Part shown: piece after piece, positions 1 through 64,000 of the stretch | How the letters are laid out: each line of letters begins with the position of its first letter | How positions within the stretch are numbered: position 1 is the stretch's first letter | Sequence record: OZ035757.1 | Direction: 5' to 3' (one strand) | DNA length: 64,000 nucleotides | DNA from: Felixounavirus LF82P9 | The notes under the pieces: generated by a model | The model's database searches: none | The model's input: only the letters and a program-made list of their open reading frames with translations | Told to the model about the DNA's origin: nothing | Translations under genes and position numbers: made by a program

Positions 1-458
1 CGCTAGCTGTTAGTAACTTACCATCACACACCCATAGTTTCTCTGCTACCACTTCATCTTTTGATTATGGTACGAAGAACACTAATAGTACTGGTGGTCA
101 TACTCACTCTGTAAGTGGTACAACAAGTGCTGCTGGTAACCACGCCCACCACTTAGGTCTGCTATTGGTTAATGGTGGTGATGCTCAGTATGGTTACACA
201 ACTGTTAGCAACAGCAAGACAAGAACTCTTGACTGGCTTGACAGAAAAGACAATAAATTCCCTAACACTAACACAACTGGTAACCATACACATACATGGT
301 CTGGTACTACAAGCGGTGCTGGTGACCATTCCCACTCTGTAGGTATTGGTGCTCACAGCCACACAGTTAGTGGTAATACTGGTAGTACAGGTTCTGGTTC
401 AGCATTTAGTGTTACTAACCAGTTCTACAAGTTAATGGCTTGGGTAAGAACTGCTTAA
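1..458 (+). CDS. tail fibre protein, C-terminal part (5' end outside window)
   Basis: Frame open from nt 3 to stop at 458; six G-x-H-x-H-(S/T) repeats (SHTHS, GHTHS, NHAHH, NHTHT, DHSHS, AHSHT) as in phage fibre-tip HxH repeats. Confidence 0.55.
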
Positions 459-537
459 TCCCTTGTTGACTGATTGTTAAGATGGTGTTAATATTCTTTA
501 TGGGTATTCTCACCATCTTGGCTGATGAGGTGATTAA

Positions 538-732
538 ATGCCTACAATCCTAGCAATTCTTCTAAAAAATCTAGGTAGCTTCTTCTGGAAACTCATTTTA
601 TCCCTTCTAAGTGAATACATGATTGAGAAAGTGTTCTTTAAGCTTGCAAGATACCTTGCGAGTAAAACAGACACGCCTATTGATGATGAGTTCGTAGATA
701 ACTTAGAAAAAGCTTTTAAGGGGGAGAAATAA
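538..732 (+). CDS. small hydrophobic protein
   Basis: ORF track; hydrophobic N-terminal half (ILAILLKNLGSFFWKLILSLL); follows tail-fibre gene. Confidence 0.35.
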   Translation: MPTILAILLKNLGSFFWKLILSLLSEYMIEKVFFKLARYLASKTDTPIDDEFVDNLEKAFKGEK

Positions 733-1104
733 ATGAAGTGGCTAGAGGAAGCTTTTAAAAATAATATTGGTGCAATTGTAGTTGGTATTTTTAGTGTTAT
801 TGGGATGTATACCACTATGCAAGTTTCAAGTGGTAAGCAAGAAGTGTCTGTCACAACAAAGTTACAGCAGCTAGATAATTATTCCAAAAGTAACTATTCA
901 GCTATTCGTGATTTACAGTCTGACATGAGACTGATTCAGCTAGGGATGGAGAACCAGAAAGTTCAGTTAGAGAATGTTAAGGGTGAAAACGCAAAACTTA
1001 CCAAAACTCTTGATAAATTCTCTGACAGTGTGAACAATCTGGCTCAATCAGTATCAGCCCTCCAAGCTATTACTGAAAAGAACACAAAGAATACTGAAAA
1101 ATAA
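733..1104 (+). CDS. membrane-anchored coiled-coil protein (possible lysis or fibre-associated function)
   Basis: N-terminal TM segment (IGAIVVGIFSVIGMY) then heptad-rich region; start abuts upstream stop. Confidence 0.45.
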   Translation: MKWLEEAFKNNIGAIVVGIFSVIGMYTTMQVSSGKQEVSVTTKLQQLDNYSKSNYSAIRDLQSDMRLIQLGMENQKVQLENVKGENAKLTKTLDKFSDSVNNLAQSVSALQAITEKNTKNTEK

Positions 1105-1109
1105 AGTTT

Positions 1110-1137
1110 AAGGCTCCTTTTTACGGGAGCCTTTTTT
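1110..1137 (+). terminator. rho-independent terminator
   Basis: Stem aaggctcc/ggagcctt with 8-nt loop followed by TTTTTT; lies between convergent genes. Confidence 0.6.
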
Positions 1138-1140
1138 GTT

Positions 1141-2040
1141 TTACTTACCTACTGACAGAGGTGCTTCAATCTTCCCTGCATGTTGGTAGTTGTTAATTCC
1201 ACCAATAAAGTCACTTGCAGTAAGATGTTTTAAGTCACTTAAAGTGTTAAGCTGTACACCAATCTCAAAAGTAGGTGCATGAAACTCTTCATTGTTCATC
1301 AGTTCATAGACCTGCTTCATATGGTTATGATAAATCTGAGTATCTCCAAAGACACCTATCAAGTATCGTGGAGTGTATCCAGTCATCTTGCAAAGAACTT
1401 CCAGAATAAAACCATAAGATGCAATGTTAAACGGAAGTCCTAAAAAGGTGTCTACAGAACGTTGATACCATTGTAAGTCAACTTCACCTTCGTTAGTGAT
1501 ATAAATCTGAAACAGAACATGACAAGGTGCTAAAGCCATTGAGTTAGCTGCAATATCTGCTGCATTCCAAGCATTAACAAGCATGTAACGGTCTGTGATA
1601 TCACCTTTCATCTTCGTTACTAAGGTCTCTAACTGGTCTACAACACAACCATTATGACCTTCAAAGTTTCTCCACTGAACCCCGTAGATTCTCCCACCTG
1701 CATCCTCTAACCAATCTTGTTCAGAAGAATAGTTAGAGCTTAACCAGCGTTTAAAATCATCTGACCAGATAGTCCAGCGTTCCCCATCATTTTCACCCCA
1801 AGTACGGTAACGAAGTTCACCAAGCTTATTCTCACCGTTCAGGAACCATAAAGCTTCCCCAATAACTTGCCTTGTAAACACCTGTTTAGATGTTAAGAGT
1901 GGGAAACCAGTACGCATATCAAAACGAAACTGTGGTGGAGCAAATGCAGAGATAACATCTCCAGTTCTTGTAGTACGCAGTTCACCAACGGATAAAACAT
2001 GGTTCAGGATATTTTTGTAACTTGTATCTGCTTGTGACAT
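1141..2040 (-). CDS. thyA: thymidylate synthase
   Basis: 299 aa; ThyA-like N-terminus and length; adjacent to DHFR. Confidence 0.9.
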   Translation of the reverse strand: MSQADTSYKNILNHVLSVGELRTTRTGDVISAFAPPQFRFDMRTGFPLLTSKQVFTRQVIGEALWFLNGENKLGELRYRTWGENDGERWTIWSDDFKRWLSSNYSSEQDWLEDAGGRIYGVQWRNFEGHNGCVVDQLETLVTKMKGDITDRYMLVNAWNAADIAANSMALAPCHVLFQIYITNEGEVDLQWYQRSVDTFLGLPFNIASYGFILEVLCKMTGYTPRYLIGVFGDTQIYHNHMKQVYELMNNEEFHAPTFEIGVQLNTLSDLKHLTASDFIGGINNYQHAGKIEAPLSVGK

Positions 2041-2041
2041 A

Positions 2042-2587
2042 TCAAAAGTGTCCTTTTACTTGTGGAACATAAATTTCAAAGGTTGCTTTACCATCCTCTG
2101 ATGGTTTTGACTGTACCTTTGTAAATACACGGTTATCATACAGCTTCTCAAAGAAGTTTTCAAAAGGTAAATACACAGTGGCCTCTTCAGTAACTTTATG
2201 GAAAACTGTATGGAAAACTACACCAGCATATGGTAAAGCATTGACAAGGACACCTGCACCACCAATTACAAAGATATCTTCATCAATAGAGCTATCGAGA
2301 TACTTCAAAAATGCTCCAAAGGATTCTTTGCTGGCCTTAGCATACATTACCTCATCTTTGCCAAAGTCTATGCCTAAGTATGGTACAGAGTTTGTTAAGA
2401 TGAGGTTTGCACGTTCTGGTAAAGGTTTACTACCCAGAGTCTTGAAAGTCTCATTCCCCATCACTACTAAGTTGTTTTTAGTGAGTCTCTTAAACTCTTG
2501 CATGTCCTGTTTATGTCGAGGCCACGGCATACCAGTTGGAGTACCAAATTCACCGTTTTCACCACTTGCAAATATTAGCTTAATCAT
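2042..2587 (-). CDS. folA: dihydrofolate reductase
   Basis: 181 aa; MIKLIFA..GENGEFG..MPW N-terminus typical of DHFR; coupled to thyA. Confidence 0.85.
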   Translation of the reverse strand: MIKLIFASGENGEFGTPTGMPWPRHKQDMQEFKRLTKNNLVVMGNETFKTLGSKPLPERANLILTNSVPYLGIDFGKDEVMYAKASKESFGAFLKYLDSSIDEDIFVIGGAGVLVNALPYAGVVFHTVFHKVTEEATVYLPFENFFEKLYDNRVFTKVQSKPSEDGKATFEIYVPQVKGHF

Positions 2588-2844
2588 TTTGTAAACCCTT
2601 TCTTAATGAACCAGTTGATGACACTCTTCACAACTTTACTACGATGGTAGATAAAATGTGGAGAGGGTTGGTATGAACCATAAGCCCAGAAAGCGATAAT
2701 TTCATTACACCCTGTGCATCGGGTACTTTCTTCAGCAATATGACCGTTGACTATTTCACTTACCTCACCTTGTAAGTCTGTACACCCACAATGTGGACAT
2801 CGGATAGGTGTCCCATCAGACTCATAGCAGTGTTCAATTTTCAT
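2584..2844 (-). CDS. zinc-ribbon protein
   Basis: CPHCGC ... CTGC cysteine pairs; 4-nt overlap with DHFR start. Confidence 0.5.
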   Translation of the reverse strand: MKIEHCYESDGTPIRCPHCGCTDLQGEVSEIVNGHIAEESTRCTGCNEIIAFWAYGSYQPSPHFIYHRSKVVKSVINWFIKKGFTK

Positions 2845-3360
2845 TTATTTAACCTCAAAAACTGGCTCAAGAACCAATATAAAGTCTACACAGTCATCTT
2901 CTTCATCCAGAATACCATCAAAGTTCTTAGGAACGAAGTCGAAGAGGCTCATAACAAAACAGTCAGAAGTGACCTTGATAGTTCCTCCCATGTTCTCTAC
3001 AGTCAACACTGTACGACTTTCTTTTACCTCCCTCAGAAGATTACCCACAAAGTCATCTAAGAAGTACTTCATCAGTGACTTAAAACCTTTAGGGTAATCT
3101 GTACCAGAGTATGTTTCAATCTGAGGCACAAGCTTAACATTTATACTAGTCTTTGTTAAGAACGTGTTAGAGAACATGCTATCAGGTAACTTACAAACAG
3201 TCTTTCCAGTATCTTCATGTTCAATCTCAACAAAACCAGCTTCGTCGCCACATGTGACTATTTTAAAAGATGCTTCATTATCACCCTGTGAAGCCATAAA
3301 CTTTTTAAGCATCGTTTTAAGGAAATCTGCATGAGCATCTTGTAAGTAGATATCAATCAT
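2845..3360 (-). CDS. hypothetical protein
   Basis: ORF track; tandem packing on minus strand; no recognisable motif. Confidence 0.5.
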   Translation of the reverse strand: MIDIYLQDAHADFLKTMLKKFMASQGDNEASFKIVTCGDEAGFVEIEHEDTGKTVCKLPDSMFSNTFLTKTSINVKLVPQIETYSGTDYPKGFKSLMKYFLDDFVGNLLREVKESRTVLTVENMGGTIKVTSDCFVMSLFDFVPKNFDGILDEEDDCVDFILVLEPVFEVK

Positions 3361-3373
3361 AGTTAATCACCTA

Positions 3374-3733
3374 TTATGGGAACAGACACTTAATGTCGTC
3401 GTTTTTGAAAACAAAACTCGTGTAGTTATGACCGTCAACATCCAGCCAAACAGCCTGAACATCTACACCATCAAGATTCTGGTAAAGCTCTTTGATGAAG
3501 TGGTCTTTCACAATCTGACTGCTAGTTGTTTCCAGCTTAATGTTCGAGATTGCTGAACCTACAGCCATATAGCCCATGACACGTTTCTTCTCAGTATGCT
3601 TAATCTTACCATCTTTGTAAGCCATAATGAGATTGGAGAGAATCTTCACACCATAATACTTTTCAAGGTGAGTAGGTACACCATAAAAGCCTAATGCGAA
3701 GTTTTCAGAGTGGATAATGTTTTCACGTTTCAT
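3374..3733 (-). CDS. hypothetical protein
   Basis: ORF track; tandem packing; no recognisable motif. Confidence 0.5.
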   Translation of the reverse strand: MKRENIIHSENFALGFYGVPTHLEKYYGVKILSNLIMAYKDGKIKHTEKKRVMGYMAVGSAISNIKLETTSSQIVKDHFIKELYQNLDGVDVQAVWLDVDGHNYTSFVFKNDDIKCLFP

Positions 3734-3734
3734 A

Positions 3735-4064
3735 TTAATCTGCCAGCCTTAAATTGAAATTAACACCAAATTTTTCACATACTTCCAACATATACTCAAG
3801 GGAGACATTACCAGTGAGGTGGATTATGTTGGATACGCGAGCCTGAGAGATACCACAAATTTTAGCAACTTGCTCTTGAGAAAGACCTCTGGATTTAATC
3901 TCTTTCTTAAAACGGTGTGCAACGAAATCTCTCATTTCGTCTACATCCATTGGACAAACATAACTCTCCATTTCAGCCTCTCTGTCAGCCTCCCAATCAT
4001 CTTGTGGAGCATAAGGGTCAAAAACTTCATTCATCTTTCTTCTTCCGTTTACGTGAAGTGTCAA
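3735..4064 (-). CDS. helix-turn-helix DNA-binding protein
   Basis: C-terminal LSQEQVAKICGISQARVSNI resembles XRE-type HTH. Confidence 0.55.
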   Translation of the reverse strand: MTLHVNGRRKMNEVFDPYAPQDDWEADREAEMESYVCPMDVDEMRDFVAHRFKKEIKSRGLSQEQVAKICGISQARVSNIIHLTGNVSLEYMLEVCEKFGVNFNLRLAD

Positions 4065-4239
4065 TTAATGAATCTATGTTTGTAGCCCTAACCTTTTCAC
4101 GTTCATCGTTAAGATAATCATCAAGAGCCTTTTCAATCTGTGAATCATCTTGACAGATGACTGTAAATACTGTAAAGCCGTCTGTATCATCGACTATCTT
4201 ACCATAACCGCTTCTGGGATGTAACTTTTTAAGAGCCAT
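4027..4239 (-). CDS. hypothetical protein
   Basis: ORF track; overlaps downstream gene by 38 nt so start uncertain. Confidence 0.3.
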   Translation of the reverse strand: MALKKLHPRSGYGKIVDDTDGFTVFTVICQDDSQIEKALDDYLNDEREKVRATNIDSLIDTSRKRKKKDE

Positions 4240-4240
4240 A

Positions 4241-4624
4241 TCAAATACCTGTGCAGCTTCTGTTTTCTAAGAAATACTCAACACCATACATAGCTTTTTG
4301 CATCAAATCTTCTTTAAACTGGATACGATGATTTAGCATAGCCTGTACATCAATATCTTCATGGTGCTTCTCTTTAATGTTTGCAGATTGCAGGAAATAC
4401 TCTGCAAGAACACGATACTGATAGTCAGTTACTTTATCAGTCATCTCTGTCAAAGACTCTTCAGAGATTGGTTTAAGTAGCTCACCATTAGCTAGAGCAA
4501 CACCTTTAACAATCTGGCAAGTATCTTCTGGAACACCTGATAAGTCCACATTTGGAAGTTCTGTTGCATTAACTGGTAAATTCATTGCCATAACCATTGC
4601 AGCAGCTAATAAAACCTTTTTCAT
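4241..4624 (-). CDS. secreted protein with signal peptide
   Basis: MKKVLLAAAMVMAMNLPVNA signal-peptide-like N-terminus. Confidence 0.5.
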   Translation of the reverse strand: MKKVLLAAAMVMAMNLPVNATELPNVDLSGVPEDTCQIVKGVALANGELLKPISEESLTEMTDKVTDYQYRVLAEYFLQSANIKEKHHEDIDVQAMLNHRIQFKEDLMQKAMYGVEYFLENRSCTGI

Positions 4625-4740
4625 AATGACCTCAAAGTTATATTAAATTTTGTATTACATTGAGTATAAAAATAAGCTATAACACCTGACTTGTCAACAG
4701 ATTTTATAGCTTATTTGGCAGATTTTTTATAAGGCTACTG

Positions 4741-5100
4741 CCATCCTTCCATACCCTACCTTACCACACCCAACCATACCTAACCAAACTACACCATACA
4801 ATACCTTATTAAAAGACCCTCTTAAAGACCTTTTAAAAAGGTAAGTCTCATTTTAATGTAGCTGAGACTAACTACCCGCACCGAACCTCACCTGACCTGA
4901 CCGCGCCATACCTAACCGCGCTTTACCACACCTCACTTAAAAACCCTATGAGATACTCTATCGAATATAATTTAAAGACTCTTAAGTGATGTAATCGAAT
5001 TTTTATGTAGCTCCGATTAACTACCCGCACTTTACCAAACCTCACCCTACCCTACCAGACCTTACCTAACCGCGCCGTACCTCATTAAAAGACCCTCTTA
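4741..5100. repeat. composite intergenic element, copy A (C/A-skewed tracts plus conserved palindrome-hairpin core)
   Basis: C/A-rich tracts (taccNcacc-like) flank ~72-nt core containing palindrome ACCTTTTAAAAAGGT and hairpin agtctca/tgagact; core recurs almost identically at 6343-6416. Confidence 0.6.
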
Positions 5101-5133
5101 AAGACCTTTTAAAAAGGAGCCTCCGAAGAGGCT
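5101..5133 (-). terminator. rho-independent terminator (minus strand)
   Basis: On minus strand: stem agcctc/gaggct with 4-nt loop, then TTTTT; directly downstream of the gene ending at 5145. Confidence 0.55.
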
Positions 5134-5144
5134 ACCTAGTCAAC

Positions 5145-5585
5145 TTAGAAAGGTTTTCTACGTTGCTTGTTAATGTTAGCTTTCATAGCAGCTAAATGGT
5201 TTTGCTGTTCAATCAGTCGTGAACGTTCTTGATGACTAAGTGCCATAGTATTCACATTCTCAATCGCTTGAGTGGCTTGCTTTAAAGCACGACCAATCTT
5301 ACCAGACATTTTACGTTTTGCAATAGTTGCTTGATGCTTAGGTTCAACCACACGATAACCAACACCCATTGAAGCAACCAGATAAATCTTCTCTTCTTTA
5401 AGAAGCTTTTCAATAAACTTCTCAAGTCGGTTTAGACGTGTAAGTGCATAAGCCTTCATTTCATCTTCGTACTTAACAATGTCACCTTGATAAGTTGGCT
5501 TCACAATACCTAAGAAGGTGTCCATCTCAGAATGTGATACAGTGTCACCGTAACTAAACTTTGCTGCTAATGCTTTTGTATTCAT
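5145..5585 (-). CDS. hypothetical protein
   Basis: ORF track; no recognisable motif. Confidence 0.5.
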   Translation of the reverse strand: MNTKALAAKFSYGDTVSHSEMDTFLGIVKPTYQGDIVKYEDEMKAYALTRLNRLEKFIEKLLKEEKIYLVASMGVGYRVVEPKHQATIAKRKMSGKIGRALKQATQAIENVNTMALSHQERSRLIEQQNHLAAMKANINKQRRKPF

Positions 5586-5587
5586 AA

Positions 5588-6193
<606 letters not shown>

Positions 6194-6249
6194 TTAGTTG
6201 ATTGTTAAGTTGTTTGTAAAGAACCCTCAACAGAAGACTCTTTAGAAAC

Positions 6250-6516
6250 TTGGTAGATTTTTAACGTGGATACTACCATCCACCCATACCGTGCCACACC
6301 ACACCGGACCGTACCATGCCCAACCCTACTACACCAGACCTTATTAAAAGACCCTCTCCAAAGACCTTTTAAAAAGGTAAGTCTCATTTTAATGTAGCTG
6401 AGACTAACTACCCATACATTACCGCACCATATTATACCCTACCCCACCATACTTCACTGCACCGAGCCACGCATTACATCACTTAAAAACCCTTTTCAAA
6501 GACTCTTAAGTGATGC
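6250..6516. repeat. composite intergenic element, copy B
   Basis: Same architecture as 4741-5100: C/A-skewed tracts, near-identical 72-nt core (6343-6416), cacttaaaaaccc...ctcttaagtgatg block. Confidence 0.6.
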
Positions 6517-6729
6517 TGGTGAGTACCCGTTGGTTTATGATGCTCAGTATACTCACCAAATTTCCTATGTCAACAACTTTTATAAAAAAGTTCTGATAGC
6601 TATATGCGTCACGAAACAAAAGATTGTAAACAAGACACCCATTGCAAAAGATGTGTCCAAAAGCTTACTTGCAACGTATGACAATACAAAGACAACCAGT
6701 ATAAATAGAATGACTGTACTGAACATAGT

Positions 6730-7833
6730 TTACTCATAATCCCTAATAACTAGCCCTACAGGAAACTGTAAAGAACCTTTACGAGTCATCTTCTGGAACT
6801 GAACAGTTAAAGGTTTCCCGATAAACTCTTCAGGATGTTCAGCAAGATACTGTTTCTTCTCGTGTGTAGTTTTCCATGAAACATCTACAAAGACGTTAGG
6901 AAGAGTCTCTACAACGAACTTACCATGACCACGCTTATCGGTCTTTACACCAGTCACTTTAAACTCTTCAGTGTGCATCTTCTTGTGCTTAATCAAGAAG
7001 TATGAACGGTGACAACACTCATAGAAGGAGTCTTCAGAGATTGAACGGTACATTGCACCTTCAAACTTAGCTTCAACCCACTTATCATGAGCTTCATCAA
7101 ACTCTTCCCAAGAATTTACACGACGAGATTTAACAGGAACAACTTTACAGCCGTCTCTAAAGTCATTCAATGGTGAAGTCTCAATAATATCTCTACGCTC
7201 AGGCCACGTTTTAGTACTGTCACAGATATCATACCAGTAGAACTTAAGTAAGTGTCTGTCAGGATTGTCTTCATTTTTAATCATAGAGACAATATCTTCT
7301 AAGTCCCACCCATGAGCATAAATCTCACCATCAAATTCATCAACATCTTTATGGAGCCTCAACATTGCCATAATGTCAGGTATTAGCTCAGTAGGAATTT
7401 TATAAATAGTGTTCTCACGAGAATATGCTGTAAATACACTGCCAATACTCAAGTGTCTTGAAATTCTACAACGGACACCATCAAGTTTTGGTTGAGCATC
7501 AGCAGGGAACTTCAGATACTTTGCATGGCTAACCTTTGCAGCATCATGAGCAAGCTGTACACCTACCTTCTCAGTATTCTGTGCAGACTCTTTTGTGTAA
7601 GCATAACCTTTGCGGTCTACTTGCTTTTTATACTTAGCAGCAACTTCAAAGAGAGCTTGCTGTTCAGCATTACGCTCATTCTTTTTACCGATGTTTTTAG
7701 GTTCTGCTGTATACTCTTCAAACATCATCTTGCCATTTTCTTTACCGTAGGTTGTAATAACTTTGTCACCTACAGCAACACATGACCAGACGTTAAAAGA
7801 GCCGTCTTTATTTTGTTTGTACAGAATTGTCAT
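6730..7833 (-). CDS. ATP-dependent DNA ligase
   Basis: 367 aa; KLDGVRC matches ligase adenylation motif I (K-x-D-G). Confidence 0.75.
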   Translation of the reverse strand: MTILYKQNKDGSFNVWSCVAVGDKVITTYGKENGKMMFEEYTAEPKNIGKKNERNAEQQALFEVAAKYKKQVDRKGYAYTKESAQNTEKVGVQLAHDAAKVSHAKYLKFPADAQPKLDGVRCRISRHLSIGSVFTAYSRENTIYKIPTELIPDIMAMLRLHKDVDEFDGEIYAHGWDLEDIVSMIKNEDNPDRHLLKFYWYDICDSTKTWPERRDIIETSPLNDFRDGCKVVPVKSRRVNSWEEFDEAHDKWVEAKFEGAMYRSISEDSFYECCHRSYFLIKHKKMHTEEFKVTGVKTDKRGHGKFVVETLPNVFVDVSWKTTHEKKQYLAEHPEEFIGKPLTVQFQKMTRKGSLQFPVGLVIRDYE

Positions 7834-8036
7834 TTTCTCTTACCACCAATCTCTACGTCGATAACTTGAACATCGCCAGCAACATCAAACTTATGTATGA
7901 TGCTTTCCACAGTATAAGTCCAACCATCAATGCGAACCATCTCACCTTCTCGTGGAACTATTGGATTACGTTGAGCTACAGTTGTAGTGGAGTGAACAAC
8001 ATCATAACGATAGATATAGTTTACTAGGACTTCCAT
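7830..8036 (-). CDS. hypothetical protein
   Basis: ORF track ORF 7830-8135, start moved to internal Met to avoid overlap with 8047-8307. Confidence 0.35.
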   Translation of the reverse strand: MEVLVNYIYRYDVVHSTTTVAQRNPIVPREGEMVRIDGWTYTVESIIHKFDVAGDVQVIDVEIGGKRK

Positions 8037-8046
8037 CGTGAAAACC

Positions 8047-8307
8047 TCACTCAATAACCGTAGTATGTGATTGTCCATTTTTGCCATAGCTGTAAGATGT
8101 TGTTGTTTGAGAGTTTGGACATCTGACAACAACAATATCTCTGCTTATAGCATCACCATGTAACTTGTATACTCTGCAATCTTGCATCTCTGGTGGGAGG
8201 CTATAAGAAGCATTTTTATCTTCATAAGAAGGGTTGCAGCCAGATAGAAAAATAACACCAAGCGCAATTACCACTTTCCACATAACACTACTCCTATTAC
8301 TGTTCAC
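8047..8307 (-). CDS. small lipoprotein
   Basis: Signal peptide ending in lipobox FLSGC; ~65-aa mature part with 3 Cys. Confidence 0.55.
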   Translation of the reverse strand: MNSNRSSVMWKVVIALGVIFLSGCNPSYEDKNASYSLPPEMQDCRVYKLHGDAISRDIVVVRCPNSQTTTSYSYGKNGQSHTTVIE

Positions 8308-8539
8308 GATGTTCTACTTCTCTGTACGTTCGTTGATAGTATATAATAAGCTGTGCTAACTCGTTGCTTTTAACATCTGAACGTAGCAGTTGCCAATCAA
8401 AACCTTTACCGACTCTTCCATATAAACTAAACAGTTTTACTTTGCGTTTCATTTTGGTATACCAATACTCAGAAGTCAATATTAATACGTTCGCCCTTAA
8501 GGACTCCAGTACGGTCTCTTGCAATCTTGCCGTCAACAA
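8297..8539 (-). CDS. hypothetical protein
   Basis: ORF track; no recognisable motif. Confidence 0.35.
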   Translation of the reverse strand: MLTARLQETVLESLRANVLILTSEYWYTKMKRKVKLFSLYGRVGKGFDWQLLRSDVKSNELAQLIIYYQRTYREVEHREQ

Positions 8540-8696
8540 TAAGGATATGTGCAGCCCTTAAAGAGTCACTATTAAAAGCTTTTACGAACTTACTAGGCAT
8601 CACTACAATGGGCATCTCCTGAATCAACTCTGGAGTATAGCAATTGTCGTGAAGTTGCTGAATAACGTCTGCAAGTGTCATTTTTGATGTCTCCAA
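8469..8696 (-). CDS. hypothetical protein
   Basis: ORF track; overlaps neighbour so start uncertain. Confidence 0.3.
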   Translation of the reverse strand: METSKMTLADVIQQLHDNCYTPELIQEMPIVVMPSKFVKAFNSDSLRAAHILIVDGKIARDRTGVLKGERINIDF

Positions 8697-8887
8697 TACT
8701 CAATGTCAATAAGTTCTTGTGCAATGCTTTTAAGGTTACCTTTCAAGAAAACCTTCTCAGAACCTGAAAGAGATGAATTGTCAATTAACCTGTTCATTCT
8801 CTCAAACAACTTCTGCTTACGATTTTTGATAGTCTCCTTTGAAGCACCTTTCATCATTGCTGCATGGGTTCTTCCACGATGGCTCAT
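8678..8887 (-). CDS. hypothetical basic protein
   Basis: ORF track; Lys/Arg-rich. Confidence 0.35.
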   Translation of the reverse strand: MSHRGRTHAAMMKGASKETIKNRKQKLFERMNRLIDNSSLSGSEKVFLKGNLKSIAQELIDIEYWRHQK

Positions 8888-8938
8888 AATCCCTCCTATA
8901 CAAGATGTAGTATAAGGTACTCTTCCCTGAGCACCTTG

Positions 8939-9454
8939 TCAACTTAGTTTTGCAAACTCTCCGTGGAGTTTAATAGCAGCTTCACAGTAAGCTTTATGGG
9001 CTTCTTCTTCCGTTGTGTATGTTCCTATATGTATAGTCTTGCCGTTATGGTTAATCTGGGCTATCCACTTACCAGACTTGCTTCTACTTGTACCTTTTAA
9101 GTTTTTTGATGTTCTAGGTTGTCTCCTATTAGACATGTTCTGTTCTTTTGTGGCCTCTCTTAGATTGTCCCAAGCGTTATTCAAACCATCTCCATCTTTG
9201 TGGTCAATGTGTTTGTCAGGCCACTTACCTGTCATCCAGAACCAAGCAATTCGGTGATTGCCTGTCCTGTATCCTAAAATCTGTGTGTGTATATACACAC
9301 CAGACCTTGTGCGCTTAATTGCTCCGGCTTGGCTTCCAATAACCACCCTACTACTATGTGGAGGTCTGCCAATCCATGTTAAGACCCCTGTTTCGGGGTC
9401 ATAATCTAACCAAGACTTTAACTGTTCATGTGTGAATCCACAATCTCTCATCAA
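8939..9454 (-). CDS. HNH homing endonuclease with AP2-like DNA-binding tail
   Basis: HIDHKDGDGLNNAWDNL HNH core plus C-terminal GKW..NGKTIHIGTYTTEEEA..HGEFA; overlaps 3' end of the polymerase gene by 4 nt. Confidence 0.8.
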   Translation of the reverse strand: MMRDCGFTHEQLKSWLDYDPETGVLTWIGRPPHSSRVVIGSQAGAIKRTRSGVYIHTQILGYRTGNHRIAWFWMTGKWPDKHIDHKDGDGLNNAWDNLREATKEQNMSNRRQPRTSKNLKGTSRSKSGKWIAQINHNGKTIHIGTYTTEEEAHKAYCEAAIKLHGEFAKLS

Positions 9455-12180
9455 TGCACCTCATACCAGCTTTTACCAACCTTACCAGTACCTGTAACAA
9501 GTGTTTCTTTCTTAAGACCTAAGTTTTTAGAAGCTTGTCCATAATACCAGTCAGTAACTGCTTTCACCTCTGCTGTCATACTTTCTGGACATTCCCAGCT
9601 TGTTTCATCGTGATATGCGCAGAGCAAACGAGCACCAATAGCTGGTTGACGACCATTCAACTTCATCAAACCTTCGTCAATCATACGACGACAAGCAAGG
9701 TTGATTGCCTCATTTTGAATCTGAGCCTCTGAACCCATCAAAAGGTAGTTCAACAGTTTGTGTGGAGATTTACACCACAACCAAGCTCCAGCAACCTTTA
9801 CGAAGCCCCCTTTAGAGATTGCAGCGGTCTTACCAAACACCTCTTCAAGTGCCTTTTTAGTTGCTTTGTAGTCAGCTTCCAAGTTATCTAATAGTTTCTT
9901 AATCTTTGGCAAACGCACAAAGTAAGTCTGTTTAGTTAATGCGCCTTCCTGAGTAGTTGCAGCTTTAATCGTCTTAGCAAACTTCTCATCCCCTGCACCG
10001 AACAGTAGTGCATAGATACCATTCTTAGCTTTCTTACGACCTTTGCTAATCTCATGGAGAAGATTCTCATCCTGAGTAGCTCGACAAGTCAAGATATCCT
10101 GCTCATCGTTCAAGCTAAAGTAGATACTGTTCAGTGTATGTGCATCAGTCCCTGAATAAACAACGTACAGGTCATTCTCAGAGTCATAGCGAAGGTACTT
10201 ATCAATCTCTGGGTTGAGGTACTCATCAAAATGTTTACAGTAATAACGTCCATCTTCTTGACGAATAAACTCAATCTCTTCTTTACCTTGTGTTACCGCT
10301 TTGGTGAACTCTTTATCACCCATAAAGTTACAAAGTAGAACTAACTGGGCTGAGTTCATATCAACAGAGACTACGTTGGTTCCCTCTTCACAAATCCACA
10401 CTGCCCTCATTGGTTCTCCATAGACAGCAGCACCAGACGGTACGTTCACAATACCATACTGTGTCATACGTCCAGTTGAAGTACCAAACACCATTGCACC
10501 AGCACTAAGGCGACCATCAGGACGAATCTGGTTCAACCAACCTTTTTCATCATCCTTTGAGTTCTCAATAGTTCTGCGTCGGTGCATCAAAGTATAGTAC
10601 TTAGCAATCTTCTGTCCAAGCTCACCTTCAATCGTATCATAAGATGATTCAGTAAGTTTTGGTGAAGTACGGATTAAGCAAGGCTCAAGCAAATCTGTGT
10701 ACTTCTTCACAGACCAGTTATGCTCAATGTACTGAACACCTTCATGTTCAACATAACTTAAACCACAACGTTCTACCATCTCCTGCCACTTAGGATGTTT
10801 TGTAATCATCTTTTTATTGTCTTTGAAACGACAAACTTTGACAGGGCGGCCGTCTGAGTCTTTCTTGTAGTTCCAGTCATCTGGAATCCAACCAACTGAT
10901 TTCAAGTAGTCTTTAACAACTGCTACCTGAGTCATACGAGAAACTTCAAACTCAATTGGTGTATATGGTGCATCAATCAAACCTGTGTAGCGACTTGACT
11001 CAAGTTCAAAGTGGTTAACAACGTGGCTGTTATAGTACTTCACAGTTTTGACTGTTTTTACTGGCTTCCAGTCTTTGCATTTCTTACCAATCTTTGCATT
11101 CAACTCATTGCAAATTGCACGAGCATCCTTCATTGCTACAAAGCCTTCCTTGTACTCTTCCCCAGTTACAGAGTTGGTTGGTGTATAGCAATTCCTCTTT
11201 TCAATGTTAAAAATCTTTGTAGTTGGCTTACCAAATGGCTTGATTTCGTATGTCTGCATCTCACCGTTACGCACCTGTTGACGGTACTTCGTCTTAGGAT
11301 ACTTGGTAATTCTTTTCAGTCCATCTGCATGACCAAATGCTTCAACATACTCATTCCAAGCTTTTGCAAACTCTTCTCCAGTAACTTTACCTTTGGTCTT
11401 AATAGTTGGAGGTAGATGTGGTTCAACCTCTGAAGCAAGCTCATTAGTCAACTTGTCAAGTTCCTTTACATGGAACTCCATAAGCTCTTTATCAGCTTTC
11501 CAGCCATTGATAGCTTGTTGACTCATCCAAAAAGATGTTTCTTTAGCTCGCATGTAGGTTTCATAAGTATCTATGCCACACTTCTTAAGCTTGAGATATT
11601 CATTATCAAGTGCCCGTTTAGTTTTGGCGTTAATACGGATATCTTCTACAACACGAGTGAAGATTTCTGCATTCCACACACCCCAATGTTCAATCTCTGG
11701 TTTACGAACACCGACACGAGCACCCCATGCAGCCAAACCATGAGCACCTTTATAACCCTTTGGAGTTGGTCTATCCATCCACTGAACACGAGACTGGATA
11801 AGAGAATCCTGAAAGAAATTACTCCACGGTTTACACTTTGGATTATCAAAGTTCCATAAATCAGGTGCAATGTGATTGAAAACCCACCAGTCATAACCGA
11901 GACCGTTATGGATGCAAAGACGTTTTGCCTTTAACGCAAACTCAATACCTTCACGTAAGCCACCCTTAATGTACTTGGTATACTTGTGACCGAGGATAGG
12001 CTCATCTGTAAAGACCCATACAGGCGGCTCTTCATCGTCAGATTTATAGTCTGCGAAAGCCATTACGTGCACTTTAGTGAACTCAAGGAGTAAACCATCA
12101 GTTTCTGTATCACCAACTAAATGTAAGTTTTTAAAATCTACGTTTTCCATTTTTACTCCCTCTAAAATCATTAACCTCAT
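9451..12180 (-). CDS. DNA polymerase, family A (T7-like)
   Basis: 909 aa; DTETDG exonuclease motif, Pol I motifs (VDMNSAQL, YALLFGAGDEK, AYHDETSWE) alignable to T7 gp5. Confidence 0.9.
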   Translation of the reverse strand: MRLMILEGVKMENVDFKNLHLVGDTETDGLLLEFTKVHVMAFADYKSDDEEPPVWVFTDEPILGHKYTKYIKGGLREGIEFALKAKRLCIHNGLGYDWWVFNHIAPDLWNFDNPKCKPWSNFFQDSLIQSRVQWMDRPTPKGYKGAHGLAAWGARVGVRKPEIEHWGVWNAEIFTRVVEDIRINAKTKRALDNEYLKLKKCGIDTYETYMRAKETSFWMSQQAINGWKADKELMEFHVKELDKLTNELASEVEPHLPPTIKTKGKVTGEEFAKAWNEYVEAFGHADGLKRITKYPKTKYRQQVRNGEMQTYEIKPFGKPTTKIFNIEKRNCYTPTNSVTGEEYKEGFVAMKDARAICNELNAKIGKKCKDWKPVKTVKTVKYYNSHVVNHFELESSRYTGLIDAPYTPIEFEVSRMTQVAVVKDYLKSVGWIPDDWNYKKDSDGRPVKVCRFKDNKKMITKHPKWQEMVERCGLSYVEHEGVQYIEHNWSVKKYTDLLEPCLIRTSPKLTESSYDTIEGELGQKIAKYYTLMHRRRTIENSKDDEKGWLNQIRPDGRLSAGAMVFGTSTGRMTQYGIVNVPSGAAVYGEPMRAVWICEEGTNVVSVDMNSAQLVLLCNFMGDKEFTKAVTQGKEEIEFIRQEDGRYYCKHFDEYLNPEIDKYLRYDSENDLYVVYSGTDAHTLNSIYFSLNDEQDILTCRATQDENLLHEISKGRKKAKNGIYALLFGAGDEKFAKTIKAATTQEGALTKQTYFVRLPKIKKLLDNLEADYKATKKALEEVFGKTAAISKGGFVKVAGAWLWCKSPHKLLNYLLMGSEAQIQNEAINLACRRMIDEGLMKLNGRQPAIGARLLCAYHDETSWECPESMTAEVKAVTDWYYGQASKNLGLKKETLVTGTGKVGKSWYEVH

Positions 12181-12210
12181 ACATTACTGCAAAAAATTAT
12201 AAAAAGCAAG

Positions 12211-12240
12211 TTGACAATGCACTTGACAAGGTGTTAATCT
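12211..12240 (+). promoter_or_regulatory. sigma70-like early promoter (tandem TTGACA boxes)
   Basis: gTTGACAatgcacTTGACAAGGTG then TGtTAATCT; same 29-nt module at 56156; in divergent intergenic region. Confidence 0.4.
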
Positions 12241-12407
12241 TTGCGAAGTGGGTTTTTACTTAAAAGGTTACTTAACAGTTTAACTATACAGATACTTTAA
12301 AACTCTTAAAAGATTATTTAATAGCTTTTAAAAAGCTTTAAAGTATAACGTATAGAATACGTTAAGATAAAAGATTAAAACTTAATAGTTACTTAAAAGA
12401 GGCTTAC

Positions 12408-12830
12408 ATGCAGAAAATGTTTGTTCACCCAGACATAGCTGACTTTGTTAGAGCTTTGCAGAAGTTGGAAGAACTTGACATTGCTGCTCAACGGGAATAT
12501 GCTCACCATCACAGGAGAATGGTTGATATACAACATGAAATAGAGTTGTCTGAAGACTATGAAGATGACTTAAAATGCTCTGTATTTGAGCATATGAAAG
12601 ATGTTGCTACAGCGAGACGTAAAGCTAAAGACACAGTTGCTTTACTAGATTCTCTTAAAAAGAGGTTGCAAAGTGGTACAGACCTGTGTAATCTAGCATC
12701 ACTGATTAACGATGTTGAAACTTCTTGGGATAGGCACTATTATCCACGTTCTGAAAAGACACTTGACTTTTCTTCATCCGAAAACTTAAAATGTTCTAGA
12801 AAGAAACTTAACCAACTGAGAGAGAAATAA
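12408..12830 (+). CDS. hypothetical protein
   Basis: ORF track; first gene of plus-strand block. Confidence 0.5.
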   Translation: MQKMFVHPDIADFVRALQKLEELDIAAQREYAHHHRRMVDIQHEIELSEDYEDDLKCSVFEHMKDVATARRKAKDTVALLDSLKKRLQSGTDLCNLASLINDVETSWDRHYYPRSEKTLDFSSSENLKCSRKKLNQLREK

Positions 12831-12831
12831 T

Positions 12832-13644
12832 ATGAATATCAATGTAGAACAAATGCTTGAAGAAAAAGGTATTGACGAAGCATTCTTAATCAATGCCGTA
12901 GAAAGCATGGCTATGATTCTTCGTGGAAACAACTATACAGAACAGTTTATGCCTGCAAGCTATAACCTGCCTAAAGACAAGTCTGATAACGGTGCTTTTG
13001 CAGAACAGGTTAATATGATGCTGTGTGACAAAACACTTGCTTTAGCATCTATTGTTGTAGGTGTTGATGCTCTTGCAGAGTTCATTTTTTATGAGATGCA
13101 GAAAAATGACTATATTGCCATGACCTCTGAAGAAAAAGACTCGCTACTGCTCTTAGGTTATGATGAGCTAGTTAACCTGTTAATTTCGTCAACGAGTGCT
13201 GTTATGGCTGCTCTTGAGAAGCGAATGGAAGAGAAGCTGTCACGATATGAAAAGCTTGATTGGGGTGTAGAAGAGTTAAACCCACGAATCAAAGAGATTA
13301 TCCAGCAAACCAAAGATTCTTTGGAAGAAGCTGTGAAAAATGATTCTGTAGCTGACATAGAGCCACTTCAGGTGAAAGTTGCATTGATGATTCCAGCCAT
13401 CTCCACGATGATGAATATCGTTGCACTAATCCAGCTTTCACAGATGATGGGCACAAGCATTGAGTTCATTGAGAGTATGACTGGTGGTGTGAGTATGCAA
13501 GCAATCAATGATGTTCTGGTGAGCATTGGTGCTTCAATCATTGAAGAGAAGCTGCGCATTAACTTTGGTGATGATTTTGTGAAGCAAATCTCAGCTATGG
13601 CTGAAAAAGAGTATTCACAGACTAATACTGACCAACTGCACTAA
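12832..13644 (+). CDS. hypothetical protein
   Basis: ORF track; 270 aa; no recognisable motif. Confidence 0.5.
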   Translation: MNINVEQMLEEKGIDEAFLINAVESMAMILRGNNYTEQFMPASYNLPKDKSDNGAFAEQVNMMLCDKTLALASIVVGVDALAEFIFYEMQKNDYIAMTSEEKDSLLLLGYDELVNLLISSTSAVMAALEKRMEEKLSRYEKLDWGVEELNPRIKEIIQQTKDSLEEAVKNDSVADIEPLQVKVALMIPAISTMMNIVALIQLSQMMGTSIEFIESMTGGVSMQAINDVLVSIGASIIEEKLRINFGDDFVKQISAMAEKEYSQTNTDQLH

Positions 13645-13662
13645 GTCTTTATAAACCTTACA

Positions 13663-13686
13663 AGCCTCCTTAGTTGGGGGCTTTTT
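13663..13686 (+). terminator. rho-independent terminator
   Basis: Stem agcctcc/gggggct then TTTTT. Confidence 0.5.
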
Positions 13687-13705
13687 AGTAATTAAGGGAG
13701 ATAGA

Positions 13706-14449
13706 ATGAGTAATATTATCGCATTTACTGGAAAGGCACGTTCTGGAAAAGACACCTCATGTTCTATTGTTAAGAATATCCTAGAAGATGAGTATGGCTA
13801 CAATGTTGCAGTAATGGCCTATGCAGACAACCTTAAACTCTCTGCATCAAGGATATTTGACTTGACTTGGAATGACCTGTACGGTGAAACTAAAGAGACT
13901 CCACAGGTTTTTGATTTATCATACTCTGAACTGATGTTCAAGGTCACAGAAGCTATGGAGTTTACCTTCAGAGGCGAACGTTATCATACGGACTTCAAAC
14001 TCATGTCAGAGTTAACCGGACGATTAATTATGGAACTAAAGAAGGTTGCTAAACCGACTCTATTAACACGTCTGGGATTTAGTAAAAAGTATAAATTTTC
14101 ATCAAGACAGATTCAACAGATTTGGGGTACTGAAGTTATCCGTAAAGTTATGGGTGACAAATTCTGGGCTAAAGACCTCGAAAAACGAATGGTAAATTTC
14201 TTTGACGTTTGCTCACTTAAGAATCAGGACGGTGTTGTTTTAATCAGTGACTTAAGGTTTGACTCTGAAGCTGAGTGGCTGAGCAGATTTGCACACCAAA
14301 CTATTGAAGTAAAAAGAGACAATGTGGATAAGGTTTCGTCACATGTTTCAGAAAATGGGATTTCTACCAAATATGCGCGTGACATTATTCATAATAATGG
14401 TACTCTTGCAGACCTTGAAAGCAAGTTAAGAGCCATCATTAAAGTTTAA
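13706..14449 (+). CDS. deoxynucleoside monophosphate kinase (T4 gp1-like)
   Basis: N-terminal IIAFTGKARSGKDT P-loop resembles T4 dNMP kinase. Confidence 0.65.
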   Translation: MSNIIAFTGKARSGKDTSCSIVKNILEDEYGYNVAVMAYADNLKLSASRIFDLTWNDLYGETKETPQVFDLSYSELMFKVTEAMEFTFRGERYHTDFKLMSELTGRLIMELKKVAKPTLLTRLGFSKKYKFSSRQIQQIWGTEVIRKVMGDKFWAKDLEKRMVNFFDVCSLKNQDGVVLISDLRFDSEAEWLSRFAHQTIEVKRDNVDKVSSHVSENGISTKYARDIIHNNGTLADLESKLRAIIKV

Positions 14450-14457
14450 AAGAGAGA

Positions 14458-14658
14458 ATGAAGATGAGAGTAAAAGACAATTTTAAAGTTATTGACCACC
14501 GTTTAGTGGAACTCTCATCTCTTTCCAATGAGGTAATGATTGAACGTCTTAAGAGAGTTGAATCACGAAGGAAAGAGATTGCAGATGAAATTCATGAACT
14601 GGACAAGATTGAAAAGGGATTGAAGGAAGAACTACAACGAAGAGGTGCTAATGTCTAA
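14458..14658 (+). CDS. hypothetical coiled-coil protein
   Basis: ORF track; charged heptad-like sequence. Confidence 0.4.
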   Translation: MKMRVKDNFKVIDHRLVELSSLSNEVMIERLKRVESRRKEIADEIHELDKIEKGLKEELQRRGANV

Positions 14659-16636
14659 AGGTCGTAAATTGAAAGAGGCTGGTCAGTTTGTTGGTCATTG
14701 CGCATGTCCACGTTGTGGTTCATCAGATGCTGGTTCAATCTATCATCATGACGATGGTTCTTATTCAATGACTTGCTTTAGTTGTAACAAAGGTTTCCCA
14801 GAGTGGGATTTTGATAAAGGACAAATCGTGAGCACTTATTCTACTGGTTCAGACAATAAAAACCGTACTTTCCGTGGAATGGATTTAGACGATGTGAAAG
14901 AAAACCTTGAAGCGATGGACTTGAAAGACAGGAAGATTCCTGCAAAAGTTCTTGAGCGTTTGGGTATCAAGGTTGACATTGACAGCGATGGTGAAATTGA
15001 CGCGCATTTCTACCCAACTTACAAACGCAATGAAGATGGCAAGCTAGAGCATGTTGGATACCGTGTTCGTCACCGTTACCCAGAAGACCATCCAAAAGAG
15101 CACCTACGAGGTAAGTTAAAAGACTTTTCTGGTGGTGTTGGAGACATTAAAGGTGAACTGGCAATGTTCGGTTCATGGATTGCTCCAGAAGGTGGTAACC
15201 GTCTATTCATCTGGGAAGGTGAGATGGAATGTGCGACAGCAATCTATATGACTTCTCTTGCGATTAAGGACAAATCTCGTCGTAAGAATTACTGTCACGT
15301 ATCTGTTCCATCAGGTGCAAACATCAAGTCTATCAAGGATAACTATCAGTACATTACATCATTTGATGAGATTTACTTGTGCTTTGATAACGATGAAGCA
15401 GGTGCTAAAGCCACTAAAGAGGCTGCTGGTATCCTACCTATTGAGAAGGTTCGTTTATTCCAGTATCCAGAAGGTGTAAAAGACCTTAACGAATGGTGGA
15501 CAAAGTTCTATAAAGAAAAAGATACAGTTCTGGAAGGATTTAAGCAGCGTATCTACAATGCACCCCGTTACTGCCCTGCTGGTATCAAGAACTTCGCAGA
15601 TGGTTTTGAGGCAATGAAGAATCGTGGTCAGATTCCATTGATTCCTTTCCCAGAATCTTTCGGAGATTTGAACAGGCTGACTTATGGTGGTTACGGTTTA
15701 GGTGAGATTACAACTATTGCAGCACCATCTTCAGTAGGTAAGTCAGCTTACACTCGTGAGATGATTTACTCAGCTTGGAAAGAAACTGATTATAATATCG
15801 GTGTAATTCCTGTAGAAGATACCTATGAAGAGTTGATGGAGATGCTCTGTGCAATCCACCTGAGCAAGCAGATTTCTGAGATTCCTTATGACGAACGTGA
15901 TTGGGATGAATTGAAGAAGGCACACGCAGAACTGTCTAAAGGTCGTCGTATCCACATCGTTGACCATCAAGGGGCAATTGACCAAGATAACTTGCTGGAG
16001 TTTGTTGACTATCTTGTTAACAGCTTAGACTGTAAGATTATTATTCTTGACCCTATTACGTTGGCTCTGTCACGTTCAGATACGGATGAAGAGGAAGTTT
16101 TATCTGAGCTATTGCGTCGTTGCAAACGCTACCAGTATGCACAGGTGAACGTCTGTCACGTTCGTAAGAGTGCAGGTGGTCAGAAGGCTAACTCCGAAGG
16201 TGGAGATATCTCTGAAGAGGATATTAAAGGTTCTGGTGCGTATTTCCAGATTTCTATGAACAACATTCTGTTAATGCGTAACAAGGTTGACCCAGACCCT
16301 GTTAAGAAAAACTTGACAAAAATCAAGTTAACTAAATGCCGTCGTCACGGTAAGTCAACAGGTATTGCTGGTCATACTTGGTACAATCCAGATACAGGAC
16401 GTCTCATTAAAGCCTCTGGTTGTGGAGTTGACATTGATGGTGCAGCAGAAAATATTCGCCAACAGTTTGGTATTGGTGAAGCTGAAGACCATTACGATGA
16501 CTCTTTGCCACATTATGAGGATGAAGTGTTTGACCGTGAGACTGGTGAAGTCTATACTGAAGAGCAGCGTCAAAGCTCAACGATTCCACCTGTATTAAGT
16601 GAGGATGCAGATGACTGCCCGTTCGAAACTGAGTGA
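14645..16636 (+). CDS. DNA primase-helicase
   Basis: N-terminal Cys4 zinc-binding (CPRCG ... CFSCN) plus central Walker A (APSSVGKS), DnaB/gp4-like. Confidence 0.8.
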   Translation: MLMSKGRKLKEAGQFVGHCACPRCGSSDAGSIYHHDDGSYSMTCFSCNKGFPEWDFDKGQIVSTYSTGSDNKNRTFRGMDLDDVKENLEAMDLKDRKIPAKVLERLGIKVDIDSDGEIDAHFYPTYKRNEDGKLEHVGYRVRHRYPEDHPKEHLRGKLKDFSGGVGDIKGELAMFGSWIAPEGGNRLFIWEGEMECATAIYMTSLAIKDKSRRKNYCHVSVPSGANIKSIKDNYQYITSFDEIYLCFDNDEAGAKATKEAAGILPIEKVRLFQYPEGVKDLNEWWTKFYKEKDTVLEGFKQRIYNAPRYCPAGIKNFADGFEAMKNRGQIPLIPFPESFGDLNRLTYGGYGLGEITTIAAPSSVGKSAYTREMIYSAWKETDYNIGVIPVEDTYEELMEMLCAIHLSKQISEIPYDERDWDELKKAHAELSKGRRIHIVDHQGAIDQDNLLEFVDYLVNSLDCKIIILDPITLALSRSDTDEEEVLSELLRRCKRYQYAQVNVCHVRKSAGGQKANSEGGDISEEDIKGSGAYFQISMNNILLMRNKVDPDPVKKNLTKIKLTKCRRHGKSTGIAGHTWYNPDTGRLIKASGCGVDIDGAAENIRQQFGIGEAEDHYDDSLPHYEDEVFDRETGEVYTEEQRQSSTIPPVLSEDADDCPFETE

Positions 16637-16892
16637 TAGCTATAAAAGAGAGGGGTTCACACCCTTCTTTGAAGAAAAAAGTTTAAATAAATTTCATGAA
16701 GAGTGTTTGACAAAGATTGATAGGTTCTATAGAATGCTCCACATGAAATGCGATGGAGAAGTTGAAATAGAACAACAGTTCCATCAAAGTATGATTACAG
16801 TCATCATTACACTGCCTCAGCATAATATTGGTTGGCTGTTTATAATGAAAGAAAATGTGTTTGAATATCAAGTATATCGGAGAATATCATGA
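16599..16892 (+). CDS. hypothetical protein
   Basis: ORF track; overlaps helicase 3' end. Confidence 0.3.
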   Translation: MRMQMTARSKLSDSYKREGFTPFFEEKSLNKFHEECLTKIDRFYRMLHMKCDGEVEIEQQFHQSMITVIITLPQHNIGWLFIMKENVFEYQVYRRIS

Positions 16893-17038
16893 AACACTCT
16901 AAAGCATTTGAAAAAGTTTTTGGGGATTCCTTAAAAGCCACTGCTGGAAAACCAGCAAAATACTATGAAGAAAAACGTGTAAGAACTGGAAAAACTGCAC
17001 GTAAAGCAGCTTCTAAAGATAAGCACAACTTCCAGTAA
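16889..17038 (+). CDS. small basic protein (49 aa)
   Basis: ATGA start/stop overlap with upstream ORF; below ORF-track size cut-off. Confidence 0.3.
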   Translation: MKHSKAFEKVFGDSLKATAGKPAKYYEEKRVRTGKTARKAASKDKHNFQ

Positions 17039-17110
17039 TTAGTATTTGACAATAGAGTATCAACAAATTAGAATTGGTACTCTTCATAAATTGAGATAGA
17101 GGTTTAAATA

Positions 17111-17968
17111 ATGTCTAAAGTTGTTAAAATGAAAGCTCCGGTAGAGAAGTACAACGGTACTGAACGTCAAACTCTGCGTTACCTGCTGAAAGATGTCTGG
17201 TTTTATTACCTGAACACTTCACCACGTCCGGGTAAAGGTAAATCTATTGACAAGAAATTCCCAGGAAAAGATTGTAACTACAGCGTATCAATTCTGGCAG
17301 AAGACGGTAACAAACTCTTTAAAGAGTTTACTAAGTCTAAGAAGAACCCAGAGGGTTGGGATAAAGTTACTACTGAAGCAGTTGATGCAGATGACTTCGA
17401 AGAGAAGTTTGGCTGCAAACCACCATTTGAAGCAGACACTTACTACATCTTGAAAGTAAGTCGTGCAGCAGCTTATAAAGATGGTGCTGTATGGACAGCT
17501 AAACAGTCATTCCCTGTAATGCTGATTGAAGAAGTGAATGGTAAGCGTGTAGCTGTTAAGCAGCCGATGAAGAAAATCAAAGCTCAAGCATCTGATAAAC
17601 ATGAAGATGACAAGAACTATGATGTAATTCATCCAGATATCGCAGTTGGTAACGGTTCTTTTGGTAGTGTGATTCTTTCTACTCACTTCTACACTTTTGA
17701 GAACAATGTTCTGACAAAACCTATTCAGGAACAGTTTATCATCGATACCCTTGTACCTTACACTGGTGGTAACGGTGCTAATGGTGAACCTGAACTGGAT
17801 GAAGATGAACTGGCTATGCTTGGTCTTGATGGTGTCGAAGATAACGGTGAAATCACTGAAGAAGACGCAACAGACCATAAATCTTCGAATGATTCTGATG
17901 ATGGTGATGATGAAGATTTGCCAGACCCAGATGACGAAGAAGATGAAGACTTCGATACAGAAGACTAA
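17111..17968 (+). CDS. single-stranded DNA-binding protein-like
   Basis: Highly acidic C-terminal tail (DDEDLPDPDDEEDEDFDTED) typical of phage SSBs; sits among replication genes. Confidence 0.5.
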   Translation: MSKVVKMKAPVEKYNGTERQTLRYLLKDVWFYYLNTSPRPGKGKSIDKKFPGKDCNYSVSILAEDGNKLFKEFTKSKKNPEGWDKVTTEAVDADDFEEKFGCKPPFEADTYYILKVSRAAAYKDGAVWTAKQSFPVMLIEEVNGKRVAVKQPMKKIKAQASDKHEDDKNYDVIHPDIAVGNGSFGSVILSTHFYTFENNVLTKPIQEQFIIDTLVPYTGGNGANGEPELDEDELAMLGLDGVEDNGEITEEDATDHKSSNDSDDGDDEDLPDPDDEEDEDFDTED

Positions 17969-17986
17969 TCTCTAAAAGTTACTTTA

Positions 17987-18014
17987 AAGCCCTGTACTTA
18001 GTATGGGGCTTTTT
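17987..18014 (+). terminator. rho-independent terminator
   Basis: Stem aagccc/gggctt then TTTTT. Confidence 0.5.
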
Positions 18015-18030
18015 CATATGGAGAGCCATA

Positions 18031-19071
18031 ATGGAGAAGTACACATTAACAAAACTTCCCGATTCAGTTACACATGTTTTTATTGACTCTGACAGCATTG
18101 CCTATAAAGGTGCTTGTGTAGTTGAGAAAGCAAAATATAAATACGTCAATAAACTCACAACAGAAGAATCTGAACCATTTGACAATGCGAAAGATGCTGC
18201 AAGATGGTTAGCAGACCAGAGAATCCTTGTGGAAGAACTTGGCCTGACATTTGATGAAGATGAATGGGAAAGACAGACTTGGAAAGAAGCTAAGAGTGAA
18301 AAAGAAGCTATCATGGCTACTCAACAGGTGCTTCAGGAATGGCTTAAGATTGTTGGTAAAGAAAGAACTTGGGTAGGTTATTTAACAGAGAAAGGTGTGC
18401 ATAAACATAAAGACATTAAAGGTCTTGAGCACCAATATCAAGGTAACCGTAAAGATGCTGTCACACCAACACACTTAGTCGCTTGTCGTGAATACCTTCT
18501 GTCAAGACCAGAGTTCAAACTCTTAAAGGGAGGATTCGAAGCCGATTCAATCGTAATTGCTAAAGCTGAAAAGATGGGTAAGAAAGCTGCTCTTATGAGT
18601 ATTGACAAAGACCTTCGACAAGCTGAAGGAACTTATTGTATTGATATGACTTATGAAAAATCACCACTAATTTTTATTGCTGATAATAATGTTGGTGATA
18701 TCTGGGATTGTCCTATCAAATCAAAACCAAAAGCTGCAAAAACAGTTGGTGTAGGTTTTAAATTCTTGTGTTATCAGGCTGTTGCTGGAGACAATGCAGA
18801 CAACTACTTCGGCCTAAAAGGGGCTGGTAAAGTAGCTGTGATGAATGCTTTAGATGGTAAAGAGACCTACAAAGAGTGTCTTGATGCTATCTATGAACTT
18901 TATGCTAAAAAAGACTCTTATACCTATGTGTCATGGGATGGACAGACTATTACCAAAACACCATTAGAGTTAATGGAACAGCATTTCTGGATAGCGTATC
19001 AAGAGAGAAATCCAAAAGATAATTTCTCTTTTAAGAAATATAATTGGGAGCCGTGTATGAATGAAGATTAA
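18031..19071 (+). CDS. 5'-3' exonuclease / RNase H (FEN family)
   Basis: VFIDSDSIAYKG and GDNADNYFGLKGAG resemble T4 RNase H motifs. Confidence 0.75.
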   Translation: MEKYTLTKLPDSVTHVFIDSDSIAYKGACVVEKAKYKYVNKLTTEESEPFDNAKDAARWLADQRILVEELGLTFDEDEWERQTWKEAKSEKEAIMATQQVLQEWLKIVGKERTWVGYLTEKGVHKHKDIKGLEHQYQGNRKDAVTPTHLVACREYLLSRPEFKLLKGGFEADSIVIAKAEKMGKKAALMSIDKDLRQAEGTYCIDMTYEKSPLIFIADNNVGDIWDCPIKSKPKAAKTVGVGFKFLCYQAVAGDNADNYFGLKGAGKVAVMNALDGKETYKECLDAIYELYAKKDSYTYVSWDGQTITKTPLELMEQHFWIAYQERNPKDNFSFKKYNWEPCMNED

Positions 19072-19558
19072 AGGATTTGGCAATTGCCCTACCTATGGTC
19101 ATTGGGTATCTTTATGTGGGGAAGTTGACCCCACTAAACATTTCGGCTTTGTCTATTTAGTACACTGTAAGAAGACTGGACAATATTATATTGGAAAGAA
19201 ACAGCTTAACAGTGTGACCAAAAGAAAAGTTGCTGGGAAGACTCGGAAGAAGGTAGTCACTAAGGAAAGTGATTGGATGACTTACGAAACCTCTTCTGAG
19301 TATATTAAAAAAGATATTGAGAGCTTTGGAAAAGAATTTTTTGACTTTTACATTATCCAAACCTACTACACAAAAGGTGGCCTAGTCTATGGTGAAGCAA
19401 ACCTTCAACATAAATTCGATGTAATGACAAAAAGGATTGACTCGAAGCTCAGACTCTTCTACAATGCCAATATTGCAGCAATTAAGTTTATTACTAAAGA
19501 AACTTATGAAGATGCTGAAAAAAGAATCCATAAGGTAATGAAAGCAAATTGTGCTTGA
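19061..19558 (+). CDS. GIY-YIG homing endonuclease
   Basis: FGFVYLVHCKKTGQYYIGKK matches GIY-x10-YIG. Confidence 0.65.
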   Translation: MKIKGFGNCPTYGHWVSLCGEVDPTKHFGFVYLVHCKKTGQYYIGKKQLNSVTKRKVAGKTRKKVVTKESDWMTYETSSEYIKKDIESFGKEFFDFYIIQTYYTKGGLVYGEANLQHKFDVMTKRIDSKLRLFYNANIAAIKFITKETYEDAEKRIHKVMKANCA

Positions 19559-19564
19559 TAACTA

Positions 19565-19810
19565 TTGAGAGAGAATAAAATGTTTAACAAAAGTAAAGCT
19601 GTGAGTCATGTAGCAAAAGTTGACAGTAAGATTGAAGAACTTGAGCGCATTCTTGCAAATGCTAGAGAGTCAATAATTAAAGAAGTTGAAGCTGTTGAAT
19701 CACAAATGCAGCATCTAATGCTTAAACGCCAAGAGCTACGTGAGCATCTGGAATATATTGAAACACGAGAGCTAAAGGTTAACAGATTTTTAAGGAGTCC
19801 AAATGTTTAA
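19565..19810 (+). CDS. hypothetical coiled-coil protein
   Basis: ORF track. Confidence 0.4.
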   Translation: MRENKMFNKSKAVSHVAKVDSKIEELERILANARESIIKEVEAVESQMQHLMLKRQELREHLEYIETRELKVNRFLRSPNV

Positions 19811-20558
19811 CTCAAGAGAAGCAGTAAAAAACTGGAATCTTCGTTGTGGAAACACTCAAAAGCAACCTTACAGTGATGAGTATTGGGAATCTTTAAAATC
19901 CCAGTCTCTGTGTATGCTGGAAGAAGCAAAAGAGCTTGTAAAAGCAATTGAAGAGAAAGACCCCATTGAGACACTGGATGCTCAGGCAGATTTGCAATAT
20001 GTTCTTGACGGTTTGATTTACCTGTCACAACATGACCATAACGGTGCTATGAAAGCTGTTTGCCGTAATAATGACCTGAAGTACACAGATGACTATGAAG
20101 AAGCTTTAAAACGTCTTGCAGATATTGAGAAGCGTACTGGTCAAGAGTGTATTATCAGAATGTCAGTAGTTGATGGTAAAGAGTGGTATGCCATTGTTCG
20201 TGCAGCAGATGGGAAGATTATGAAGCAATCGAATCTCCCTAAAGTACAGCTTGGTGAATACATTGTAGAACTTGAAAGCCAAGAACTTTTTGTGGTAGTA
20301 TCTGAGACATGCGTTATCTGCAAAGGTATTGTAGATAGTTTAAAGGATTTGGGTGTAGATGGTTTTGTAGAAGTTAATCCAATTACCTCTAAAGCAGATA
20401 AAGACTTCTGTAAAGAGAATGGACTATGGATTGCAGATATTGTCTATTATGATGGTGAGCAGTTCCATGTAACCTCATACCCGAAACTGAATTATGATGC
20501 TAATAACCTGAAGTGCTGGTTAAAAGGGGTTGGTTATAATGGATTCACAGAACATTAA
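19803..20558 (+). CDS. MazG-like nucleotide pyrophosphohydrolase domain protein
   Basis: N-terminal EEAKELVKAIEE...DAQADLQYVLDGL resembles MazG E-x-x-E ... D motif. Confidence 0.45.
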   Translation: MFNSREAVKNWNLRCGNTQKQPYSDEYWESLKSQSLCMLEEAKELVKAIEEKDPIETLDAQADLQYVLDGLIYLSQHDHNGAMKAVCRNNDLKYTDDYEEALKRLADIEKRTGQECIIRMSVVDGKEWYAIVRAADGKIMKQSNLPKVQLGEYIVELESQELFVVVSETCVICKGIVDSLKDLGVDGFVEVNPITSKADKDFCKENGLWIADIVYYDGEQFHVTSYPKLNYDANNLKCWLKGVGYNGFTEH

Positions 20559-20862
20559 TAAAGAGGGTGTGGCTCAGAAGAGCCACTTCTCAAACTACAA
20601 TATTTCTATGACGGTGTTCATGAATGACCCGTTACTAGAAAAATATGGTGAGACTCCAGATACACTTCTGGACAATGAACAAGTTTTAAAAGCAGTCCTG
20701 TACAAATATGGGATTGATATTGAGAAAGAATATTCCTTTGAAATCTGCCAACACAGGAATACTTTCGGTAAAGTTGTGATGGCTCCACTCTTTATGGGTG
20801 TAGAAAGGACTGACTATAGTTGGTTATATCTAAAAAGAAACTTGGAGAAATACCGTGTCTAA
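20530..20862 (+). CDS. hypothetical protein
   Basis: ORF track. Confidence 0.4.
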   Translation: MVIMDSQNINKEGVAQKSHFSNYNISMTVFMNDPLLEKYGETPDTLLDNEQVLKAVLYKYGIDIEKEYSFEICQHRNTFGKVVMAPLFMGVERTDYSWLYLKRNLEKYRV

Positions 20863-21193
20863 AGCAAAAAAGCTATCTTATGATGATATTGTCTCAGGTG
20901 CTAAGTTAGGCGTTGACAGCCTCGGACAAGATGTTAAGCACGGGGACACAGTTATGTACTGTGATGACCGAAGAGGTAGAAGTGCAATCTTGTTTGGAAG
21001 AATTGTTTGCAAGATGCGAGGCAATTACGTTGTTGCAGACATGGATGTGAACGTTACACAAAAACTTGAAACACTTATGGATGATAATACATCATCATGG
21101 TTCTCCCTGAATTGTATGCACACTTCTTCAGTCACAAAAGTAAGTGATAAGTTTTACGATATGTGGCAGAATGAGCAAATTTTCAAGATTTAA
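20855..21193 (+). CDS. hypothetical protein
   Basis: ORF track. Confidence 0.45.
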   Translation: MSKAKKLSYDDIVSGAKLGVDSLGQDVKHGDTVMYCDDRRGRSAILFGRIVCKMRGNYVVADMDVNVTQKLETLMDDNTSSWFSLNCMHTSSVTKVSDKFYDMWQNEQIFKI

Positions 21194-21199
21194 ACTAGG

Positions 21200-21221
21200 G
21201 AGCCTCTTCGGAGGCTCTTTT
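21200..21221 (+). terminator. rho-independent terminator
   Basis: Stem gagcctc/gaggctc with UUCG loop then TTTT. Confidence 0.6.
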
Positions 21222-21239
21222 CATCTGTAGGATTCAAAA

Positions 21240-23474
21240 ATGATTAAGACAATTAAAAAATCAAACGGTACAGTAGTAAGCTTTGACCCAGAAAGACTGA
21301 ATAAGTGGGCATCATGGGCAGATAAACGTGGAATTATCTGGTCAGAAGTCACTATGGAAGCTATGAAACGTGTCTATGAGGGTTGCACTACAAAAGAGAT
21401 GCACCAAGCCATGATTGATGTTTGTGTTGATAAACAAACTCAAGAGTACTCAGATATGGCTGGACGACTGCTTTTGGGTATTATCTACAAAGAAGCCTTT
21501 GGAGGCTTTACTAAGGTTCCTACGCTGATTACCTTCGTTAAAAATATGGAGAGAGCAGGACTTTGGGAGAAGATGGACTATTCACAGGAAGAGCTTGAAT
21601 ATCTGCAAGGTTACATCGTACACTCAAAAGATATCTCTTACGGCTATGCAGTATTGAAACAGTTTAGGGACAAGTATGGTATCCGTGATATTAAAACGGG
21701 AAGACTTTTTGAGTCACCACAATTTATGTTTATGGGTATGGCTATGAAAGCCTTTGAGAAGCAACCAAAGCACCGTAGACTGCAAGATGTTATCAAGCTG
21801 TACACTTACCTATCTGACCTGAAGATTAACGCTCCTACGCCTTATTTAAACGGTTTGAGGGCAACTAAATCAGGTTATGCGTCATGCTGCTTGATTAAGG
21901 CAAACGATACTGCTGAATCACTTGGTATTGCTGCAAAGGTTGCTTATGATATGACTACAAAGCAAGCTGGTATTGGTATGCTGATGGAGACACGTACTAT
22001 TGGTGATGGTATCCGTCAAAATACTATTGAGCACATGGGTAAGCTACCTTATTACAAGCTTGTACGTTCATCTGTAGAGGCAAATAAACAGAAGAGTCGT
22101 GGTGGTTCAGCTAATAACTTCTACACTGCTCTAGACCCGCAGATTGAAGATTTACTGCGTTTGAAGCACCCTACAACGGTTCCTTCTAAACGTATTAATG
22201 AGATGGACTACTCATTCGGCACAAACGATTATTTCTGGCAGTGTGTTCAGTATGATACAGATTGGTTGCTATTCTCTTACAAAGATGCACCAAAACTCTA
22301 TGACATGTTCTACACAGCATCTGCTGATGAGTTTGCTATGGCAGTTGGTCACGCAGTACATTCAGGAGTTAAGCACAGACGAGTCAAGGCTCGTGAAATT
22401 GCTAAGCTGTTTATTCAACAGCGTTATGCTACAGGTCGTGTGTATCCATTCTTCACTAACAACGCAAACACACATACACCATTTAAAGAGCCTTTGAAGA
22501 TGTCAAATCTTTGTATGGAAATTGTGTTGCCAGTGTACGGCTTTGAGAAAGAGACAGACCTTTACAGAGATGATGCTGTGAAAGAGGATGGTGAGGTAGC
22601 TCTTTGCTTCCTAGCTAGTTTGGTTGCAGGGAGAATTTCAGAAGATGAATACGCTGACGTTGCTTATTATGCTCTTGCAATGGTTGACTCCGTTATTGAC
22701 CTTATGGATTATCCGTATCCGTCGATGCGTAACCATGTTCAGAAGCGTCGTTCTGTTGGTATTGGCCTTACAAATGTGGCTCATTACCTTGCGAAGAACT
22801 ACGTGAACTACTCTTCACGAGCAGGTAAAACGAAACTTCATGAACTGGCAGAGATGCACTCTTACTATCTGCATGAAGCCTCTCTGAGACTTGCTAAAGA
22901 GCGTGGCGTTCCAGAGTACATGAAGTTCACTAAGTATCCTGAAGGCTGGGTTCCTCCAAAGACAGCTAACAAGAAGATTGATGAAAAGCATGATGCAAAA
23001 CTACGATATGATTGGGATGACTTAGCACAACGTATCAAAGAAAATGGTGGAATCCGAAACTCTGTATTAGAAGCTTACATGCCTAATGAGAGTTCTTCAC
23101 TAGCAACTAATACGACAAATGGCTTGTACCCAATTCGTGACTTTATTTTAACTAAAAAGTCTGCAACTGGTAACGTGCTGTTTATTGTTCCAGATTATGA
23201 AGAGTTGAAGTATGTATATGAAATTGCTTGGGGTATTGACACCTTTGACCTGATTGATTGTTATGCAATTGTTCAAAAGTTCACTGGTCAAGCTATCTCT
23301 TCAGATTTCTATGTTGACTATGCAAAGTCTAAGAAGGTATCATTGGCTCAAGCTTTGAAGTACATGATTTATGCTAACTCGGTAGGTATGAAAACCATGT
23401 ACTACCTTAACAGTCGCATTGGTGTAGGTAAATCTGCACTGCAAGATGCTTATTGCGAGGGTTGTGGTGTTTAG
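21240..23474 (+). CDS. nrdA: ribonucleotide reductase class Ia large subunit
   Basis: 744 aa; N-terminal ATP-cone-like region; followed by nrdB. Confidence 0.9.
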   Translation: MIKTIKKSNGTVVSFDPERLNKWASWADKRGIIWSEVTMEAMKRVYEGCTTKEMHQAMIDVCVDKQTQEYSDMAGRLLLGIIYKEAFGGFTKVPTLITFVKNMERAGLWEKMDYSQEELEYLQGYIVHSKDISYGYAVLKQFRDKYGIRDIKTGRLFESPQFMFMGMAMKAFEKQPKHRRLQDVIKLYTYLSDLKINAPTPYLNGLRATKSGYASCCLIKANDTAESLGIAAKVAYDMTTKQAGIGMLMETRTIGDGIRQNTIEHMGKLPYYKLVRSSVEANKQKSRGGSANNFYTALDPQIEDLLRLKHPTTVPSKRINEMDYSFGTNDYFWQCVQYDTDWLLFSYKDAPKLYDMFYTASADEFAMAVGHAVHSGVKHRRVKAREIAKLFIQQRYATGRVYPFFTNNANTHTPFKEPLKMSNLCMEIVLPVYGFEKETDLYRDDAVKEDGEVALCFLASLVAGRISEDEYADVAYYALAMVDSVIDLMDYPYPSMRNHVQKRRSVGIGLTNVAHYLAKNYVNYSSRAGKTKLHELAEMHSYYLHEASLRLAKERGVPEYMKFTKYPEGWVPPKTANKKIDEKHDAKLRYDWDDLAQRIKENGGIRNSVLEAYMPNESSSLATNTTNGLYPIRDFILTKKSATGNVLFIVPDYEELKYVYEIAWGIDTFDLIDCYAIVQKFTGQAISSDFYVDYAKSKKVSLAQALKYMIYANSVGMKTMYYLNSRIGVGKSALQDAYCEGCGV

Positions 23475-23529
23475 TTTTAACAACTATGAGGGTCGTAAAA
23501 GACCCTCTAAAAATAACTTTGGAGAGACC

Positions 23530-23787
23530 ATGAAAGATTTAATAGAAAAACATGAGCGACCAATATACTTGCTCTACAAACCCCGCAAAACATTGTACTA
23601 TGTGAGCAGCACAGGTATCATGATAAAGCAGAATGATGACTTATGGGTCACCGGAGCCTCTTACATCTCTACAGCAGATGGTAAAATCTACGCAAGACCT
23701 TATGAAATGTTTAACAAAGAAAATTGGGAAGTTTTAGACAGAAAACAAGCCTTAGAAATGATAAAGAAAGGAGAAATCACGCTATGA
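23530..23787 (+). CDS. hypothetical protein
   Basis: ORF 23446-23787 trimmed to internal Met after nrdA stop. Confidence 0.35.
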   Translation: MKDLIEKHERPIYLLYKPRKTLYYVSSTGIMIKQNDDLWVTGASYISTADGKIYARPYEMFNKENWEVLDRKQALEMIKKGEITL

Positions 23788-24857
23788 TTAACCAGCACCC
23801 AATCTTTTTAGGTGGTGAGAGAAAAACTTTTGACTCACTCAATAAGCACTACCCAAAAATCTTTGAACTTTATAAACAACAAAAAGCACAAGACTGGTCA
23901 GAAGATGAGTTCCCTTTTGAACAATCACGTCTTGATTTTGAGAGTGTCCCAGCATCAATGTCAGGTGTAATGCTTGAGATTCTTAAGTGGCAATGGGAAG
24001 CAGATACTCAAGTTGCTAAGAGCTTGGCATTTGCCTTTGCACCATTTATCTCTGATGACATCTATGCAACTGCAATTATGAAGCAGTCTGAGATTGAAAA
24101 CCTACATGCTCTTACTTACTCAGAGATTGTAAGGCAATGTATTAAAAACCCTGAAACAATCTTAGATGAGATTAACCAGAATGTTGCTGTACAAGACCGA
24201 TTAAAAACTGTGAATCGTGTTCTTGAAGAATTACTGGATGAAGGCATAAACTATCGTCTCAGTTATGTGCGTGACTCACTTCTGGACAAAGACCCTTTAC
24301 ACTTCCATAAAGTGATTCTGAAAGGGCTGTTTGCAGTGACTGCACTTGAAGGTATATCTTTTATGGCATCCTTTGCATGTACTTTTGCACTTGATGCTCA
24401 AGATAAATTTCAGGGTATTGCTCAAGCTGTCCAGAAAATTATGCTTGATGAAATCCTTCACACTAAAATTGATATTGAAGTTTTAAAAGAAACTTTAAGA
24501 GATGATGAGTGGCAGAAAGCTTTTCAACAAATTCTTCCAGAGATTAAAGTAATCTTAGATGAAGTAGTTGAAAGTGAAGAGAAATGGTCGTATTATATCT
24601 TCTCCGAAGGACGTGCTGTAGTTGGCTTAAATACAAAGCTTCTTCATGAGTGGGTTTACTATAATGCTGCCCCACTGTATGATATGTTTGGCATTCCCAG
24701 AGATTTTGTAGCTCCTAAAGAACCACCTTTGAAGTACATGATTAAGAAGATGGAAATTGATAAAGAGCAGAATGCTAATCAGGAGCAACAGAACGGTGCG
24801 TACCTGTTGAATACTGTTGTAGATGATTTGAATAGTGGATTTTTAGAGGTTCCTTAA
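23784..24857 (+). CDS. nrdB: ribonucleotide reductase class Ia small subunit
   Basis: Start set at MINQHPIFLGG (RBS aaggag upstream); length and context fit NrdB. Confidence 0.85.
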   Translation: MINQHPIFLGGERKTFDSLNKHYPKIFELYKQQKAQDWSEDEFPFEQSRLDFESVPASMSGVMLEILKWQWEADTQVAKSLAFAFAPFISDDIYATAIMKQSEIENLHALTYSEIVRQCIKNPETILDEINQNVAVQDRLKTVNRVLEELLDEGINYRLSYVRDSLLDKDPLHFHKVILKGLFAVTALEGISFMASFACTFALDAQDKFQGIAQAVQKIMLDEILHTKIDIEVLKETLRDDEWQKAFQQILPEIKVILDEVVESEEKWSYYIFSEGRAVVGLNTKLLHEWVYYNAAPLYDMFGIPRDFVAPKEPPLKYMIKKMEIDKEQNANQEQQNGAYLLNTVVDDLNSGFLEVP

Positions 24858-25099
24858 TGACTTATGTAATTTACTCCAAAACTGGATGCCCTCAGTGTGA
24901 GACTGCAAAGAATTTTGCAAAAGCTCGTGGTATTGACCATGTTGTGAGAATGTTAGGGCAGGACTATGAACTATCAGACCTGATGGATATTGCACAGATG
25001 CCAGTGCGTCAGATGCCATTCATCATGAAAACTGATGGGCAAAACCTAAAGCCTGTTGGAACGCTACAGAATTTTATGGCAGAGGTGAATAATGCTTAA
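24857..25099 (+). CDS. glutaredoxin/NrdH-like redoxin
   Basis: 80 aa with CPQC active-site motif; coupled to nrdB. Confidence 0.7.
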   Translation: MTYVIYSKTGCPQCETAKNFAKARGIDHVVRMLGQDYELSDLMDIAQMPVRQMPFIMKTDGQNLKPVGTLQNFMAEVNNA

Positions 25100-25298
25100 A
25101 CGCCTTTGGGAAGGTTTGGTTGTTGATGCACCAGCTATTGTGATTGGTATGCTTATTGTTAACCTATTTACTGACTTTGAACAAGGTTCATTGTTTGGAG
25201 CTATGTTACTATGGGTTATCTTCGAAATATTAGAGATACAGTTAGGTATCACTGAAAAACTAAGAGAACTCTTTTCGAAGTTTTCTAAAAAGATTTAA
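25092..25298 (+). CDS. small membrane protein
   Basis: ORF track; two hydrophobic segments. Confidence 0.35.
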   Translation: MLKRLWEGLVVDAPAIVIGMLIVNLFTDFEQGSLFGAMLLWVIFEILEIQLGITEKLRELFSKFSKKI

Positions 25299-25306
25299 AA
25301 TGAAAG

Positions 25307-25327
25307 GGTCTCTTCGGAGACCTTTTT
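25307..25327 (+). terminator. rho-independent terminator
   Basis: Stem ggtctc/gagacc with UUCG loop then TTTTT. Confidence 0.6.
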
Positions 25328-25346
25328 AGCATGTAAAGGGGCAATA

Positions 25347-27491
25347 ATGAACAAAGTACAGATTATTAAAAAGAACGGCTCACTTGAAGAACCTGATATC
25401 AAAAAAGTTTTAGCAGCAGTCACAAAGTCAGCTAACAGAGTTGGTTATAAAGAGCTTCCACCAGATGTTACTCAAGCTCTTGAGTCAGCATTTATGAGGA
25501 TTCTGGTAAAGTCCACTAAGCAGAATAATTTGCTAATTTCTGTAAATGATATTCACAGTATTGTTGAAGGTGCTTTGGCAGAAGTTAATCACGAGATTTA
25601 TGAGTCTTACTCAACATACAGAAATTACCGTAAAGAGGTTGCTCAAAATTGGGATGAACTCTACCAGAAGACTAAAGATACACTCTTCTTAGGTGACCGT
25701 GAAAATGCTAACTTTGACAGCAGTTTAATTTCTACGAAAGGTTCAATTATCCGTGGTTACCTGACTAAAGAAATCTTTAAACAGTACCATTTAACACCAG
25801 AGGAACTTGAAGCCATTGAAAAAGGATTTATCTATATCCATGATTTAAGAGACCTAATTTTTGGTGGTATCAACTGTTGCCTGTTTGACATTGGTAAAGT
25901 CCTGAAAGGTGGCTTTGAAATGTCTGGCATCGAATATTGTGAACCAAAGTCTGTACTGTCGGCCTTACAGGTTATAGGTGACGTAGTTCTTTCAGCAACT
26001 GCACAGCAATTTGGTGGTTTTACTTTAGCAGAGATTGATAAGGTACTCATACCGTATGCTAAGAAGTCTCTACGCTATCATGCTGAGAAAGCAGCATCTT
26101 ATGGTATTCCTAAAGAACATTACCACAATTATGTCATGGAGCAGCTACAGATTGAACTGACTCAAGGTTTCCAGTCACTTGAAATGAAACTAAACACTGT
26201 ACCTTGTAGTCGTGGGGATTTTGCATTTACAACTTTAACATTTGGGTTGCTCGACTCAGATATGTCTAATGAAGACAACCGACTACAATACATGATTGCA
26301 AGTACTCTCCTAGATGTTCGTATGAATGGACAAGGTAAGAGCAAGAAGCCTGTTGTATTCCCTAAACTGGTTTATATTTATGACCAGAAGAGACATAATG
26401 AGAATATCTGTCAAGGCCACCTGTACAGTAAAGCTATAGAGTGTTGCTCTAAAGCGATGTATCCAGATTTCTTAAGTGTATCTGGTCATGGTGCTGTAGC
26501 AGAGGCTTTTGAGCGTTCTGGCAAGGTTATTTCGCCGATGGGTTGCCGAGCGTTCTTATCTCCGTATCTTAACGAGAATGGGGAAGAGTTCTACGTTGGT
26601 CGTGCTAACATTGGTGCTGTATCTTTGAACTTACCAATGATTTACCAGTATTCTAAAGAGAATGGTTTAGATTTCTGGAAAGAGCTTGATAAGTACCTAG
26701 AGATGATTCGCAGCTTCCACAAGAAACGCTACGAAATGATTGCTAATATGCCAGCAAGTTCTAACCCTCTTGCATTCACACAAGGTGGTCTGTACAAAGG
26801 GACTAAGAAACCTACTGACAAGGTTGGTTGGGATATCGTGAAGTCCTTCACAGCTTCTTTTGGGGTTACTGCTCTTGATGAACTGTCTGTTCTTGCTGAA
26901 GGTAAACGACTTCATGAAGTTGGAAGATATAGTTTTGCATACGATGTTCTGGAATACATCAACATGAAAACTGAAGAGTTTAAGAACGAAGATGGCTTCT
27001 TGTATGCGGTATATGGTACTCCAGCAGAATCACTTTGTGGAACTCAGTTAAAACAGTTCAGAGATATGTTTGGCGTTATTAAAGGTGTCTCTGACAAGGA
27101 ATACTTTACAAACAGTTTCCATATGAATGTTGCAGCAGACATCTCACCATTTGAGAAGCAGGACTTAGAAGAGCCATTCTTCCATATCTGTAGAGGTGGC
27201 AGAATCCAGTATGTAAGGGTAGCTAACCCAGAAAACTTAACAGCACTTAAAAGTTGTATTACCAGAGGGATGTTGAAGGGTTTTTATCAGGGACTTAACT
27301 TTGACTTAGCAATCTGTGAACATTGTGGTAACAGACCAAAGGCTGATGTTGAAGAATGTGAGGTTTGCCATTCACATGATATCTCTGTGATTAACAGGGT
27401 GTGCGGGTATCTTGGGTGGACCAAGATTAAAGGTGAATCCCGAATGAACGATGCAAAAATCGCTGAGATTCGTGATAGAGTCTCTATGTAA
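25347..27491 (+). CDS. nrdD: anaerobic ribonucleoside-triphosphate reductase
   Basis: 714 aa; C-terminal Cys cluster (CEHCG ... CEVCH) and glycyl-radical motif RVCGYLG. Confidence 0.9.
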   Translation: MNKVQIIKKNGSLEEPDIKKVLAAVTKSANRVGYKELPPDVTQALESAFMRILVKSTKQNNLLISVNDIHSIVEGALAEVNHEIYESYSTYRNYRKEVAQNWDELYQKTKDTLFLGDRENANFDSSLISTKGSIIRGYLTKEIFKQYHLTPEELEAIEKGFIYIHDLRDLIFGGINCCLFDIGKVLKGGFEMSGIEYCEPKSVLSALQVIGDVVLSATAQQFGGFTLAEIDKVLIPYAKKSLRYHAEKAASYGIPKEHYHNYVMEQLQIELTQGFQSLEMKLNTVPCSRGDFAFTTLTFGLLDSDMSNEDNRLQYMIASTLLDVRMNGQGKSKKPVVFPKLVYIYDQKRHNENICQGHLYSKAIECCSKAMYPDFLSVSGHGAVAEAFERSGKVISPMGCRAFLSPYLNENGEEFYVGRANIGAVSLNLPMIYQYSKENGLDFWKELDKYLEMIRSFHKKRYEMIANMPASSNPLAFTQGGLYKGTKKPTDKVGWDIVKSFTASFGVTALDELSVLAEGKRLHEVGRYSFAYDVLEYINMKTEEFKNEDGFLYAVYGTPAESLCGTQLKQFRDMFGVIKGVSDKEYFTNSFHMNVAADISPFEKQDLEEPFFHICRGGRIQYVRVANPENLTALKSCITRGMLKGFYQGLNFDLAICEHCGNRPKADVEECEVCHSHDISVINRVCGYLGWTKIKGESRMNDAKIAEIRDRVSM

Positions 27492-27494
27492 AAC

Positions 27495-27539
27495 TTGACA
27501 AGGTGATGTGGGTCTTGATAGGCTTACATCACCTTTTTT
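27495..27539 (+). promoter_or_regulatory. TTGACA-containing module overlapping terminator hairpin
   Basis: acTTGACAAGGTG then 18 nt then TAGGCT; same span forms stem ggtgatgt/acatcacc followed by TTTTTT, so promoter and terminator signals overlap. Confidence 0.4.
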
Positions 27540-27645
27540 ATTGGATGTTAGATATGGCAGAGAGTATTATTGGGTTGTTCATAGGTTCTGTCTTACTAGG
27601 GTTCTTTTTAGGACTCTCTTATTGTGAATTGAAAGGTAAGTTAAA

Positions 27646-27846
27646 ATGTTTAAGATATCAAAAGCGTTGATATACATACTCCATATTCTAGTCTTCTTCT
27701 TTGGGGTTAGTGTTATGGTATGGGGTTTTTCAGACCCACAATGGGGTTTCTCATATCATGGTCAGATGGATTTATGGTCATGCTTCAAACCATTTTTAGG
27801 GTTAGTCATAGCATTCAGTGCATTACCAACTAAGGTGAAATTATGA
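27646..27846 (+). CDS. small membrane protein
   Basis: ORF track; hydrophobic. Confidence 0.35.
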   Translation: MFKISKALIYILHILVFFFGVSVMVWGFSDPQWGFSYHGQMDLWSCFKPFLGLVIAFSALPTKVKL

Positions 27847-28238
27847 TTAAGTTGAGCCAAAAACAGTTAGAGTGGATTAAAGATTATGCCTTAGAGTGTG
27901 GCTCTTGTGAAAAGAATCACGTAAGATACTCAACATTCCACACGGTCTTCACATTGTATATCGGCGACAATGTTCTAAGTGATTCTGTAGAAGATGGTGT
28001 AGCATTGCCTAATGAATTGCTTGACAAATTAGCTGTAGTCACTGGAACTTGGTCTGAAGAAGATGGTCACGAACTATCTGATGATGTTGTCTTCTACAGT
28101 CTTGAAAACATCATGAATCCAGAGTACATTATGCTAATGACTTGCGCACAAGATTGTGTACCATTACAAAACTTCATTAAAGAGCACTGTGAAGAATTTA
28201 TTACTAAACAGGTTCCTTGTCAGGTGGTGTTTGAATGA
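27843..28238 (+). CDS. hypothetical protein
   Basis: ORF track. Confidence 0.4.
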   Translation: MIKLSQKQLEWIKDYALECGSCEKNHVRYSTFHTVFTLYIGDNVLSDSVEDGVALPNELLDKLAVVTGTWSEEDGHELSDDVVFYSLENIMNPEYIMLMTCAQDCVPLQNFIKEHCEEFITKQVPCQVVFE

Positions 28239-28534
28239 GTAAAACAATTCGAAGAAAAGGTTTAAAGAACGTTCATGGACTTTATGAGTGGAGAAATGAG
28301 GTACGTAACAGAGAAAATGCTTCAGATGTCTACTTCCATTCTGATATGATGTCCAGAAAAGGTGGCTCTTATGACTTTACAAGTCAGCCTTGTAGAGAGA
28401 TTAAGAAGGCTACTAAACGTCTTACAAGAACACAAATAAGGCAGCTTTCTAAGACATCCTTCTTAGATGAAGACTTTGACATTGACAGTAAGTCTCCGAA
28501 GAAAGCTGCTAAGAACACTTATATGTATTGGTGA
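28235..28534 (+). CDS. hypothetical protein
   Basis: ORF track. Confidence 0.4.
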   Translation: MSKTIRRKGLKNVHGLYEWRNEVRNRENASDVYFHSDMMSRKGGSYDFTSQPCREIKKATKRLTRTQIRQLSKTSFLDEDFDIDSKSPKKAAKNTYMYW

Positions 28535-28543
28535 GGTAACTGG

Positions 28544-29029
28544 ATGAATTACATGGAGATTCGACCATTTGACACAGCTAATGGTGAAGGGGTTCGTGTA
28601 AGCCTCTTCGTAGCTGGTTGTAAGCATCACTGTGAAGGCTGCTTTAACAGGGAGTCTTGGAAGTTTAATGCTGGTAAAGTATTTACTTATGCAAACCTCT
28701 ACGGCATCATTAAGCTAATGGATGATGAGGCCATCAGTGGGTTGTCAATACTTGGTGGGGAGCCTCTGGATGATAGAAACATTCAAGAGGTCACCAACAT
28801 ATGCAAGCGTATTAAAACTGTTTATCCAGAAAAGTCTATATGGCTTTGGACAGGTTTTCAACTGCACGAAAAAATCCACTTAGATGTGATGAAATATGTT
28901 GACGTGGTGATTGATGGTAAGTATGATTCATCTAAACCAACAGTTAAACCATATCGTGGTTCTGATAACCAAAACCTCTGGAGAAAAGAGTATGGGTGGC
29001 AAGGTGATTGCCAATGGCGAGCAGAATGA
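28544..29029 (+). CDS. nrdG: anaerobic RNR activating protein (radical SAM)
   Basis: CKHHCEGC radical-SAM cysteine motif near N-terminus. Confidence 0.85.
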   Translation: MNYMEIRPFDTANGEGVRVSLFVAGCKHHCEGCFNRESWKFNAGKVFTYANLYGIIKLMDDEAISGLSILGGEPLDDRNIQEVTNICKRIKTVYPEKSIWLWTGFQLHEKIHLDVMKYVDVVIDGKYDSSKPTVKPYRGSDNQNLWRKEYGWQGDCQWRAE

Positions 29030-29267
29030 TTATTCTGGTAAGTGGACTTATGACATCAACAAGTTAGATGCCTGGATGATTTATACGAGAGAAAAATTTG
29101 GTGCACGTTCATTATGTGCTCTTGCAACGATGGTGAAGAACGTTACCTTTGAAATTCATGAATCAGATAAGTTTGGAGACTTCTACAGGATTCAAAACAT
29201 CAGAGAAGGTATAACTCCAATCGGTATCACTGAAGAAGAACTTCATAAGTTCTGTATTAAACTTTAA
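28992..29267 (+). CDS. hypothetical protein
   Basis: ORF 28911-29267 trimmed to internal Met; still overlaps nrdG 3' end. Confidence 0.3.
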   Translation: MGGKVIANGEQNDYSGKWTYDINKLDAWMIYTREKFGARSLCALATMVKNVTFEIHESDKFGDFYRIQNIREGITPIGITEEELHKFCIKL

Positions 29268-29548
29268 TGAGAGAGACTAAAATGGGAATTTTAGGCAATA
29301 TTAAAGCTGGCTTTTTGAAGGCACTGGCAAAAGCAGCAGCAATCATTTCTATGACTGGGAAGCAGGTTGGTGTAGATGCTTCAGCAATTGCACAGGTTCT
29401 TGCAAGCCAAATTGAACAGCAGCCTTACATCTACGTAGGCCGTGGCAAAGGTGGTAAGAAACAAGCACATCGACCAACTGGTGCAGCAGCAATTAAACGT
29501 GCAGCTAAAAAAGCTCGTAACCGTAAACATAACAAGAAGGCTAAATAA
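29267..29548 (+). CDS. basic protein
   Basis: Lys/Arg-rich C-terminus. Confidence 0.4.
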   Translation: MRETKMGILGNIKAGFLKALAKAAAIISMTGKQVGVDASAIAQVLASQIEQQPYIYVGRGKGGKKQAHRPTGAAAIKRAAKKARNRKHNKKAK

Positions 29549-29550
29549 TC

Positions 29551-29871
29551 ATGAGCAAAGTTTATAACACTCGTAAATTACAGATTTTCGTACTGTGCCA
29601 GTTTATGGCTAAAGAGCATAATTACTACTATTGTGGTACAGGGTTCATTAGTGACAATGACGGTTCATATCTACCATTCAAAGAGGCTGTAAAACTCTTC
29701 AATGAAGAGAAAAGCTCTAAGAAAGATATTGAAAAGGTTAAGCTAACCTACAGCAAGAAAGATAAGAAGATTATCTGCCTAGATAACTTTGTAAAAGTTA
29801 CTGGAGAAGCAAAAGAGTTTATGGATGAGAGTGAGATTTCATTCACAAGCATCTTGAAAGTAGCTCAGTAA
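29551..29871 (+). CDS. hypothetical protein
   Basis: ORF track. Confidence 0.45.
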   Translation: MSKVYNTRKLQIFVLCQFMAKEHNYYYCGTGFISDNDGSYLPFKEAVKLFNEEKSSKKDIEKVKLTYSKKDKKIICLDNFVKVTGEAKEFMDESEISFTSILKVAQ

Positions 29872-29884
29872 ACAGATACTATAA

Positions 29885-29908
29885 GGGAACTGTAAAGGTT
29901 CCCTTTTT
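29885..29908 (+). terminator. rho-independent terminator
   Basis: Stem gggaac/gttccc then TTTTT. Confidence 0.55.
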
Positions 29909-29922
29909 ATTTTGGAGATAAT

Positions 29923-30438
29923 ATGTATCTGTCAAATCTAAAACGTTCGGCTGCAATGTCAGTTCTAAGACTAAGCTTTGAGGAACGTCAAGAGTTCATT
30001 GACTCCCACCAATACGACCCTTCTAACTCAAATCACATGATTCTCTGGAATCGTGATAACTTCCGTGAAAGAGCACTTGTCCGTTATTACCCACACTACA
30101 CAATAGATAACCTGTATGAATGGTGTGTCGTGAAGAACACTATTGCAACACTGAACAATCTTTGCAGGTATACAGGTAAGCAAACATTCACATTAGGCCA
30201 CCACAAGCCTGTTACAAAAGGTGGTGAACATCACTGTGCGAACTGGTTTATCCAAACTAAAGCTGATAACCAGAAGCAAGGAGATAGACTCCTAAGCATC
30301 CCTAAGATGACCTATGAAGAGCAAGAGAAATATATCAAAAATAATATGCCAGATGTGCTTGACAACAACTATACAGATTTGGCAATATCTCTCCTGTTGA
30401 AGTTCGAGACAGTTTATAGGGCAACTTACAATGGCTAA
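29923..30438 (+). CDS. HNH endonuclease-like protein
   Basis: LGHHKPVTKGGEHHCANW ... N..K resembles HNH motif. Confidence 0.5.
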   Translation: MYLSNLKRSAAMSVLRLSFEERQEFIDSHQYDPSNSNHMILWNRDNFRERALVRYYPHYTIDNLYEWCVVKNTIATLNNLCRYTGKQTFTLGHHKPVTKGGEHHCANWFIQTKADNQKQGDRLLSIPKMTYEEQEKYIKNNMPDVLDNNYTDLAISLLLKFETVYRATYNG

Positions 30439-30709
30439 AGAGAAGTGGGAGATTTTACCACTAGTTAGTGAGGGTGGCAATGGTTGTGAAATGTACATGA
30501 TACGTGGTCATGTTCCAGAACCAATTGCACTTGAGATGATAAACAATTTTACAGATGGTTCTTACAAAGACTTAGGAGAACCAACTGTCAAGCAACAATG
30601 GGTTAAACCTGTACCAGACAGCACAGGTAACTGTAGTGTACTTTATCACGTTGTAGACCCTGTAAAATGCAAATCTGCAATGGCAGTAACAAACGTAACT
30701 TTTGATTGA
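30431..30709 (+). CDS. hypothetical protein
   Basis: ORF track. Confidence 0.4.
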   Translation: MAKEKWEILPLVSEGGNGCEMYMIRGHVPEPIALEMINNFTDGSYKDLGEPTVKQQWVKPVPDSTGNCSVLYHVVDPVKCKSAMAVTNVTFD

Positions 30710-31602
30710 GAGAGAAAACTATGAAAACATCTATCCGTGTTACAGTTCATTCACCAACTAAAGGAACTCATGAAGAAGAGTTTAACATCATCCAATTCCC
30801 TTCTGGTGAGATTGGTGGAAACTTTTCACCAGAGTTTGTTGATTTTACTGCTTATGCAGCATCATCTATCAACAATGTGATTATGATTGTAAAAGGTTAT
30901 GATAAAGATACATTGTTTGCTGTGGCACTTGCTAAAGAGGCGGTGGACAACTTAGTTCCTCATAAGTTTGCTATGAAGACCATTATCTTTTACTATTTGC
31001 CAAATGCACGTTATGACCGTCACATGTTTAAAGGTGATGCAGCAGCTTTGAAAGTGTTTGCACAACAGGTTAATGCAATGGGTTTTGATGCAGTCTGTGC
31101 AGTTGACCCTCACAGCTATGTACCAGATAACCTGTTTAACTGCTTCCAGAGTATTCCTCAAAAGGAAATTGCAGTCCACTATGCAAATGACCCACTAGTT
31201 GATTACTTAGTAGCCCCAGATGCAGGTGCTGCTAAGAAGATTGCAGAGACTGCTAAAGAGGTGGATAAGCCATACATCACAATGTCTAAAGTACGTAACC
31301 TTAAGACTGGTGAAATTACTGGTATGCGAATCCTTGATGATGTTGATTTGACAGATAAAACCGTCATGATTCTGGATGATATTTGTGATGGAGGACGGAC
31401 CTTCATAGAAGCAGCTAAACATCTTCGTGAAGCAGGTGCAAAACGCGTGGAACTCTATGTAACACATGGTATCTTCTCTAAAGATGTTGAAAACCTTCTT
31501 GACAATGGTATTGACCACATCTACACTACAAACTCTTTAGGGGAAGCTAAAGACCGTGGCTTAACACATTATGGTCAAGTTACTGTAGCAAATTTGGACT
31601 AG
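30706..31602 (+). CDS. prs: ribose-phosphate pyrophosphokinase (PRPP synthetase)
   Basis: VMILDDICDGGRTF PRPP-binding signature. Confidence 0.85.
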   Translation: MREKTMKTSIRVTVHSPTKGTHEEEFNIIQFPSGEIGGNFSPEFVDFTAYAASSINNVIMIVKGYDKDTLFAVALAKEAVDNLVPHKFAMKTIIFYYLPNARYDRHMFKGDAAALKVFAQQVNAMGFDAVCAVDPHSYVPDNLFNCFQSIPQKEIAVHYANDPLVDYLVAPDAGAAKKIAETAKEVDKPYITMSKVRNLKTGEITGMRILDDVDLTDKTVMILDDICDGGRTFIEAAKHLREAGAKRVELYVTHGIFSKDVENLLDNGIDHIYTTNSLGEAKDRGLTHYGQVTVANLD

Positions 31603-31610
31603 GTAACAGT

Positions 31611-32102
31611 ATGAATAAGGGTTATTTTGAAAAATACCTAATATATGAACCAGATACAGGTTTATTAATTTGGAGAGTAACCCTTTGCAGTACCGCTATT
31701 GCTGGTAATGTGGCTGGCACAAGGTCTAAAAAGGGTTATATCCAAGTCCAGATAAATAAGAAGAGGTACTATGCACATAATATTGCATGGATTATGTCTG
31801 GTGGTGAGATACCAAGTGGATATGAGATAGACCACATAGACCTTGATAAAGCTAATAATAAGTTGGAGAACTTAAGACTTAGCACAAAGTCACAAAATCA
31901 GAGGAATAGAGGTATACACAAGAATAATAAAACTGGTGTGAAGGGTGTAAGTTTTTGTAAACAAACAGGTCTTTACAAAGCAAGAGTCATGCTTTACCAT
32001 AAAGAATACTTTTGTGGAAGATTTAAAACGGTAGAAGAAGCAAAAGAAGCTGTAATTAAAAAGCGAATAGAACTTCATGGTGAGTTTGCAAGACATAACT
32101 AA
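31611..32102 (+). CDS. HNH homing endonuclease with AP2-like tail
   Basis: EIDHIDLDKANNKLENL HNH core plus C-terminal AP2-like segment; paralogous to 8939-9454; inserted between prs and nadV. Confidence 0.8.
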   Translation: MNKGYFEKYLIYEPDTGLLIWRVTLCSTAIAGNVAGTRSKKGYIQVQINKKRYYAHNIAWIMSGGEIPSGYEIDHIDLDKANNKLENLRLSTKSQNQRNRGIHKNNKTGVKGVSFCKQTGLYKARVMLYHKEYFCGRFKTVEEAKEAVIKKRIELHGEFARHN

Positions 32103-32117
32103 GAGAGAGATATAAAT

Positions 32118-33899
32118 ATGAGTAAGTCACTTTACGCAGTACCAGCAGGTCTTAATGCAGATGCTTACAAGGCATCACATATATATCAGTATCCAGATGC
32201 TACACAGTATCTTATGTTGAACCTGACACCACGTAGTGATAAATGGTTTAACAGCCCTTTAGCAATTGATGGTGTAGTTGCTTTTGGTATTCAACGTTTT
32301 GTTAAAGACTACCTAATAGACCACTGGAACGCCACCTTCTTCGAACGTGACAAAAAAGAAGCAATTGACGAAATCTTAGAAGTCATGAACGGTGTTCTGG
32401 GTAAAGATGCTATTGGTCGAGAGCATTGGGAAGCACTTCATGACTTAGGTTATCTACCAGTTGAAGTATACGCTGTAGAAGAAGGCACAGTTGTCCCTAT
32501 GCGTGTACCAATGATTGTCTTCCAGAACACTGTTTCAGGTTTCCATTGGGTAGCGGGGTATCTGGAAGATGCTTTCTCTGCTGAGATTTGGAAGGCTTGT
32601 ACCATTGCAACTATTGCATTGCACTACAAACGTATCTGTAAGAAGTGGGCTGACCTTACTTGTGACAACGACTTGCATTTACCTTATCAGTGCCATGACT
32701 TTGCTATGCGTGGTATGTCCGGCTTTACTGATGACGCATTTAACGCTGTAGGCCACTTAACCAGCTTTAAAGGAACTGATAGCTTCCCTGCTGTGTATAC
32801 GGCTAAACGAATCTATGGACAGTCCTACCCAATCTCTGATATTGGTAGCTCTGTACCAGCCACTGAGCACTCTGTAATGTGTGCAAACATTGCTTGGGAA
32901 GGTGGTAATGAGTTGATTGAAGAAGAAAGACGCTTTAAAGGTGAGTTACAAACCTTCCGTCGTTTCTTAACAGAAACTTACCCAACTGGTATTGCAAGTA
33001 TTGTTTCAGACACTTATAACTTCTGGAGAACTGTGTCAGAAATTTTACCAGCACTTCGTAAAGAAATTATGGAACGTGATGGCAAACTGGTAATTCGTCC
33101 TGACTCTGGAGACCCTGTACATATTGTCACAGGTTATAAAGCAATCCACTTAGAATGTGCTAAAAAGGCTTATTACGAACACTTAAGCAAGCTTGAAGCC
33201 AGCGACACAATGTTGAATGCTGTTCTGAACATGAAGCTTGAAAACATAAATTATGGTATTGCTGGATGGCTACTGTCAGAAGGCTACGAAATGGTTGTTG
33301 ACAGAGAAGACTTTGAAGTTGCTGATACAGTGCTGTTGAAAAACGCTTATATGGTTGGTTCTGCAAACGTTGTAACACGTCCTGTAGCTGAGATTGATGG
33401 AGCTATTAAGACACTGTACAACATCTTTGGGGGAACTATTAACTCTAAAGGATTTAAGGTACTGGATGAGCATATAGGACTTATCTATGGTGACTCTATC
33501 ACGCTGGAACGTGCAAACGAAATCCTGAAGCGTCTGTATGAAATGGGTTTTGCAAGCTCTAACGTAGTGTTTGGCGTAGGTTCTTACACTTACCAGTACA
33601 TGACTCGTGACACCTTTGCATTTGCTGTCAAAGCAACTCTTGCAAGCATTGGTGGTAAAGAGATTATGCTTGCAAAAGACCCTAAAACAGATAGTGGTGT
33701 TAAGAAATCTGCCTTTGGTGGTGTAGCACCTATGTGGGATGGTGACAAGCTGAAAGCCGTAGATGGCTATGGATTCCAGAGTTTTGCAGATGTACTTGAC
33801 CACCCAGCTTGTGCCTTACGTTTAGTCTTTAGTGACTCTGAGCAGTTCGGTTACACAACTCTTGGGGATATTCGAAATAATATTGACAAGCAGCTTTAA
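32118..33899 (+). CDS. nadV: nicotinamide phosphoribosyltransferase
   Basis: N-terminal ADAYKASHIYQYP resembles NAMPT family; 593 aa is longer than typical. Confidence 0.8.
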   Translation: MSKSLYAVPAGLNADAYKASHIYQYPDATQYLMLNLTPRSDKWFNSPLAIDGVVAFGIQRFVKDYLIDHWNATFFERDKKEAIDEILEVMNGVLGKDAIGREHWEALHDLGYLPVEVYAVEEGTVVPMRVPMIVFQNTVSGFHWVAGYLEDAFSAEIWKACTIATIALHYKRICKKWADLTCDNDLHLPYQCHDFAMRGMSGFTDDAFNAVGHLTSFKGTDSFPAVYTAKRIYGQSYPISDIGSSVPATEHSVMCANIAWEGGNELIEEERRFKGELQTFRRFLTETYPTGIASIVSDTYNFWRTVSEILPALRKEIMERDGKLVIRPDSGDPVHIVTGYKAIHLECAKKAYYEHLSKLEASDTMLNAVLNMKLENINYGIAGWLLSEGYEMVVDREDFEVADTVLLKNAYMVGSANVVTRPVAEIDGAIKTLYNIFGGTINSKGFKVLDEHIGLIYGDSITLERANEILKRLYEMGFASSNVVFGVGSYTYQYMTRDTFAFAVKATLASIGGKEIMLAKDPKTDSGVKKSAFGGVAPMWDGDKLKAVDGYGFQSFADVLDHPACALRLVFSDSEQFGYTTLGDIRNNIDKQL

Positions 33900-33914
33900 A
33901 AGTATATGATAAGA

Positions 33915-33935
33915 GGCTCCTACGGGAGCCTTTTT
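33915..33935 (+). terminator. rho-independent terminator
   Basis: Stem ggctcc/ggagcc then TTTTT. Confidence 0.55.
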
Positions 33936-33952
33936 AATTTCTGGAGAAAACT

Positions 33953-34288
33953 ATGAAAATCAAAGAGATGAACATCAACATTGTCTTAGAAGAACGTTGG
34001 GAGAACATCAAGAAGCCTGAAGATGGTCATAAGTTCCTTAACAAAATCTTGGTAGCAGCTAAAGAAGAACTGACTGGCAAGGTCGCAGCAGCAATCACAA
34101 TAAAGGTCTGCGTAAAAGGTCTTCCGCAACATCACCAATTTGCACTTGACGAGTTTAAAGAGAGCTTCTACAATCCAAACAAACAGATGCTTGAAAGTAA
34201 CTTTGCAGTGTCTACAAGTATTGTCCATGACAGAAGCTTTATCCTTTACAAGAATATGAGAGGTGAGTCATGCAAGCATATTGGATAG
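33953..34288 (+). CDS. hypothetical protein
   Basis: ORF track. Confidence 0.45.
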   Translation: MKIKEMNINIVLEERWENIKKPEDGHKFLNKILVAAKEELTGKVAAAITIKVCVKGLPQHHQFALDEFKESFYNPNKQMLESNFAVSTSIVHDRSFILYKNMRGESCKHIG

Positions 34289-34446
34289 AAATTTTACTGT
34301 CACTTGGTAGTGTAGCAGTATTTGTTTACCTCCTTTGTAAGTACTTTGCAGAGCACAAAAAATGTGACTACTGTAATGGAGAGGGGTACATAAGGGCAGG
34401 ATGTTGCCCTATGTGTGGTGGTTCTGGTAAAATGTTTAATAAGTAA
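34270..34446 (+). CDS. small membrane zinc-ribbon protein (58 aa)
   Basis: Read by eye: hydrophobic N-terminus then CDYC ... CPMCG; below ORF-track cut-off. Confidence 0.3.
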   Translation: MQAYWIEILLSLGSVAVFVYLLCKYFAEHKKCDYCNGEGYIRAGCCPMCGGSGKMFNK

Positions 34447-34474
34447 TTTAACAGTAAACTGAGAGGAAAGTATT

Positions 34475-36841
34475 ATGCGCATGGTAAACGACCACGCAGA
34501 AGTGATTAAGAGTTCAACTTCTTTAGAGACGTCTCAAGCACAGATTACAATGACACCTGAAATGTTCAGCCTTTTGAGTTCTGGTGTATATACCTTTAAA
34601 GAAAGGGCAGTGATTCGTGAACTGTCATGTAACGCAGTAGATGCTCAGAAAGAAGCTGGAAAAGAGAATATTCCGTTCCATGTGCATTTACCTACTCGTT
34701 TTGAGCCTTACTTTGAAGTCCGTGATTTTGGAACTGGATTGACTCATGATAAAGTTATGAGTTTGTACCTAAACTACGGGGCTTCTACGAAGAATGACTC
34801 TAATGATTACATTGGTGCAATGGGTATCGGCTCAAAATCTCCATTTGCAATTGCTCAGTCATTCACAGTATCTAGCTATGTTGACGGTGTTGTTAATAAG
34901 TACTCAGTTTACCTTGAGAATGGTATCCCTCAAGTAACTAAGCTTACTACCAACCCAACAAAGGAACCTAATGGCTTAGCTGTACGTGTAGCAGTTGCTG
35001 ACCATCGTATCTCAAAATTCTTTGAAGAAGCTGGTCACGTATACTCATACTTTGCTGTAAAACCAGAAAGCAATATCGAGTATGACGATGTATTAGCAGA
35101 TATGAACGTCATTGCCCGTGAAGAAGGTGTTTATGATGCTATGATTCATAAGCAAAGCTGGCGTTCTAGTGGCAACAGGACAGATTTTAATGTGGTAATG
35201 GGTAATATTGCCTACCCAGTTAATATGGAAGCATTACTTGGTGATGATTTCTTCAAAGTCTTGCCAGAATTTTTCCGTAGGAGCGTAGACCTTGTAAACA
35301 TCTACATGCCTATTGGTTCAGTGGCTATTGCAGCTTCTCGTGAAGCATTGCAGATGAATGATACGACAAAAAATGCCATCATTGAGGCTACCAAAAAGAT
35401 AACTGAAGCAATTACAAGGGATGTTATCAAGAAAGTTAACAGCCAACCTACACTCATGGATGCTGCACAGGCTTATGCTGAGTTACGTTTGAACTCACGA
35501 GAGATGTTTAATGCTGTGTGTCCAAAGCTAGAGTGGGGAGGCGTTAAGCTTGATTCTCTGGAAGAAGAATTACTAAACATTCGTCGTGGGATTATCTACG
35601 CAGAAGACGGCTCAGTCATTTATGAACGTGACGGCAAAGGCAATATTAAGGTTGACAGCAAAGGAAACAATATCCCTAAAGTTGACTACCTATACAATCC
35701 AGTTGCTTATGTCAAGTTCAACTCTTTAGAGAGTAAGATTCGTGCAACAGCACTTTCCTACACTCAAGAGGCAAGTATGTTCAATATCTTTGGTGCAATG
35801 CGTAAAAGTCAAATTGAACAGTTTTTGTTTGTTATTAATGACCGTCGCAATAAAAACGGTACTGAGAAGACTGTAGGCCGCAATCAGATTCTGCGTGGTG
35901 CATGTCGAGACTACGCCAGTGAGTCCAGTCTGTTTCACAGATATAATGGCATTGTGTTTGTATTCTCGACTGAAAAAGAGTTAGATGATTTAATCAATCT
36001 ACACAAACTTGATAAAAGCTTGTTAAAGATTGTGAAAATGTCTGATAAGGAGCACCATTACCAGCGTAAAGAAGCTGTAAGAGGTGTTGTAAAACTCTGG
36101 AAAGCTGTTCCAGCAGAAGGTGTAGCTTCCTATAAAGAGGTTTCAGAAGACTTTGATACAATTGAAGAGCCTCAGCTTTACATTAAGGCAGTTGGTGACA
36201 CAGTTGATGGCGAATGTTTTTGCTCATCTCCAGAAGATGTAGCCAAGTCAGTTGCTAATGTTACAGGGAAGACAGTCTATGTTTTCCGAAAAGCAAATTG
36301 GAAAAAGATACCAGAAGACTGGATTGAAGTAGATGAGAAACTCTTGAACGATAGCTTAACTGATGTTCATTGGATTAATCATAACAGGTATATGACACGT
36401 ATCTATATGAATGGTGTCCTTGACCTTACAAGCAGTTGGATTATTGCCAGAAACTTTACGTTCAATAACAGGAAGATTTCTCGTGGCTATTGCTATTCAC
36501 GGGATACAAACAAAACTATCTTCCTAGAAGGTAATGAAGAGGCTGTAGAGGCAATGTTTGGTAAAATCCAGTATGTTGCTGCACCATTTGCATACACTTA
36601 CACTATTAGTGTGTTGAAAACTTTGAAAGATTGTCTTGACAACGATACAAAGCTCTACAAGAAAATTAAGAAAGCTGGTGACCGTATGGTTATTAAGGTG
36701 ACAAACTACCTTTCAAAAAGAAAACAAGAAAACTTCTTGCTTTCCCATTTAGATTGGAATAAAGTGTCACCCATCGAAGTGAGTAAGTTCTTAGGTTTTG
36801 ATGTGAAGTGTGTTCCAGAAGGAACTACAGTTTACGATTAA
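34475..36841 (+). CDS. rIIA: rIIA protector from prophage-induced early lysis
   Basis: 788 aa; N-terminal ATPase-like block (RAVIRELSCNAVDA, EVRDFGTGLT, SNDYIGAMGIGSKSPF) alignable to T4 rIIA. Confidence 0.9.
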   Translation: MRMVNDHAEVIKSSTSLETSQAQITMTPEMFSLLSSGVYTFKERAVIRELSCNAVDAQKEAGKENIPFHVHLPTRFEPYFEVRDFGTGLTHDKVMSLYLNYGASTKNDSNDYIGAMGIGSKSPFAIAQSFTVSSYVDGVVNKYSVYLENGIPQVTKLTTNPTKEPNGLAVRVAVADHRISKFFEEAGHVYSYFAVKPESNIEYDDVLADMNVIAREEGVYDAMIHKQSWRSSGNRTDFNVVMGNIAYPVNMEALLGDDFFKVLPEFFRRSVDLVNIYMPIGSVAIAASREALQMNDTTKNAIIEATKKITEAITRDVIKKVNSQPTLMDAAQAYAELRLNSREMFNAVCPKLEWGGVKLDSLEEELLNIRRGIIYAEDGSVIYERDGKGNIKVDSKGNNIPKVDYLYNPVAYVKFNSLESKIRATALSYTQEASMFNIFGAMRKSQIEQFLFVINDRRNKNGTEKTVGRNQILRGACRDYASESSLFHRYNGIVFVFSTEKELDDLINLHKLDKSLLKIVKMSDKEHHYQRKEAVRGVVKLWKAVPAEGVASYKEVSEDFDTIEEPQLYIKAVGDTVDGECFCSSPEDVAKSVANVTGKTVYVFRKANWKKIPEDWIEVDEKLLNDSLTDVHWINHNRYMTRIYMNGVLDLTSSWIIARNFTFNNRKISRGYCYSRDTNKTIFLEGNEEAVEAMFGKIQYVAAPFAYTYTISVLKTLKDCLDNDTKLYKKIKKAGDRMVIKVTNYLSKRKQENFLLSHLDWNKVSPIEVSKFLGFDVKCVPEGTTVYD

Positions 36842-36846
36842 AGTGT

Positions 36847-36876
36847 TTGACAAGGGGCTTCAAAGCCCCTTAGAAT
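36847..36876 (+). promoter_or_regulatory. sigma70-like promoter for rIIB
   Basis: TTGACA, 18-nt spacer containing hairpin ggggct/agcccc, then TAGAAT. Confidence 0.5.
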
Positions 36877-36920
36877 ATCCTCACAAAATGATTTATTAAC
36901 TAACAAGAGAGAGTAATAAG

Positions 36921-38030
36921 ATGACTACTAAAACTAAAGCACAGATTGACGCAGAAATTTACAAACTGGTTAAAGAAGGTAAGCTGACTAAAACAGCTAT
37001 TGCACAGAAATTTAATACTTCAACCCGTTCAGTCGGTCGTGCTGTAGAGCGTCATGAAGCAACATTAAAAGGGAATAAGAAGGTAACTTCTACACCAGCT
37101 ACGAAGACTTTGAAGCAAGTTGCTAAGACCTTTAAAAAGAAAGCTGACAAACCAGTTGAAAAGGTTGTTAAAGATTCTGTACAGAAAGCTCCAGTAAATA
37201 AACTGCACGAAGCTATGCAGAAAGATGACAAGATTGAGTACATGATTACTGGTGACTCTGTAATTATGACTTACGGTTCAGAATCTGAAATTGTTGAGTC
37301 TACTCATCCGAACTATCAAGAGATTGTAGTTCATGTTGTGAAAGGTGAGTTCAAGAAAGCCTTTGAACTGATGAACATTCGTAAGTCTATCGAAAACTTC
37401 ACGCAGGGAGCTATCACAATCAAAGGCGACAAACTATTCTACGGTGCTGTTGAGATGCGTTCTACTCTGGTTGACCGTATTCTTCACATGATGAAGGCTG
37501 GAGATAAAGGTTTCGAACGCCTTGTGATGTTCTTCGAAAAACTGATGGAAAACCCATCTAAAGATTCCGTAGAACAACTTTGGGGCTTCGTATCTCACCT
37601 TGATGTTGAAATTGATGAAGAAGGCTACATCATTGGTTGGAAGAAAGTATCTACTCGTGAAGGCAAGCTGGTTGACTCCCACACCTACAGAGTACCTAAT
37701 GATTTGGGTAACATTGTAGAAATGCCACGTTGGATGGTTGATAATAACCGTAACGTGACTTGCTCTCAAGGTCTTCATGTTGGTGCTTGGGATTATGTTC
37801 GTTGTTTCTCAGGTGATACAATTCTGAAGGTTCGTGTCCATCCACGAGACGTTGTATCCGTACCAACTGATTACAACGATATGAAGATGCGCTCGTCTCG
37901 TTATGAAGTTGCAGCAATCGTTGATAATCAACGTAAAGTGCTGAAAGCATGGGATGGCAAGACTGAAGCTTTACATGTCATCGTTGGTACTGCTGGAGAA
38001 CTTATCTCCCAACGTAAACGTGAAATCTAA
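36921..38030 (+). CDS. rIIB: rIIB protein
   Basis: GDKLFYGAVEMRSTLVDRIL, ENPSKDS and HPRDVVSVPTDYNDMKMR match conserved T4 rIIB blocks. Confidence 0.9.
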   Translation: MTTKTKAQIDAEIYKLVKEGKLTKTAIAQKFNTSTRSVGRAVERHEATLKGNKKVTSTPATKTLKQVAKTFKKKADKPVEKVVKDSVQKAPVNKLHEAMQKDDKIEYMITGDSVIMTYGSESEIVESTHPNYQEIVVHVVKGEFKKAFELMNIRKSIENFTQGAITIKGDKLFYGAVEMRSTLVDRILHMMKAGDKGFERLVMFFEKLMENPSKDSVEQLWGFVSHLDVEIDEEGYIIGWKKVSTREGKLVDSHTYRVPNDLGNIVEMPRWMVDNNRNVTCSQGLHVGAWDYVRCFSGDTILKVRVHPRDVVSVPTDYNDMKMRSSRYEVAAIVDNQRKVLKAWDGKTEALHVIVGTAGELISQRKREI

Positions 38031-38046
38031 TAAGTAATTTCTTAAA

Positions 38047-38069
38047 AGGCTGCTTCGGCGGCCTTTTTT
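38047..38069 (+). terminator. rho-independent terminator
   Basis: Stem ggctgc/gcggcc with UUCG loop then TTTTTT. Confidence 0.6.
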
Positions 38070-38130
38070 ATTTGTATTTTGTGCAGAGTGCTGTATAATT
38101 GTTGTCACGATAAACTAAACAGGAGAACCA

Positions 38131-38679
38131 ATGAAGAAATTGATTCTAGGTTTGTGCTTAATGTTTACAGCACACTTATCTTATGCAGTTGACTGCCCAG
38201 AGCTATCAATTAGCCAAAAAGTAAACATGTTAAAAGCTTACCAGTATGGTGAGAATAACATGGGTAAAGGTTGGGGTATCACTCTAGCTGCTATAGCCTT
38301 ACAAGAGTCAGAGTTAGGTCTGAAGGTAGAGAATAAAAAGACACATGATTATGGTATTTTCCAGAATCACTTGAAGACTGTTGTAAAGCGTAACAAAATT
38401 AGTCCTAATGTGGCTAAAAAGAAACTCTTAAAAGACTTTGACTATGCTGCAAAGGAAACGCACAAAGAACTTGAATTTTGGACAAAGGTGCATGGTCAGC
38501 CAAAGTCAAAGAAGACTTTACAAAAAGTTTTAGCATCATATAATGCTGGGTATTCGTACAGAATCCCTAAAGCTAAGAAATATTCTCAAGATGTCTATAA
38601 CAACATGAAAGTCATCGCTCAATGTGAATTTGCAACAAACATTTCTAAGGTAAACCATGAAAAAATTAAGAAAGTCTGA
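38131..38679 (+). CDS. secreted lytic transglycosylase-like protein
   Basis: Signal peptide; ALQESELG, DYGIFQ and SYNAGYS resemble SLT-domain motifs. Confidence 0.5.
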   Translation: MKKLILGLCLMFTAHLSYAVDCPELSISQKVNMLKAYQYGENNMGKGWGITLAAIALQESELGLKVENKKTHDYGIFQNHLKTVVKRNKISPNVAKKKLLKDFDYAAKETHKELEFWTKVHGQPKSKKTLQKVLASYNAGYSYRIPKAKKYSQDVYNNMKVIAQCEFATNISKVNHEKIKKV

Positions 38680-39352
38680 TGAAGTCCTGTGTCATGCTTA
38701 TGACTTGCATCCTCATGAGTTTGGTCTTGATTCCTGTGTATGGACTCCAGAACAGTGCAGGGATTTTGAAGACACAGCAAGAGAAGTTGTATGTTCACTT
38801 GAAGAGTTCCACACATCAGAGCCAATTGTGAATGTTGTAGATAAAGAGACTGGACAAACTATAGGGGTAAGTCGTGATAGTTTAGTCATAGTCAATAAAG
38901 ACCTTGTAGAAAAAGGTAACCTCATCTTAGCAGATATTGATGGTGTTCTTACAAATTTTAATCACGAAGATTGCTCAACGGAATTGACTGATGGGTCATT
39001 CTCACAGTACACTAATCTTCTTGACTCTGTAAGAGCAAAACCAACGTATGTTTTTAGTATTATTGATGCAATTGCTAATCATGCTGCCATTGGACTCTTG
39101 ACAGCGAGAGGTGAATCTCAGAGAATACCTACTGAGATGTTTTTAAGGCATAACATAGAGCATGACTACATGCTTTTTATGCGTGGTTTTGGGACTAACT
39201 CTATAAGTGCAGAAAGTTTGAAAGTGAGGATGATTCAGTCTTGCATTCTGCCTTACTTTAATATAGTATGTTTTATAGAAGACACAGAGAAGAATGTGCA
39301 GAAGGTGAACAGAATACTTCCACACATCAAAACCATGTTAGTTAAACATTGA
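38657..39352 (+). CDS. HAD-like hydrolase domain protein
   Basis: LILADIDGVLT resembles HAD motif I; start uncertain (overlaps upstream gene). Confidence 0.35.
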   Translation: MKKLRKSDEVLCHAYDLHPHEFGLDSCVWTPEQCRDFEDTAREVVCSLEEFHTSEPIVNVVDKETGQTIGVSRDSLVIVNKDLVEKGNLILADIDGVLTNFNHEDCSTELTDGSFSQYTNLLDSVRAKPTYVFSIIDAIANHAAIGLLTARGESQRIPTEMFLRHNIEHDYMLFMRGFGTNSISAESLKVRMIQSCILPYFNIVCFIEDTEKNVQKVNRILPHIKTMLVKH

Positions 39353-39362
39353 GAGAAAACTT

Positions 39363-39827
39363 ATGAACAATATCATTACGGTAGCACTGGACGTTACGGC
39401 AAACAAATCTGAAGTAGTTCGTAAAATGATTCAAGGTAACTTTGAAGGTAAAATTTTCCGTGCTGTTAATGTAAAAGCTGATGGCAGCATTCGTGAATAT
39501 CGTGCATTGTTGAACGTTAAGAAGCACGTAAAAGGTGTTGGTTCAACGACTGCACACAAAGAAAACCTGATGACTATCTATGATATGGGTAAGGCTTCAG
39601 AGTTAGGTGCTGAAGGTATCGTTAAAGAAGGTGCTCCGTATCGCTCTTTCAATCTGGAAACTACCCTTATGCTTTCCTTTACAAGTGGTTCCAAAACAAT
39701 CACTTATCTCTTTACTGATGCTGCAACGGTATCTGCTATTAAGGATAGCACTGTCAAAGCTGGCGTAGTTGCTGCTGCAAAAGCTTCTTCGATGGCTGCG
39801 AATATCCTTGCTAAAGTCCTCGGTTAA
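39363..39827 (+). CDS. hypothetical protein
   Basis: ORF track; followed by terminator. Confidence 0.5.
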   Translation: MNNIITVALDVTANKSEVVRKMIQGNFEGKIFRAVNVKADGSIREYRALLNVKKHVKGVGSTTAHKENLMTIYDMGKASELGAEGIVKEGAPYRSFNLETTLMLSFTSGSKTITYLFTDAATVSAIKDSTVKAGVVAAAKASSMAANILAKVLG

Positions 39828-39838
39828 GGTTAAGATAC

Positions 39839-39860
39839 AGGCTCCTTCGGGAGCCTTTTT
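39839..39860 (+). terminator. rho-independent terminator
   Basis: Stem aggctcc/ggagcct with UUCG loop then TTTTT. Confidence 0.6.
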
Positions 39861-39879
39861 CATTTCAGGAGATTGTTAA

Positions 39880-40227
39880 ATGACATTTAAAGAGTTCTGT
39901 CAAGCTACTTTCATAATTGTTTTCTTAGTTGGGACAGGTGTCTGGGGAGGATACTCTTACAGAGACTACCAAGTTGCTGAAACTGAGCTAAATAATGAGA
40001 AACTAATAAGTGTTGCCAAAGATGCTTATCAGGAAGGTTTAGCCACACTCAGCACCAATTACAAAAATGATTTGAAAGATGTGCTTGCTAAGAATAAGCA
40101 CACAAAAGAGGTACTAACGTATGAAAAAACTAAGCCAGAGTTTTATAATGTTTGTGTTACTGATAATTATGTCAGGGTGTTCAACGAACAAAGTGAACAG
40201 TACATTCAAAAACTCCCAAGTAAGTGA
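39880..40227 (+). CDS. candidate i-spanin
   Basis: N-terminal TM (FIIVFLVGTGVWGGY) then coiled-coil-like region; overlapped out-of-frame by a lipoprotein ORF. Confidence 0.4.
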   Translation: MTFKEFCQATFIIVFLVGTGVWGGYSYRDYQVAETELNNEKLISVAKDAYQEGLATLSTNYKNDLKDVLAKNKHTKEVLTYEKTKPEFYNVCVTDNYVRVFNEQSEQYIQKLPSK

Positions 40228-40387
40228 GAGTGATAAGTACACTCAAGAAGATTCAAGATTTACTATCAAAGGTAATACTGGTAGTGATGTGGCAGCAGCC
40301 CTTGAGTTCTATCGTGATGGATTTTACCAGTGCACAATCAAAGCTAATAACCTTATTGATATGATTTTATTAGGGAATAAGCAGTAA
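40121..40387 (+). CDS. candidate o-spanin lipoprotein
   Basis: Signal peptide with lipobox-like IMSGC; starts inside 39880-40227 in another frame; GAGG RBS upstream. Confidence 0.4.
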   Translation: MKKLSQSFIMFVLLIIMSGCSTNKVNSTFKNSQVSESDKYTQEDSRFTIKGNTGSDVAAALEFYRDGFYQCTIKANNLIDMILLGNKQ

Positions 40388-40659
40388 TGACACAAAGTAA
40401 TGATGAAACTTTCTACACAGAAGGTTACTTACTTCTACCGAGACCGAAAGATACTTACATGAGGATTGATTTCTTACCTACGATTATGGATAATGTAATG
40501 TGTCACATCTTTATGCAAGGTATCACAGCACAGCTTAAGCATGTTGGTAAAGAGTGCAAAATAAAGGTTGACACTCATCCAGAAATCAAAGAGAATCACT
40601 ACACATGGTTCTTACCAGACTCTAAAGAAATCTTAGCAGTTCTCAAAACGAGGAAGTAA
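40387..40659 (+). CDS. hypothetical protein
   Basis: ORF track. Confidence 0.45.
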   Translation: MTQSNDETFYTEGYLLLPRPKDTYMRIDFLPTIMDNVMCHIFMQGITAQLKHVGKECKIKVDTHPEIKENHYTWFLPDSKEILAVLKTRK

Positions 40660-40661
40660 CT

Positions 40662-40988
40662 ATGCAGATTAATGGAAGAGACTTTGTAGCCGTTTACTAC
40701 GAGAAAGGTAAAGAAGTTGGCGTAGCGCAAGTATCTTATGGCAATGGTGGGTGGCTATATGGAACAATCGCAGTAGTTGGAACGAGAAGTGATACAAAAA
40801 CTTTTAAAGATTGTGTTGACCTTCTTGAAGAATCCATTCAGAATCATTGGTGTCTGATATGGATGACTGACAACGAAGTGATAGAACGCTTCAAAAAGAT
40901 TGATATCAACATTGATAGTATTGAGCATGTTGATTTATATGAGCTAACTGAGAAGGTAAATTATGAGAGTAATTCTAGCCAGAGATAA
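40662..40988 (+). CDS. hypothetical protein
   Basis: ORF track. Confidence 0.45.
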   Translation: MQINGRDFVAVYYEKGKEVGVAQVSYGNGGWLYGTIAVVGTRSDTKTFKDCVDLLEESIQNHWCLIWMTDNEVIERFKKIDINIDSIEHVDLYELTEKVNYESNSSQR

Positions 40989-41190
40989 AAAGACACGGAA
41001 ACTCGTCCGGTCAGCAGTATTCATTGGAAGAAATGAAGTCATCCCGTTTACAGCAAACGATGTGATAGCCTACAGGAAAAACTTAGTATTTAGTGATTGC
41101 TTGCGTGGCTTCATCTCCCAACCATTGGAAGACTTTAAAAGCCGTTGTGGTAAAGGTATCATCATTCAAGAGGCAATTATCAATGGCTGA
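40963..41190 (+). CDS. hypothetical protein
   Basis: ORF track. Confidence 0.35.
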   Translation: MRVILARDKKTRKLVRSAVFIGRNEVIPFTANDVIAYRKNLVFSDCLRGFISQPLEDFKSRCGKGIIIQEAIING

Positions 41191-41383
41191 CTTCTGCAAA
41201 GACTGTTCTATAGAAATGTTTGGACGTGATACAGGTGACTTAAAAGGTCTTATCACTGAAGATGACTTTAAAGCTGGTTATGCAATGCCAGTAATCTGTG
41301 AAGGTTGTGGATGTATCTGGGTAGACCATGAGGGGCAACGTGTAAAACCTTCAGAAGATAAAGAATCTTGGGAGAGATGTTAA
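41183..41383 (+). CDS. small zinc-ribbon protein
   Basis: ORF 41093-41383 trimmed to internal Met; CKDC ... CEGCGC. Confidence 0.35.
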   Translation: MADFCKDCSIEMFGRDTGDLKGLITEDDFKAGYAMPVICEGCGCIWVDHEGQRVKPSEDKESWERC

Positions 41384-42169
41384 ATGGGTATTGTAAAAAT
41401 AATCAATGGTGATATCTTTGCCGCATTTGATAAAGGTAAGTTTGACATCATCGGTCACGGTTGCAACTGTATGAATTTAATGGGTGCAGGTATCGCTGAC
41501 AAGATTTCTAAACTTTACCCAAAAGCATATGAAACCGATACAGAAGTTTATCTATATGCAGGTGGTATAGGACACAAACCCTGTGAAAATTTACTGGGTA
41601 ATTTCTCTGTAGCGCGTTTAAAACAAGGTCGTATAGCTAACCTTTACACTCAGCTTAAGACTGGTAAAGATGCCCGATACAGTGCTTTAGAGTCATCTTT
41701 GAAACAGCTTAACAGATACTGTGAAGTCAATCAGTTGAAGAAAGTCGGGTTACCTATGATTGGTGCAGGTATCGGTGGGCTAGACCCTCAAGCCGTCACA
41801 GTTATCATTAATCAGGTGATGAAGAGTGTAGATGTTTATCTATATGTCTATGAAGGAGAGATGTACCACAAGTTACGCTCAGGTTGGAAGAACTACTGTG
41901 AACCAGAATACTTTGCAGGTGTAGTTGTGTTCACGGATAATGCAGTTACCCTCTTCAGACGAAGAAAAGGTAAGATACATCAAAGTAACCCTCCGGTTGA
42001 AAAGATGTCTCTAAGTAACGCTCTAGTTACCCACCTGTCGAAGAGCAATCACAGGATTGCAGTAACATTTGGCAGTGATGCAGATACTTACATCTATGCA
42101 AGAACTGATGAGGATATCGAGACAGTTTTCTCTTCGCCAGAAGTTACCTTCTTAGACGCAAAGAGCTAA
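41384..42169 (+). CDS. macro-domain-like protein (ADP-ribose binding/processing)
   Basis: N-terminal IVKIINGDIF...DIIGHGCNCMNLMGAGIA resembles macro-domain glycine-rich motif; C-terminal ~100 aa unassigned. Confidence 0.5.
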   Translation: MGIVKIINGDIFAAFDKGKFDIIGHGCNCMNLMGAGIADKISKLYPKAYETDTEVYLYAGGIGHKPCENLLGNFSVARLKQGRIANLYTQLKTGKDARYSALESSLKQLNRYCEVNQLKKVGLPMIGAGIGGLDPQAVTVIINQVMKSVDVYLYVYEGEMYHKLRSGWKNYCEPEYFAGVVVFTDNAVTLFRRRKGKIHQSNPPVEKMSLSNALVTHLSKSNHRIAVTFGSDADTYIYARTDEDIETVFSSPEVTFLDAKS

Positions 42170-42241
42170 GAAACTTCGTAGGGTATTCACAATAGACTAA
42201 GCCTTTCTTATCTGGTAAATTTTTCAGGTAAGGAGGGCTTT

Positions 42242-42421
42242 TTCATTTCAGAATTGTGCAGGTATATCTCTGTAGAGAAATCTGTAGAGAGAATTTTGAA
42301 CTCCAAAGAGAAAATTCATTTTCAAACTGTGCAGGTAATCTCCAAAGAGCTTTTTCATTTTCAAAACGTGCAGACCCCGCTCAGGTCGGGCAAGAAAAAT
42401 CATTTTAGAATTGTGCAGGTA
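42242..42421. repeat. four direct repeats of ttcatttTcaaaNtgtgcaggta plus tandem atctgtagaga
   Basis: Copies ending near 42265, 42337, 42373, 42421; two copies embedded in ~40-bp tandem unit ctccaaagag-N-ttcattttcaaa-N-gtgcag. Confidence 0.6.
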
Positions 42422-42440
42422 GGTTTTTATAGACAGCCAG

Positions 42441-42476
42441 CCCAACCCCTCTCCCCCTCTTACTCCCCCTCTCCCC
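42441..42476. repeat. C-tract array (G-quadruplex-prone on minus strand)
   Basis: CCC, CCCC, CCCCC, CCCCC, CCCC runs with 2-6 nt spacers in an AT-rich genome. Confidence 0.5.
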
Positions 42477-42597
42477 AAAAGTCAATAGAAAAATTTGTAG
42501 CGGATTGAAAAATAATTCTTGATTTGCGTTCTGTTTTGTGGTAGTCGTGCGCACCCGTTTCATTACAGTTTTGCCAAAAATATTTTTAAAATTTTTA

Positions 42598-42626
42598 TTG
42601 ACTCTTTGAACGTGGTTATCTAATAT
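42598..42626 (+). promoter_or_regulatory. sigma70-like promoter
   Basis: TTGACT, 17-nt spacer, TAATAT; heads the small-ORF array. Confidence 0.55.
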
Positions 42627-42636
42627 TTACATCAAC

Positions 42637-42657
42637 GGGGAGGGAATGACCTTCCCC
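42637..42657 (+). promoter_or_regulatory. conserved intercistronic hairpin, family A (copy 1)
   Basis: ggggagggAATGAccttcccc followed by actaaataaa and RBS context taaactggagattcaaaaATG; copies at 45252, 45849, 46179. Confidence 0.55.
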
Positions 42658-42689
42658 ACTAAATAAAATCCTAAACTGGAGATTCAAAA

Positions 42690-42878
42690 ATGGCATCAAG
42701 AAAAATTAAAGTTGGCGATGAGGTTAACATTAAGCACGAATACTCTTACAAAATGCTAACTATACGCTCTTATAAGGTTTATCAGGTGGAAGCTATCCAC
42801 AAAGATAATACTTTTTCCTTAAAAGGGTATAGCGAACGTTTCCCTGCTGAACTCTTTGAGAAATGGAGCGCGAAATAA
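42690..42878 (+). CDS. small hypothetical protein
   Basis: ORF track; own hairpin-RBS cassette. Confidence 0.45.
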   Translation: MASRKIKVGDEVNIKHEYSYKMLTIRSYKVYQVEAIHKDNTFSLKGYSERFPAELFEKWSAK

Positions 42879-43084
42879 TGCTTTACAGTCGTGAATTGAT
42901 GGTTACAACTAACGTTAACACAAAGGTAAAACGTTTTTACATGCAAATTTGTGGCGTATGGTCCAGAATATCAGAAGCCGACTATTGCAACTATGTAGAA
43001 ACGGCTATTAATTCTAATTGCTACCTTACAAGAAACACTAAGAAATTTACAAGGCAGACAGCGATTTACTACTACGACAAATAA
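42878..43084 (+). CDS. small hypothetical protein
   Basis: Start set at TAATG overlap with upstream stop. Confidence 0.4.
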   Translation: MLYSRELMVTTNVNTKVKRFYMQICGVWSRISEADYCNYVETAINSNCYLTRNTKKFTRQTAIYYYDK

Positions 43085-43096
43085 AGTACTTTACAG

Positions 43097-43125
43097 GGGG
43101 CTTAAAAGCTGATATCTTAAGCCCC
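43097..43125 (+). promoter_or_regulatory. conserved intercistronic hairpin, family B (copy 1)
   Basis: ggggcttaa/ttaagcccc stem then agataaagagctttac; copies at 43569, 43916, 44518 with compensatory changes. Confidence 0.55.
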
Positions 43126-43172
43126 AGATAAAGAGCTTTACTAAATTAACCCTTAAACTAGGAGATTCAAAA

Positions 43173-43556
43173 ATGGCTTATCGTGCACCGAAATTCATCA
43201 ACAAAGACAACTTCCGCAACGCACTGGAGAAGTCACTTGATGAAAAATTTAACGGCAAATTGATTGTTGTTCACGCATTCAATTTTAAGTATGATATTAA
43301 CGGGAATAAAATCAACCATTACACGGCAACCATGTTAGATGGTACACTATCAAGTGAAAAAGCTGTACTGAATGCACTTGCAGGACGTGGTAAAAACCTG
43401 ATAAGATGCGATAAGAGACGTTATCAGGGTGGCGCATATGGTTATGATGATGCTGTTTATCATCTTGAAAATATGGGCTATTCAGTGGAAAAAGCTGGAG
43501 TATCTCAAATAATCGGCAGCGATGGTTATGTAACTATCTTCAAAATTAACAAATAA
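43173..43556 (+). CDS. hypothetical protein
   Basis: ORF track; cassette gene. Confidence 0.5.
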   Translation: MAYRAPKFINKDNFRNALEKSLDEKFNGKLIVVHAFNFKYDINGNKINHYTATMLDGTLSSEKAVLNALAGRGKNLIRCDKRRYQGGAYGYDDAVYHLENMGYSVEKAGVSQIIGSDGYVTIFKINK

Positions 43557-43568
43557 AGTACTTTACAA

Positions 43569-43597
43569 GGGGCTTATAGTTCGATAAAGTAAGCCCC
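43569..43597 (+). promoter_or_regulatory. family B hairpin (copy 2)
   Basis: ggggctta/taagcccc then agataaagagctttac. Confidence 0.5.
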
Positions 43598-43642
43598 AGA
43601 TAAAGAGCTTTACCACTAAATCCTAAATTGGAGAACTTAAAA

Positions 43643-43900
43643 ATGGCTATTATCAAAAACGTTGTAATTACCGCAAAGACTCGTGATGACGCTCGTATCA
43701 TGGCTAAAAAGTTATGCGGGAAAGTGGTTGACAACGGGAAACAGTCTGCCGTAAGATGGGGCGTAAAGGCTGATAAACAGTTAAACCTAAAACGCAGTTC
43801 AAATAACCTTTTTAAAGGTGTAAAAACACTCGGTAAAGTGAATGTTTTCACTAAACAAGGTTACAAAATGCACTTATCATTAACTGGCAATTTAATCTGA
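43643..43900 (+). CDS. small hypothetical protein
   Basis: Start moved to MAIIKNV behind ggag RBS. Confidence 0.45.
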   Translation: MAIIKNVVITAKTRDDARIMAKKLCGKVVDNGKQSAVRWGVKADKQLNLKRSSNNLFKGVKTLGKVNVFTKQGYKMHLSLTGNLI

Positions 43901-43915
43901 TAAAGTACTTTACAA

Positions 43916-43944
43916 GGGGCTTAAAAGTTGATATCTTAAGCCCC
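43916..43944 (+). promoter_or_regulatory. family B hairpin (copy 3)
   Basis: ggggcttaa/ttaagcccc then agataaagagctttac. Confidence 0.5.
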
Positions 43945-43988
43945 AGATAAAGAGCTTTACTACTAAGTCCTAAACTGGAGATTCAAAA

Positions 43989-44501
43989 ATGAAAACTGTA
44001 GACGCTACCTTTGAAGTTGTAAAAGAAAAATTCACTATTATTTATGAAGCTGTCAATTGCTTTGAAGCAAGCCATAATCTTGATAATTGGGAGTTTACAG
44101 ACACCCATCAGGGCGGCGTGACTATTAAAAACCCCAACTGTCAGCGTAATGATTTTAAATATGCAATCCCTTTGCATTACAGCCTTAAACAGCTTTCAAG
44201 TGACTATGCAAAACAAGGCCGGGAAAATCCATCAAAAGAGGCTTACACAAGCTTACAGAAAGAATTAGAAAGAGATTTAGAGGCTTCAGAATACAACCTT
44301 GCCGCGAAAGTTGTCGATGCAAATGGTCAAACAATTTTAGACAGTTTTTATATTGGCTACGCTTTTGATTGGTGCTATAGTGACGGCGATGATTTAGAGG
44401 ATAGACTAAAAGAAGAGGTGAACAATTCAGACGCAGAATCTGAAGTATTAGAACGTTTGGAATCACTAAAAGATTCAGTGATGAATATCTTTAAGAACTA
44501 A
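43989..44501 (+). CDS. hypothetical protein
   Basis: ORF track; cassette gene. Confidence 0.5.
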   Translation: MKTVDATFEVVKEKFTIIYEAVNCFEASHNLDNWEFTDTHQGGVTIKNPNCQRNDFKYAIPLHYSLKQLSSDYAKQGRENPSKEAYTSLQKELERDLEASEYNLAAKVVDANGQTILDSFYIGYAFDWCYSDGDDLEDRLKEEVNNSDAESEVLERLESLKDSVMNIFKN

Positions 44502-44517
44502 ATAGATTTCTTTACAC

Positions 44518-44545
44518 GGGGTTATCAAGCTGGTAGGATAGCCCC
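44518..44545 (+). promoter_or_regulatory. family B hairpin (copy 4)
   Basis: ggggttatc/gatagcccc (compensatory variant) then agataaagag. Confidence 0.5.
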
Positions 44546-44593
44546 AGATAAAGAGATTTATCAAATAAAGCCCTTAAACTAGGAGATTCTAAA

Positions 44594-44890
44594 ATGAAAT
44601 TATCAAATCAAGTGCGTGAAAATCTAAGCAAATTACTCAACAAAATTGATTTCATTGAAACATCAAGGAATAATCATGATGTTATGGAATGGTTACACGG
44701 CAAAATAAAAGGCCGTCGTGTAGTGATTTGCTTATGGAACAGTTGCAGGGAGTATAAAAAACCTGTATTGCAAGTTAATATCTATGATGATACTTTTAAA
44801 AGTCCTGTAAAGTCTAAAAGCGATTTATTAGAATCCTATGAGATAACTGTAAATGGCAAAGTATCACGTAAAGAGGAAACACCATGTTAA
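44594..44890 (+). CDS. hypothetical protein
   Basis: ORF track; cassette gene. Confidence 0.45.
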   Translation: MKLSNQVRENLSKLLNKIDFIETSRNNHDVMEWLHGKIKGRRVVICLWNSCREYKKPVLQVNIYDDTFKSPVKSKSDLLESYEITVNGKVSRKEETPC

Positions 44891-45216
44891 TGACTGGTAT
44901 CACTGCAATCATTGCCATTTTCGCGCTATATAAGGCATATAAAGCCTATAATCTAGCAAATAAGGCAATCACACAGCAGGTTAGTAATAGCCTTGTAGAA
45001 AGCTTTCTAGGGCGCCTCAGTGATGAGCAAATAAAGCGGCTAGAGATGAGCTTCAGATATAAAGCGAAAACCTATCAGATAAGTGACATCTTCAAAGATA
45101 ATTTTCAGTTAGTTGATGATTATAATTCTCTGATAAATGCTTTAAATGTCAGTGACTTAAAAGACTACTACGCTGTAATTGTTCAAGAATTGAGCAAACG
45201 AAAACAAAACTGTTGA
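44884..45216 (+). CDS. hypothetical membrane protein
   Basis: N-terminal hydrophobic segment. Confidence 0.45.
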   Translation: MLMTGITAIIAIFALYKAYKAYNLANKAITQQVSNSLVESFLGRLSDEQIKRLEMSFRYKAKTYQISDIFKDNFQLVDDYNSLINALNVSDLKDYYAVIVQELSKRKQNC

Positions 45217-45251
45217 CACTGGTTTTTAGATAGATTAAATTACACATCAAC

Positions 45252-45272
45252 GGGGAGGGAATGACCTTCCCC
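45252..45272 (+). promoter_or_regulatory. family A hairpin (copy 2)
   Basis: Identical ggggagggaatgaccttcccc 53 nt upstream of ATG. Confidence 0.55.
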
Positions 45273-45304
45273 ACTAAATAAAGTCCTAAACTGGAGATTC
45301 TAAA

Positions 45305-45835
45305 ATGAACAAATTTCAAGCTATCAACTTCATTCGTTCAAATGCTGTAATGTCTAAGCCTGTAAAAGATACATATGAATTTCGTTGTAATGGGGTACAC
45401 TTTGCAACCATCACTAAGTCAGAAAACGGGGCTTATTATGTACATCGTCGTAATGTTGCAACCGTTGTAGTCTCTCACTTTATGCAAGCTGTAGCGGAAT
45501 TATTACCGTTATTCTTAGAGATTTACTTAGATGAGTGTAAAAACGTTCACAACCACGTTAAAAACCTTTTAAACGGTTATAAAATGGCTTATGAACGTTC
45601 TATCAAGTCACTAAACAAGTTTTACAATGCACCTGCAAATACTGTTTCAATGGCTTATGATGTAAACGGTGAGTTAGTTAGTCTCTTTAAAGTGGAAGAA
45701 ATTAAACTGTATAATCTACGTCCTAGTGGTTACTCTAAGACTCTTGGTGAAGGTTTAACGTTCAATATCAAGAACTTAGAAAAAACTTTAAAAGATATTG
45801 AAAAAGATATTGACGAGACAATAAAAAGTCTGTAA
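45305..45835 (+). CDS. hypothetical protein
   Basis: ORF track; cassette gene. Confidence 0.5.
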   Translation: MNKFQAINFIRSNAVMSKPVKDTYEFRCNGVHFATITKSENGAYYVHRRNVATVVVSHFMQAVAELLPLFLEIYLDECKNVHNHVKNLLNGYKMAYERSIKSLNKFYNAPANTVSMAYDVNGELVSLFKVEEIKLYNLRPSGYSKTLGEGLTFNIKNLEKTLKDIEKDIDETIKSL

Positions 45836-45848
45836 ATTGTCAATCAAC

Positions 45849-45869
45849 GGGGAGGGAATGACCTTCCCC
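45849..45869 (+). promoter_or_regulatory. family A hairpin (copy 3)
   Basis: Identical hairpin 53 nt upstream of ATG. Confidence 0.55.
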
Positions 45870-45901
45870 ACTAAATAAAGTCCTAAACTGGAGTTATCAA
45901 G

Positions 45902-46165
45902 ATGGAAAACGTAGAATTAACCACACTTTTACAAATTGCAACTGACAAAGAAGATGTAGCACTGTTTCACCGTATCGAAAGCGATTTATTCAATGGTGAA
46001 ATCATCAAAGAATCTTATGAAGTTGTCGGATTCAAAGATGGTAAAGCGTTTGGCTTTTTTGACCTCGACAAAGGCAACGCTGTCACAAAGTATGATGTCG
46101 TATCTTGTGAGATTCTTACAAAATACAACGAAAAAAGGCTTGCAACATACGCCAATATGCAGTAA
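45902..46165 (+). CDS. small hypothetical protein
   Basis: ORF track; cassette gene. Confidence 0.45.
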   Translation: MENVELTTLLQIATDKEDVALFHRIESDLFNGEIIKESYEVVGFKDGKAFGFFDLDKGNAVTKYDVVSCEILTKYNEKRLATYANMQ

Positions 46166-46178
46166 ATTACTAATCAAC

Positions 46179-46197
46179 GGGAGGCGATAACCTCCCC
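46179..46197 (+). promoter_or_regulatory. family A hairpin (variant copy 4)
   Basis: gggagg-cgataa-cctccc then actaaataaaa. Confidence 0.45.
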
Positions 46198-46231
46198 ACT
46201 AAATAAAACCCTTAAACTAGGAGATTCAAAA

Positions 46232-46480
46232 ATGGCAACTATCCGCGCTACTGTCAATGCCTATGGCTGTTATACTCTGGACGTTAAATTCGATATTGGT
46301 GGAACTGATGAGTGTTTTTCATTAGTGAAGACAGTTATCAAACAAGTTATTCCAGATTATAACCCTACTGATGACTTCTGGAAAGATGCTGTAAAAGAGG
46401 CATTAAACGACGAGCATCACTATCATTACTGGGGTGACTTGATTGTTTCCCTGTACTACAATAAACAAGGTTACAACTAA
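46232..46480 (+). CDS. small hypothetical protein
   Basis: ORF track; last gene of plus-strand block. Confidence 0.45.
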   Translation: MATIRATVNAYGCYTLDVKFDIGGTDECFSLVKTVIKQVIPDYNPTDDFWKDAVKEALNDEHHYHYWGDLIVSLYYNKQGYN

Positions 46481-46490
46481 TCGACGCAAC

Positions 46491-46543
46491 GGGGCTAAAT
46501 AGCCCCAGATACCTCAACAGCCCCTGTTTAAAGGGGCTTTTTT
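46491..46543 (+). terminator. tandem-hairpin rho-independent terminator
   Basis: ggggct-aaat-agcccc, then agcccct/aggggct followed by TTTTTT. Confidence 0.6.
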
Positions 46544-46545
46544 AC

Positions 46546-48162
46546 GTCTATTGAATCCTTATACAATCCCTTTCCAGAATCTTATCAGACCTTAAAAGCA
46601 ATAACTCTATAGTCTACTCTATAACCTCTTATCAAATCAACTTAAATAAAAGCCAATAACCCCCAGAAAGGGGATGGCCCATTTAAACGCTCTATAAAGC
46701 TCTATAACAGCCTTATCAACCTAACTTAAGGGATTGCATTAACCAACCTTAAAAAGCTCTTTACAGGGCTTTATAGAGACTTAAAAGAATCTTATAAGGG
46801 TGTAAGCTTTATTATCTCATTAGTATTCTTGTGAATATCTAAACAACCCCTTGATAGTCACTAAAAAGTATGTTATAGGGGCTTTAAAGTTACTTTGAAG
46901 TAGCTTAAAAGTTACGTAAAAGAGGCTATAAAGTTACGTAAATGCTAGCCCCCTTAACATTTTCTTAACAATTTCTTAACAAACCCTACATAGTTATGCT
47001 TTTAAGGCACTTGTTAGCAACTTGTTAGCCCCTTGTTAAATCTCTGTTACAACCATGTAAAAGCCTTGTAAGAACCTTTGACATAGCCTTAAAAGCTCCT
47101 GTAAAGCCCTATAAAGAGGTATCTGTACAGTTGGGGGATAGATACTAGGAAGAGGCTTAAAAGAGCTTATAAAGAGCTATAGAGAGCTTTTAAGAGGTAT
47201 GTTTAAGGAATCACTAAGAAAGCAAAGGGAACGATAAGAAAAGAGTAGTGACCATGTTAATAGCTTGTTAAAAAGATTAAACACTTGTTAGAAACTTATT
47301 AATTATCTTAACAAAATAACTCTTCAAAATTAACTTGTTAGCTCTTGTTAGTCATCTGTTAAGATTCTGTAAAGCCTATGTATCAACTGTTAAGAAACTG
47401 TTAAGCTCTTGTTAGTTCTGTTAAGAATCTGTTAAGACCTTTGAAGAGTTGTTAAGAAGATGTGAGAACTGTTAAGAGATTGTTAAGGATATTTTAAAAT
47501 TTTGCAAAGTACTTGTAAGGGAGCTGTTAAGGGCTACCAAGCAGATATACATCTTCTACAGATATTTTTCAGTTCCTTCAGAGACCCTAAAAAATAACTT
47601 GATAGTCCTATTTTATAAAAATTTTAAGATTCTGAATAATTACCTATACAGCCTTTTAAAAATACAGGTAATAACAGGCTTATAAGATACCTTGTTAGTA
47701 CCGTGTTAGACCTTGTGAGATAAGGTCTGTAAAGATATTCCTGTTAAGTTTGTTAAAACAGTCTATATAGAGGCTTAGTAATACCTAGTGAACACCTATA
47801 GAGAGTGTCATAGCTAACCTAGAGATTAAGAGGTGTATAGGAGCTTCTAAGAGGATGTAGAGAGATGGTTAAGGTGATTGTATAGGTTGTTAAGAGGGCT
47901 TGTTAGAAGAGTGTTTAGATGGCTATTTAGAAGGGCTATACAGAGGGCTATTAAGACCACTAGATAGTTACTAAGATACTATATAGTACTATATAACTAT
48001 ATAGAGAGTAAGATTAAGAAGGTTGTTAAGAAGGATAGATATTTTATTCACATATGATGGTGACCCAGAGGTTGGGACAACCGATAAAATTTTATAAAAA
48101 ATATAAATTTCGTAAATTTTACTCAATAAAAAGCCCCCAATTAAGGAGGCTCTTAAGATATT
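46546..48162. repeat. ORF-free repeat array (candidate protein-binding array, origin or packaging region)
   Basis: No ORF of 60 aa or more on either strand; many copies of (C)TGTTA(A)G in both orientations, phased at ~10-12 bp around 47385-47530; second family CTATAAAG. Confidence 0.6.
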
Positions 48163-48786
48163 TTAAATCAGTGTTTCCAGAACTGTCTTCAGTGATGACT
48201 TGGTTGTCTGATAAAAATGAGTAAAACCATTGTTGTTATCGAATATCTGCATCATGATATCATCACCCTTGATTGGGTAAACTCGGATATCATAGTGAAA
48301 ACCATTAAAGATACAAGAGCCATTACAGAATGCACTAAAGTCATCAACTGAGATATACTCTTCATGTCCTGTGATTTTTATACAAACGCCTTTACTCGGT
48401 CTCTTAGGGTTGATATCTTCCATAATAGACATACTCTGTCCACCAAGAGATACCATAGTGACCACTTTACGGTTCTTCTGTCTAAAGTACATTTTAACTT
48501 TCTGTAAAGTGTCTTCATAGAACGGGTAAGACCTTTCTACAAAGATTCCTTCAAGTGGCTCTTTACCATTTTCAACTTCTCTGTTATGCCGTACTGCAAA
48601 GATAATTTGTTCGAACCAGTCAAGATTTTCTTCGGAGAGTGCTTCTCGAACATCACTCCAGTCAAGTACTAGGTAGTTACCTTCAACTTCTTTTAAGTTA
48701 TCTTTTTCCATAGATATCACACCATTATCGTAAAACTTGATATTCTGGTACTGCGAATTTATTACTATTGTTCTTGATGAGGTCAT
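48163..48786 (-). CDS. hypothetical protein
   Basis: ORF track; 207 aa; start may be internal Met given 62-nt overlap. Confidence 0.5.
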   Translation of the reverse strand: MTSSRTIVINSQYQNIKFYDNGVISMEKDNLKEVEGNYLVLDWSDVREALSEENLDWFEQIIFAVRHNREVENGKEPLEGIFVERSYPFYEDTLQKVKMYFRQKNRKVVTMVSLGGQSMSIMEDINPKRPSKGVCIKITGHEEYISVDDFSAFCNGSCIFNGFHYDIRVYPIKGDDIMMQIFDNNNGFTHFYQTTKSSLKTVLETLI

Positions 48787-49189
48787 CCTCTGAAACTAAA
48801 AATGTAATACCACATAAGTGTCTGTAACGACTATCATACTCGAATATCTTAAACAGATATTTACCATCATGATAAACCTGTTGCACTTCACCTTCTGCAA
48901 CAATCTCGCCTGTAATAAAATTTTTTAGTTTATACACATTACCAACCTTAGGTACTGTTTTCATCTCAGGCTCTTTTAGTGCTACACCTATTTTTACATC
49001 ACCGAGTAAATGAGAACTCTCAAAAGCTACGTGTTTCATATAGGCTTCTGAGCATTCCCAAATAAAACAATGTACAAGAACCTTAGCAGCATGTCTTGAG
49101 CAGTTCAACTTATCACAAATTTCTGTGTACATCTCATCTTTAGTAGAATTGTCAAGCATTGCTCTTTGTACTATCTCTTTAACCTTCAT
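48725..49189 (-). CDS. hypothetical protein
   Basis: ORF track; Cys-rich. Confidence 0.45.
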   Translation of the reverse strand: MKVKEIVQRAMLDNSTKDEMYTEICDKLNCSRHAAKVLVHCFIWECSEAYMKHVAFESSHLLGDVKIGVALKEPEMKTVPKVGNVYKLKNFITGEIVAEGEVQQVYHDGKYLFKIFEYDSRYRHLCGITFLVSEDDLIKNNSNKFAVPEYQVLR

Positions 49190-49601
49190 AAGCTCTCCGA
49201 ATAACCCTATTAAGCATCTCTAAAGTCAGCTTTCCAGATTCTAAATGTGGCATAACAAGCTTTAAAGCTTTTTCAACATCATGCACAACATCTATTATAC
49301 CTTCTGCATAGGCTTCCACAAGGATATCTTTTACACCGATATAGCCTTCATTGATAATGATTTGCATATCAAAATCTTCTGATTGCTTGTTTAACTTACC
49401 TCTCCAATACCCATCAGCATTAAAAGATATCACTTCACACTCTTTAAAATCCATATCATCTGCATGGAATGGAGTAATTATTGTGCATTGGATTGGGTAC
49501 TCTACACCAGTGGTGTCAACATCAAAGACCTTCACAGAAGTAAGTGGTTTCTTTGTTTTAGAGCAGTAAACTGTCAATCTTTTACCAATAAGCTCTTTCA
49601 T
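49179..49601 (-). CDS. hypothetical protein
   Basis: ORF track. Confidence 0.5.
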   Translation of the reverse strand: MKELIGKRLTVYCSKTKKPLTSVKVFDVDTTGVEYPIQCTIITPFHADDMDFKECEVISFNADGYWRGKLNKQSEDFDMQIIINEGYIGVKDILVEAYAEGIIDVVHDVEKALKLVMPHLESGKLTLEMLNRVIRRAYEG

Positions 49602-49654
49602 TTCGCTACCTTCTAAGTTCTATAAAGGGGCTATCAAGTAACCCCCTCAAGTTA

Positions 49655-49879
49655 CTACTCAGACTTTTCAGTCTTCTTATCGGATTTCTTGCTAGTCTTC
49701 TTCTCAGCTTTCTGCTCAGGTTCCTTCTCAGAAGTTGCCTTGATAACCATATCAAGAAGTTCTGATAAGTCACTCTTCAGAAGCGTTACAGGCTGCTCAT
49801 TATAGAAGTTTTTGTCAAGATAAACTTTAAACTCTTCTATAGAAGGAAATCCAAAAATTGGTACAGGTGTCTTAATCAT
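49655..49879 (-). CDS. small charged protein
   Basis: ORF track; Lys/Glu-rich C-terminus. Confidence 0.4.
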   Translation of the reverse strand: MIKTPVPIFGFPSIEEFKVYLDKNFYNEQPVTLLKSDLSELLDMVIKATSEKEPEQKAEKKTSKKSDKKTEKSE

Positions 49880-49955
49880 TACTTAGTCTCTCCATAGGCA
49901 TCTTTTAAGATTGCCTTGTTAATCATTTCAGCGATTGCAAAACGAACACATACAG

Positions 49956-50489
49956 CTATAATTGTAGGTTGCATTCTTTACTTACCTCTTCAAGTTTAAC
50001 CTCAGAGTCCTTAAGTCGTTTCTTATGAACTCTGAATATCATTAGTGAGATGATGATACCAACTAAAGGAGCAGTATACAAGTACCAGATATCATGTAGC
50101 TTTGCAGTAATCTGTGTAATGGTCAAGTCTTGAGCTATGTAGCTGATTGCTGATACGGCTAGTAATGTTGCTAAGAAGAAAACCAGTATCATAACAATAT
50201 TCAGACAACCTCTGGCGTGGTATTCATGCTTAATGCACTTATTCTTCTCTTCAACAACCCTGTTGTAGTCATTTGTAAAGTCTCTGTAGAAAGCTTTCAA
50301 GTATTCTTGAGTGTAGCCTTCAAAGCAACCTGTACCGTACCAATAATCACCACCAAAATGTGCTATGATACCGGTATCTCCATTCGGTTTGGTTACTCTA
50401 AGAGAAGTATGATGACCAGTCTTCTGGTAATCTATTTTGTATCTTTCTTCGTAAATCATTTCCCAACCCCTCTCAATCGTTTGTTCCAC
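49956..50489 (-). CDS. membrane protein
   Basis: Two hydrophobic helices in C-terminal half. Confidence 0.45.
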   Translation of the reverse strand: MEQTIERGWEMIYEERYKIDYQKTGHHTSLRVTKPNGDTGIIAHFGGDYWYGTGCFEGYTQEYLKAFYRDFTNDYNRVVEEKNKCIKHEYHARGCLNIVMILVFFLATLLAVSAISYIAQDLTITQITAKLHDIWYLYTAPLVGIIISLMIFRVHKKRLKDSEVKLEEVSKECNLQL

Positions 50490-50674
50490 TCAAGGTCAAC
50501 AAGCCTTTGCAGGACTTTCCCTCTAGGTGTTACACCTTTTAAATCTGCATCGTAGCAACGGTAAAAGTCACCTTCAGCGTGTTTACCATAGCATTTTCTG
50601 ATATTCTGGCTCCTACGATACTGCTCTAACAGGGATAGTTTGTAGTAATCTTCAACTGTAGTTAACTTTTTCAT
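50456..50674 (-). CDS. hypothetical protein
   Basis: ORF track. Confidence 0.4.
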   Translation of the reverse strand: MKKLTTVEDYYKLSLLEQYRRSQNIRKCYGKHAEGDFYRCYDADLKGVTPRGKVLQRLVDLEWNKRLRGVGK

Positions 50675-51216
50675 TCTTTCACCATAGCATTTCTGAACTG
50701 GCGTTGTGTTTCTCTTGTAATTTCGTTTGGAGTAAACCCTGCTTTTAGCATATCTCTGAAAAGAACTTCTAAATGGTTCCTCTCAATGATGTAAATAGCA
50801 TTCTGAGTAGCTGTTTTACGCTCCTTCAGGTCACTACTAAGCTCTTCGCACTTACTGGTAAGCTCTGTGTCAACTTTCTTATAGACTGGCATAACATGTG
50901 CGTAGCAACCTTTATTAGTCTCCATGAAAAATTTAAAAGATTCTTCAGAGTCCTTTAGAGCAATCCCTATAAAGTTTTTGTAAGCACCTGTGAAAGATAA
51001 TGACTCAATCTCAGCAGTTGAGTATACAGTCCCTGCACACAGTCTTGCAGAAGTACTAAATGTGTGGTTTGGTGTTGTGTCAAAGTCTAAGTTCTTCAGT
51101 GGTCGGAAATAAACTGTACCGTTGTGTGAGATGTGTGTTACAACAGCCTCAACACTCTTTGAAGGATTCTGTTTAACATACAAAATGATTTTATCGTGTT
51201 CTTTCACTTTAGCCAT
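50671..51216 (-). CDS. hypothetical protein
   Basis: ORF track. Confidence 0.5.
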   Translation of the reverse strand: MAKVKEHDKIILYVKQNPSKSVEAVVTHISHNGTVYFRPLKNLDFDTTPNHTFSTSARLCAGTVYSTAEIESLSFTGAYKNFIGIALKDSEESFKFFMETNKGCYAHVMPVYKKVDTELTSKCEELSSDLKERKTATQNAIYIIERNHLEVLFRDMLKAGFTPNEITRETQRQFRNAMVKE

Positions 51217-51288
51217 ATCTACTCTCCAGAAACTAAAAAGGGAACTACCTCTCGATAGCTCCCATCATAATCAATATTATATACTCGG

Positions 51289-51870
51289 TCAAGAGTATTT
51301 TTTAGGCAGTAATGCACTGCGCTTGTTACTCTCTTCACTCAACAATGCAATGAAATCATCACTTTTACCTTTCCACGGGCTGAATGAAGGGATATGTTCA
51401 CGGATAGCCTCGATAACCGTCTTAAGTGCCGTGTTCTTCATCCACCAATCAGAATCTGCTGATGCTACCACGTAGTATCCACCGTCATCAGTTAAAATTG
51501 GCTCTGAAATACATGGTGAAATCAAAGTGGTGATGATTGAACCATTGTTCATGTAGTATGTGCGCTTCATAACCTTTTCAAGAAGCTTGTGAAGGTCACC
51601 AAACAGTGTTACAAGTTCTTTGTGGTCGATGTCTTTTTCGAGATTTGCTCGGTACTTCAATAGTGCAGCATCAACCTCTCTGTCATTAAACTTGAAGTAC
51701 TGGACTTCATCAACAAGGCAAACACTGATATTGTTAACATTCATAGTCAACTTGCAAACTTTTGCAGGAGAGTTGATACTTGGTTGAAAAAGTGCAATAC
51801 ACCCTTCAATGTTTCCAAAATGTTGGACTAGTGTTACTTGTGGAGTGATATTCTGTTGCTCTTCGGACAT
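51289..51870 (-). CDS. hypothetical protein
   Basis: ORF track. Confidence 0.5.
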   Translation of the reverse strand: MSEEQQNITPQVTLVQHFGNIEGCIALFQPSINSPAKVCKLTMNVNNISVCLVDEVQYFKFNDREVDAALLKYRANLEKDIDHKELVTLFGDLHKLLEKVMKRTYYMNNGSIITTLISPCISEPILTDDGGYYVVASADSDWWMKNTALKTVIEAIREHIPSFSPWKGKSDDFIALLSEESNKRSALLPKKYS

Positions 51871-52214
51871 TACAGTTTCCTCATTAAATACTTTTTAAGT
51901 TGTGTGTTAGGTTTCTCAAAAACTTCTATAGAAGATATCTTAACAGCTTCACCACGCATACCTGTATGTTTGAATATGTAGTACTCTAACATCCCTATGT
52001 ACTTTGCTGGTAAGTCATGCTTGACATACACCGTCACAGAATCTTCAAATTCAACGACCTTTGTACCATCTTTGTAGTTAAACTCTTTAGGATGGTTGTA
52101 GTTATCTATGTCGTACATTAAAAAGAGTCTTTTACGTTGTAAGTCAAGCTTATTTGTTAAAGACTCTTTGATATCTGAGAAGTTTTTGTACACTGTGACA
52201 TGGAGCTTACTCAT
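51870..52214 (-). CDS. hypothetical protein
   Basis: ORF track. Confidence 0.5.
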   Translation of the reverse strand: MSKLHVTVYKNFSDIKESLTNKLDLQRKRLFLMYDIDNYNHPKEFNYKDGTKVVEFEDSVTVYVKHDLPAKYIGMLEYYIFKHTGMRGEAVKISSIEVFEKPNTQLKKYLMRKL

Positions 52215-52500
52215 CGTTAAACTCTCTGACGAAGAAATAGTTGACTTTGTTATTACCTACCATAAGGTCAAAGCAGGTATTCTCAAAAGGTTTGTTGTAG
52301 GCATCATATGAAACATATGAGTCAGCTACTTGTTTAGTATTGAGCTTTTTACTTGATGGGTTTAAGAGGCCACCATATAGCTTCTTGATAGCCTCTTCTA
52401 CAACAGACCAGATAATTTCGTCAGTAATTTCTTCGTACAGGTCAAGTTCACGCTCTAGTGAGAAGTCACAAATAGGGAAAACAACCTGTACTTTACTCAT
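52207..52500 (-). CDS. hypothetical protein
   Basis: ORF track. Confidence 0.45.
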   Translation of the reverse strand: MSKVQVVFPICDFSLERELDLYEEITDEIIWSVVEEAIKKLYGGLLNPSSKKLNTKQVADSYVSYDAYNKPFENTCFDLMVGNNKVNYFFVREFNDE

Positions 52501-52889
52501 TAACGAATAACCTGTGAGACTTGAATTGCTTCAGTTACTGACAAATCACCTACTTTCTCTTCTTTGATAAAAGTGAAGGTGAGTTCAACAGGCTCTTGCT
52601 CTTCTTGCTCAACTGGAATGCCATTAAGCTCATCGCGGATTGATTGAGTTGTCCAGTCTTCTCCACCATCTGGATAATGGATGGCGTAACGAGGAAACTC
52701 CATATCATACCAGCCAAATACAGGGCAACCATCTTCATCATCTCGCATTCTGCGAAGGGTGCTACCTGAGCCTGTAAAGCGAAGACTAATATTCCCATTA
52801 CACTCAAAAATCACTGCGTCGGCAAGTCCAGCATCTTCTCGACCATCATGTCCAAAAGTGTCAACTTTTACTTGAATCTCTTTATTCAT
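52500..52889 (-). CDS. hypothetical protein
   Basis: ORF track. Confidence 0.5.
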   Translation of the reverse strand: MNKEIQVKVDTFGHDGREDAGLADAVIFECNGNISLRFTGSGSTLRRMRDDEDGCPVFGWYDMEFPRYAIHYPDGGEDWTTQSIRDELNGIPVEQEEQEPVELTFTFIKEEKVGDLSVTEAIQVSQVIR

Positions 52890-53280
52890 AAAAACCTCTC
52901 TCTGCTTGTTCGATTTTTGCTCTTAAAACTTCACAACGTTCTATGTGATATCTGGCCTCATGCTCATGTGTTGCCAAAGTCCTTTCAAGAACTGTTTTAT
53001 AGTAACTCGCAAGCTGCTCTCTTGTCAAGGGGTGTTCTGAAATAATATCAAGGCCACTTTCCCCTAGAGTATTAAACTGCCCGTGTTCATTTACATGGTA
53101 AGTCTCAAACTTGAACAGGCCGTTGTTAGCAGATTCAATAGGTGAGAGTTCAGCCAACTCAACAGTGAACATTGTGTGTACCCTATCACCAATTGTGACA
53201 ATGTTACTCCCAATGATTCTCACCATTGAGCCATTACGAGTGTACTTAAAAGTCCCAACATCATCAGCCCAAAGTTTCAT
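52882..53280 (-). CDS. hypothetical protein
   Basis: ORF track. Confidence 0.5.
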   Translation of the reverse strand: MKLWADDVGTFKYTRNGSMVRIIGSNIVTIGDRVHTMFTVELAELSPIESANNGLFKFETYHVNEHGQFNTLGESGLDIISEHPLTREQLASYYKTVLERTLATHEHEARYHIERCEVLRAKIEQAERGFYE

Positions 53281-53290
53281 AGTTTTCTCC

Positions 53291-53322
53291 TTAGAAAATA
53301 AAAAAGGCTCCCGAAGGAGCCT
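53291..53322 (-). terminator. rho-independent terminator (minus strand)
   Basis: Minus strand: stem aggctcc/ggagcct, 4-nt loop, then TTTTTATTTT; downstream of endolysin gene. Confidence 0.6.
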
Positions 53323-53331
53323 ATGAAGATA

Positions 53332-53796
53332 TTACTTTGGATATACACTGTCAAGATAAATGTCAGCTTCCATTCTACGTCTGTTTTTCAGGCCGTTTGA
53401 AGTGACCTTCTTACCTTTGACTGTGACCTTGTTCCACCACTGCATAGCTTCTGCACAACCAACCTTATTACCAGCATTGTGGCGCTTGATAAATGTGGAG
53501 TCCTGCATAGCCGTGATACCAATGTTGTATGTTTCACTTACAAGTGCATCAAACTCATTCTGAGAAGTTGGAACCTTGATAGCTTTGTTAACTGCTGCAA
53601 CGAATTTTTCAACATCTGCAAGAAGATACTGTTCAGCTTGTTCAGCCGTAATTTTCATACCCATCTTAACAGGCTTCCCACCAATACGGATTGTTCCATA
53701 CCCAATTGTGGGGATTCCAGCAGAATCTTCGTAAGCCTCTAGCTTAAGACCTTCAAAGAACTTAATAGCTTCTAAACCTTTTCTTGAGAGTTGCAT
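53332..53796 (-). CDS. endolysin, T4-lysozyme-type muramidase
   Basis: EGLKLEAYEDSAGIPTIGYGT matches the T4 lysozyme family catalytic block. Confidence 0.85.
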   Translation of the reverse strand: MQLSRKGLEAIKFFEGLKLEAYEDSAGIPTIGYGTIRIGGKPVKMGMKITAEQAEQYLLADVEKFVAAVNKAIKVPTSQNEFDALVSETYNIGITAMQDSTFIKRHNAGNKVGCAEAMQWWNKVTVKGKKVTSNGLKNRRRMEADIYLDSVYPK

Positions 53797-54680
53797 TATG
53801 CCTCCCCTGCTGGATTAACTGTAACTGTTGCCGCATTAGATGTTACAGAGCCGCCTGCACCAGTCACTACACAAGTGTAGCTTCCTGCATCAGCGGTGGT
53901 TGCACCTTCTTTGGTGTAAGTTGCAGTAGTTGCATCGAGGATGTCTTCCTCACCTTTCTTCCACTGGTAACCTGTCGCACCTGTTGCCACAACATTCAGC
54001 GTTAAGGTATCACCTTCAGTGATTTCTTGATTGGTTGGTTGCTGAGTGATTACCGGAAGTGCGTTCACAGTCACTGTTGCTGCATCTGAGGTAACACTTG
54101 TTCCACCCTCTCCAGATACAACACAAGTGTATGAACCAGCGTCAGAAGGTGCTACTGACTGTTTTGTGTAAGTTGCAGAATTGGCACTAGGGATATCCTC
54201 ACCATCCTTCTTCCACTGATATCCAGTGGCGTTAGTTGCTAGAATGCTTAGAGTAAGTGTGCCACCCTCTTTGACTGTTTGACCTGTTGGTTGCTGAGTA
54301 ATTGCTGGTGGCTTAATAGCATCCTTCAACTTAGCATTCAACATTGAGAACGGCTTAACTCTTGCCAACCATTCACAGTAAATTGTGTCAACATCTTTAC
54401 CATTGATGATTGCATACTGCAAATCCATGAAGAAATCAGCAGTTCTCATCTGTGCACCAACACTGTAAAGGAGTTCATCACTAAAAGGAACTTTGTAGTC
54501 TGGTTTGTAGTCAAACTTCTCAACTTCTGCAATATCAGCTTCAGGCCAATATGAACTATAGGTAAGTGGTAAAATAGCCTCTTGATATGTTCTAAAATCA
54601 TATCTCTTACCAGCCTTTACATTTGCAATGAAACCCTTCACAAACTCTTTGAAGTCTGGGTAAGTCTTTGCTTTAATCAT
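53796..54680 (-). CDS. protein with N-terminal conserved domain and two Ig-like repeats
   Basis: Two ~85-aa repeats each ending GSYTCVV..G...VTS..ATVTVN (Ig-like); N-terminal ~120 aa paralogous to 54677-55048. Confidence 0.5.
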   Translation of the reverse strand: MIKAKTYPDFKEFVKGFIANVKAGKRYDFRTYQEAILPLTYSSYWPEADIAEVEKFDYKPDYKVPFSDELLYSVGAQMRTADFFMDLQYAIINGKDVDTIYCEWLARVKPFSMLNAKLKDAIKPPAITQQPTGQTVKEGGTLTLSILATNATGYQWKKDGEDIPSANSATYTKQSVAPSDAGSYTCVVSGEGGTSVTSDAATVTVNALPVITQQPTNQEITEGDTLTLNVVATGATGYQWKKGEEDILDATTATYTKEGATTADAGSYTCVVTGAGGSVTSNAATVTVNPAGEA

Positions 54681-55048
54681 TTCTTTTTAGCCTCTAAATG
54701 TGCGTTTAGTCTAAAATAACCTTTGTGATGCGGAGATACATCACCAACAACAATACCTTTAACCTTATAGCCTTTACCAATTACATACTGGATATCCATA
54801 AGGAATCTCCCAAGACCAACAATATGGAACATTGGGTATAATAGGTTCTCAGAATCTGGAATATTGATTTCAGGTTTGTAGGTACGTTGTTTGCTTGTTG
54901 GTGTAATATCTTCTTCAGGCCATTTACTGAGTCTCCATGTCAAAGGTGTTGGGATAACATCATTAAGGTTGTACCTTTCACCATTTTGCACGGAATTGAT
55001 ATAGGATTGTAGGAAGCAATAAAAGTCTTTTGCACTCTTAGCTTTCAT
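54677..55048 (-). CDS. paralogue of N-terminal domain of 53796-54680
   Basis: Shared blocks (KAK..DF..F...YI..V..G.RY, WPE.DI, YKP, LLY, FLMD.QY.I). Confidence 0.5.
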   Translation of the reverse strand: MKAKSAKDFYCFLQSYINSVQNGERYNLNDVIPTPLTWRLSKWPEEDITPTSKQRTYKPEINIPDSENLLYPMFHIVGLGRFLMDIQYVIGKGYKVKGIVVGDVSPHHKGYFRLNAHLEAKKK

Positions 55049-55059
55049 TAAATATCCTT

Positions 55060-55087
55060 ATAAATAGTTAAAGGGGCATCAGCCCCT
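55060..55087 (-). terminator. possible terminator (minus strand)
   Basis: Stem aggggc/gcccct with 4-nt loop; weak A/T tract. Confidence 0.35.
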
Positions 55088-55095
55088 ATTCACAC

Positions 55096-55686
55096 TTAAG
55101 CTTTGGTCTTAAGTAGGTTCTTAAGTTTTTTAAGATTCATACTCTCATCAAACTTAAAACCAAATCCATTGACATAATCAATGAACTCGGATTTCTTACT
55201 GAGTGACAATGCGTAACTCATATCAAAGTTCTTACTTGTTTCTGCGTCTGGACTAGAGTTCACATCAAATGAAATTTCCGTAGGCTCTTGCTTACTTTTT
55301 CTCATATTATCAACCAACAAACATGTATAGTTTGCTGGATAGAAATTTACACTACCATCAACGTAGCTGTACTTATTATTATGGATAAGGTTGGAAAATA
55401 CCTTAAGGAATGTTTCTGAGTCGTGGCAAACAAGTTTGAATTGGCTGCTCTCTCCAAGCGCAACTAATGAGTACGGACTTTCACTATCAAAGTCATAATT
55501 TTGATTCGATGCCGTTACTGTTACACGCATCAAGTTATTAGCAATAGTCTTCTGTTTAAAAGAATTTTGAACATAGTGAAGACCTCTATCACACTGATTG
55601 ACTAGCTCTTTAAGCAGGTCATTTGCATATGGTGAATTAATTGATACAGAGCCATCACTATTGTAATTAAAACTTACTGTTAACAT
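55096..55686 (-). CDS. hypothetical protein
   Basis: ORF track. Confidence 0.5.
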   Translation of the reverse strand: MLTVSFNYNSDGSVSINSPYANDLLKELVNQCDRGLHYVQNSFKQKTIANNLMRVTVTASNQNYDFDSESPYSLVALGESSQFKLVCHDSETFLKVFSNLIHNNKYSYVDGSVNFYPANYTCLLVDNMRKSKQEPTEISFDVNSSPDAETSKNFDMSYALSLSKKSEFIDYVNGFGFKFDESMNLKKLKNLLKTKA

Positions 55687-55913
55687 TTTTCAGTTCTCCT
55701 GCGGTTTATAATTTTGCTGCAATAGAGAAACGAAGTAAACTCACTGGAAGAAACCATTAAGTGTTGTTCACTAGATTGAGCCATTGCCCTGAAATACATT
55801 CCAGTCAAAGCATCATAGTGACTATTCTTTCCAATTGAGGTTATATAGCCATGACTCTTTGCAGTTTGATATAAATCTATAATATCTGCGATTTCTAATT
55901 GGGAACTACACAT
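55680..55913 (-). CDS. hypothetical protein
   Basis: ORF track. Confidence 0.4.
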   Translation of the reverse strand: MCSSQLEIADIIDLYQTAKSHGYITSIGKNSHYDALTGMYFRAMAQSSEQHLMVSSSEFTSFLYCSKIINRRRTEKC

Positions 55914-56077
55914 AGATAATCCTCTTGTCTTCTGTAATTTTGAAAGAACAGGTACAGACCAATTTCAGAGGATGAATAGTAGAGTAACTCTACCCTTTTT
56001 GATTCCTTACAGTGATTGGTATTTTTACCTTTCTTCGGGTTGTTTGATTTTCTCATTAAGTCTCCTTTGTAGAACAA
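55895..56077 (-). CDS. hypothetical protein
   Basis: ORF track; first gene of minus block. Confidence 0.3.
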   Translation of the reverse strand: MFYKGDLMRKSNNPKKGKNTNHCKESKRVELLYYSSSEIGLYLFFQNYRRQEDYLCVVPN

Positions 56078-56155
56078 GGCAGACCTACAGCTTTAAGTAA
56101 GATGGTACAGTAATCCATACAACAAGTCAAGAACTATTGCAAGTTAAAAAAGTTG

Positions 56156-56184
56156 TTGACAAAGTACTTGACAAGGTGTAGGCT
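56156..56184 (+). promoter_or_regulatory. sigma70-like early promoter (tandem TTGACA boxes)
   Basis: gTTGACAaagtacTTGACAAGGTG then TAGGCT; same module at 12211; divergent intergenic region with inverted repeat AGATATC-N6-GATATCT downstream. Confidence 0.45.
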
Positions 56185-56305
56185 TATAAATACTTAGAAG
56201 ATAACTTAAAAGGTTCCTCTAAAAAGGCTATTTAAACAGATATCTTTCTGGATATCTATCTTTTATCTTAAAAGCCTTTTAAGAGGTCTTATAAGAGGCA
56301 TACCA

Positions 56306-56677
56306 ATGAAAAACAGAACAAACAAAGGCCAGTTTAAAAAAGGCCAGTCTGGAAACCCATCTGGAAGACCAAAAGGCTCTCGTAACAAAAGTTCACTCGT
56401 AAAAGCTCAACTGACCATTGATAATTCTGCTGAGTTCGCTGCAAAGCTGTTTGAGGCGATTGTTACAAGGGACGCGGCTAAGCTTGCAGAGTTCGGGTTA
56501 AACACAGATGACGTAACCATCAAGAGTATGATTGAGGTCGGTAAAACTATCTTTACTCACTCAGCAGGTGAGATGAAAGCACTTGCAGCAGACACTAAGA
56601 AGACTCCTGAGAATGGTGGTCAACAACAGACAGATAACAAACCAACGTTCTCTGCTGTAGCGACTCTTAAAAAATAA
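56306..56677 (+). CDS. basic protein with AT-hook-like N-terminus
   Basis: KGQSGNPSGRPKGSRNK motif near N-terminus. Confidence 0.45.
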   Translation: MKNRTNKGQFKKGQSGNPSGRPKGSRNKSSLVKAQLTIDNSAEFAAKLFEAIVTRDAAKLAEFGLNTDDVTIKSMIEVGKTIFTHSAGEMKALAADTKKTPENGGQQQTDNKPTFSAVATLKK

Positions 56678-56758
56678 TTTTAAAAGGTGTTGACAGACTC
56701 TACAAAGTTGCTCTAAAGTCTGTCACATCAAACAACAAATGAGAGAAGAGAGTAAAAT

Positions 56759-58174
56759 ATGAGCGAATTATTTAAACATGCGCACCTTCATGCAGGTCGA
56801 ACTGAAAATGGTGCTGTAAACCATACTTCATCAATGTCTGCTCTTGTGGACTTTTACAAAGCTGCTGGTTCTAGCCGTAGCAATGTAGAAATCTTACCAG
56901 ACTTGTTCTACAAAGCTTTGCATGAGGATGTTGATGTTGCAGTTCGTATTTTACTGCATATGCGAGATGTACGAGAAGGTATGGGTGAGCGTAAAGCTTT
57001 CCGAACTGTTTTACTTCAAGCGATTGAAGATAAAGTTCTAGAGTCTACACAGGTTCTTCGCATTATGGATAAGATTGCAGAGCTTGGTCGCTTTGATGAT
57101 TTCAAAATCTTCGTGGGTACTCGTTTCGAGACAGATGCCTTCAAGCATTTAGAAGCAGCATTACTAGACCCTGCAACAGCAGGTTTGGCAGCTAAGTGGT
57201 TACCACGAGTCAAACCACGTCATAAGCAGTTTGTAAAACGTTTCTGCAAGTTTGCCAACTTGAGTGAGAAAGAGTACCGCACACTGTTGTCTGCACTATC
57301 TGATACAGTTGAGCAAAAAATCTCTGCTAATGAGTTTGGTAAGATTGACTACAGTAAGATTCCTTCACTTGCTGCTGCACGTTACCAAAAACTGTTTAAC
57401 CGTAAAGATGGAGAGCGTTACAAAGCTTACATCGAGTCCTTATCAAAAGGTGAGACTAAGATTAACGCTGGTGCTGTTTACCCATACGATGTGATTAAAT
57501 CTGTCAAGTATGGTAATGCAGATGTTGCTAATGAGCAGTGGAAAGCACTACCAAACTGGATGGCAGAAGGTGAAAACATCTTGTGTATGTCTGATGTATC
57601 AAGTTCAATGTCTTGGGTGAATTTTGGCTCCATTACTGCTCTGGATATTGGTGTATCACTTGCCTTGTATGTAGCAGAACGCAATACAGGTTGCTTTAAG
57701 AATGAGTTAATGGTTTATTCAACAAACCCTCACTTCATCGAACTGAGTGGTGATTTACGAAACCGTCATCGTCAGGTGATGCGACACGTTGAATATGGCT
57801 CAACTAACTTACAAGCAGCTTTTGACCGCATTCTTGAAACAGGTAAAAGAAACAACTTGACTCAGAAAGATATGCCAAGTAAGCTTATCATCTTCTCCGA
57901 TATGGAGTTCAATCAGGTTGATGGAGCTAACGGTCGTACAAACTTTGAAGCAATTCAGAGTAAGTACAAAAAAGCTGGATATGAGATGCCACAACTGGTA
58001 TTCTGGTACTTAGCAAACCGTAATGGTACTTGCGAAGTATCTGTTAAGGATAACGGTGTAGCAATGGTATCAGGGTTCTCTCCAGCCACTTTAAAAGCTC
58101 TGCTTGGTGGTGAGAAGTTTGACCCAATCAGTGTAATGCTCAAAGCAGTAATGATTGACCGTTATATCTGGTAA
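56759..58174 (+). CDS. vWA-domain protein with large N-terminal helical domain (Ro60/TROVE-like architecture)
   Basis: C-terminal region has MIDAS-like D-x-S-x-S (CMSDVSSSM), downstream T and D (LIIFSDMEF); ~280-aa N-terminal domain; directly upstream of tRNA array. Confidence 0.5.
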   Translation: MSELFKHAHLHAGRTENGAVNHTSSMSALVDFYKAAGSSRSNVEILPDLFYKALHEDVDVAVRILLHMRDVREGMGERKAFRTVLLQAIEDKVLESTQVLRIMDKIAELGRFDDFKIFVGTRFETDAFKHLEAALLDPATAGLAAKWLPRVKPRHKQFVKRFCKFANLSEKEYRTLLSALSDTVEQKISANEFGKIDYSKIPSLAAARYQKLFNRKDGERYKAYIESLSKGETKINAGAVYPYDVIKSVKYGNADVANEQWKALPNWMAEGENILCMSDVSSSMSWVNFGSITALDIGVSLALYVAERNTGCFKNELMVYSTNPHFIELSGDLRNRHRQVMRHVEYGSTNLQAAFDRILETGKRNNLTQKDMPSKLIIFSDMEFNQVDGANGRTNFEAIQSKYKKAGYEMPQLVFWYLANRNGTCEVSVKDNGVAMVSGFSPATLKALLGGEKFDPISVMLKAVMIDRYIW

Positions 58175-58192
58175 AAAGTTTTAAAAAGGGTA

Positions 58193-58221
58193 TTGACAAT
58201 GTGTTTAATACCCTTTAATAT
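58193..58221 (+). promoter_or_regulatory. sigma70-like promoter overlapping hairpin
   Basis: TTGACA, 17-nt spacer, TAATAT; -35 lies in loop of stem aagggtatt/aataccctt. Confidence 0.5.
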
Positions 58222-58339
58222 GTTCTACATAGAAGCGAAATGAGAGCTTTTCTAAGATACTGAAAAATATTTTAAAAAAGTTCTTGACAACCACTAAAAA
58301 ATAATGTTAAAGTGGTTACATAGAGTTTGAAAAGTTTAT

Positions 58340-58416
58340 CTCTGTTTAGCTCAGCTTGGTAGAGCGTTCCGTTTGGGGCGGTAAGGCCGGAGGTTCAAGT
58401 CCTCCAACAGAGACCA
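58340..58416 (+). tRNA. tRNA-Pro(TGG)
   Basis: Cloverleaf; acceptor ctctgtt/aacagag; anticodon loop ttTGGgg; T-loop TTCAAGT; CCA encoded. Confidence 0.75.
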
Positions 58417-58423
58417 AATTAAT

Positions 58424-58501
58424 GTTCCAGTAGACAAAATGGTAAAGTCACCACTCTTTCAAAGTGGATATCTGAGGGTTCAAATCCCTTCTGGAACGCC
58501 A
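58424..58501 (+). tRNA. tRNA-Glu(TTC)
   Basis: Acceptor gttccag/ctggaac; anticodon loop ctTTCaa; T-loop TTCAAAT; CCA encoded. Confidence 0.8.
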
Positions 58502-58508
58502 GTTTTGA

Positions 58509-58581
58509 CAGAAGACCAATTACAGCAAACTTAATCTTATTCATCTGAAGGTAAATCGGACAAAGAAGAGATTTGGTCTGG
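58509..58581 (+). other. box-bounded spacer element E1 (candidate small structured RNA)
   Basis: 5' box CAGAAGACCaaTTACAGCAAA, 3' box tGGTCTGGt; AGACC/GGTCT can pair; family recurs at 58676, 59133, 59220. Confidence 0.4.
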
Positions 58582-58592
58582 TCATTAAGAAT

Positions 58593-58669
58593 TGCGGGTA
58601 TAGAGAAAGGGCGTCTCACATGTCTCATTAGCATGGTATCGGCAGGTTCGACTCCTGCACCCGCCTCCA
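58593..58669 (+). tRNA. tRNA-Met-like(CAT), atypical
   Basis: Anticodon loop ctCATta; T-loop TTCGACT; CCA encoded; 1:72 mismatch (U-C) and extra nt before D-stem. Confidence 0.5.
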
Positions 58670-58675
58670 AATTTA

Positions 58676-58741
58676 CAGAAGACCGTTTACAGCAAAATTG
58701 AATGAAATTTTTAGCGGAAAAAATTGAAAGATACGGTCTGG
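58676..58741 (+). other. box-bounded spacer element E2
   Basis: 5' box CAGAAGACCgtTTACAGCAAA, 3' box cGGTCTGGt. Confidence 0.4.
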
Positions 58742-58754
58742 TAATACTAAACAT

Positions 58755-58831
58755 GGTTAGGAAGCACATAAGGTATGTGCGGTCGCCTGTTAAGCGAATG
58801 GCACAGGGTTCGAATCCCTGACTAACCGCCA
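58755..58831 (+). tRNA. tRNA-Asn(GTT)
   Basis: Anticodon loop ctGTTaa; T-loop TTCGAAT; CCA encoded. Confidence 0.8.
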
Positions 58832-58900
58832 AATTTAGGAGAGAAGCGATTGCTCACCGATTTGTAAGGTGCAAGTCCTTAGCCTGAATAGAAATTAAAT

Positions 58901-58988
58901 GTGTCGTTATCCCGTAGATGGTAGCGGTGGGGACTGTAAATCCCTTGTCATTGAGACTCGGTAGGTTCGACTCCTACACGGCACACCA
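58901..58988 (+). tRNA. tRNA-Tyr(GTA)
   Basis: Anticodon loop ctGTAaa; long variable arm; T-loop TTCGACT; CCA encoded. Confidence 0.8.
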
Positions 58989-58993
58989 ATAAA

Positions 58994-59071
58994 GGTTATG
59001 TAGTTTAATTTGGTTAAAATACTCCCCTGTCACGGGAGATGATGAGGGTTCAAATCCCTTCGTAACCGCCA
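58994..59071 (+). tRNA. tRNA-Asp(GTC)
   Basis: Anticodon loop ctGTCac; T-loop TTCAAAT; CCA encoded. Confidence 0.8.
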
Positions 59072-59132
59072 ATTTTGAGAGGGCTATTTAGCCCCTCCCT
59101 TAAAGGGTTCTTACGAGTATCCTTTAAAGGAG

Positions 59133-59206
59133 CAGAAGACCAAATACAGCAAGAACGTATGAAATTTCAAGCCAATTTAATTTTGAAAATTTAAAACTTG
59201 GTCTGG
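59133..59206 (+). other. box-bounded spacer element E3
   Basis: 5' box CAGAAGACCaaaTACAGCAAg, 3' box tGGTCTGGc. Confidence 0.4.
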
Positions 59207-59219
59207 CTCAACAAATTTA

Positions 59220-59351
59220 CAGAAGACCGTTTACAGCAAAACTTAAACAATCTATTTCTCCGGTAAAGAAAAGGCGAAGGTTCGATTCCTTCACTCGGCA
59301 GAGGTCGAGTTGGTGTAATGGTAGCACTTAAGATGATAAACAACGGTCTGG
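59220..59351 (+). other. box-bounded spacer element E4 (contains tRNA-fragment-like segments)
   Basis: 5' box CAGAAGACCgtTTACAGCAAA, 3' box cGGTCTGGt; interior holds T-arm plus 3'-acceptor-like segment without a matching 5' acceptor. Confidence 0.4.
59276..59300 (+). pseudogene. tRNA 3'-half-like remnant (T-arm only)
   Basis: gaagg-TTCGATT-ccttc followed by actcggc; no complementary 5' acceptor strand found within 200 nt upstream. Confidence 0.35.
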
Positions 59352-59500
59352 TAATTATCTTTGTAGATAAGTTATTAAGCTTACCTGTGAGTATGCGACC
59401 ACAAAGGGTGAAAGGGTAAATTCTAGATTTAAACCCAAAAAGGCACATCGCTACAGACCTTAAGCAAGTCTGGGTAGCTTATCTACAAAGATAATTTAAT

Positions 59501-59576
59501 GGAAGTGTAGCAGAATGGTGATGCGGCAGACTTTTAATCTGACAGGCGATGGGTTCGAATCCCTCCACTTCTACCA
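59501..59576 (+). tRNA. tRNA-Lys(TTT)
   Basis: Anticodon loop ctTTTaa; T-loop TTCGAAT; CCA encoded. Confidence 0.8.
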
Positions 59577-59581
59577 AAAAT

Positions 59582-59658
59582 GGTTCAGTCGCAGATAAGG
59601 TAATGCAAGGGTTTCATAAGCCCTATGAATGTGGGTTCGATTCCCACCTGAACCTCCA
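59582..59658 (+). tRNA. tRNA-Met(CAT) (or Ile-lysidine type)
   Basis: Anticodon loop ttCATaa; T-loop TTCGATT; CCA encoded. Confidence 0.75.
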
Positions 59659-59659
59659 A

Positions 59660-59735
59660 GCTGGTATAGTTAAGAAGGTTATAACACTCCCCTGATAAGG
59701 GAACATCGGTGGTTCGATTCCACCTACCAGTACCA
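59660..59735 (+). tRNA. tRNA-Ile(GAT)
   Basis: Anticodon loop ctGATaa; T-loop TTCGATT; CCA encoded. Confidence 0.8.
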
Positions 59736-59750
59736 ATTTCAATAAAGTTG

Positions 59751-59779
59751 TTGACATTGAGATGTGACTACTTTATAGT
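59751..59779 (+). promoter_or_regulatory. sigma70-like promoter inside tRNA array
   Basis: TTGACA, 17-nt spacer, TATAGT. Confidence 0.55.
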
Positions 59780-60010
59780 AACCTTAGTTTTCGTTGCGTA
59801 GCGTCTATTTTGCAAATTTAAAATAAATGCAAACGACAATGTTTTTCTGGCAGTAGCTTGATAGGCTAAACACCAGTGAGGTCTTCCAATCCCTCATCAA
59901 AGAATTTGGCGTACTAGCCCACGGTATGATTAATAAGGTGGGCAACATTCTAAAGGGTATCCCTTATGGGGCTTGGCTTAAATGCAATAAGTACCCTTTA
60001 AAATGTTAAT

Positions 60011-60087
60011 GCACCCTTAGTTCAATTGGATAGAGCAACGGTCTTCTAAATCGTTAGTTACAGGTTCGAATCCTGTAGGGTGTACCA
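60011..60087 (+). tRNA. tRNA-Arg(TCT)
   Basis: Anticodon loop ctTCTaa; T-loop TTCGAAT; CCA encoded. Confidence 0.8.
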
Positions 60088-60229
60088 AATAGTTAGCAGA
60101 TTGCTTAGACGACCTTATCGGGTCTCCGTGTAAGGAGGTGGTCTGTATCTCATGTTTTCCAGAACATGTAAATAATCTGAGAAGGGGCTTGACAGTGTTG
60201 AGATAATACGGTAAGCTTCGAATTGTAGT

Positions 60230-60312
60230 GTGGGACGATGTTAAGACTCTAAGGCATGAGCAACGGCCTCCAAAACCGTTTCAAAGGGGTTCAACTCCTC
60301 CGTCCCATGCCA
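60230..60312 (+). tRNA. tRNA-Trp-like(CCA), atypical
   Basis: Acceptor gtgggac/gtcccat and T-loop TTCAACT clear; anticodon loop ctCCAaa; ~8 extra nt between acceptor and D-stem. Confidence 0.4.
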
Positions 60313-60325
60313 AAGTCTTATTAGG

Positions 60326-60413
60326 GGTAGGTAGCGGCTAATGGCAGCCAAACAGTCTTGAAAACTGTTGCCACTGTAGAGATACGGTGAGGGTTCGACT
60401 CCTTTACTTACCG
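60326..60413 (+). tRNA. tRNA-Ser(TGA)
   Basis: Anticodon loop ctTGAaa; long variable arm; T-loop TTCGACT; CCA not encoded. Confidence 0.8.
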
Positions 60414-60671
60414 CCTAATAAGATTTTACACCGTCCATGCTTGCTCGCATTTTCGGTTTATCCCTCGTGTATTGTCGTACACACTGATAAAGCACCTAGT
60501 AGGTGTCACGGAGAAGAGATAATATCAAGCTCTCCAAAGGTTCTAGTCACCGGATTAAACAAGACTATGCAAAGACCTTTTTAGGTCTTTTTAGAGGGCT
60601 TCTAAGGTTATTACAGCTTGTTGTGGAACCTTGTTGCTTAGGTTCTTAGAAGTTCTCTAAAAAGATTTAAT

Positions 60672-60749
60672 GGGAGATTGACGGTAATTGGTAAACCTAC
60701 CATCCTTAGAAGTTGGTGTTTGAGGGTTCGAATCCCTTGTCTCCTACCA
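60672..60749 (+). tRNA. tRNA with anticodon TAG (Leu by anticodon), short variable arm
   Basis: Acceptor gggagat/gtctcct; anticodon loop ctTAGaa; T-loop TTCGAAT; CCA encoded; A73; anticodon stem has one mismatch. Confidence 0.5.
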
Positions 60750-60756
60750 AATTAAT

Positions 60757-60832
60757 GCAGGTGTAGCAAAATGGTTATGCGGCTGACTCTTAATCAGTAA
60801 GACGATGGGTTCAATTCCCTCCACCTGTACCA
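60757..60832 (+). tRNA. tRNA-Lys(CTT)
   Basis: Anticodon loop ctCTTaa; near-paralogue of tRNA-Lys(TTT); CCA encoded. Confidence 0.75.
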
Positions 60833-60838
60833 AAAAAT

Positions 60839-60914
60839 GGGGTCATAGTTTATATGGTTAAAATTCGAGTTTTGCAAACTTGGGAACTGAGTTCAATTCT
60901 CAGTGACTCCACCA
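60839..60914 (+). tRNA. tRNA-Ala(TGC)
   Basis: Anticodon loop ttTGCaa; G3-U70 wobble pair in acceptor stem; CCA encoded. Confidence 0.8.
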
Positions 60915-60920
60915 ATTAGT

Positions 60921-60995
60921 GCATCCATAGTTTAAACGGGAAAATTACAGTCTTCCAAACTGAGGTTGAGGGTTCGATTCCCTCTGGATGCTCCA
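60921..60995 (+). tRNA. tRNA-Gly(TCC)
   Basis: Anticodon loop ctTCCaa; T-loop TTCGATT; CCA encoded. Confidence 0.8.
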
Positions 60996-61002
60996 AATTA
61001 AT

Positions 61003-61078
61003 GCTCCTATCGTATAATTGGCTATTACGGTTGCCTTGTAAGCAACTTATCAGGGTTCGAATCCTTGTGGGAGCACCA
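61003..61078 (+). tRNA. tRNA-Thr(TGT)
   Basis: Anticodon loop ctTGTaa; perfect anticodon stem; CCA encoded. Confidence 0.8.
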
Positions 61079-61174
61079 ATTCAGAGGTCAAGTGAAAGAC
61101 CGCTTTGAGTCAACTGAAGACCGTAACAAATTCCACGGAGTTGAGTTAGCGGCACAACTTCAGACCTCTTTCAC

Positions 61175-61249
61175 ACTCGCTTAGTTTATATGGTAAAACA
61201 CCACCCTTACAAGATGAAGAAAAAGGTTCAAGTCCTTTAGTGAGTACCA
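61175..61249 (+). tRNA. tRNA-Val-like(TAC)
   Basis: Acceptor, D and T arms good; anticodon loop ctTACaa but anticodon stem only 3 of 5 pairs. Confidence 0.5.
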
Positions 61250-61250
61250 T

Positions 61251-61328
61251 GTTCCAGTATCCCAATTGGCAGAGGATGCAAGCTCAAACCTTGTATTAGT
61301 GACGGTTCGAATCCGTCTTGGAACACCA
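61251..61328 (+). tRNA. tRNA with anticodon CAA (Leu by anticodon), short variable arm
   Basis: Anticodon loop ctCAAac; 3-bp D-stem with long D-loop; 6-nt variable region; A73; CCA encoded. Confidence 0.55.
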
Positions 61329-61333
61329 ATTTT

Positions 61334-61409
61334 GCAGGATTAGTTCAAATGGATAGAGCAACAGTCTACGAAGCTGTTAATAGGGGTTCGAACCCCTTAT
61401 CCTGCACCA
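61334..61409 (+). tRNA. tRNA-Arg(ACG)
   Basis: Anticodon loop ctACGaa; T-loop TTCGAAC; CCA encoded. Confidence 0.8.
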
Positions 61410-61427
61410 GATAAGCAAGAGGAATTT

Positions 61428-61670
61428 ATGCAAACATTAATCGTCGTTGAACATGAAAATTCCAATAGTATTGAGTTTGTAAGGGTTCCCACTATAGATA
61501 CCCACATTTTCTTAAAAGTCGGATGGGAATGCGACCCAATAAAAGTAGAAAGATTTATTGGTCATTGCTTTGGTGGAAGACAACTTAAAAGTGTCAATTT
61601 TGAGACAATGTTACCAGAAAGCTCAGAAACAAGTAATAATGCTTACCTCCTTACGAGGGTTAGACAATGA
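61428..61670 (+). CDS. hypothetical protein inside tRNA array
   Basis: ORF track; starts 18 nt after tRNA-Arg. Confidence 0.4.
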   Translation: MQTLIVVEHENSNSIEFVRVPTIDTHIFLKVGWECDPIKVERFIGHCFGGRQLKSVNFETMLPESSETSNNAYLLTRVRQ

Positions 61671-62224
61671 GATACTTAAAATATGCTTCATGGATTTTCT
61701 TAGCTTTGCTAGAACCACTTGCAGCAATACTAGCAGTTATCTTAGCACCTTTTGTAGTTCCATTCTACAGTGAGAAGAAAGGACACTTACCTTTCGGGTT
61801 CAGATGGATGGAGACATATGACAACCCAATTGATGGTGATGAAGGTCACGTTAAAAGATGGGCTAATATCAGATGGATTGGTAAACTAGGTGTCTACATG
61901 CAAAGAGTCGGATGGCTCTGGAGAAACAAAGCTTATAACTTCTCTTACCATGTATTAGGAAGAGATGTAAAAGATGTTACTAAGTGGAAAGGTAATATCA
62001 ACGTAAGTTCTGACCCTGAAGATAATCAGACAGGTTATCTCCTAATGTGGAACAGTAATGCTTGGGGATTATTCGCTTTTATCCCATCAATTAAAATCTT
62101 TGGTAAACAATTTTACTGGAGAATTTATATTGGATGGAAACTAAAAAGTGTTGTCCCAGAAGAAAGAGCATTCTCAAGGGAAAGAGTTATGTTGGCATTC
62201 TTTATTCATCCACTGAGAAAGTAA
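61667..62224 (+). CDS. Trp-rich membrane protein inside tRNA array
   Basis: N-terminal TM (WIFLALLEPLAAILAVILAPFVV); ATGA overlap with upstream ORF. Confidence 0.45.
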   Translation: MRYLKYASWIFLALLEPLAAILAVILAPFVVPFYSEKKGHLPFGFRWMETYDNPIDGDEGHVKRWANIRWIGKLGVYMQRVGWLWRNKAYNFSYHVLGRDVKDVTKWKGNINVSSDPEDNQTGYLLMWNSNAWGLFAFIPSIKIFGKQFYWRIYIGWKLKSVVPEERAFSRERVMLAFFIHPLRK

Positions 62225-62232
62225 AGATTTAA

Positions 62233-62308
62233 AGGGGATTAGTTTACAAGGTTAAAACCTCGGTCTTTGAAATCGAAGAAGTTGGTTCAATTCCAACATC
62301 CCCCGCCA
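62233..62308 (+). tRNA. tRNA-Gln(TTG)
   Basis: Anticodon loop ctTTGaa; T-loop TTCAATT; A1-C72 mismatch; CCA encoded. Confidence 0.75.
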
Positions 62309-62310
62309 AT

Positions 62311-62389
62311 GCTCCATTACTCCAATTGGCAGAGAGGCCAGACTTAAAATCTGTGTTATGTATCGGTTCGAATCCGATATGGAGTACCA
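62311..62389 (+). tRNA. tRNA with anticodon TAA (Leu by anticodon), short variable arm
   Basis: Anticodon loop ctTAAaa; D-arm paralogous to the CAA tRNA; A73; CCA encoded. Confidence 0.55.
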
Positions 62390-62394
62390 AATTT

Positions 62395-62470
62395 AGCGGC
62401 ATAGCATAACTGGCAATGCAGCAGTCTCTGAAGCTGTCTTATTAAGGTTCAAATCCTTATGCCGCTGCCA
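62395..62470 (+). tRNA. tRNA-Gln(CTG)
   Basis: Anticodon loop ctCTGaa; T-loop TTCAAAT; CCA encoded. Confidence 0.8.
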
Positions 62471-62501
62471 CTTCTAAGGATTCTTACGAGAGTCCTTAAA
62501 T

Positions 62502-62577
62502 GTGGCCTTATCATAAATGGTAATGACCCATGCTGTGAACATGGTCTATACGGGTTCAAATCCCGTAGGTCACCCCA
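62502..62577 (+). tRNA. tRNA-His(GTG)
   Basis: Anticodon loop ctGTGaa; perfect anticodon stem; C73; CCA encoded. Confidence 0.8.
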
Positions 62578-62582
62578 ATTTA

Positions 62583-62659
62583 TAGTCCAAGTAGCTTATA
62601 TGGTTAAAGCGCGTGTCTGAAAAACATGAGAAGAGGGTTCAAATCCCACTGGACTACCA
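62583..62659 (+). tRNA. tRNA-Phe(GAA)
   Basis: Anticodon loop ctGAAaa; D-arm ta-gctt...aagc; acceptor register ambiguous by 2 nt. Confidence 0.65.
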
Positions 62660-62675
62660 ATTTCAAAGGTGCTTA

Positions 62676-63410
62676 ATGAAAGAGATGACAGAACAAGGTA
62701 AGGAGATTTTCAATCTCTTAAAAACCGGTAAAGGGTTTTCTAACCCCCTTATTACTGGTGCAGCAGTTCTCGGTGGAACCGTAGCTGCCTCTACATCACT
62801 TGTAAGCTCTATTAGCTCTGTATCAGACCCTGCAGTAAAGGATAAGCTTGTTGCTGCTGGACTTACAACAGTTCTGCTTAACAGCTTTACCACGAGTCTG
62901 ACAAGCACTACATCAACTACCAAAACACTAACAGATTACGGTCAAAAGTCCATTGATGAGTTTTCATCACGTATGCAGGTAGCAAAAGGTTACTCTAATG
63001 TTATGGGTGCAGCAGGTGAACAAGTTGGCTGTACACCATTTAGTGGTATTATGGGTGTTGCTACAGAGTATGGTCAAAAAGCTATTGATACGATTAACAG
63101 TGCACTAGATAGTGTTAATGGTGTGTTAAGTGACTTACAAGATGCTATTGACAAAGGTCTTGATACTATTTCTGATTTAGCTGAGCAAGCTGTTAGTAAG
63201 ATTAATGAAGGTATTTCAAAAATTACAGCTTATGCAGATGAAGTTGTGCAGATGATTGAAGAAGAAGCTGCTCTTATTGCAGAGTACCTTAAAACGAATA
63301 TCAATGGGTTCTTAGCAGGTATCTTACCAGACTGGTTTGATGATGCTTGTAAAACTGGTGTAATTGACACTATTGCAACACCAGAAATGAAGAACGCATT
63401 ACAGAAATAA
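62676..63410 (+). CDS. Ser/Thr-rich membrane protein inside tRNA array
   Basis: ORF 62613-63410 trimmed to Met after tRNA-Phe; hydrophobic segment then S/T-rich tract; stop 2 nt before tRNA-Ser. Confidence 0.45.
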   Translation: MKEMTEQGKEIFNLLKTGKGFSNPLITGAAVLGGTVAASTSLVSSISSVSDPAVKDKLVAAGLTTVLLNSFTTSLTSTTSTTKTLTDYGQKSIDEFSSRMQVAKGYSNVMGAAGEQVGCTPFSGIMGVATEYGQKAIDTINSALDSVNGVLSDLQDAIDKGLDTISDLAEQAVSKINEGISKITAYADEVVQMIEEEAALIAEYLKTNINGFLAGILPDWFDDACKTGVIDTIATPEMKNALQK

Positions 63411-63412
63411 AT

Positions 63413-63505
63413 GGAAGATTAACCCTAAAAGGTAAGGGAGCAGTTTGCTAAACTGCCAGTAGCTGAGAAATCGGTGTACCAGTTCAAGTCTGGTATCTTC
63501 CTCCA
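63413..63505 (+). tRNA. tRNA-Ser(GCT)
   Basis: Anticodon loop ttGCTaa; long variable arm; perfect acceptor ggaagat/atcttcc; CCA encoded. Confidence 0.85.
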
Positions 63506-63509
63506 ATTT

Positions 63510-63585
63510 GAATCCGTGACAGAAATGGCTATGTGCCTGTCTGCAAAACAGGTTTATAAGGGTTCGAGTCCCTTCGGATTCTCCA
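63510..63585 (+). tRNA. tRNA-Cys(GCA)
   Basis: Anticodon loop ctGCAaa; perfect anticodon stem; CCA encoded. Confidence 0.85.
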
Positions 63586-63621
63586 ATTTATTTTACTCTC
63601 TCTCAATTAAAATAATAATAA

Positions 63622-63681
63622 TGCCCTGCTATAAGTATTCTTCCTTTCGCTACCGAAGAGTATTTTTAGACAGGGCTTTTT
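63622..63681 (+). terminator. rho-independent terminator closing tRNA array
   Basis: Long imperfect hairpin closed by gccctg/cagggc then TTTTTT. Confidence 0.6.
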
Positions 63682-63807
63682 TACAGAGTTATACTTTATA
63701 AGAAGCCTTATACAGTATGTCTCTGACGTACATTGTGGTTTCTCCTTGACGGTCTCTGTACCGTCTTTTTTAAGGGGAAACATGATTAACTATTTGGAGA
63801 AAACATA

Positions 63808-64000
63808 ATGAGCGAGACCATTTATAAAGAACTTTATGAAGCTAATAAGAAGCTAGAATTTATGCAGAATACTATCATGGCAATTGCAGACAGATTGTCT
63901 GTAGCAACAGGTATTGATATTAAAGAAGCATCTATGGATGCACTTCTTGATGCTGTTGATGCAAAGTTCGAAGTTAAGAAAGAAGAGACTGCTACAGACT
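63808..64000 (+). CDS. hypothetical protein, N-terminal part (3' end outside window)
   Basis: ATG at 63808 behind GGAG RBS; frame open to window end. Confidence 0.4.
   Translation, partial: MSETIYKELYEANKKLEFMQNTIMAIADRLSVATGIDIKEASMDALLDAVDAKFEVKKEETATD

Follow-up and report, generated by a model that had tools for sequence, protein, structure and literature searches.

Type I leucine tRNAs and a tRNA-Trp-like gene in the tRNA array of a Felixounavirus

The tRNA array of Felixounavirus LF82P9 (OZ035757.1) encodes three tRNAs that combine leucine anticodons with short variable regions, and these are probably functional phage-encoded type I leucine tRNAs, which would act as ordinary decoders and be charged by the LeuRS of the host. 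In the proposed course of events, the array transcript would be processed and the three tRNAs leucylated by the LeuRS of E. coli or Salmonella. The synthetase would read A73 together with the elbow shape formed by the D and T loops (U8:A14, A15:U48, G18G19, A20a, G18:U55, G19:C56 and U54:A58), but neither the long variable arm nor the anticodon. The UAA and CAA tRNAs would then decode UUA/UUG and the UAG tRNA CUA/CUG, leucine codons that the A+T-rich phage presumably uses more than its host does. Among 63 ORFs of the window, by which the whole stretch of 64,000 nucleotides analysed here is meant, the leucine codons are CTT (27%), TTA (24%), CTG (16%), TTG (14%), CTA (11%) and CTC (7%); in E. 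coli CUG makes up about half of the leucine codons. The short-arm tRNA-Leu of the window are real, but they are not a new kind of molecule.

The window is from a Felixounavirus, with an array region that is 94-97% identical to Felixounavirus genomes across 5.3 kb. The array (58340..63585, plus strand) holds 26 tRNA genes called by ARAGORN, with three small ORFs interspersed, and the annotation of KhF1 agrees with it. These 26 genes account for 19 amino acids, so that the claim of the preliminary description that the array provides anticodons for all 20 holds for 19 of them and extends to the twentieth, Trp, only if the Trp-like gene described below is counted. A promoter scan gave 14 promoters compared with 11.3 expected from shuffling, which is not above expectation. 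As internal controls, tRNA-Tyr(GUA) (58901..58988, 88 nt), tRNA-Ser(UGA) (60326..60415, 90 nt) and tRNA-Ser(GCU) (63413..63505, 93 nt), all on the plus strand, retain a long variable arm, that is, the Ser and Tyr tRNAs of the array keep the arm needed by their synthetases.

The three leucine genes also lie on the plus strand, with tRNA-Leu(UAG) at 60672..60749, tRNA-Leu(CAA) at 61251..61328 and tRNA-Leu(UAA) at 62311..62389, each being 78-79 nt long including the encoded CCA (ARAGORN). They had initially been read by eye, and the ARAGORN calls (tag, caa and taa) fall on identical coordinates, while the placement of the anticodons was checked with Infernal, which agrees with ARAGORN on all of them. 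The RF00005 scores of 40.0, 44.0 and 47.5 bits, respectively, are above the gathering score of 29, and the E-values in the 64-kb window lie between 6e-5 and 5e-7. The cloverleaves bear out the short variable regions (4-7 nt) and A73 in all three genes, and the long (type II) variable arm is absent, though characteristic of bacterial tRNA-Leu. Common to the three are the T loop UUCGAAU and canonical anticodon loops with U33, A35 and a purine at position 37. The D arm of tRNA-Leu(CAA) is UCC-CAAUUGGCAGA-GGA, with U48 and a variable loop of 5-6 nt, and that of tRNA-Leu(UAA) is CUC-CAAUUGGCAGA-GAG, with G1.U72, U48 and a variable loop of 7 nt. The weakest of the three is tRNA-Leu(UAG) (40 bits), in which G1.U72, A37 and a variable loop of 4-5 nt are accompanied by an anticodon stem with a U.U mismatch, a weak, imperfect D stem and a D loop that is one nucleotide longer than in the CAA and UAA genes. 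Within the window, the D-loop motif, A73 and U48 occur in combination only in the three leucine tRNAs. The D arm of the CAA and UAA genes does have the 3-bp stem and 11-nt loop reported before, but it is not unusual, as the same parse is found in E. coli leuW, leuX and leuZ and in T4 tRNA-Leu; it is the normal tRNA-Leu D arm and a signature of tRNA-Leu. The two genes, which are 73% identical and occur as a CAA/UAA recombinant in L008, a relative, may reasonably be called paralogues.

The leucine cloverleaf is maintained by compensatory change. An alignment of 28 distinct type I sequences covers at least five phage lineages, with members from Ounavirinae, T5-like and Aeromonas Demerecviridae, Seunavirus SSE121, Xanthomonas phage X1 and Lactobacillus phage LpeD. 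Of its 560 cells, 96.1% pair, both-sided changes are seen at 18 of the 20 pairs, and the covariation score is 0.954 compared with 0.12-0.18 in slid controls. The invariant columns are U8, A14, A15, G18, G19, A20a, U33, A35, U48, G53, U55, C56, A58, C61 and A73. In 215 phage records the tRNA-Leu(UAA) gene is conserved at an identity of 99% or more, and the tRNA-Leu(UAG) gene is 81% identical to T5-like tRNA-Leu(UAG), with relatives that have fully compensated anticodon stems (CCATC/GTTGG, CCTCG/CGAGG and TCTCG/CGAGA). Furthermore, in sister phages the slot between Ser(UGA) and Lys(CUU) is filled by one or the other of two type I UAG alleles that are unrelated (58% identical), indicating that the phages maintain a UAG decoder of type I. 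Derivation of the type I UAA gene from the type II UAA gene of the related Pectobacterium phage Wc4-1 by deletion of the arm was considered and rejected; the stems differ throughout, and it therefore looks like a replacement rather than a deletion.

The leucine determinants of E. coli have been listed as A73, A15-U48, G18G19, A20a, G18:U55, G19-C56 and U54:A58, and the long arm is not crucial for E. coli LeuRS, such that arm-less variants remain active (PMC9976931). Every LeuRS determinant listed in this review is invariant across the 28 distinct phage type I sequences. A73 is present in 3/3 leucine genes of the window and in 28/28 aligned sequences, U8, A14, A15 and U48 do not vary (determinants according to PMC9976931 and PMC6614811), and the tertiary pairs G18:U55, G19:C56 and U54:A58 that join the D loop to the T loop are found, with U55, C56 and A58 invariant. 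In the CAA and UAA genes, the placement of G18G19 and A20a matches the parse of host and T4 tRNA-Leu exactly. For the Sf14 orthologues, Leu is ranked first by the isotype models of tRNAscan-SE with scores of 67.4, 49.1 and 60.2 (PMC12482277). It had been proposed that such tRNAs would need non-canonical recognition by LeuRS or might be charged differently, which is not favoured, since the arm lies outside the E. coli identity set, the determinants are invariant and the isotype models place Leu first. The question of LeuRS recognition is still a fair one, because E. coli LeuRS failed on a type I tRNA-Leu(CAA) of Streptomyces: the enzyme was reported to charge type II tRNA-Leu only, its C-terminal domain contacts nucleotides 47f-47i of the arm, and no activity was seen on the S. 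coelicolor transcript (PMC6614811). C48 in this transcript, as opposed to U48 in the phage tRNAs, may explain the failure.

Type I tRNA-Leu is a coherent and widespread class in phages and Actinobacteria, rather than an oddity of Streptomyces or mitochondria. The CAA and UAA genes of the window carry the D-loop motif CCAAUUGGCAGAG, and tRNAs that bear it are type I in 119/119 cases from viral contigs and in 87/87 genomic matches, the latter mostly from Mycobacteriales and Micrococcales. The CAA and UAA genes have the D-loop motif, the leucine anticodon loop and the core of 74-78 nt that define the class, while the UAG gene of the window belongs instead to a T5-like GGAAUUGGYAUA group. T5-like phages carry leucine genes of type I only, and the T5 tRNA species known from classical biochemical work include tRNA-Leu (PMC4810235, Table 1). 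Both types are carried together by some phages, namely SSE121, X1 and Wc4-1. Full-text literature searches yielded no published description of a phage type I tRNA-Leu, and in the Sf14 tRNA study the word “variable” is nowhere used (PMC12482277). In some records the T5-like homologue is labelled tRNA-Pseudo or tRNA-OTHER, which has the consequence for annotation that type I leucine tRNAs are sometimes entered as pseudo or other.

A further gene of the array, which has never been annotated, is the tRNA-Trp-like gene at 60230..60312 (plus strand), which has the anticodon CCA and G73-CCA, and thus the anticodon and discriminator of tRNA-Trp. Its roughly eight extra nucleotides between the acceptor and D stems, noted by the preliminary description, are real, and form a connector of 9 nt in a structure that is supported by covariation. 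The acceptor stem has 8 bp and the 9-nt connector, AUGUUAAGA, is invariant; the D stem has 3 bp, the T stem 4 bp and the anticodon stem 5 bp, and in the 9-nt anticodon loop a C.A closes the usual seven nucleotides, position 31:39 being C.A or C.C. The gene departs from the canonical geometry, in which the acceptor stem has 7 bp, the connector 2 nt and the T stem 5 bp, and a standard pair closes an anticodon loop of 7 nt. In the window it is missed by ARAGORN and RF00005, and its only Rfam match is tRNA-Sec (RF01852, 23 bits); upon deletion of six connector nucleotides in silico, ARAGORN calls tRNA-Trp(cca). The gene is present in 235 phage records, and in its alignment 99.4% of cells pair and eight pairs change on both sides, compared with none in slid controls. 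Most probably it works as a tRNA-Trp into which a connector has been inserted. Identification as a tRNA-Sec or a quadruplet decoder was rejected, as the gene lacks both a UCA anticodon and a long arm, and its loop is that of host tRNA-Trp with a C31.A39 closing pair. The anticodon arm, which we take as a lead, is presumably nearly identical to that of host tRNA-Trp. With E. coli tRNA-Trp the gene shares G73 and A1-U72 or G1.U72, and with tRNA-Sec the 8-bp acceptor stem, though not the long arm; it differs from both by the connector of 9 instead of 2 nt, by acceptor and T stems of 8/4 instead of 7/5 or 8/5, and by C31.A39. We know of no described tRNA class with such a connector. The gene is unannotated in about 235 genomes, and these phages are therefore wrongly said to lack tRNA-Trp.

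Two other tRNAs of the array have mismatches at 1:72. The first CAU tRNA (58593..58669, plus strand; A11:U24 and U73), which is called by ARAGORN and missed by RF00005, has the mismatched pair ascribed to it, in the form of U1.C72, with C.C or A.C in relatives. It is possibly initiator-like; it shares the 1:72 mismatch with bacterial initiators and lacks their three consecutive G-C pairs at the base of the anticodon stem, which reads CAUGU/GCAUG. In tRNA-Gln(UUG) (62233..62308, plus strand; G73), A1.C72 is indeed observed, and the relatives have A.C, C.C or U.U, while the host counterpart has U1-A72. The mismatches are conserved features, of which the one in the CAU tRNA fits initiator-like behaviour and the one in tRNA-Gln fits recognition by GlnRS, rather than decay.

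It is rather unlikely, although the best of the alternatives, that selection favoured losing the arm, and altering the anticodon loops, so that tRNA-targeting nucleases or toxins which recognise the type II tRNA-Leu of the host would act on these tRNAs only poorly. The tRNAs would still be leucine tRNAs, and translation of the phage genes would survive the attack. Human SLFN11 targets type II tRNAs, the leucine loops of phage and host differ at positions 32, 37 and 38, and other tRNAs of the array, namely the Trp-like gene and the first CAU tRNA, are altered in shape too. Changes in the loop let phage tRNAs escape anticodon nucleases (PMC10264068; PMC13056530). However, no bacterial nuclease with specificity for type II tRNA-Leu or its arm was found, and the bacterial Schlafen paper, considered as a possible case, reports no such specificity for type II tRNAs (PMC13056530). 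Furthermore, the chromosomal type I tRNA-Leu of Actinobacteria represent the class without any context of phage defence, and SSE121, X1 and Wc4-1 carry both types. Escape from anticodon nucleases, as suggested at the outset, is possible, but nothing in the present evidence supports it. A broader version, which appears similarly improbable, holds that coliphage arrays deliberately carry shape-altered tRNAs (arm-less Leu, Trp with the 9-nt connector, and CAU with an open 1:72) that keep all synthetase determinants and lose the handles on which tRNA-targeting immunity of the host or of rivals would act, such that loss of the leucine arm would be directed against a putative type II-specific nuclease and the tRNAs would provide the first proof from nature of type I charging by an enterobacterial LeuRS.

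There is only a slight chance that the host LeuRS does not accept the three tRNAs, which would then either stay uncharged or mischarged and engage nucleases, modification enzymes or stress sensors as decoys or sponges, or be charged by another synthetase. The inactivity of E. coli LeuRS on a natural type I tRNA-Leu (PMC6614811) would agree with such a role, as would the dispensability of the tRNAs in laboratory hosts, those of Bas63 being mostly non-essential on laboratory strains (PMC11482910). A decoy, however, would have no need of the complete and invariant set of LeuRS determinants, including U48 and A20a. The canonical anticodon loops (U33, A35 and purine 37), the encoded CCA, the fit of three isoacceptors to leucine codons enriched in the phage, and the preference of the isotype models for Leu likewise argue against it.

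The 5' end of the array contains a Ro60 homologue and four Y-RNA-like elements. The ORF at 56759-58174, which is annotated as DUF2828 and not as TROVE, is predicted to encode the Ro60 homologue by a fold search only, and a sequence search of the protein against the PDB gave no match. The Y-RNA-like elements are intergenic (58506-59356) and had no match to YrlA, Y_RNA or tmRNA of Rfam at E<=10. The element at 59217-59356 has features of Y RNA/YrlA, namely a capped acceptor-like hairpin, no 3' CCA and a terminal stem replacing the anticodon arm. As with YrlA and YrlB near bacterial Ro60 (Chen et al. 2014, PMC4201824), the elements are on the same strand as and within about 1.2 kb of the Ro60 homologue, and in the fourth the YrlA order is seen, with a long terminal stem enclosing V, T, capped acceptor-like and D hairpins. 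The terminal-stem motif of the phage is CAGAAGACC/GGUCUGG and not the published GNCGAAN0-1G of YrlA/YrlB (PMC4201824).

That some of the “tRNAs” are Y RNAs partnering the putative Ro60 homologue just upstream, an idea raised by the PhageMaP preprint for phage Bas63 (PMC11482910), is very improbable for the genes considered here: the leucine and Trp-like genes lack the Y RNA/YrlA features and have open acceptor stems, a discriminator, CCA and normal anticodon loops, arrays without an adjacent Ro60 gene also hold type I tRNA-Leu (L003, L046), and the intergenic elements at 58506-59356 are better Y-RNA candidates. Decaying pseudogenes, or mis-folded calls with the true anticodon elsewhere, might be suspected from the lowish scores of 40-47.5 bits, compared with 53-65 bits for most tRNAs of the array (RF00005), and from the pseudo and other labels of the T5-like homologue, but low scores are expected when type I tRNA-Leu is scored against general or type II models, and this explanation, the least credible, is largely refuted by the covariation and 96% pairing, the near-identity of the UAA gene in 215 genomes and the agreement of ARAGORN and Infernal on the anticodons.

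If the host LeuRS charges the phage type I tRNA-Leu, as is probable, they would contradict, as examples from nature, the published claim that type II tRNA-Leu is all that E. coli LeuRS charges, and would be ready-made substrates to define what LeuRS really reads. The census of type I leucine tRNAs also bears on the codon-compensation and anti-defence models of phage tRNAs.

Compared with known leucine tRNAs, the phage genes share with type I tRNA-Leu(CAA) of Streptomyces coelicolor a variable loop of the five-nucleotide class and the conserved U8:A14 and D/T-loop elbow (Fan et al., NAR 2019, PMC6614811). By contrast, the Streptomyces tRNA has C48 (loop ACAGC) where the phage tRNAs have U48, and the Streptomyces LeuRS uses a leucine-specific domain instead of A73, which is not an identity element there but is present in the phage tRNAs (PMC6614811). 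Unlike the Streptomyces tRNA, the phage tRNAs are encoded in multi-tRNA arrays, and they have to rely on an enterobacterial LeuRS for which inactivity on the Streptomyces tRNA was reported. Chromosomal type I tRNA-Leu(UAA/CAA) of other Actinomycetota have the same CCAAUUGGCAGAG D loop as the CAA and UAA genes of the window. Animal mitochondrial tRNA-Leu(UUR) is also type I with A14 and A73 as determinants (PMC9976931), but its LeuRS is a dedicated mitochondrial enzyme, its structure is fragile and its D loop differs. The host genes leuW, leuX and leuZ and T4 tRNA-Leu have the anticodons in common with the phage genes, as well as the 3-bp D stem and 11-nt loop with A14, A15, G18G19 and A20a. 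The type II tRNA-Leu of E. coli and T4 further share U48, A73 and the T loop, and leuZ also has G1.U72. They differ in being 85-87 nt long with a variable arm of 4-5 bp that the phage tRNAs lack, in having G13 where the phage CAA and UAA tRNAs have C13, and, in the case of the host reader of CUN codons, in G37 instead of A37. Like the phage tRNAs, engineered arm-less E. coli tRNA-Leu (Larkin 2002; Asahara 1998; Tocchini-Valentini 2000, summarised in PMC9976931) keep A73 and the D/T tertiary pairs; these variants, which remain substrates of LeuRS, are laboratory constructs, of which the phage genes would be the natural equivalents.

The 5.3-kb region 58300-63600, which many genomes of Felixounavirus (Ounavirinae, with Escherichia, Salmonella and Shigella as hosts) share at 94-97% identity, contains 26 tRNA genes predicted by ARAGORN (58340-63585, all on the + strand), 24 of which lie above the gathering score of the Rfam tRNA model. 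As described from the sequence by eye, three of these genes carry Leu anticodons, namely UAG (60672-60749), CAA (61251-61328) and UAA (62311-62389), and are 78-79 nt long including the encoded CCA, with A73 and a variable region of 4-7 nt, i.e. they are type I. Their Rfam scores (40, 44 and 47.5 bits) are at the bottom end of the array and well over the threshold of 29. The long variable arm is kept by the tRNA-Ser (90 and 93 nt) and tRNA-Tyr (88 nt) of the same array, so that only leucine has lost it. By contrast, the D-arm of the CAA and UAA genes, which the preliminary description regarded as unusual, is not: ARAGORN draws the same 3-bp stem and 11-nt loop in E. coli leuW, leuX and leuZ and in T4 tRNA-Leu, although these are type II and 85-87 nt long, and the shape is a leucine signature rather than an oddity. 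The proposed paralogy of the two genes fits their 73% identity as well as a CAA/UAA recombinant with its junction inside the shared D arm, found in a phage locus (L008, IMGVR_UViG_2974574300_000001). In this tRNA-Leu(UAA) chimera the CAA gene has supplied the 5' side of the acceptor stem together with the D arm, and the UAA gene the remainder; the CAA gene is absent and the acceptor stem is mismatched, so that a deletion through recombination in the shared D arm seems to have taken place.

To follow the type I fold, 28 distinct sequences were aligned from Felixounavirus, Suspvirus-like and Mooglevirus loci, Erwinia Kolesnikvirus, T5-like phages, Aeromonas phage Akh-2 (Demerecviridae), Salmonella phage SSE121, Xanthomonas phage X1 and Lactobacillus phage LpeD. 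The cloverleaf is paired in 96.1% of 560 cells with both-sided changes in 18 of 20 pairs, and its covariation score is 0.954, compared with 0.12-0.18 for controls in which the partners are shifted by one to three columns. As the alignment spans several isoacceptor families, this shows conservation of the fold throughout the class. Within the lineage of the UAG gene of the window the anticodon stem takes the forms CCATC/GTTGG, CCTCG/CGAGG and TCTCG/CGAGA, and in sister phages the slot between tRNA-Ser(UGA) and tRNA-Lys(CUU) is occupied by two unrelated type I UAG alleles that are 58% identical, the allele of the window being 81% identical to a T5-like gene. This pairing and covariation, the compensated UAG anticodon stems and the alternative alleles in one slot reject the idea that the Leu genes are pseudogenes. 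A G1.U72 wobble beside A73 is present in 21 of the 28 sequences (alignment columns 1:77; window positions 60672 and 62311) and likewise in E. coli leuZ, and members reading CUN carry A37, whereas the host base at this position, the m1G37 site, is G.

A second alternative, that some of these genes encode Y RNAs, arises from the ORF directly upstream of the array (56759-58174, +; 471 aa), which is matched by DUF2828 and DUF7788 in Pfam and, in PHROG, by a family termed "RNA-binding protein". The twelve top PDB matches of its AlphaFold model (mean pLDDT 89) are all Ro60 (E 8e-9 to 7.5e-7, TM 0.37-0.66), which makes it a Ro60 homologue (TROVE + vWA); more than 2500 relatives are found, mostly in phages. 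The Bas63 orthologue, a Ro60-like protein encoded upstream of the tRNA genes of that phage, was reported in a preprint to counter the ppl defence, and some annotated Bas63 tRNAs were speculated to be Y RNAs (PMC11482910). However, four unannotated intergenic elements on the + strand (~58506-58586, 58673-58746, 59130-59211 and 59217-59356) are better candidates for the Y RNAs of the adjoining Ro60 homologue than the annotated tRNAs. They share a terminal stem, CAGAAGACC-NN / NN-GGUCUGG, in which NN covary between copies, a 3-nt/1-nt internal loop and an ACAGCAA motif; an Rfam match was not found for any of the four. Inside the fourth element lie V, T (GAAGG-UUCGAUU-CCUUC), capped acceptor-like and D hairpins that follow the order described for YrlA, and the acceptor-like hairpin of this element is wholly resubstituted in Suspvirus- and Mooglevirus-like loci, thus covarying across genera. 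Moreover, the Kolesnikvirus and Wc4-1 loci have neither the element motif nor an adjoining Ro60 gene, though type I Leu genes are present, which indicates that the Leu and Trp genes are tRNAs and rejects them as Y RNAs. The spacer between tRNA-Thr and tRNA-Val (~61081-61170, +) has, by eye, long-range complementarity (AGAGGUC...GACCUCU and CUGAAG...CUUCAG) and a GAAGACC motif resembling that of the Y-like elements, and may be another structured RNA.

The Trp-like gene (60230-60312, +), with which the array does provide anticodons for all 20 amino acids, is more unusual in structure than the Leu tRNAs. Its sequence is present in 235 phage records with almost no annotation, and the annotation of the relative KhF1 gives the same tRNA genes as called in the window, including three tRNA-Leu and no tRNA-Trp. 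Eight variants that differ in sequence, one of them from Pectobacterium phage Wc4-1, support an 8-bp acceptor stem, followed by the previously noticed insertion before the D stem, a 9-nt connector (AUGUUAAGA) that is invariant across all eight. The 3-bp D stem (CUC/GAG, CAC/GUG, UAC/GUG) and the 5-bp anticodon stem (AACGG/CCGUU, GUAAG/CUUAC and others) vary; the anticodon loop is C-CUCCAAA-A, or alternatively closed by C.C, and a 4-bp T stem is followed by G73-CCA. In the alignment 99.4% of the cells are paired and eight pairs change on both sides, a number reached in one of 500 shuffles, while slid controls gave zero. ARAGORN makes no call for this gene even at relaxed thresholds, and calls tRNA-Trp(cca) upon removal of 6 nt of the connector. 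In our reading the gene encodes a functional tRNA-Trp whose inserted segment is conserved but unexplained. Some sister Felixounaviruses (loci L004 and L010, ~11390-11460; window ~60100-60320) lack both this gene and tRNA-Arg(UCU), and have nearby a different 71-nt tRNA-Trp(CCA) with a poor or degenerate D arm. Two unrelated tRNAs, both atypical, thus alternate in the Trp slot, and the array is a mosaic.

Mismatches at position 1:72, also part of the preliminary description, are maintained. The first CAU tRNA (58593-58669) keeps one in every relative, as U.C, C.C or A.C, and its T stem covaries; A11:U24 is also present, but the three G-C pairs of initiators are absent, so that this tRNA is initiator-like without established membership among initiators. 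For tRNA-Gln(UUG) (62233-62308) phages show A.C, C.C or U.U and the host U1-A72, in keeping with what is known of GlnRS, which prefers a first pair that can be opened. Both CAU tRNAs (the other at 59582-59658) have U73, as does tRNA-Ser(GCU) (63413-63505), compared with G73 in E. coli tRNA-Ser, and the encoded 3' end of tRNA-Ser(UGA) (60326-60415) is only CC-U, not CCA. Within 59751-60010 (+) a promoter-like site (TTGACA-17-TATAGT, 11/12, the top score in the region) precedes ~230 nt with no called gene and then tRNA-Arg(UCU), and permuted tmRNA is matched weakly, below threshold, at 59677-59861 (29 bits, gathering score 47). The array also contains two ORFs on the + strand: 61667-62224 (185 aa, a putative protein matching DUF7338) and 62613-63410 (265 aa, matching DUF7217, with weak similarity to tape-measure and GTP-binding PHROG families).

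The type I class extends well beyond these phages. When IMG/VR was scanned for the D-loop CCAATTGGCAGA ahead of a Leu anticodon loop, all 119 motif-bearing tRNAs among the matches listed (at least 120 loci) proved to be type I; their cores measure 74-76 nt, their stems are very diverse, and many of them sit in multi-tRNA arrays. With one genome per GTDB species, 87 of the 87 matches listed were type I, mostly single chromosomal tRNA-Leu(UAA) or (CAA) of relatives of Mycobacterium, Nocardia, Gordonia, Rhodococcus, Corynebacterium and Arthrobacter. Among the matches listed (L168-L251), such genes with the D loop CCAAUUGGCAGAG are regular single-copy chromosomal genes in Mycobacteriales, Micrococcales and other Actinomycetota, beyond Streptomyces; a few of those listed, from Cyanobacteria and Bacteroidota, lie within multi-tRNA clusters, which may be prophage arrays. 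The broader pattern AATTGGYAGA, with either arm length, gave 105 type II and 19 type I, and the dinucleotide 5' of AATTGG separates them almost perfectly (CC, 13/13 type I; GG/GA, 105/107 type II). Type I tRNA-Leu thus represents a minority, yet the class is coherent and common. SSE121, X1 and Wc4-1 have both types in one phage, and T4 and its relatives type II; a literature search found no paper describing the type I class in phages.

Bacterial tyrosyl-tRNA synthetase needs the long arm. For tRNA-Ser the arm size is the major determinant, while in E. coli tRNA-Leu A73 is crucial and neither anticodon nor long arm is (PMC9976931), so that the arm is retained where the synthetase needs it and lost where it does not. 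The E. coli Leu determinants further comprise A15-U48, G18G19, A20a, G18:U55, G19-C56 and U54:A58 (PMC9976931); the alignment columns that never vary are U8, A14, A15, G18, G19, A20a, U33, A35, U48, G53, U55, C56, A58, C61 and A73. Within the window the D-loop motif, A73 and U48 occur together only in the three Leu genes, and published tRNAscan-SE isotype scores rank Leu first for all three Sf14 orthologues (PMC12482277). The ORFs of the window use TTA (24%), TTG (14%) and CTA (11%) heavily and CTG for just 16% of Leu codons. In E. coli CUG makes up about half, and the three anticodons thus fit codon supplementation. Most likely, judging from these features, the Leu tRNAs act via ordinary, arm-independent recognition by LeuRS, and we infer charging of the phage type I tRNA-Leu on this basis.

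The earlier proposal that non-canonical recognition by LeuRS is needed is disfavoured, as the E. coli determinants exclude the arm and are invariant in the alignment, but the question is a fair one: according to Fan et al. (PMC6614811), E. coli LeuRS charges type II tRNA-Leu alone and showed no activity on a transcript of the type I tRNA-Leu(CAA) of S. coelicolor, and its C-terminal domain touches arm nucleotides 47f-47i. A review table (PMC4810235) includes tRNA-Leu in the tRNA species of T5 known from classical biochemistry, and the Leu genes of the T5-like locus examined are all type I. The phage Leu tRNAs are previously unremarked members of the known type I kind; the S. coelicolor tRNA differs from them in its loop, ACAGC, and hence has C48 where every phage sequence has U48, and this or other differences may explain the failure of E. 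coli LeuRS on it.

Follow-up and report, generated by a model that had tools for sequence, protein, structure and literature searches.

Three protein-coding genes within the tRNA array of a Felix O1-like phage are probably passengers of a densely packed tRNA operon

Why do protein-coding genes lie inside a phage tRNA array, and does their position there indicate what they do? We addressed this question in Felixounavirus LF82P9 using a window of 64,000 nucleotides (sequence record OZ035757.1), which is 97.5% identical to sequenced Felixounavirus genomes. The three ORFs concerned already carry annotation in those related genomes; across Felix O1-like phages the genes are annotated in hundreds of genomes, and Pfam families of unknown function have been built on two of them.

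ARAGORN identified 26 tRNAs on the + strand between positions 58340 and 63585, and Rfam supported 25 of them, the exception being a tRNA-Met at 58593-58669. The first block comprises 19 tRNAs, from Pro-TGG to Arg-ACG (58340-61409), and is followed by ORF1 (61428-61670, 80 aa) and ORF2 (61667-62224, 185 aa). A second block containing Gln-TTG, Leu-TAA, Gln-CTG, His-GTG and Phe-GAA (62233-62659) precedes ORF3 (62676-63410, 244 aa), after which tRNA-Ser(GCT) and tRNA-Cys(GCA) complete the array (63413-63585). All of these features lie on the + strand. The gaps are 18 nt from tRNA-Arg to ORF1, 8 nt from ORF2 to tRNA-Gln, 16 nt from tRNA-Phe to ORF3 and only 2 nt from ORF3 to tRNA-Ser, so the ARAGORN calls and ORF positions confirmed the original prediction that three ORFs sit inside the array, 2-18 nt from their flanking tRNAs. 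The ORF1 stop and the ORF2 start overlap as ATGA, implying translational coupling, and a Shine-Dalgarno-like sequence lies 5' of each of the three ORFs. When the gaps of the array were scanned with Rfam for Y-RNA-like and other RNAs, only sub-threshold matches were obtained. In Felix O1 and SLAM_phiST56, HNH endonucleases are found between the tRNAs.

Sequence comparison indicates that ORF1, ORF2 and ORF3 are genuine genes under purifying selection and not chance ORFs. All three frames stay open although synonymous divergence from their relatives is saturated, and the dN/dS values against relatives were 0.26-0.49 for ORF1, 0.03-0.11 for ORF2 and approximately 0.10 for ORF3. By eye, none of the products had shown a recognizable motif, but homology searches assigned all three. 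ORF2 matched DUF7338 (PF24027; E = 5e-62, 209.3 bits, cut-off 27), with residues 1-184 aligned to profile positions 1-176 of 180, and ORF3 matched DUF7217 (PF23854; E = 1e-88, 297.3 bits, cut-off 29), with residues 8-243 aligned to positions 2-238 of 238. Both matches are full-length and above the gathering score, and both families are of unknown function. ORF1 is a soluble protein whose sole family match is phrog_14202.

The tRNAs and ORFs plausibly form one apparent transcription unit, extending from promoter-like sites at about 58.2 kb to a terminator at 63623-63682. Two sigma-70-like promoter matches lie on the + strand just 5' of the first tRNA (58193-58313), namely TTGACA-17-TAATAT at 58193-58221 and TTGACA-18-TAAAGT with an extended TG at 58284-58313. 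Because these are consensus matches only, and the region as a whole contains just as many promoter-like sites as expected from shuffles, their role as promoters is one that we infer. At the other end, folding revealed a long hairpin followed by U6 on the + strand (63623-63682), a putative intrinsic terminator closing the operon (dG = -25.4 kcal/mol, z = -5.19); none of 200 shuffles folded as well. Between the first tRNA and this hairpin, a terminator scan of the + strand detected only a weak 5-bp stem within ORF3 and an arm of tRNA-Cys. In Felix O1, transcripts of the orthologous genes 48 and 49 were RT-PCR positive (PMC3185647, Suppl. Table 1). With promoter-like sites, no convincing internal + strand terminator, a strong end hairpin and these RT-PCR results, the proposed co-transcription of the ORFs with the tRNAs is plausible.

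Under such an arrangement, a single long transcript would start at the promoters at about 58.2 kb and end at 63.68 kb, the position of the terminator. Excision of the tRNAs by the processing enzymes of the host (RNase P together with 3' processing) would then free short-leader mRNAs for ORF1-ORF2 and for ORF3, a step that we infer in its entirety. The thrU-tyrU-glyT-thrT-tufB operon of Escherichia coli is a mixed tRNA-mRNA operon, in which a protein gene is co-transcribed with tRNAs and its mRNA is freed by tRNA processing. It resembles the expression mode proposed here, as an analogy only, and differs in that its protein gene lies at the end of the array, whereas the ORFs studied here are internal.

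What, then, accounts for the location of these genes? The original prediction was that genes kept in the tRNA operon are candidates for functions in translation or in countering tRNA-targeting defences such as anticodon nucleases; a role in tRNA metabolism is considered with it here. The tight packing of the ORFs and their probable co-transcription with the tRNAs agree with this reading, as does the fact that DUF7338 genes adjoin tRNAs in two phage families. In addition, RNA- and defence-related functions do occur in the neighbourhood: a Ro60-like gene (56759-58174) directly precedes the array, and gp130, its orthologue in Bas63, acts against a defence system. However, the comparative evidence points elsewhere. 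ORF3 stays beside the terminase gene with or without tRNAs after it, and its Ackermannviridae homologue, a virion protein by mass spectrometry, is encoded apart from tRNAs. ORF1 and ORF2 have been lost without loss of the tRNAs, and the gain or loss of either gene is independent of the other gene and of the adjacent tRNA-Arg. ORF2 is membrane-anchored, with a domain predicted to be periplasmic. Moreover, none of seven distant DUF7338 lineages has a tRNA within the 0.9-6 kb examined on each side, and the tRNA link is likewise missing at all Ackermannviridae DUF7217 loci examined.

Domain searches agreed with this picture. Pfam, NCBIfam, PHROGs and PADLOC detected no RNA-binding, nuclease, nuclease-inhibition, ligase, tRNA-repair or tRNA-modification domain in ORF1-3. 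PADLOC and NCBIfam gave no significant matches, the only signal being a weak resemblance between ORF3 and the tails of ZorA, of coiled-coil type and with scores far under the cut-offs, which we dismissed as compositional. The main text of the PhageMaP study (doi 10.1101/2024.10.10.617714), which covered 4 hosts and 33 defence strains, names counters and triggers among the Bas63 genes and makes no mention there of genes 153 and 159, the counterparts of ORF2 and ORF3; these genes are also unmentioned in the Bas63 cryo-EM paper, and our literature search found no paper naming DUF7338 or DUF7217. Given the independence of ORF3 from the tRNAs, the losses of ORF1 and ORF2, the seven distant lineages and the PADLOC and NCBIfam results, a tie to translation or to tRNA-targeting defences is unsupported, and we regard it as highly improbable.

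Instead, the locus in this Felix O1-like myovirus is probably a tightly packed tRNA operon carrying three unrelated passenger protein genes, which are located here because phage tRNA arrays tolerate insertions and not because their products act on tRNAs. T4-like phages offer a parallel, with ORFs and homing endonucleases interleaved with tRNA genes on the same strand: tRNA.2-tRNA.4 and segB on the map of T4 itself, and gp75-gp77 in S16. In S16, the order is Trna.2/.3/.4-like ORFs, tRNAs, further ORFs and then a DUF7338 gene. Compared with these regions, the present locus is more tightly packed (2-18 nt), its array is much larger (26 tRNAs) and its ORFs have no relationship to tRNA.2-.4 of T4. 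It is commonplace for genes to be interleaved with phage tRNAs, and the finding carries little weight as a discovery; its value is mainly corrective.

The distribution of the genes among relatives differs markedly. ORF1 is a sporadic, lineage-restricted orphan: it is present in 69 phage records, has only 2-3 credible representatives among 1.8 billion clusters, and is absent from the compared loci of Felix O1, Bas63, Mushroom, Moogle, Zyzzx and phiEa21-4. ORF2 is missing from the loci of Sf17, Moogle and phiEa21-4. In Zyzzx it is flanked by other tRNAs while its leader is unchanged. T4-like phages of the RB16, S16 and Slopekvirus types carry homologues at 55-60% identity, positioned within 0.2-1 kb on the 3' side of tRNAs, and roughly 550 phage genomes in all bear a DUF7338 gene. 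Among relatives, tRNA-Arg(ACG), ORF1 and ORF2 occur in five distinct combinations of presence and absence, which makes this site a recombination hotspot. As judged from these sequences, ORF2 is an accessory cassette that moves horizontally, brings its own short leader with a Shine-Dalgarno sequence and is inserted precisely between tRNA ends. The adjacency of DUF7338 to tRNAs recurs in two phage families and at two places within Ounavirinae arrays, which could reflect a functional or regulatory link, such as processing-dependent expression, instead of insertion tolerance. If the reading of a leader plus ORF as a cassette is true, ORF2 mRNA would not arise until RNase P and the 3'-end processing machinery had acted on the tRNA precursor, tying its expression to host tRNA-processing capacity.

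We further analyzed the structural features of ORF2. The description of its product as a Trp-rich membrane protein was borne out, with 5.9% Trp and a single N-terminal TM helix at approximately residues 2-33. This helix contains a near-invariant intramembrane Asp/Glu at residue 16 and an invariant Pro28. The alpha/beta domain C-terminal to it is basic and rich in Trp, and it carries the motifs T-x-D-N-x-x-x-G-D, W-L-W-R-N-x-x-Y and G-W-K-L-K, whose residues include T50, D52, R86, N87 and K158. The flanking charges lean towards N-in (+1.7 on the N side versus -2.7 over the first 27 post-helix residues), although the C-terminal domain as a whole is strongly basic (mean +8.8); the predicted topology is N-in/C-out. 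No PDB chain matched the predicted fold structurally, a comparison that takes in holin T if the library includes a chain of it. The models describe a protein that crosses the membrane once and whose fold, predicted with confidence, has no relative among solved structures. The site of action of ORF2 would be the cell envelope, the C-terminal domain facing the periplasm, and its likeliest roles are in the timing of lysis or in superinfection exclusion.

A specific version of the first role is that ORF2 is the phage's holin, a class III, T4 T-like protein with one TM segment (N-in, C-out) and a large periplasmic domain, opening the inner membrane for a soluble endolysin. The predicted topology is like that of T4 T: one TM helix at the N terminus and, C-terminal to it, a domain of about 150 aa predicted to be extracytoplasmic, with flank charges favouring N-in. 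The ORF2 homologue is annotated as 'holin' in Mushroom, SLAM_phiST56, HP1 and DR094, the Mushroom paper describes a class-III holin, and Felix O1 has neither an assigned holin nor a lysis cassette. Genomic context in other phages adds to this: the DUF7338 gene of Aeromonas phage PX29 is found where T4 has 't', between a gene-38-like gene and asiA and directly 5' of a PF00959 lysozyme gene and a gene for an 81-aa protein with a TM helix and a coiled coil, a lysis-cassette-like arrangement, and the S16 gene precedes lysozyme gene e by about 900 bp. Lysozyme adjacency was found only in PX29.

However, ORF2 has neither sequence nor fold similarity to T4 holin T, and its N-terminal cytoplasmic segment is much shorter. 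It gave no Pfam match to holin T (PF11031) at E <= 1, while the positive controls scored 395 bits (T4 T) and 183 bits (RB16 t), and the hhalign family alignment against T4 T had a probability of 0.09%; at this level of about 0.1%, homology to holin T was ruled out. RB16 carries a true PF11031 holin T in the canonical slot alongside its DUF7338 gene. Contrary to what would be expected of a lysis-timing gene, ORF2 is dispensable in related phages, being missing from the lytic relatives Moogle, Sf17 and phiEa21-4, and is not beside the endolysin gene in Felixounavirus. The 'putative holin' of Moogle is a different gene; 91%-identical orthologues of this gene and of its small membrane-protein neighbour lie in the window at 733-1101 and 538-729, respectively, and are other lysis candidates conserved at 538-1101. 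It would also be unusual for a holin to have a globular domain in which about 15 polar or aromatic residues are invariant, together with a dN/dS of 0.03-0.1, and the gene is apparently transcribed with the tRNAs from sigma-70-like promoters and not in a late lysis context. The 'holin' label of DUF7338, which derives from topology alone, is spreading through GenBank in conflict with the comparative evidence, and we consider it unlikely that ORF2 is the holin.

A broader proposal is that DUF7338 is a novel type of envelope effector that spans the membrane once, has a fold without precedent and conserves an acidic residue within the membrane, serving either a T-analogous holin or lysis-timing role or superinfection exclusion, its leader plus ORF cassette perhaps spreading among virulent enterobacterial myoviruses and targeting tRNA gene junctions. 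Taken as a whole, this is less probable still. T4 Imm and Sp, small membrane proteins for superinfection exclusion, serve as a lead here. They are like ORF2 in being accessory, non-essential, envelope-located proteins of virulent myoviruses, which is a functional analogy only. Should ORF2 turn out to be an envelope effector of novel fold, the biology of phage lysis or exclusion would gain modestly from it.

ORF3 presents a different case. Conservation in related arrays fails for ORF1 and ORF2 but holds for ORF3, which was present in all 10 Ounavirinae loci examined, always just 5' of the terminase operon with its small ORF and terL. In Erwinia phage phiEa21-4 and Hafnia phage Zyzzx, ORF3 comes after the last tRNA, and tRNA-Ser(GCT) and tRNA-Cys are lacking. 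ORF3 therefore looks embedded only because these two tRNAs lie 3' of it in Felixounavirus and Mooglevirus. The DUF7217 family is confined to Ounavirinae and Ackermannviridae.

The product of ORF3 had been described as a Ser/Thr-rich membrane protein. It is Ser/Thr-rich (19.7%), as well as acidic and with two invariant Cys. That it resides in a membrane is doubtful: a single segment shows weak hydrophobicity (Kyte-Doolittle 1.62), the N-terminal helix is moderately hydrophobic, and the model is an all-helical bundle (pLDDT 92.9). A Foldseek search of the PDB returned only generic helical bundles (E >= 0.2), and the DUF7217 profile had no match among PDB chains apart from 'Glr2806', which was marginal and partial (E = 9e-4) and in which no stretch passed. 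PHROG matches to tape measure proteins were weak and partial (E = 2e-5 to 8e-3). [quoted passage not shown]

A lead to the function of ORF3 comes from Ackermannviridae. Their DUF7217 proteins, labelled 'structural protein' in Kuttervirus, share its length (242-246 aa), a full-length alignment and 20 invariant positions, including the two Cys, while identity is only about 26-31%. Unlike in Ounavirinae, where the gene lies at the junction of the tRNA array and the terminase, in Ackermannviridae it is flanked by the major capsid gene and gp3/uvsY, and tRNAs are absent from the vicinity. In LIMEstone1, the homologue ORF129 was listed as a 'confirmed structural protein' by MS of purified virions (25.03 kDa, 2 peptides, 18% coverage); the gene has a predicted late promoter and is two genes from gp3. 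The virion reading of ORF3 goes back to this one two-peptide identification, in a homologue about 28% identical. ORF3 may be a low-copy or disordered virion protein, possibly ejected, a role that would fit its weak tape-measure-like helical similarity and hydrophobic N-terminal helix. Targeted study of DUF7217 is merited, as a virion protein that is missing from structural models, may be ejected and is common to Ounavirinae and Ackermannviridae.

Transcription from an early-type promoter together with tRNAs is odd for a virion protein. Alternatively, ORF3 may not be a virion component in Felixounaviruses but an intracellular or membrane-associated infection protein, the LIMEstone1 detection representing co-purifying contamination. 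The Felix O1 orthologue (gene 49) is not among the proteins of the whole-phage shotgun MS, and DUF7217 homologues were found neither among deposited Ounavirinae virion chains, where the Felix O1 portal used as a control found 9mt4 and 9c39, nor among the modelled virion chains of Bas63 or Sf14; the wV8 and phiD3 proteomes are too shallow to bear on ORF3. Several records annotate the family as 'putative membrane protein', and the table that lists the two LIMEstone1 peptides also contains non-structural ligase, PhoH, gp44 and rIIB at low coverage. However, ORF129 reached 18% coverage, as against less than 5% for these suspected contaminants, and the LIMEstone1 paper states that all unknown structural proteins there have ViI structural counterparts. 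The predicted late promoter and the nearby gp3 and major capsid genes likewise suit a structural protein, as does the fixed position of ORF3 at the head of the packaging and morphogenesis module in Ounavirinae, and cryo-EM is blind to internal, disordered or ejected proteins. We therefore regard a non-virion role as possible but doubtful, and retain a virion protein as the preferred reading. The Felix O1 paper also reported 'Gp49' as a structural protein from a gel band, a claim that is internally inconsistent: gene 49 encodes 244 aa, which suits the 51 kDa mass of the band poorly, and gp63 (450 aa) fits it better.

The entire stretch from 58300 to 63700 aligned with Felixounavirus genomes at 97.5% identity, and 224 phage records span at least 80% of it, which makes the window a piece of a Felix O1-like myovirus (Ounavirinae). 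From 58340 to 63585, ARAGORN called 26 + strand tRNA genes, 25 of which were confirmed by Rfam. As the original prediction had stated, three ORFs lie inside this array: ORF1 (61428-61670, 80 aa), ORF2 (61667-62224, 185 aa) and ORF3 (62676-63410, 244 aa), with gaps of 18, 8, 16 and 2 nt between them and the flanking tRNAs. ORF1 and ORF2 overlap by ATGA, and a Shine-Dalgarno-like sequence precedes each of the three. They are genuine coding genes, with frames intact even at saturated synonymous sites and pairwise dN/dS values against relatives of 0.03-0.11 for ORF2, about 0.10 for ORF3 and 0.26-0.49 for ORF1. Annotated relatives already carry all three as called genes, mostly labeled "hypothetical protein", with ORF2 sometimes labeled "holin" and ORF3 "putative membrane protein". 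A longer ORF3 with a GTG start, from 62613, would enter tRNA-Phe and lacks support in the family alignment.

The description of ORF2 as a Trp-rich membrane protein agrees with its composition (5.9% Trp, a single N-terminal hydrophobic helix). ORF3 is Ser/Thr-rich as described (19.7% Ser+Thr), but its membrane character is doubtful, with just one weakly hydrophobic segment. The proteins had also been said to lack any recognizable motif; in fact, the Pfam families DUF7338 and DUF7217 include ORF2 and ORF3, respectively, while ORF1 matched phrog_14202 only.

Sigma-70-like promoter matches were found ahead of the first tRNA (58193-58221 and 58284-58313), and a long hairpin followed by U6 closes the array (hairpin 63623-63676; fold -25.4 kcal/mol, z = -5.2). 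A + strand scan from the first tRNA to this hairpin gave just two candidates: the tRNA-Cys arm and, within ORF3, a weak stem of 5 bp. In Felix O1, genes 48 and 49, the orthologues of ORF2 and ORF3, were both positive by RT-PCR (PMC3185647, Suppl. Table 1). Given the promoter matches, the end hairpin, the lack of a convincing internal stem and the Felix O1 RT-PCR, the proposed co-transcription of the ORFs with the tRNAs is plausible. By analogy with mixed tRNA-mRNA operons, tRNA processing would free the ORF mRNAs.

We further compared the region of tRNA-Arg(ACG), ORF1 and ORF2 (61334-62232) with the equivalent positions in five close relatives (L010, L014, L016, L017 and L027). Presence and absence of the three elements, in that order, occurred in five combinations (+++, +-+, --+, ++- and +--), which mark this spot as a recombination hotspot. 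The indel edges coincide with tRNA ends, and tRNA-Gln directly follows the stop codon of ORF1 in Sf17. ORF1 and ORF2 occur together in this window, E9, SLAM_phiST56, wV8 and HP1; Sf17 has ORF1 without ORF2, and Felix O1, Bas63, Mushroom and Zyzzx have ORF2 without ORF1. HNH endonuclease genes lie between tRNAs in Felix O1 and SLAM_phiST56. ORF1 was found in just 69 phage records, with 2-3 credible representatives among 1.8 billion clusters, and had no match in Pfam, NCBIfam or PADLOC.

ORF2 is an accessory gene, missing from Sf17, Moogle and phiEa21-4. Instead of tRNA-Arg and tRNA-Gln, its neighbors in Zyzzx are tRNA-Asp and tRNA-Ser(TGA), but the TTAAAGAGG-type leader of 16-20 nt is retained. 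RB16-like, S16-like and Slopekvirus T4-like phages encode DUF7338 homologues with 55-60% identity, in each case downstream of tRNA genes at a distance of 0.2-1 kb. Seven lineages further removed (Aeromonas phage PX29, a contig with phiKZ-like neighbors, three other metagenomic phage contigs, phiT5282EW and jumbo phage FBKp24) showed no tRNA in the 0.9-6 kb of sequence covered per side. The tRNA neighborhood is therefore a trait of one enterobacterial exchange group, not of the DUF7338 family. In a metagenomic protein (P0035, 172 aa, on a 1161-bp contig), the N-terminal half of DUF7338, comprising the TM helix and first motif, is fused to PF21882 ("Gp53-like_C"), a putative C-terminal domain of tail fibres. 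The fusion is either an assembly chimera or a genuine domain swap; the latter would suggest that the C-terminal half of DUF7338 is a replaceable binding module.

The "holin" label of ORF2 originates from the Mushroom genome record (CPT_Mushroom87), whose announcement describes "a class-III holin (1 TMD; N-in, C-out)" (PMC4392139), a call on topology alone. That ORF2 is a holin appears unlikely. Its predicted topology is T-like, and in PX29 (L008 3411-4682) DUF7338 occupies the T4 't' slot between a gene-38-like gene and asiA; a PF00959 lysozyme and an 81-aa protein that combines a TM helix with a coiled coil follow directly. However, ORF2, whose predicted fold is an orphan, has no sequence or fold relation to holin T and is missing from lytic relatives, and RB16 carries, besides DUF7338, a true PF11031 holin T at the canonical position. 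The "putative holin" of Moogle (gp54) and its small membrane neighbor (gp55), located just downstream of the tail-fibre gene, are other genes, each with a 91%-identical orthologue on the + strand of the window. Moogle gp55 (64 aa; orthologue at 538-729) is holin-like with one TM helix; gp54 (123 aa; orthologue at 733-1101) has an N-terminal TM helix and a coiled coil and looks more like an i-spanin. Both orthologues are alternative lysis-gene candidates of the phage. For ORF2, we prefer the broader reading of an accessory envelope-acting protein, which may have a role in lysis timing or superinfection exclusion.

ORF3 was found in all 10 Ounavirinae loci examined, with identity as low as 45% (Erwinia phiEa21-4) and 21% (Hafnia Zyzzx); a small ORF and the large terminase always come directly after it. 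Its conservation reflects packaging-module synteny. It comes after the last tRNA in phiEa21-4 and Zyzzx, and its embedding in Felixounavirus and Mooglevirus is due solely to tRNA-Ser(GCT) and tRNA-Cys on its downstream side. Outside Ounavirinae, DUF7217 is confined to Ackermannviridae, as proteins of 242-246 aa with no domain fusions; their gene has no tRNAs around it and is located between the major capsid gene and gp3/uvsY.

[quoted passage not shown] The Felix O1 paper also lists "Gp49" as structural on the basis of a 51 kDa band, which it suggests may be the sheath protein, but its own gene table gives gene 49 (L010 8772-9506) as 244 aa with a pI of 4.3 (PMC3185647). Gene 49 is absent from the shotgun MS list of that paper, and gp63 (450 aa, "major structural protein") suits the band. 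Given this size mismatch and the fit of gp63, the Gp49 entry in the abstract is probably a numbering error. Of at least 23 virion gene products, the Bas63 cryo-EM paper modeled 22, and it leaves the ORF3 orthologue, gp159, unmentioned. No DUF7217 chain was found in the PDB, where a Felix O1 portal search does retrieve the Ounavirinae virion entries 9mt4 and 9c39. AlphaFold predicted an all-helical bundle for ORF3 (best pLDDT 92.9, the other four models 73-80) with no significant structural neighbors, and weak PHROG similarity was found to tape-measure proteins and the C-terminal half of phrog_289. We infer that ORF3 is part of the virion, where it would be low-copy, disordered or internal, and may be ejected.

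The link to translation or tRNA-targeting defence that the original prediction proposed found no support for any of the three; ORF1 and ORF2 are not conserved in related arrays, and ORF3 is conserved by its packaging-module synteny. The gene directly 5' of the array (56759-58174, +; 471 aa, Pfam DUF2828 and DUF7788, labeled "RNA-binding protein") fits that idea better and is the only neighbor with an RNA or defence connection. It is the orthologue of Bas63 gp130, which PhageMaP reported as Ro60-like and countering the ppl defence system; its authors speculated that some "tRNAs" may be Y-RNA-like partners. The genes, families and arrangement are already in public annotation, and protein genes amid phage tRNAs are a familiar feature, seen for example at the S16 locus.

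Several minor features were observed within the array. The ARAGORN tRNA-Met(CAT) at 58593-58669 (+) was not reported by the Rfam tRNA model at E<=1, and its Felix O1 orthologue has a low Cove score of 28.9 (PMC3185647); it may be an atypical or degenerate tRNA. A sub-threshold "tmRNA_permuted" match (59677-59861, +; 29 bits against a gathering score of 47) begins in tRNA-Ile and contains the best promoter-like site of the region (59751-59779, 11/12 matches); for Felix O1 and Moogle, genome announcements report an ssrA called by ARAGORN. Two of the larger gaps hold weak, partial tRNA-like remnants, at 59243-59293 and 60232-60306.

In the PX29 record, the gene name 't' is placed on the lysozyme. 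Some public records also contain annotation errors. In wV8, the call of gene 52 covers the ORF1 region and tRNA-Arg on the wrong strand (L012 3440-3715), and the start of gene 54 reaches into tRNA-Phe (L012 4722-5483). The Mushroom and Moogle records (L016 and L017) give ORFs and tRNAs opposite strands, but by ARAGORN the homologous tRNAs share the strand of the ORFs. Finally, "Staphylococcus phage SA1" (GU169904.1, 61142-61381) contains ORF1 at 97.5% identity and "Campylobacter phage A132" (MG065664.1, 3381-4082) a DUF7217 gene; these records, named for unrelated hosts yet holding Felixounavirus sequence, are probably contaminated or mislabeled.
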